A stretch of 19,348 nucleotides of DNA, from positions 1-19,348 of the forward strand of contig JBBQYG010000062.1 of NCBI GenBank assembly GCA_038208905.1, read 5' to 3'. Source of the stretch: Candidatus Sumerlaeia bacterium (GTDB lineage: Bacteria; Sumerlaeota; Sumerlaeia; SLMS01). The notes beneath the pieces were generated by a model. The model was given only the letters and a program-made list of their open reading frames with translations, searched no databases and was not told where the DNA came from. Below, piece by piece: positions 1 to 19,348 of the stretch (the first letter of the stretch is position 1; each line of letters begins with the position of its first letter). Made by a program: the position numbers and the translations under genes.

Positions 1-1
1 G

Positions 2-325
2 TGGGGCCGGTACCGCGCCACTCCACTCCGCAGGTTTCTCGACGAAGCCCACCCGCTCCTCCTCGCCCAGCGCGAGCACCTCCCCCCCGCCGCCCGAGAC
101 ACCCTGGAGCGCATTGTCCTCGGCGACCGGCTGATGTCGTATAGCGATATAGGCGGAGTGGAAGCGGCCTTGCGCCGCCTCTCCGCCGTACTCGCCCGCC
201 GCCCGCCCCTCCACGAGGCGCTCGACGACCTTGCCGGGCAGCGCGACGCCATCGAGGCGGACTTCCAATCGTTCTTCCCGGATCTGGATGCGTTCGCGCG
301 TTCCCTGCGAGCGGCGCGGGAGTGA
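2..325 (+). CDS. acpH: ACP phosphodiesterase (AcpH/YajB, DUF479), C-terminal part; 5' end outside the window
   Basis: Frame is open from position 2: WGRYRATPLRRFLDEAHPLL...LP...RLMSYSDIGGVEAALRRLS...IEADFQSFFPDL. This matches the AcpH C-terminal pattern (W..Y..PL..F, L.SY...G...L.R.S, E.DF..FFP.L). Confidence 0.8.
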   Translation, partial: WGRYRATPLRRFLDEAHPLLLAQREHLPPAARDTLERIVLGDRLMSYSDIGGVEAALRRLSAVLARRPPLHEALDDLAGQRDAIEADFQSFFPDLDAFARSLRAARE

Positions 326-363
326 TAAACGAAATCGCGGCCGGGTCGAAACCCGGCCGCGAT
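324..363 (-). terminator. Intrinsic terminator between convergent acpH and helicase genes
   Basis: 13-bp perfect stem ATCGCGGCCGGGT (334-346)/ACCCGGCCGCGAT (351-363). The loop is TTCG on the minus strand and is followed by TTCGTTTAT. Confidence 0.75.
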
Positions 364-389
364 CATTGCGTCGATTGTCGATCCGGCGG

Positions 390-1637
390 TTACCAGGTCG
401 TGCGCCCGCTGGGGCGGCCACGGCGTCCGCCGCCGGGGCGGAAGGAGCGGGAAGAACCCTTGGGGATGGCGCCGCTGCCACCGGCGGCAACTTCCGCGGA
501 GTGGTAGGGGTGGTTCTCCACCACGGGGATCTCGCGGCGGATCAGCATTTCGATCAGGCGAAGCTGATCGCGCTCGGTCTCGTCGCAGAAGCTTAGCGCG
601 ATGCCGCTCGCCCCGGCGCGCGCCGTGCGGCCGATGCGGTGGACGTAGCTCTCGGGCTCCTGGGGAAGGTCGTAGTTGATGACGTGGCTGATGTCGTCCA
701 CGTCGATGCCGCGGGCGGCGATGTCGGTGGCGACGAGGATGCGGACGGCACCCGACTTGAAGTCGTTGAGGGCGCGCTGGCGCGCGTTCTGGGCCTTGTC
801 GCCATGGATCGCGTCGGCGTTGATGCCGAGGCGCTCAAGCTGGCGGGAAAGGCGGTCGGCGCCGTGCTTGGTCCGCGCAAAGACAAGCGCGCGGGTGATC
901 GCGGGATCCGCGAGGATCTCGCTGAGGAGCGCGAGCTTGTTCTTCTTCTCGATGAAGACGACGCGCTGCTCGACGCGCTCCGCGGGCTCGGAAGTCGGCG
1001 CCACGTTGATGCGCACGGGCTCGCGCAGAAGCGAATCCGCCAGATGGGCGATTTCCTTGGGCATCGTGGCGGAGAACATCAGCGTATGGCGCTGTGCGGG
1101 AATCTTGGCGGCGATACGGCGGATGTCGTTGATGAAGCCCATGTCCAGCATGCGGTCCGCCTCGTCCAGGACCAGTGTCTTCACGCTGGACAGATCGACG
1201 AAGCCCTGCTGCATGAGGTCCATGAGGCGACCGGGCGTGGCGACGAGGATGTGGATGCCGGCCTGGAGGGCCTTGACCTGTGGGCCCTGGCCGACGCCGC
1301 CGTAAACCACGGCATGGCGGACGGGGATGAACTTTCCGTAGGCCTTCACGCTGTCGCCGATCTGCACGGCAAGCTCGCGCGTGGGCGCCAGGATCAGGAC
1401 GAGGGGTTTCTTGGGGAGGAGGTTGGGGCGCTCGATCGCGATGTGGTGAAGCAGCGGGAGCGAAAAGGCGGCGGTCTTTCCGGTGCCCGTCTGGGCGATT
1501 CCCAGAATGTCGGACTTCTCGAGGAGCGGCGGGATGCACTTCGCCTGAATCGGAGTCGGGATCGTGTAGTTCTCTGCCAGCACGGCGCGGAGAATGGGTT
1601 CGGCGAGGTTAAGCTCGGCGAAAGTAGAGATGTTCAA
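390..1637 (-). CDS. rhlE: ATP-dependent DEAD-box RNA helicase (RhlE-like)
   Basis: Q motif (F..L.L...PTPIQ), AQTGTGKT, PTRELA, TPGRL, DEAD, SAT, ATDIAARGID and HRIGRTAR, plus a basic RG-rich tail. TTG start with AAAGGA upstream. Confidence 0.93.
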   Translation of the reverse strand: MNISTFAELNLAEPILRAVLAENYTIPTPIQAKCIPPLLEKSDILGIAQTGTGKTAAFSLPLLHHIAIERPNLLPKKPLVLILAPTRELAVQIGDSVKAYGKFIPVRHAVVYGGVGQGPQVKALQAGIHILVATPGRLMDLMQQGFVDLSSVKTLVLDEADRMLDMGFINDIRRIAAKIPAQRHTLMFSATMPKEIAHLADSLLREPVRINVAPTSEPAERVEQRVVFIEKKNKLALLSEILADPAITRALVFARTKHGADRLSRQLERLGINADAIHGDKAQNARQRALNDFKSGAVRILVATDIAARGIDVDDISHVINYDLPQEPESYVHRIGRTARAGASGIALSFCDETERDQLRLIEMLIRREIPVVENHPYHSAEVAAGGSGAIPKGSSRSFRPGGGRRGRPSGRTTW

Positions 1638-1808
1638 ATGCGGTCCTTTGGGGATGTTTCCGGTAGAGGGTGACCTGATGGGGACGTATGCGTCCTGCCT
1701 GAATCAGGTTGCCGGAAAAATGCGAAGGGGCCGCGTACTCCGGCAAGGAATTTCGATATGGGAGGATAGGTGGTGACTCGATTGGCCGTCGGCACGGTGG
1801 TTGGTGAG

Positions 1809-1885
1809 TGGTCGGGGTGGCGAGACTCGAACTCGCGACCTCACGCTCCCGAAGCGTGCGCGCTAGCCAACTGCGCTACACCCCG
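1809..1885 (-). tRNA. tRNA-Pro (anticodon CGG), CCA encoded
   Basis: Reverse complement CGGGGTGTAGCGCAGTTGGCTAGCGCGCACGCTTCGGGAGCGTGAGGTCGCGAGTTCGAGTCTCGCCACCCCGACCA (77 nt). Acceptor stem CGGGGTG/CACCCCG, anticodon arm CACGC-TT-CGG-GA-GCGTG, T loop TTCGAGT. Confidence 0.97.
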
Positions 1886-1898
1886 ACGCGGGAGTGGG

Positions 1899-1927
1899 AG
1901 AATCACCGGGTCGACCGGGCGCGTCAA
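1899..1927 (-). promoter_or_regulatory. Putative sigma70 promoter of tRNA-Pro
   Basis: TTGACG (1927-1922), 17-nt spacer, GATTCT (1904-1899), ending 13 nt upstream of the mature tRNA 5' end. Confidence 0.55.
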
Positions 1928-2099
1928 GCACGAAGAACAGCCGAGTTGCAGGAAAATCGACACCCTCGGCGGCGTGACTCGGGCTCCCCCTGCGCCAGTC
2001 CCCCCTTGCGTCGCGGCCAGTCGGCGGGCATAAGGCCCCTCCTCCGGGGCCGGGGGAGTTGGGTGGCCCTGGTTATCTCCTCCGACGGGTAACACGACG

Positions 2100-4211
<2,112 letters not shown>

Positions 4212-4239
4212 TCAACGACACGCTGCAAGTAGCAAGAAC

Positions 4240-4280
4240 GCCGGGGAGCAGAGATTGATTCTGCTCCCCGGCTTTTTTTT
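4240..4280 (+). terminator. Rho-independent terminator of aspS
   Basis: 13-bp stem GCCGGGGAGCAGA/TCTGCTCCCCGGC followed by T8. Confidence 0.92.
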
Positions 4281-4321
4281 GTTTAGGACTTAGTCGTCTT
4301 CGTGCGCAACGAAGGCTCCCG

Positions 4322-4500
4322 TTAGCCAGCACTGCGCCAGAGATCGGCTAAAACATCATCGCTCGTCGCAAGCTACGCTTCCAGCCGCTGCCCGTGCTCG
4401 GAGTCACTAGTCCAGCAGTATCTCGCTGAACCCCCTCCTGACAGCGCCGCTTCAGTTCGAGCGCATCAACCCTAAATGCCTCAGATGTCTTGATGCTCAT
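4322..4500 (-). pseudogene. Small partner (putative antitoxin) gene of a PIN module, with apparent frameshift and internal stop
   Basis: ATG at 4500 overlaps the end of the PIN remnant and reads MSIKTSEAFRVDALELKRRCQEGVQRDTAGL, like the recalled 'D.VE.KR..QE....T.G.' proteins downstream of this PIN family. A frame change near 4408 continues SDSEHGQRLEA*LATSDDVLADLWRSAG*. Confidence 0.5.
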
Positions 4501-4606
4501 CAAGAATCGCCTCCCTGGGAGTCCGGATGTCGATCGCCTGATATCCCAAGCGAAAATTGACCGAGTTGACGGAAGTGTCGATGTAGTATCTTGACCGATG
4601 ACGCAC
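4481..4606 (-). pseudogene. PIN-domain (VapC-like) toxin remnant with a large in-frame internal deletion
   Basis: GTG start with GGAG upstream gives MRHRSRYYIDTSV|NSVNFRLGYQAIDIRTPREAILDEHQDI (41 aa). The PIN N-terminal motif (Y.DTSV) is joined directly to the family C-terminal motif (N.VN...GY..I.IR(S/T)PRE). Confidence 0.65.
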
Positions 4607-4701
4607 GCAGCCGCTCCGCGGAAAGGATGCGAGCATGCTATTCGGAACATCGGCCTCTGGCAAGCCCCACGGGGAGTGACGTCCAAAGTTGCGGGCAGAA
4701 T

Positions 4702-4740
4702 GCGAGACCCCCGCCGAGCATCGCTCGGCGGGGGTCTCGC
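4702..4740. terminator. Strong hairpin downstream of tolB, probable terminator
   Basis: 18-bp perfect inverted repeat GCGAGACCCCCGCCGAGC-atc-GCTCGGCGGGGGTCTCGC, 22 nt after the tolB stop. U-tails are weak on both sides. Confidence 0.65.
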
Positions 4741-4762
4741 TCTTCGGTTGCCGGAAACCGAC

Positions 4763-6103
4763 TTAGTTCTTTGCCAAGAACGGTCCCCAAGCCGCGGAGG
4801 TATTGCGCCCGGCGGAGGTGAGCGGGAGTTGGTTGGAGCCGTCGTCCAGCATCATCCAGATCTGCCACTGGCCCGAGCGGTTGGAGGAGAAGGCAAGGTG
4901 CGTTCCGTTGGGGGCCCAAGCCGGGGCCTCGTTGTTGCCCTGGTTCATCGTCAGGCGGCGCAGGTTGGCCTTATCGCCTTCCGCGTCGCAGATATAGATG
5001 TCGTTCGCGCCAGCGCGGCGCGAGACGAAGGCGATGCGGCGGCCATCCGGCGACCAAGAGACTTCGTCGTTCCAAGACCCCAGAGTGGTCAGGCGGCGCT
5101 TGCCGCTGCCGTCGGCGTTCATGACGAACACGTGGACGCCGCCGGCCTCGTTGGAGGTGAAGGCGATCTTGCTTCCGTCGGGCGACCAGCACGGGCTCCC
5201 CTCGGTGGCCTTGGTCGTCGTGACCCTCGTGGCCGACTTGCCATCGCGGCTGGCCGTGTAAATCTCGGAATTTCCATCCTTGCTCAGCACCAGCGCCAGG
5301 CGCCGGGCTGCGGAGTTCCACTCCGGCGAGTGGTTTGTGCCGCCATAGGCCGCGATCGTCCACATCTGGCCGGGGTTAAGCTTCAGCGCCGCGTCGGGCG
5401 TGAGCTGCATGCCATACACGTTGGCGCGGTTCCCATGATACGAGGTGAAGTAGATCTCCGTGCCGTTGGCTCCCCACACCGGCGTGGTGGCCAGCTTGCC
5501 CAGGTTGGTGATCGGGCGCGCGCCAAAGCCGTCCCAGTCCATCGTGGCGATTTCCTTCACGCCGGGGACCTGCTCCGTCACGAAGAGCAGCCGCGTCCGG
5601 CAGACGCCCTCGATTCCTTTGATCTGGAGAATCACCGCATCGGATATCTGGTGCGCCAGGTCGCGGATGCGCTCCTTGCGATCCACGAAGTCGCGGCTTA
5701 GGATCAGACGCTTGGAGTCGATGTCGTACACCAGCACTTGCACCTTGTAGCTCGTCGCGTCCTCGCTGACATTCCCCATCAGGTAGTGCTTCACTCCCAT
5801 TCCGGCCCACGCCTCGAAGGCGATGTTCTTGCGGTTGTGATCGACCATGTTCTGGCGGTTGGCGAGCATCTGGTCCTTTACGTTCTCGAAGAACCCGCTC
5901 AGCGTCAGGTCATTGCGGATGATGCGGGGAAGCGTTTCCATCTCCAGCCCGGTATTGTTGGCGTTGAACCGGACGACGGCGATGACGCTTTTCTCGTAGG
6001 AGTAGGTCGGGCGGACGTTCCACGCGGGGGCCTCCTGGGCACCGGCGGGGCGATAGGCGAGCAGGCAGGCAAGGAGCATCAGGAGCGAGAGGCGCTGGAG
6101 CAT
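4763..6103 (-). CDS. tolB: TolB-like periplasmic beta-propeller protein
   Basis: Sec signal peptide (..AGA|QE), TolB N-domain (IAV..F...II..DL.LSGFF, R.LAHQISD) and repeated PD40 motifs (SPCWSPDGSKIAFTS, SWSPDGRRIAFVS, PAWAPNGTHLAFSSNRSG). Confidence 0.9.
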   Translation of the reverse strand: MLQRLSLLMLLACLLAYRPAGAQEAPAWNVRPTYSYEKSVIAVVRFNANNTGLEMETLPRIIRNDLTLSGFFENVKDQMLANRQNMVDHNRKNIAFEAWAGMGVKHYLMGNVSEDATSYKVQVLVYDIDSKRLILSRDFVDRKERIRDLAHQISDAVILQIKGIEGVCRTRLLFVTEQVPGVKEIATMDWDGFGARPITNLGKLATTPVWGANGTEIYFTSYHGNRANVYGMQLTPDAALKLNPGQMWTIAAYGGTNHSPEWNSAARRLALVLSKDGNSEIYTASRDGKSATRVTTTKATEGSPCWSPDGSKIAFTSNEAGGVHVFVMNADGSGKRRLTTLGSWNDEVSWSPDGRRIAFVSRRAGANDIYICDAEGDKANLRRLTMNQGNNEAPAWAPNGTHLAFSSNRSGQWQIWMMLDDGSNQLPLTSAGRNTSAAWGPFLAKN

Positions 6104-6226
6104 GAGCGGAATCCGTGAGAGAATGAGCGTTCAGAAACGCGGGCGGAACATGCACTGCGCGCGCGCGGTTCACGAGATCAATGGCAATCGCCCCCACGCG
6201 CGCATTGCGATAGACTGGCGCCCGGG

Positions 6227-6691
6227 ATGATCCGTTTGCTCTGGCCGTTCCTTCCCCTTCCCCCGTGGGACGCGCGCTGGGATTCCGCGCGCAAGGGCCA
6301 CTGGGGGGAACGCGCCGTGACCCGGCATCTGTGGAGGCGCGGGTATCGCCCTCTGGCGCACCGCTGGGTCTCCGCCGGGGATTCCGACATCGACCTGATC
6401 ATGGGAACGCGGGAGATGCTCCTCTTTGCCGAGGTCAAGCTGCGCCGCGACGGCGACCCGGAGCCGTGGGCCGAGGTCCACCACCCCGACCGCGTCGCGC
6501 GCCTCCGCGGCGCCGTGGGCGAGTACCTCCGCCACACGCGCCAGACAACGGTTACGATACGCATCGATGGCTATCTGGTGATTCCCACCTTCCTGAATCC
6601 GCGCCAGCCGCGAATCGAGGCGCGCGAGGGATACATCGCGCCGACGGCCGTTCCCGGCTGGAGGGGGATTATTCCCGCAGGCGCCGAATGA
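6227..6691 (+). CDS. yraN: YraN/UPF0102 family putative PD-(D/E)xK endonuclease
   Basis: G.WGE....L.RRGY..LA.RW...DIDLI...LLFAEVKLR...RID pattern. The start codon is uncertain. Confidence 0.8.
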   Translation: MIRLLWPFLPLPPWDARWDSARKGHWGERAVTRHLWRRGYRPLAHRWVSAGDSDIDLIMGTREMLLFAEVKLRRDGDPEPWAEVHHPDRVARLRGAVGEYLRHTRQTTVTIRIDGYLVIPTFLNPRQPRIEAREGYIAPTAVPGWRGIIPAGAE

Positions 6692-7223
6692 CCCGCGCCG
6701 GATTTCCGGCGAGCACGCACCACCCATCGGGGAAGCTCTTCGTCACCACCGCCCCCGCGCCGACCACCGTGTTCTCGCCAAGCTGGACGCCGGGCAGGAT
6801 AATCGCGTTCATCCCCAGCCAGCACCGCGCCCCCATCCGGATCGGCGGCGCCGCAAGCCAGCGGTCGTTCTTCAGCGGATCGTGATTGGCGCTAATTAGC
6901 CCAACACCCGGACCAATGTTGGTGTCGTCGCCAATCTCGATGCCGTTAATGGCCTGAATGTAGCAGTTCGGCGAATCGCCGGGAAACGTGCGCCGCCCGA
7001 GGCGTACCTTCTCAGGCGCGCGCACCGTTGTGGTGATGTGCACCGGCCACCGCACATGATGGTTTATGCCCACCAGTTGACCCAGCCGCCACGCCAGGCA
7101 AAACGGAACCGGGCACCCCGCCGGGAGCCGAAAGATCGCCCGGACAAGGGCCTTGGCGGTGCGTCTCGCGCTCGGCATATCCCCGCGAATCCAGGCGATC
7201 GATTCCTCTCTACTGACCATCAT
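6669..7223 (-). CDS. Hexapeptide-repeat (left-handed beta-helix) sugar O-acetyltransferase
   Basis: IEIGDDTNIGPGVGLISANHD, I.MGARCWLGMNAIILPGVQLGENTVVGAGAVVTKS, AGNPARVIR. Confidence 0.88.
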   Translation of the reverse strand: MMVSREESIAWIRGDMPSARRTAKALVRAIFRLPAGCPVPFCLAWRLGQLVGINHHVRWPVHITTTVRAPEKVRLGRRTFPGDSPNCYIQAINGIEIGDDTNIGPGVGLISANHDPLKNDRWLAAPPIRMGARCWLGMNAIILPGVQLGENTVVGAGAVVTKSFPDGWCVLAGNPARVIRRLRE

Positions 7224-7252
7224 CCCTCGTCCCTCCTACCTCATCCCTGCCT

Positions 7253-8413
7253 TTACTCTTCTTCGTCCTCGTCGTCGTCGGAACCCGCCGATGCCGGAGG
7301 CTTCAGATCCGACAGCTTGATCGGCATCAGCAGCGCCAAGCGCGTCTCCTCGTCCTTGGACTTGAAGACAACCGGCGCCGTCGCGTTCTTGATCAGCATC
7401 TTGAGGTCCGGCGACGCGAAGCGCGACAGCGTGTCGTTCAGGAACTGGTAGTTGAACGCCAGCTCCAGCGGCGCGCCCGTGTAGTCCAGCGAGATCTTTC
7501 CGCTGAACGTGCCGATGTCGTGTGCCGCGGCGGCGAACTGGCAACTGTTGTTCTCGAACTTCAGGATGATCGACTTGTTCTTGTCGTCGGTCACGATGCC
7601 CGCGCGGCGAGAGGCCTGGGTGAAGACGTCGCGGTTCAGGTCGATCGTGATCGGGAAATCCTTGGGGATCACCGTATCGCAGTCGGGATACTTGCCGTCG
7701 ATCCCGTTGCAGCGATAGTGGATGTTGTTGAAGCGGAACGTCACCTGGCGCCCCGCGAACTCAATCTCCACGGGCCCCTCGCTGCCGAGGAACCGGGCGA
7801 GGTTGTCCAGAATCTTGCGCGGCACCACGATGCTGCCGGTTCCCACGCCCTCGACCTCGGGAACGCTGGCGCTGATGCGCGCCAGCTTCTTGCCGTCCGT
7901 CGCCGTCAGGCGCAGCGAATGGTCCGCCAGCTCGAACAACACTCCCAGCAGCACGCGCCGATGGTCCTTCGTGGGGAGCGCGTAAACCGTCGCCTCCACC
8001 ATGTTCTTCAGGGTCTTTTGGGCGATCTGGAACTTCGTCTCTCCGGTGATTGCCGGCCACTCCGGGAAGTCCTCCGCCGGCAGCGTCATCAGCTTGTAAT
8101 CGTTCGTCTCGCACTGCACCTCGACCTTGCGCCCGATCTCCTCGATGGAGACCTCGCCCTGCGGCGGCAGCAACTTCACGATGTCGCGGAACGTATCCGC
8201 CGGCACCGTCGTCCGGCCCGGGCGCTTCACCGTCGCCCCCACGTTCACCGTCACCAGCGCCTCCATGTCCGTCCCGCGGAACGTGACCCCCTGCTCGGAA
8301 GCCTCCATCAACAGGTTCCCAAGGACGGGGAGCGGCCCCGCCGTGCGATCCACGAGGCTGGAAACAACCTGGGCCGCCAGTTCGAGTTCCTTCTGGGGAA
8401 GCGTCACATGCAT
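7253..8413 (-). CDS. dnaN: DNA polymerase III beta sliding clamp
   Basis: PVLGNLL, GTDME, AEDFP, VLLGVLF...ATDGKKLA, IVVPRK, IDGKYPD...IP, AFNYQFL.D, LLMPIK; 386 aa. Confidence 0.95.
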   Translation of the reverse strand: MHVTLPQKELELAAQVVSSLVDRTAGPLPVLGNLLMEASEQGVTFRGTDMEALVTVNVGATVKRPGRTTVPADTFRDIVKLLPPQGEVSIEEIGRKVEVQCETNDYKLMTLPAEDFPEWPAITGETKFQIAQKTLKNMVEATVYALPTKDHRRVLLGVLFELADHSLRLTATDGKKLARISASVPEVEGVGTGSIVVPRKILDNLARFLGSEGPVEIEFAGRQVTFRFNNIHYRCNGIDGKYPDCDTVIPKDFPITIDLNRDVFTQASRRAGIVTDDKNKSIILKFENNSCQFAAAAHDIGTFSGKISLDYTGAPLELAFNYQFLNDTLSRFASPDLKMLIKNATAPVVFKSKDEETRLALLMPIKLSDLKPPASAGSDDDEDEEE

Positions 8414-8570
8414 GGTCGGAGAACACCTCTGGGCGCCGGGGCGGCGTCAACGAATGGCATAGCAGTCAAGTGAGGATGACACCCGAGGGATCGGGAGGTG
8501 TCAAGCGGGCGGAGGGAGCACAGGTCGCGACTCGCGCTCTTTGTGAGCCAGCTTAGGGTGAGGAAGTCGC

Positions 8571-8822
8571 CTACTTCCCCTTCTTCGCCTTCACCTGCGA
8601 TAGCGCCGATCCCGCCGCGCTCTTGGAGTCCTTGCTCGTCCGCCCGTCGCGGAGCACCTTCGACGCAGCTGCCGCCGCCTTTTTGCCGGTGGTCTCCTGG
8701 GGGGAGGACTTCTGTGTGAGGGCGCTGGCCGCCGCCGTCTTGGAGGCCTTGCCGTCGGCCTTGGAGGAGAGAACCTTGGACGCGCTGGTTGCTGCCTTTG
8801 TGCCCGTCTGCTTCTCGGTCAT
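8571..8822 (-). CDS. Small basic Lys/Ala/Ser-rich protein with two ~32-aa repeats (copy A, 83 aa), function unknown
   Basis: MTEKQTGTKAATSASKVLSSKADGKASKTAAASALTQ...TGKKAAAAASKVLRDGRTSKDSKSAAGSALSQVKAKKGK. Paralog of 9602-9874 with mostly synonymous differences. Also in frame with the upstream DUF2283 ORF. Confidence 0.75.
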   Translation of the reverse strand: MTEKQTGTKAATSASKVLSSKADGKASKTAAASALTQKSSPQETTGKKAAAAASKVLRDGRTSKDSKSAAGSALSQVKAKKGK

Positions 8823-8973
8823 ACCCCCCCGCCCGGGCCTGCGGTAAGACCAGAGTGTCTCTGCACTACCTTTCAGTGGGGTGCCGGTCGCCCTTTCCGC
8901 AGGGTGCCTTGGTCGCCCGACCTCCGTCGGGGATGCCCCACGGGCACCCACAGGCTCGTTCTGGGGCTCACTT

Positions 8974-9146
8974 TCATCCCCCCGACGAGCGCGCTGCGAA
9001 ACACTTAGAATCTCGATTCCCACGACCACACCCTGCTCGTTGAAATCAAGAATGACTCCCGGCGCCACCTGCTCCGACTCGATAATTGCCGAGTCCTCAA
9101 GCCGAAGATAGAGGGCATCAGCCTTTTCGTCCATGTGTAGGTTCAT
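8974..9146 (-). CDS. DUF2283-domain protein (putative antitoxin); as sequenced it has no in-frame stop here and reads through to 8571
   Basis: MNLHMDEKADALYLRLEDSAIIESEQVAPGVILDFNEQGVVVGIEILSVSQR matches D..ADALY..L....ES.E...G..LD....G..VGIEIL. ATGA overlap with the DUF4258 gene. The end given is an out-of-frame TGA just after a G6 run. Confidence 0.8.
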
Positions 9147-9394
9147 AGCAGCTTCCTTGCGGCACGGTCGAAGTAAGTTGTAACGACCCTCGGTGGGCTC
9201 GTGGTCCCGTTGAAAATCACCCGCAAGATGCGGTCGCCGTTTTCCGTGATGCGCAGGAAGTGCTGGTTGAGCTCCGGGTCGTCAGGATGAGCCATGATTA
9301 GCTCTGGCGATACGAGCGCTCTCTGGATCCACTCCAACTTGATTCCCCGCTCGGCGATGGCCTTCGCGGCATGTTCGCTCAGTTGATATTCCAT
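9143..9394 (-). CDS. DUF4258-domain protein (putative RelE/BrnT-like toxin), 83 aa
   Basis: MEYQLSEHAAKAIAERGI...ALVSPE...GDRILRVIFN...VVTTYFDR matches S.HA....ERGI ... R.LRV ... VVT.YFDR. AAGGGGG precedes the ATG at 9394. Confidence 0.8.
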   Translation of the reverse strand: MEYQLSEHAAKAIAERGIKLEWIQRALVSPELIMAHPDDPELNQHFLRITENGDRILRVIFNGTTSPPRVVTTYFDRAARKLL

Positions 9395-9601
9395 GACCGC
9401 CCCCTTGTCCAGCGCCAACGTCGCGCGTACCGTCAGCTCTGGATACAAATCCTCCCGCTCGCCCTGCGAAGATCAGGTGGGAAGTCATTCTCGCTATCCT
9501 CAACCGGTTGCCGCGTCAGTATGGGGATGCGCGAGGGCAACGACTGCGGGGAGGGTCGGGGATGGGAGCTCACCTCATACGTGACCGACGAGTGGTTACT
9601 C

Positions 9602-9874
9602 CTACTTCCCCTTCTTCGGCGCCGCCTTCTTGGCCTTCGTCTGCGCCATAGCCGATCCCGCCGCGCTCTTGGAGTCCTTGCTGGTGCGCCCATCGCGCAG
9701 AACCTTGGAGGCCGCCGTCGCCGCCTTCTTGCCGGTGGTCTCCTGGGGGGAGGACTTCTGTGTGAGGGCGCTGGCCGCCGCCGTCTTGGAGGCCTTGCCG
9801 GTGTCCTTGGAGGAGAGAACCTTGGACGCGCTGGTTGCGGCCTTTGTACCCGTCTGCTTCTTCGCTGCCGCCAT
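9602..9874 (-). CDS. Small basic Lys/Ala/Ser-rich protein with two ~32-aa repeats (copy B, 90 aa), function unknown
   Basis: MAAAKKQTGTKAATSASKVLSSKDTGKASKTAAASALTQ...TGKKAATAASKVLRDGRTSKDSKSAAGSAMAQTKAKKAAPKKGK. AAAAGG upstream; GC3-rich codon use. Confidence 0.8.
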   Translation of the reverse strand: MAAAKKQTGTKAATSASKVLSSKDTGKASKTAAASALTQKSSPQETTGKKAATAASKVLRDGRTSKDSKSAAGSAMAQTKAKKAAPKKGK

Positions 9875-10002
9875 GGTGTCGACCGCCTTTTCGAGGGAGC
9901 ACTGGCGCATGGGTCAACTGCTTTGATCGCGCCGAGTTGCTGCGAACCTTATCTGCCGAAGGGCTGGAGGTTACAATGGAGAAGTCATCGACGGAATAAA
10001 CT

Positions 10003-10557
10003 TCATGGGCAGCCCACCGCCCGCTCCGCGAACCACAAACCCCCAAAGATCTTCGGATCAACCATCGCCCCATCCGTCTGCTTCTGGGCCAGCCACCCGG
10101 GGACGTCGGGGAGATGGATCTCGTGGAGGACGATGTCCTCGCCGTCCACCCCCCCGCCGGGGCCGGAGCGGGTCAGTTCGCGCGCAAGGACGAGCACGAC
10201 GTACTCGCTGCTGAGCCCCGGCGATGGCGGCCCGTGGGCCACGATCTCCATGCGGGCCGCGTCGTACCCGGTTTCCTCCAGCAGCTCGCGACGCGCCGCG
10301 TCGAGCACCGATTCCTCCCGCGTGTCCTCAAGGTCACCAACGAGGCCAGCAGGGAGCTCGATGCAGCGGGCGCCGATGGGGGGACGGGTCTGCTCCACCA
10401 GGAGGAGCTTCCCTTCCGGCGTCACGGCGATGATCACGGCGGCGAGCGGCGAGTGGGCGCGTTCGAGGTACTCCCACCCGGAGGGCGTCCGCATGAGGCT
10501 GACAAAGCGGCCCTTGGCGAGGACGGTGGCTCCGGGGATTGGGCGGGGGATGTTCAT
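10003..10557 (-). CDS. Nudix hydrolase (ADP-ribose pyrophosphatase-like)
   Basis: LLVEQTRPPIG..CIELPAGLVGD...AARRELLEETGY (Nudix box), SPGLSSE. Confidence 0.9.
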   Translation of the reverse strand: MNIPRPIPGATVLAKGRFVSLMRTPSGWEYLERAHSPLAAVIIAVTPEGKLLLVEQTRPPIGARCIELPAGLVGDLEDTREESVLDAARRELLEETGYDAARMEIVAHGPPSPGLSSEYVVLVLARELTRSGPGGGVDGEDIVLHEIHLPDVPGWLAQKQTDGAMVDPKIFGGLWFAERAVGCP

Positions 10558-10566
10558 GGGGGAGGA

Positions 10567-10956
10567 TCAGTCTTCCACTGGCGGAATTGGAGTTTCGCCG
10601 TGCTTCTCAACAAGCGCGATCAACCCGGCGAGGGACTCCAGAAGCGGTGGCAACTCTGAATCGAGGATCGATTGCACCTTGTCCAGCCTCACTCCCCCGT
10701 ATCCATGAACCAAGTGGTGACGGAATCCTGAGATCAGGGCCCAGGGGATTTCAGGCGCGAGCGCACGAACAGCGCCGGGGGCTTTTGTTGCTGCCTCGCC
10801 GGCTACTTGCAGTGGATAGGGAATCGAAAAGCGGTAGGGTTCGTCGTCGGCGAGGTCCTTGAGACTCTTGCCGTGGGAGTGCGCCTTCGCCTTTCCCGCA
10901 TCGTCGCGCATGTCTTCCGAATACTGCAAGACATCGGCACAGGTTCTCGGCTTCAT
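10567..10956 (-). CDS. HEPN (DUF86/HepT-like) ribonuclease toxin
   Basis: GEAA...PEIPWALISGFRHHLVHGY (R-x4-H-x-Y motif)...ELP.L; ATGA overlap with the MNT gene. Confidence 0.85.
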   Translation of the reverse strand: MKPRTCADVLQYSEDMRDDAGKAKAHSHGKSLKDLADDEPYRFSIPYPLQVAGEAATKAPGAVRALAPEIPWALISGFRHHLVHGYGGVRLDKVQSILDSELPPLLESLAGLIALVEKHGETPIPPVED

Positions 10957-11246
10957 ACCGCGATGGCTTCGCGCTCGATACGCTGGCGAATGCGGAAACC
11001 GAGCAGGTCGCGATCCACGATATCAACGCGGGCGCCCAAGGCGCTGGAGAGTTCTTCCTCCAGGGCGACATGCTCCCGATAGGTTATGGAGCCGGTGAAC
11101 TCGACCGCCAAGTCAATGTCGCTGGATTCGATCTGCTCGCCCGGGCTGTAGGAGCCGAAAAGCTCGACTCCCGCGATCCTGTACTTCCGCCTGAGTACCG
11201 GTAGCAGTGTGGCGAGGATCGTTAGGGCTTCTTCGCGGGTCTTCAT
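10953..11246 (-). CDS. Minimal nucleotidyltransferase (MntA-like antitoxin)
   Basis: LFGSYSPGEQIESSDIDLAVEF (GS-x10-DxD) ... LG.RVDIV; 97 aa. Confidence 0.88.
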   Translation of the reverse strand: MKTREEALTILATLLPVLRRKYRIAGVELFGSYSPGEQIESSDIDLAVEFTGSITYREHVALEEELSSALGARVDIVDRDLLGFRIRQRIEREAIAV

Positions 11247-11426
11247 CCTGTTAGCTCCATTTCATCCCGAACAGGATCAGGCCCCAATTCGGAGATCGAT
11301 GCAACCCCAGACGCTTCTCCGCTGCGACGGCGGCGGAAGCCTTTCGGGGTTGCGCGGCGAATGGCACGGGACGATGAAGGTGGCGCCGCGGGCCCCAGGC
11401 CCGCAAGCAGGAGGTGAGGCCCCGCG

Positions 11427-11846
11427 ATGGCGCGCAGCGTTGGATGGCCCTACAAGAAGGAGTTCCAGTGTCACCGATGCGGCAACTGCTGCCGTGGCGA
11501 CGGCTATGTGGATATGACGGAGAGCGATGTTTCGCGCGCGGCCCATGCCCTCGGCATCGGCGACACGGAATTTCTGGCGACCTATGCCCATATGCGCGGG
11601 GACACGGTGGTGCTGCGCGATCAGGAGGACGATCTTCAGTCCTGCATCTTCCTGACAGTGGACGACGCAGGCCTTCACGGCTGCCGCATCCACGGGGCCA
11701 AGCCTGCCCAGTGCGCGGGGTTTCCTTTCGCGTGGCGCCCGCGCGATGCGGTGTCCTATTGTGAGGGCCTTCGCGCGCTGGAGGGCCTCCCCGCCCGCGC
11801 CCCGCGCAAGACCATGAGCGCCCGCAACACCAAGCCCGCCGAGTGA
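11427..11846 (+). CDS. YkgJ family (CxxCxxCC) cysteine-cluster protein
   Basis: FQCHRCGNCC ... CIFL ... GCRIHGAKPAQCAGFPF ... CEG. Strong GGAGGTG RBS. Confidence 0.88.
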   Translation: MARSVGWPYKKEFQCHRCGNCCRGDGYVDMTESDVSRAAHALGIGDTEFLATYAHMRGDTVVLRDQEDDLQSCIFLTVDDAGLHGCRIHGAKPAQCAGFPFAWRPRDAVSYCEGLRALEGLPARAPRKTMSARNTKPAE

Positions 11847-11856
11847 TCCCAGCCAG

Positions 11857-13395
11857 ATGAAACTCGTTACCGCCGCACAGATGCGTGAAATCGACCGCCG
11901 ATCCATCGAGGAGCGCGGGATTCCCGCGTTGCGCCTGATGGACGCCGCGGGCCGCGCCATCGCGATGGACGTGTGCGATCATTTCGAGACCGGGTCCGTC
12001 GCGATCCTCTGCGGCAAGGGGAACAACGGCGGAGACGGTTTCGTGGCGGCGCTCTACCTCGCCAACGCCGCGTGGCGGGTCTCGGTGATCCCGATTGAAG
12101 AGCCGACAGCAGGCCCGGCGCGTGATGCGTTGGTGCGACTCGCCGGGATCGACGGGGTCACACTTTTCCCCGTGGCCGAGATCGGTAACCTCTCGGAATT
12201 CATCGCCAGCCACGACGTCGCGGTGGACGCGCTCCTCGGCACGGGGACAACCGGGGCGCCCCGCGCGCCCTATGACGCGGCGATTCGCGATCTCAATGCG
12301 GCGCGGATACCGGTGTTCTCCGCGGATATTCCCAGCGGGCTCCATCCAGATACTGGCGACGCGGAGAACGCCGTCCGCGCCTATCGCACGATCACGATGG
12401 GACTTCCCAAGCTCGGCATGGTGTCGGGCAATGGGCCGGATGCCTGTGGCGGGGTGCGCGTGGAGCCACTGGAATTCCCACGTGATTTGCTCGATGACAT
12501 AGAGTCGCAGAATCACACGCTCACTGCGGGCGACGCCGCGGCGCTGCTCCCCGCGCGACCGGCCAGCGGACACAAGGGAACCTTTGGGCTCGTCACCGTC
12601 ATCGCGGGCTCCGCCGCAATGCCCGGCGCGGCAGTGCTCTGCGGGATCGGCGCGCTGCGCGGCGGATGCGGCCTTGTGCGGATGGTGTGCCCCGGCGATG
12701 TGAGGCCCATCGCGGCGGCGGCGCTGCCAGAGGCGCTCCACAGCCTTGCCTGTCATCACCGCCACCACCTCGCCCATCTCGACGCAGAGGGGATCGAGGA
12801 TATCTTCGTCGGCAGCGACGCCCTCGTGATCGGCCCCGGACTCGGCAAGGGTCACGAAACTCACGTCGCGCTCGCGCTGCTGCTCGCAAATCATGACCTG
12901 CCGATGGTCCTCGATGCCGACGCGCTCAACATGCTCGCGTCGGATTCGTCGCTTCAAAAGCTGCTCGGCCCGCGCCACGTCCTCACGCCCCACCCCGGCG
13001 AGCTGGCCCGCCTCCTCGGCAAGTCAATCGCGCAGATTCAGTCGAACCGATGGGCCTCCGCGAGGGAGGCCGCCACGCGCCTCGGCGCCATCGTGCTCCT
13101 CAAGGGTCGCGGCACCATCGTCGCTGAGCCCAGCGGCATCGCTACACACGTGGGCTCGGGAAACACGGCGCTCGCGCGCGGCGGAGCGGGGGACCTCCTC
13201 GCTGGCCTGATCGGCAGCCTCTTGGCCCAGGGCGCTCCGCCCGCCGACGCGGCAAAGCTCGGCGCCTTCGTTCATGGGCTTGCGGCGGACGTGCTCGCGC
13301 GCGAAGTCTCTCCGCGCGGCATCACGATCCGCGACGTCGCGGACCGCATCCCCGCCGCCTTCCGCGAGCTTGAAAGGACACCACCACCCGCATGA
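11857..13395 (+). CDS. nnr: Bifunctional NAD(P)H-hydrate epimerase/dehydratase (YjeF/Nnr)
   Basis: LMDAAG, CGKGNNGGDG, VDALLGTG, DIPSG, HKGTFG, IGPGLG, LDADAL, LTPHPGELARL, LLKG, LARGGAGDLLAG. Confidence 0.95.
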   Translation: MKLVTAAQMREIDRRSIEERGIPALRLMDAAGRAIAMDVCDHFETGSVAILCGKGNNGGDGFVAALYLANAAWRVSVIPIEEPTAGPARDALVRLAGIDGVTLFPVAEIGNLSEFIASHDVAVDALLGTGTTGAPRAPYDAAIRDLNAARIPVFSADIPSGLHPDTGDAENAVRAYRTITMGLPKLGMVSGNGPDACGGVRVEPLEFPRDLLDDIESQNHTLTAGDAAALLPARPASGHKGTFGLVTVIAGSAAMPGAAVLCGIGALRGGCGLVRMVCPGDVRPIAAAALPEALHSLACHHRHHLAHLDAEGIEDIFVGSDALVIGPGLGKGHETHVALALLLANHDLPMVLDADALNMLASDSSLQKLLGPRHVLTPHPGELARLLGKSIAQIQSNRWASAREAATRLGAIVLLKGRGTIVAEPSGIATHVGSGNTALARGGAGDLLAGLIGSLLAQGAPPADAAKLGAFVHGLAADVLAREVSPRGITIRDVADRIPAAFRELERTPPPA

Positions 13396-14093
13396 GCGGC
13401 AGCAAAACCACCAACGGCGAACCGATCCTGATCGCGAAGGGCGTGCAGAAGGAATACCTCGACGGGGAGCGCCGCCTCACGGTGCTAACCGGCGTGGACA
13501 TCTCGATCCGCGGGGGCGAATTCGTCTCGATCATCGGCCAGAGCGGCAGCGGCAAATCGACCCTCATGCACATCCTGGGCGCGCTCGACCGCCAGAGCGC
13601 CGGGACCGTTTCGCTCGGCGGACAAGACTACGCCAAGATGAGCGACCGCCAACTCGCGCGCCTGCGCTCGCGCCAGATCGGCTTCGTCTATCAGTTCCAC
13701 CATTTGCTGCCGGAATTCACCGCGCTAGAGAACGTCATGATGCCCGGCATGATCTCCGGCGAGCCCACCGCCGAGGCCGCGGGCCGCGCCGAGGAAATGC
13801 TCCGCCGCGTCGGCCTCGGCCAGCGCCTCGACCATCGTCCCGCCAAGCTCTCCGGCGGAGAGCAACAGCGCGTCGCCCTCGCCCGCGCCCTCATCAACAA
13901 CCCCACCCTCGTCCTCGCCGACGAGCCCACGGGCAATCTGGACACGAAGACCAGCGCCGAGGTCCTCGAATTCATGATCTCCATCACCAGCGCCGCCGGC
14001 AAATCCCTCGTCATGGTCACCCATGACGAGGCTATCGCCAAACGCGCCGACCGCCAGTTCACCCTGACGGCGGGGCAGTTGGCGGAGCGATAG
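13392..14093 (+). CDS. lolD: ABC transporter ATP-binding protein, LolD-like
   Basis: GQSGSGKSTLMHILGALD, IGFVYQFHHLLPEFTALENVMMP, LSGGEQQRVALARAL, LADEPTGNLD, VTHD. ATGA overlap with nnr. Confidence 0.8.
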   Translation: MSGSKTTNGEPILIAKGVQKEYLDGERRLTVLTGVDISIRGGEFVSIIGQSGSGKSTLMHILGALDRQSAGTVSLGGQDYAKMSDRQLARLRSRQIGFVYQFHHLLPEFTALENVMMPGMISGEPTAEAAGRAEEMLRRVGLGQRLDHRPAKLSGGEQQRVALARALINNPTLVLADEPTGNLDTKTSAEVLEFMISITSAAGKSLVMVTHDEAIAKRADRQFTLTAGQLAER

Positions 14094-14495
14094 GTAAGCA
14101 CAACAGCCCGAAGTTTCCAACTGCCAGTGATACTAGCCCGTGACATGGGAGAATCACCTCCGCTACAGGAGGGGTAGCCATTCCATGAGTCGCCCATCGG
14201 CCTTCGGCGTGGACGGCGATCCCATAGCCGTCGCCCCCCTCCAATGTTTCTTGAGCTTGTGTTTCGCGTGGCCGCGAAGTGGCGCGCATGGACGAGACTT
14301 CGCCGGCTCCCGAACTGATCTTGACGCCCCGCCTGATTGGGCATGAGCGATGATCGAGTCTTTGCTCGCCGAGGTCGCCGATCTCAGGCCGCGCCTTGCA
14401 AAGGATTCCTCCAACTGCCCCTTCCTTCCATGCTCCTCACTCTGGAATCATGCGGCCAAAAACAAGAGGCGAGCGAAAACGGTCGGCACCCTGAG

Positions 14496-14535
14496 AAGCG
14501 AAAGAGGGCACGGAGAAGTCGATCTCCGTGCCCTC
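14496..14535 (-). terminator. Intrinsic terminator of cysK
   Basis: 13-bp stem GAGGGCACGGAGA (14504-14516)/TCTCCGTGCCCTC (14523-14535), followed on the minus strand by TTTCGCTTCT. Confidence 0.75.
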
Positions 14536-14567
14536 CGCGCAGTCGGTGGCATACTCCGGCAGTTGTT

Positions 14568-15533
14568 CTAGCTGACTGCGGCGACCTGATCCTCGACGGC
14601 GCGTGCCTCATCGGCCAGGGCGGTTGAGAGGTAGCGCTCGCCGAAGGAGCAACCGATTGTGACGATCATCTTGCCCTTGTTCTCCGGGCGGGCGGCGACG
14701 CGGAGCGCGGCGGAGATATTGCCGCCGGTGGAGATACCGCCAAGCAGGCCCTCCTCGCGCGCGACGCGGCGGGCCATGACGAAGGCCTCCTCGTTGGAAA
14801 TCTTAATGACCTCGTCGATGATGTCCTTGTTGAGGTTCCCGGGAATGAATCCTGCCCCGATTCCCTGAATCTTGTGGGGGCCGGGCGGGCCGCCGCTGAT
14901 GACGGCGGAATCCTCGGGCTCCACGGCGTAAACCTTGAAGCCAGGCTTGCGCCCCTTGATGACCTCGCCCACGCCGGTGATGGTCCCGCCGGTGCCGACG
15001 CCGGCCACAAAGATGTCCACCTTGCCGTCGGTGTCGTTCCAGATTTCCTCGGCGGTCGTCTTGCGGTGGATCTCGGGGTTGGCGGGATTCTCGAATTGCT
15101 GGGGCATGAAGGAGTTGGGGGCATACTGCGCCACAAGCTCCTTGGCCTTGGCGATGGCGCCGCTCATGCCCTTGGCCGCTGGCGTCAGCACCAGATCGGC
15201 GCCGAGCATCCGCAGCAAGTAGCGGCGCTCCTTGGACATGGACTCCGGCATGGTGAGGATCAGGCGATAGCCCTTGGCCGCGCAGACGAAGGCGAGCGCG
15301 ATGCCCGTGTTGCCGGAGGTCGGCTCAACGATTACGGTGTCGGGCTTGATCTTGCCGTCGCGGACGCCCGCCTCGATCATCGCAAGGCCGATGCGGTCCT
15401 TGACGCTGGCGAGCGGGTTGAAGAATTCGCACTTCACCAGAATCGTCGCGTCGATTCCCGCGTTCACCTTGTTCAGGCGGACGAGCGGCGTGTTTCCAAT
15501 CGTCTGGGTGATGTCCTCGAAAATGCGAGCCAT
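14568..15533 (-). CDS. cysK: Cysteine synthase A (O-acetylserine sulfhydrylase)
   Basis: [19 protein letters not shown] (PLP Lys), [33 protein letters not shown]. The start MARIF has GGAG upstream. Confidence 0.96.
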
Positions 15534-15600
15534 GGCGTCTCTCCGTGCTGGTGGAATTTGATGCGCTATCCAACGGGCGGGCACGATGGCCCGCCAATGG

Positions 15601-16716
15601 TCACTCGATCTCGTCCGTCATCTTGAAATCTTCGCCGCTGTCCTCGGGGTGGTCGGTCGGCTTGTATTCGGGAAGGATGCTTCCCCCCCCCTCGATCTGG
15701 GTGTCCTCGACCTCGTCGGGATCCTTGGCCTTGCCGGTGTAGCTGGCATACAGGAGGGCGCGCTGCTCGTCGGTGATGAGACCGCCACGGTTGCTGACCA
15801 TTCGGTTGCCCGGATGCGGGGCCGAATTGCCCACGTTGTCGCGGTTGCCGATGTTGTCGCGATTCCCATCGGAGGAACGCCCGCCGCCGCGATTGCCGCC
15901 GCCACGGTTTCCGTCGGCGCGATTGCCGACGTTGTCACGATTGCCGACATTGTCCCGGTTGCCTTGGTCGCGGTTTCCGTCGAAGGAACGTCCGCCGCCG
16001 CCACCGCCGCGATTTCCGCCACCGCCGCGGTTGCCTTCGAAGCTTCGTCCGCCGCGCGCGGGCCCGGTGGCCTCGACGACGATATGCCTCTCCTCGTCGG
16101 ACCCCTTGCTCTCGGTCTTGATGCCTTCGATTTCCTTGAGGGCCTTGTGGATGAACTTGCGCTCGCTGGGGCTCATGGGGGGAAGCGAGACGCGACGCCC
16201 CGTGCGCAGCGCGCGATCCGCCGCGCGGCGCGCCTCCTTCTCCAGGCGAACGAGTTTCTTCTCGCGGTAGGCCTCGACGTCCAGCATCACATCGGGGAAG
16301 TTCTCTTCCTGTGTCAGCAGCGCGCGCACCACCACGTGCTGGAGCGCGTCCAGCGTGGCGCCGCGCTTGCCGATGAGGATCGATGTCTCCGGGACTTCCA
16401 GCCGGACGATGATCGTGTTCTTGAGGCGTGACGCGGTTGCGGTGCTGCCGGGGATGAAGCGCGAGATCAGGCCGCTGGTCCAATCCTCGGCCACCTTGAG
16501 GTACCAGTCAAAGGCGACGCCGATCACGAAGAGCGTGACGTCGTCGGGGTTCGGCGGCTCGGCGAGGGAGTGCTTCTCTTGAAAGTCCTTCAGGTCGATC
16601 TCGTCGGGCTCGTACTCGTCGAGTATTTCCAGCGACTCGACGGGAATGCCCTTCTCCTCGGCGGCTTTGGCGAGGGCTTCCTCTTTCGTCTTTGCGAGAA
16701 TTTCCAGTTCCTTCAT
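15601..16716 (-). CDS. jag: Jag/EloR/KhpB RNA-binding protein (Jag-N, KH, R3H) with a long low-complexity tail
   Basis: AKT.EEAL..A N-domain, [14 protein letters not shown] (KH GxxG), [21 protein letters not shown] (R3H), TES.G...R. Lies directly downstream of yidC. Confidence 0.9.
15790..16050 (-). repeat. Coding tandem repeats encoding GNR(DNV/GGG) units
   Basis: 11 GNR tripeptides, including 18-bp units encoding GNRDN(V/I). Confidence 0.85.
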
Positions 16717-16807
16717 GCGGGTGCCTTTCTGTTGGCCAATTGACGCCGCCATGATGCGGCGATGCCGGGAGTATAAGCGGAAAACGGCTGCGTGGGTGCA
16801 GCGGGGC

Positions 16808-18781
16808 TCAGATCCCCACGGTGCCCTCGCGCAATTCCTTTGACGGCTGGCTCTTCTTCTGAGCCTCGTGGACGGCCATGTGGGAGGCGATGATCCGTTT
16901 GGTGATGATGCTCTGCCCGATGCTAATGATATTGCTGACGATCCAGTAGAGAATCAGGCCGGAGGGGAGCTTGTAGAGGAAGAAGAGCATCATGATCGGC
17001 ATCATGATGGTCATCTGCTTCTGGATGCGTTCCTGCATTTCGTCCGCCGCGGGCATCCGCATTACGCGCATCTGGATGTAGTTCGTGGCGGCCATGATCA
17101 GCGGCAGCAGGTTGAACGACGACCCGATGAGGATCAGGTTGGTGTTCCACGAAATCAGGCGATCGGGAGCGGAGAGGTCGGTGATCCACATGAAAGGCGC
17201 GCCGCGAAGCTCCACCGACTGCGCGAAGACAACATAGAGCGCCAGGAGAATCGGCGCCTGCAGGAGCACGGGAACGCAGCCGCGGAACATGCCCAGGGGA
17301 TTGACGTTGTGCTCCTTCCAGAGCGCCATCATCGCCTGGTTCTTCTTCATCGGGTCGCTCTTGAACTTCTTGTTGATCGCCTCGATGTCGGGCCTCATCC
17401 GCTGCTGCTCGATCATCGTGCGCGCCTGATTCTTGATCGCCCAGTGCGTCAGCGGGTAGATCAGGATGCGGACGACGATGGTGGTGGCGATGATGGCAAA
17501 GCCCCACGCCCCAAGGAATTCGTGCAGCTTGCGCATCAGGTTGAGCATGAGGATCGAAATGCCTCGCAGGAACGAGAGGCCAAGGGGAACCTCGTGGAAG
17601 ACAAGGTCCGCGGGGCGCACCGCCGTCTCGGAGAGGACGAACGCGGGGGATTTGAGCGCCTCGATGGACTTCGGCCCGACATAAAGCTGGTAGGCCAGCG
17701 ACACGGTCTCGCCGGGGGCGATCTCGCGCGGGGGGTGCATCAGCTCCACGTTGAGCGGCGGCGCCGCGCCGCGCTGGGCGTACTCCGGCGAGTCGTTGCG
17801 GCGGTCGTGGAGCGTGCGCACCGAGTCCACCGGATTGCCCTCGGACGGAACGATGATCGCTGCGAAGTACTTCTTCTCCAACCCCGCCCAGTCGGCGCGC
17901 CGGAGCAAGGTATCCACGGTGTCGTCCCTGTCGAGGCGCAGCGCGCGAATCGTCTCGACCCCGCCAACGACCGACGCCACCGGCGGGTGCGATCTATCGG
18001 TGACGGTGGGATCGCCAAGTCCAGCCTGCCAGCCGATGCCGAAGCCCTGGTCGCGGCCAAGCGGCTTGCGCGTCTCTGGTCCGTTTTCGAACCGCACCGT
18101 CAGGTCCACCACGTAGCTGTCGTCGCGAAAGAGGAACTCCTTCACGCAGACCATGTCGTGCACGGGATCGCTCGTGAAGGTGAGCTTTGTGGTGTTTTCG
18201 GACCGCTCCCGGGCGAAGGTAAACAGCTCGCCGTTGTAGTCGCGCACCGTGGGGCCGACGAACTGGAGCGGGTAGTCGCGGATATCTGGATCGCCGGCGC
18301 GGGAAATCATCGGCACCGTGCCCGACGAAGTGACATCGTCGGAGCCGAGGACGTTCTGCACGGCCTCCGCGGACTTGATGTCCCACTCGATGGGGCGCGC
18401 GCCCAGAGTGGAGACTACAACATAGTAGAGCGGAGTATCGACGACGGCCAGCGGGGCCTCGGGCGCGGTGAGGAGCTGCTTGTACAGCTCCTTGCGGTCT
18501 GCGGAAGTCAGCTTGGGAATCGTGGCATCGGCGGTTTGGGTTCCGCTGGTGGCGCCATCGTTAACGGCGGAGGTCCCCGGCGCGAGCCCCTCCTGAAGGC
18601 GGCGGCGCGCCTCCTCCTTGCGCGCCTCGGCCTCGGCGCGCTTTGCCTCCCAACTGGCCCAATCCACCAAGTAGGCCTGAACCGCTTGCTTGTACTCGCG
18701 GTCCTTGGCCATCTGGCGGGAGAACATCCAGCCATAGGTCGCCACACAGATGACGATAAATACGATCCAGTTCTTGTTCAT
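16808..18781 (-). CDS. yidC: Membrane protein insertase YidC
   Basis: N-terminal TM, large periplasmic domain ending LYVGPK, WGFAII..TIVVRILIYPL, VNPLG...GCVPVLLQAPI, WITDLSAPD, LPSGLILYWIVSN. Confidence 0.96.
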   Translation of the reverse strand: MNKNWIVFIVICVATYGWMFSRQMAKDREYKQAVQAYLVDWASWEAKRAEAEARKEEARRRLQEGLAPGTSAVNDGATSGTQTADATIPKLTSADRKELYKQLLTAPEAPLAVVDTPLYYVVVSTLGARPIEWDIKSAEAVQNVLGSDDVTSSGTVPMISRAGDPDIRDYPLQFVGPTVRDYNGELFTFARERSENTTKLTFTSDPVHDMVCVKEFLFRDDSYVVDLTVRFENGPETRKPLGRDQGFGIGWQAGLGDPTVTDRSHPPVASVVGGVETIRALRLDRDDTVDTLLRRADWAGLEKKYFAAIIVPSEGNPVDSVRTLHDRRNDSPEYAQRGAAPPLNVELMHPPREIAPGETVSLAYQLYVGPKSIEALKSPAFVLSETAVRPADLVFHEVPLGLSFLRGISILMLNLMRKLHEFLGAWGFAIIATTIVVRILIYPLTHWAIKNQARTMIEQQRMRPDIEAINKKFKSDPMKKNQAMMALWKEHNVNPLGMFRGCVPVLLQAPILLALYVVFAQSVELRGAPFMWITDLSAPDRLISWNTNLILIGSSFNLLPLIMAATNYIQMRVMRMPAADEMQERIQKQMTIMMPIMMLFFLYKLPSGLILYWIVSNIISIGQSIITKRIIASHMAVHEAQKKSQPSKELREGTVGI

Positions 18782-18976
18782 TCTCAGGGGAAGGCCGACT
18801 CATTCATCATTTTGTTGCGGGGGGACCATTGTCGCCCAACCGCCGCTCAAAGGCCGGAGACGTTCCCCGAACGGGCAACGAGCCGTCAACCCAATCTGGC
18901 GGCGGCGCCCCGGCTTGTGAGAAAACGTCCACTGCCTTGTTCCAAGTCGAATAATCACAATGTTTTGCGGCGCGCG

Positions 18977-19348
18977 CTACTCGGCAAATTCAAGGGCCAC
19001 AGGCTTGGCGATGAAGCCTTGGCGGTGCGCCTCGTCCAGAAAGCGCCGGACACCCGCGCGCCCCCGGTCACCGAAATCGAGCGTCAGATCGTTCACATAC
19101 ATCCCCACGAACTCGTCCGCCAGCTGCTCCTCCATGCCGCGACCCCACTTCATCGAGTGAACCACCGCCGCGCGACGATTGGCGGGCTCGAGGGCGTATT
19201 CGATCGACTGCTTGAGGATCACGTTGAGACGGGAGATAAGCGGCTTGCCGAGCGCCTTTCGCACGACGTTCGCCCCAAGCGGCAGCGGCAGGCCGTTGGT
19301 GCGCTCGAACCACCACTCGCCCAGGTTGACGATGTTGACGAAGCCCTC
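18977..19348 (-). CDS. mqnD: 1,4-dihydroxy-6-naphthoate synthase (MqnD/MqnA-type, futalosine pathway), C-terminal part
   Basis: Frame is open from the window edge: VNLGEWWFERTNGLPLPLGANVVRKALG...SIEYAL...FVGMYVNDLTLDFGDRGR. Confidence 0.85.
   Translation of the reverse strand, partial: EGFVNIVNLGEWWFERTNGLPLPLGANVVRKALGKPLISRLNVILKQSIEYALEPANRRAAVVHSMKWGRGMEEQLADEFVGMYVNDLTLDFGDRGRAGVRRFLDEAHRQGFIAKPVALEFAE

What the first reader, a model, noticed from the sequence alone, without database searches (positions are those of the whole stretch)
8571..9874. DUF4258/DUF2283 TA pair sandwiched between two copies of an uncharacterised small basic repeat protein: candidate new system
Seen: on one strand, small gene B (90 aa), DUF4258, DUF2283, small gene A (83 aa), inserted between the Nudix gene and dnaN. 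The small genes are direct repeats offset by 1046 bp, with no recombinase in the window. Inference: either the small K/A/S-rich protein is a third component (nucleic-acid-binding regulator, decoy or trigger) of a TA/defence module, or the TA pair acts as an addiction lock on the duplication. Recombination between the copies would loop out a ~1.05-kb circle carrying the TA, a possible recombinase-free route of gain, loss or amplification.
Basis: partly seen in the sequence, partly recalled or inferred. Interest (0 to 1): 0.72.

Follow-up and report, generated by a model that had tools for sequence, protein, structure and literature searches.

The report
Toxin-antitoxin pair between duplicated small genes
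A toxin-antitoxin-like gene pair sits between two 90%-identical copies of a small gene of unknown function, and other assemblies of the same species carry one hybrid copy without the pair, so the pair is likely removed by recombination between the copies rather than forming a dedicated three-gene system.

Summary
The layout is real: copy B, DUF4258, DUF2283, copy A, with 237-nt repeats, 90% identical, 1046 nt apart. Corrections: the protein repeat is 39 aa, not 32, and DUF2283 has a degenerate tail, no stop, and reads in frame into copy A. A dedicated third component is not supported. The small gene (PHROG 5079) had no DUF4258 or DUF2283 nearby in 162 other loci. It was absent near 29 of 29 other DUF2283 loci. 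It is, however, general defence-region cargo: 60 of 276 neighbours hit PADLOC, against 11 of 150 controls. The recombination idea is supported. Two same-species metagenome contigs and three further protein records show one hybrid gene without the TA, with different junctions. Assembly collapse is not excluded for all of them. Five of nine same-family genomes have Nudix next to dnaN with no insert. Closest known case: restriction-modification genes inserted with a long target duplication (PMC2853133). Toxicity, addiction and circles are untested. No look-alike earlier finding of this scan was returned. Verdict: new variant of a known kind, moderate interest.

The parts
9602..9874 (-). Copy B of the small basic two-repeat protein (90 aa, two PHROG 5079 units, pI 10.7, no aromatic residues)
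9395..9601 (-). Spacer between copy B and the toxin gene; no attC-like, Rfam or sigma-70 consensus site found
9143..9394 (-). DUF4258 gene, 83 aa; predicted BECR/RelE-like fold; candidate RNase toxin with the conserved positions of its relatives kept
8949..9146 (-). DUF2283 coding part (66 codons); candidate antitoxin; residues 53-66 homologous but degenerate; no stop codon
8823..8948 (-). Spacer read in frame as a 42-codon linker from DUF2283 into copy A (191-aa ORF 8571-9146); GC3 0.64, not host-like
8571..8822 (-). Copy A of the small basic two-repeat protein (83 aa, own ATG)
8579..8815 (.). Direct repeat, left copy (237 nt; longest identical run 72 nt at 8683-8754)
9625..9861 (.). Direct repeat, right copy (90% identical, offset 1046)
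8499..8504 (-). TTGACA upstream of dnaN, also present in the Nudix-dnaN gap of 5 of 5 relatives inspected; the insert lies upstream of it (likely dnaN promoter -35, inferred)
10003..10557 (-). Nudix hydrolase gene, upstream flank
7253..8413 (-). dnaN, downstream flank

Best explanation
This is an accessory insertion between Nudix and dnaN in which a candidate DUF4258-DUF2283 toxin-antitoxin pair lies between two copies of a small defence-region gene, and recombination between the copies likely deletes the pair and leaves one hybrid gene. Shown: the layout; the two copies are each other's closest relatives; 5 of 9 same-family genomes have no insert; TA-free hybrid alleles with different junctions exist in same-species assemblies. 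Inferred: the small gene arrived first as mobile cargo. [quoted passage not shown] The copies differ by about 10% while strains differ by about 1% in the flanks, so the two-copy state is probably older than strain differences and today's single-copy alleles are probably deletion products. Host recombination acting on the 72-nt identical stretch would suffice, and the excised 1046-nt piece has no recognisable replication gene and would be lost. The toxin is predicted to be a BECR-fold RNase that would slow such loss by post-segregational toxicity (untested). The small protein is likely a basic four-helix nucleic-acid binder that travels with many defence modules and is not specific to this pair. 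The DUF2283-copy A read-through is likely accidental decay.
For: Repeat and layout. Copies A and B are sisters, support 99/87, in a poorly resolved tree of 76 rows. Nudix lies beside dnaN with no insert in 5 of 9 same-family genomes with a dnaN match. L174 and L175 run Nudix, one hybrid gene, dnaN, and L174 is 99% identical to the window in the flanks. L174 is B-type at 14 consecutive diagnostic sites and switches to A-type across only 5 shared bases; L175 switches earlier. P0005, P0125 and P0126 are further hybrids with two different ends. Small genes have host-like GC3 (0.88, 0.89; dnaN 0.90), the TA genes do not (0.73, 0.62). DUF4258 lies directly upstream of DUF2283 in 11 of 29 other loci. 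Toxin model pLDDT 94; best fold matches are RelE/ParE, YoeB, CdiA-CT and BrnT, top Z 8.2, rmsd 3.1, 81 aligned. No DUF4258/DUF2283 near the small gene in 162 loci. Precedent: PMC2853133, sections 15 and 18.
Against: The single-copy alleles come from metagenome assemblies, and L175 is chimeric in the 5' part of its Nudix gene, so collapse of a repeat is possible. No joint was listed in 8 contig sets. A fresh target duplication gives near-identical repeats (43-47 matches in 46-47 bp in the rows seen of PMC2853133 Table 2), whereas these differ at 23 of 237 sites, 18 of them in the 3' half. That also fits capture of a copy from a related lineage. Direction of events is not rooted by any complete genome. 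In the pneumococcal tvr locus a TA-like pair inside repeats was not found to act as an addiction system (PMC6265443 passages). TA genes lie directly upstream of the small gene in 8 of 75 loci, so some functional link to TA modules remains open.
Confidence: 0.58

Rival explanations
1. The small protein is a general accessory of TA and defence operons. A toxin-antitoxin-small gene cassette from a related lineage integrated by single crossover into a resident copy of the small gene, which therefore serves both as accessory protein and as homology handle.
For: 60 of 276 neighbours hit PADLOC against 11 of 150 controls (Fisher p 1e-4). A TA gene lies directly upstream and co-oriented in 8 of 75 loci. 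A co-oriented gene follows within 60 nt in 20 of 69 loci, among them Hachiman, CBASS, SLOG-TIR, AbiD and OLD genes. 3 of 41 long forms carry an N-terminal HTH antitoxin-like domain. Uneven 10% divergence between A and B fits two sources.
Against: Partners are unrelated to each other and never DUF4258/DUF2283. 37 of 75 loci have no PADLOC hit. Both copies have host-like GC3 while the TA does not. No second two-copy sandwich in 80 genome loci. Co-location is expected of any mobile cargo gene.
Confidence: 0.22
2. The two-copy locus is fixed, the single-copy alleles are assembly collapses, and the locus is a dead-end duplication with a decaying TA.
For: L175 is demonstrably chimeric. Strain variants lengthen the identical run between copies. 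The DUF2283 tail is degenerate and its stop is gone.
Against: The L174 switch lies within 5 shared bases, too short for k-mer collapse of the window's copies, so at least one real exchange between copies is needed. Hybrids occur in JGI and ENA records with different ends. The toxin keeps its conserved positions.
Confidence: 0.14
3. One reading: a dedicated three-component system in which the small protein regulates, decoys or triggers DUF4258-DUF2283, possibly as a DUF2283-copy A fusion that gives the antitoxin a DNA-binding module.
For: In-frame 191-aa ORF; basic helical protein; antitoxin-like fusions of the small protein exist in other organisms.
Against: 0 of 162 and 0 of 29 loci link the families. 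114 of 120 listed DUF2283 relatives are 66 aa, though that search covered only 38-123 aa. None of 41 long forms of the small protein has DUF2283. The linker has non-host GC3.
Confidence: 0.06

Closest known systems
Insertion with long target duplication of restriction-modification genes (Furuta et al. 2010, PMC2853133; reviewed in PMC3874152)
   Same: Addictive-type gene pair, no mobility gene, flanked by long direct repeats, with an empty single-repeat site in other strains; repeats may span gene ends; fusions and decay at the target were reported.
   Different: Cargo is a candidate RNase TA pair, not an RM system, so no DNA-break activity is encoded. The repeat is a whole protein gene of 237 nt and only 90% identical. 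Empty sites are mosaics with several junctions and come from metagenome contigs.
Type II TA systems with BECR-fold toxins; DUF4258 (PF14076)
   Same: Small overlapping gene pair; predicted BECR fold. PMC11980606 lists DUF4258 among RelE/ParE-superfamily toxins; bioRxiv 10.64898/2026.08.28.747851 places it in the colicin-like BECR group.
   Different: DUF4258 activity is listed as unknown. Order here is toxin first, whereas PMC11980606 gives antitoxin first for the family. No paper in the library holds both DUF4258 and DUF2283. The antitoxin here has a degenerate tail and no stop.
Pneumococcal tvr locus (PMC6265443)
   Same: A TA-like pair inside direct repeats that is excised as a circle of about 1 kb; low-level excision occurs without the recombinase.
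   Different: tvr encodes its own recombinase and shuffles HsdS; its TA-like pair was not found to act as an addiction system.
PHROG 5079 (unknown function)
   Same: Each copy matches the 49-position profile twice (E 1e-22, 2e-21).
   Different: 73 of 80 viral loci carry the one-repeat form, often antisense in the early region near repressor and antirepressor genes; the window has the two-repeat form, duplicated.

Membership tests
Type II toxin-antitoxin system | Two small adjacent, co-oriented, coupled genes | tested here: met
   4-nt stop/start overlap at 9143-9146
Type II toxin-antitoxin system | Toxin of a known toxic fold | tested here: met
   Predicted only: pLDDT 94, top matches RelE/ParE, YoeB, BrnT, CdiA-CT, Z 7-8
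Type II toxin-antitoxin system | Pair conserved as a unit elsewhere | tested here: met
   DUF4258 directly upstream in 11 of 29 other DUF2283 loci, some cut by contig ends
Type II toxin-antitoxin system | Toxicity neutralised by the partner | not testable with these tools
   Needs expression assays
Type II toxin-antitoxin system | Direct toxin-antitoxin binding | not tested
Type II toxin-antitoxin system | Intact antitoxin | tested here: inconclusive
   Core 1-52 conserved; tail 53-66 scores 0.1 against at least 12.7 for 114 relatives; stop lost
Insertion with long target duplication (Furuta 2010 criteria) | Insert under 20 kb with both genes and no mobility gene | tested here: met
   1046-nt unit holding only DUF4258, DUF2283 and one repeat
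Insertion with long target duplication (Furuta 2010 criteria) | Duplication longer than 30 bp | tested here: met
   237 nt, 90% identical
Insertion with long target duplication (Furuta 2010 criteria) | Empty site with one repeat in another strain | tested here: inconclusive
   L174, L175 show it but are metagenome contigs, one chimeric; they may be deletion products rather than the ancestral site
Insertion with long target duplication (Furuta 2010 criteria) | Cargo is a restriction-modification system | tested here: not met
   Cargo is DUF4258-DUF2283; it works like this class but is not a member in the strict sense
Dedicated three-component TA or defence system | Third gene consistently linked to the pair | tested here: not met
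   0 of 162 small-gene loci and 0 of 29 DUF2283 loci
Integron cassette array | attC sites between the genes | tested here: not met
   Own pattern-and-fold scan found none in 8401-10010; spacer folding z between 0.9 and -1.8
PHROG 5079 | Profile match over most of the model | tested here: met
   Two stretches per copy, best at positions 10-47 of 49

The most novel reading that the evidence does not exclude
PHROG 5079 is an unrecognised, cross-phylum accessory protein of anti-phage and TA operons, a small basic helical hairpin acting as a dimer or fused dimer. Its highly conserved gene also serves as a portable recombination handle through which TA and defence cassettes are swapped in and out without a recombinase, and this locus catches that exchange in progress.
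Probability: 0.15. Interest if true: 0.75.

Novelty: new variant of a known kind. Interest (0 to 1): 0.42.

Why it matters
If real, this extends recombinase-free gain and loss between long direct repeats from restriction-modification genes to an RNase-type TA pair, with both alleles visible in natural populations. That makes the addiction-lock idea testable at one small locus. It also flags two undescribed things. DUF2283 is a candidate antitoxin for the uncharacterised DUF4258 toxins. A conserved 39-aa repeat family (1210 clusters at 50% identity) sits next to Hachiman, CBASS, RosmerTA, RM and Abi genes and may be a marker or accessory of defence hotspots. It is not evidence of a new three-gene system.

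Tried and rejected
Specific linkage to DUF4258/DUF2283: HMMs from 114 DUF2283 and 12 DUF4258 sequences hit only the window's own loci among the small-gene loci; distant members could be missed. Integron cassette idea: attC-like sites near 7 of 73 small genes against 10 of 150 control windows, none in the window. Conserved upstream DNA motif: none above shuffles. RNA family: no Rfam match. Promoter consensus scan: none found. Fold of the small protein: four helices, pLDDT 77, no match above common helical bundles (best Z 5.1; Foldseek none at E 0.001); this shows neither a known nor a new fold. Pfam, NCBIfam, PADLOC and PDB sequence searches gave no family for it. The Atlas, queried with homologue P0008, gave only unnamed clusters. 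tblastn of copy B against the phage and plasmid collections gave no match, with the low-complexity filter on. DUF4258 homologue search returned only the window's own cluster. DUF2283 in viral contigs: 1 locus, no small gene. Reads: only contigs were available; no joints or circles were listed, and uncovered TA stretches in X3, X4, X6 and X8 are not used as evidence. No RNA holder listed. Literature: no paper with both DUFs, none with COG5428 (a recalled label), none with the PHROG id or three short motifs of the protein; subscription journals are not covered.

Full report
1. Observation. On the minus strand the order is Nudix (10003-10557), copy B (9602-9874, 90 aa), DUF4258 (9143-9394), DUF2283 (from 9146), copy A (8571-8822, 83 aa), dnaN (7253-8413). 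The copies form a 237-nt direct repeat, 90% identical, 1046 nt apart, found nowhere else in the 4.2-Mb, 301-contig assembly. Corrections: the protein repeat period is 39 aa, and DUF2283 has no stop, so one 191-aa ORF joins it to copy A. Contigs of other studies hold pieces of the two-copy form: X2 has copy B with its TA-side spacer, X3 has copy A with its spacer, and X2, X5 and X7 have low-depth TA pieces. None spans the whole unit, and X1 may be the source sample.

2. The small protein. Each copy is two units of PHROG 5079, function unknown, with no Pfam, NCBIfam, PADLOC or PDB sequence family. The family is large: 918 clusters at 90% identity among 2129 candidates and 1210 at 50%. It is patchy: 3 of 75 genomes of the phylum, this one included. 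It is under purifying selection: over 72 cores, median pS 0.82 and pN 0.27, and pN is below pS in 2550 of 2556 pairs. The protein has pI 10.5-10.7 and no aromatic residues. The model has four helices, pLDDT 77, and no distinctive fold match. Nucleic-acid binding is an inference from charge and fold. Of 80 viral loci, 73 carry a one-repeat form, often antisense within the early region or beside Hachiman or ABC-3C genes. Permuted and three-repeat forms exist.

3. Is it a third component? I fetched the best 80 of at least 480 genome loci and 80 of 99 viral loci. All 80 genome loci have one gene within up to 6 kb; one viral locus has two; five of five whole genomes checked have one. Profiles of DUF2283 (114 sequences) and DUF4258 (12 sequences) hit none of the 82 other genome loci or 80 viral loci. 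In reverse, none of 29 other DUF2283 loci has the small gene within 1.5 kb. A dedicated link is therefore not supported.

4. A general link does exist. Genes were called with my own simple caller. After dropping 7 near-duplicate loci and ORFs under 58 aa, 60 of 276 neighbours (two each side, 75 loci) hit PADLOC at E 1e-10, in 38 loci (counted by hand). The control gave 11 of 150 proteins from 14 arbitrary regions of phylum relatives (odds ratio 3.5, p 1e-4). The test overstates: loci are related, the control is from one phylum, and both sets include generic paralogues. Clear neighbours include Hachiman (L014, L057, L085), CBASS (L046, L087, L089), RosmerTA (L048, L052, L075), type I RM (L026, L074), AbiD (L068), OLD (L031), SLOG-TIR (L052, L080) and CapH/CapP or WYL regulators (L077, L080, L086). 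TA-type genes lie within two genes in 12 of 75 loci and directly upstream, co-oriented, in 8 (two of these are related Geobacter loci). One TA-type gene was found among 87 of the 150 control proteins scanned with Pfam. Related copies in Geobacteraceae and relatives have different defence neighbours, as expected of hotspot cargo. 37 of 75 loci have no PADLOC hit.

5. The TA pair. DUF4258 lies directly upstream of DUF2283 in 11 of 29 other loci. Its model (pLDDT 94) matches RelE/ParE, YoeB, BrnT and CdiA-CT toxins best (top Z 8.2, rmsd 3.1, 81 aligned). PMC11980606 (passages) lists DUF4258 as a BECR toxin of unknown activity. bioRxiv 10.64898/2026.08.28.747851 (passages) places it with colicin-like RNases. 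PMC4963859 (one passage) pairs it with HicB in Synechocystis. No paper in the library holds both DUF names. The DUF2283 core is conserved, but residues 53-66 score 0.1 on a profile where 114 relatives score at least 12.7; only 0.1% of random frames score as high, so the tail is homologous but degenerate. None of 41 long forms of the small protein carries DUF2283, though 3 carry an HTH antitoxin-like domain and 2 more have weak antitoxin matches. I read the fusion as accidental. Binding of the two proteins could not be examined.

6. History of the locus. Five of nine same-family genomes with a dnaN match have Nudix within about 80-180 nt of dnaN and no insert; DUF2283 of this type was not found in any of 10 same-family genomes searched, 75-93% complete. 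The insert lies upstream of a TTGACA conserved before dnaN. A and B are sisters in the family tree (99/87; few columns, rough support). Both have host-like GC3, the TA genes do not. They differ in 18 of 75 codons (12 synonymous, 6 not); 18 of 23 nucleotide differences fall in the 3' half, and the longest identical run is 72 nt.

7. Single-copy alleles. An exact-pattern scan of JGI metagenomes gave 3 contigs. L174 and L175 run from Nudix through one gene to dnaN with no TA; L176 ends inside the gene. L174 is B-type at 14 consecutive diagnostic sites, then A-type after only 5 shared bases; L175 is A-type through the 3' half behind B's upstream flank. P0005 and P0125 (JGI, ENA) and P0126 (JGI) are hybrids with two different ends; P0127 is B-type. 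Different junctions cannot all be one ancestral empty site, so at least some come from exchange between the copies. Against this, L175 is chimeric in its Nudix 5' part, so collapse is possible. The L174 junction is too short for k-mer collapse of the window's copies, unless gene conversion, itself a real exchange, came first. No joints were listed in the 8 contig sets laid.

8. Mechanism. Most likely (0.58): cargo gene first, then the TA pair with duplication of the whole gene, then occasional deletion by host recombination, possibly slowed by the toxin. Layout, sister copies, empty sites in relatives and hybrid alleles are shown; order of events, recombination pathway, toxicity and addiction are inferred. 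Rivals: capture of a toxin-antitoxin-small gene cassette by crossover into a resident copy, with a general accessory role (0.22); fixed locus with collapsed assemblies (0.14); dedicated three-component system (0.06).

9. Known systems. PMC2853133 (passages and sections 14, 15, 18) describes RM genes inserted with long target duplications and no mobile element, empty sites in other strains, fusions at the target, and cites amplification through such repeats. PMC3874152 (passages) reviews this. PMC6265443 (passages) describes a TA-like pair excised between repeats for which addiction was not found. Seven papers hold both 'long target duplication' and 'toxin-antitoxin'; six were seen only as listings, so a TA precedent is not excluded. 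No supplements were read.

10. Verdict. Observation confirmed; interpretation partly supported; new variant of a known kind; interest 0.42.

Noticed in passing
window 10567-11246 (-): A second candidate TA pair, nucleotidyltransferase plus HEPN/HepT-like, lies just upstream of Nudix with low GC3; it was not seen in the short flanks of relatives.
   Followed up: partly
P0273, P0291, P0294, P0300, P0313; P0314, P0388: Circularly permuted two-repeat forms and three-repeat forms of the small protein, suggesting repeated duplication and deletion within the family.
   Followed up: no
P0255, P0351, P0355, P0251, P0281: Small protein fused or read through to antitoxin-like domains (HTH, Xre/MbcA, HI1420-like) in other organisms.
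   Followed up: partly
L048, L052, L080, L086, L014: Related small genes in Geobacteraceae and relatives sit between a regulator or TA pair (RosmerTA, WYL) and different defence genes (Avs4-like, SLOG-TIR, Hachiman): a possible defence hotspot with unannotated downstream genes worth mining, as in L082, L070, L074.
   Followed up: partly
L095-L170: In prophage-like contigs the one-repeat gene often lies antisense inside the early operon near cro and antirepressor genes, or between a defence slot (Hachiman, ABC-3C) and a sigma-like gene.
   Followed up: partly
L104:5001-5822; L059 and L060: One viral locus has two one-repeat genes around an opposite-strand ORF; one spirochaete contig has two identical genes about 10.7 kb apart, each behind an HTH gene.
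   Followed up: no
L022, L049, L067: attC-like hairpins next to the small gene suggest it is an integron cassette in a few genomes; no enrichment overall.
   Followed up: partly
G000:C94:11463-11624 (L238): A second, more distant DUF2283 gene in the same genome with a weak DUF4258-like gene upstream and no small gene.
   Followed up: partly
control genome: PHROG 5079 also matches in Deinococcus radiodurans, a tractable host for testing the family.
   Followed up: no
   Followed up: no
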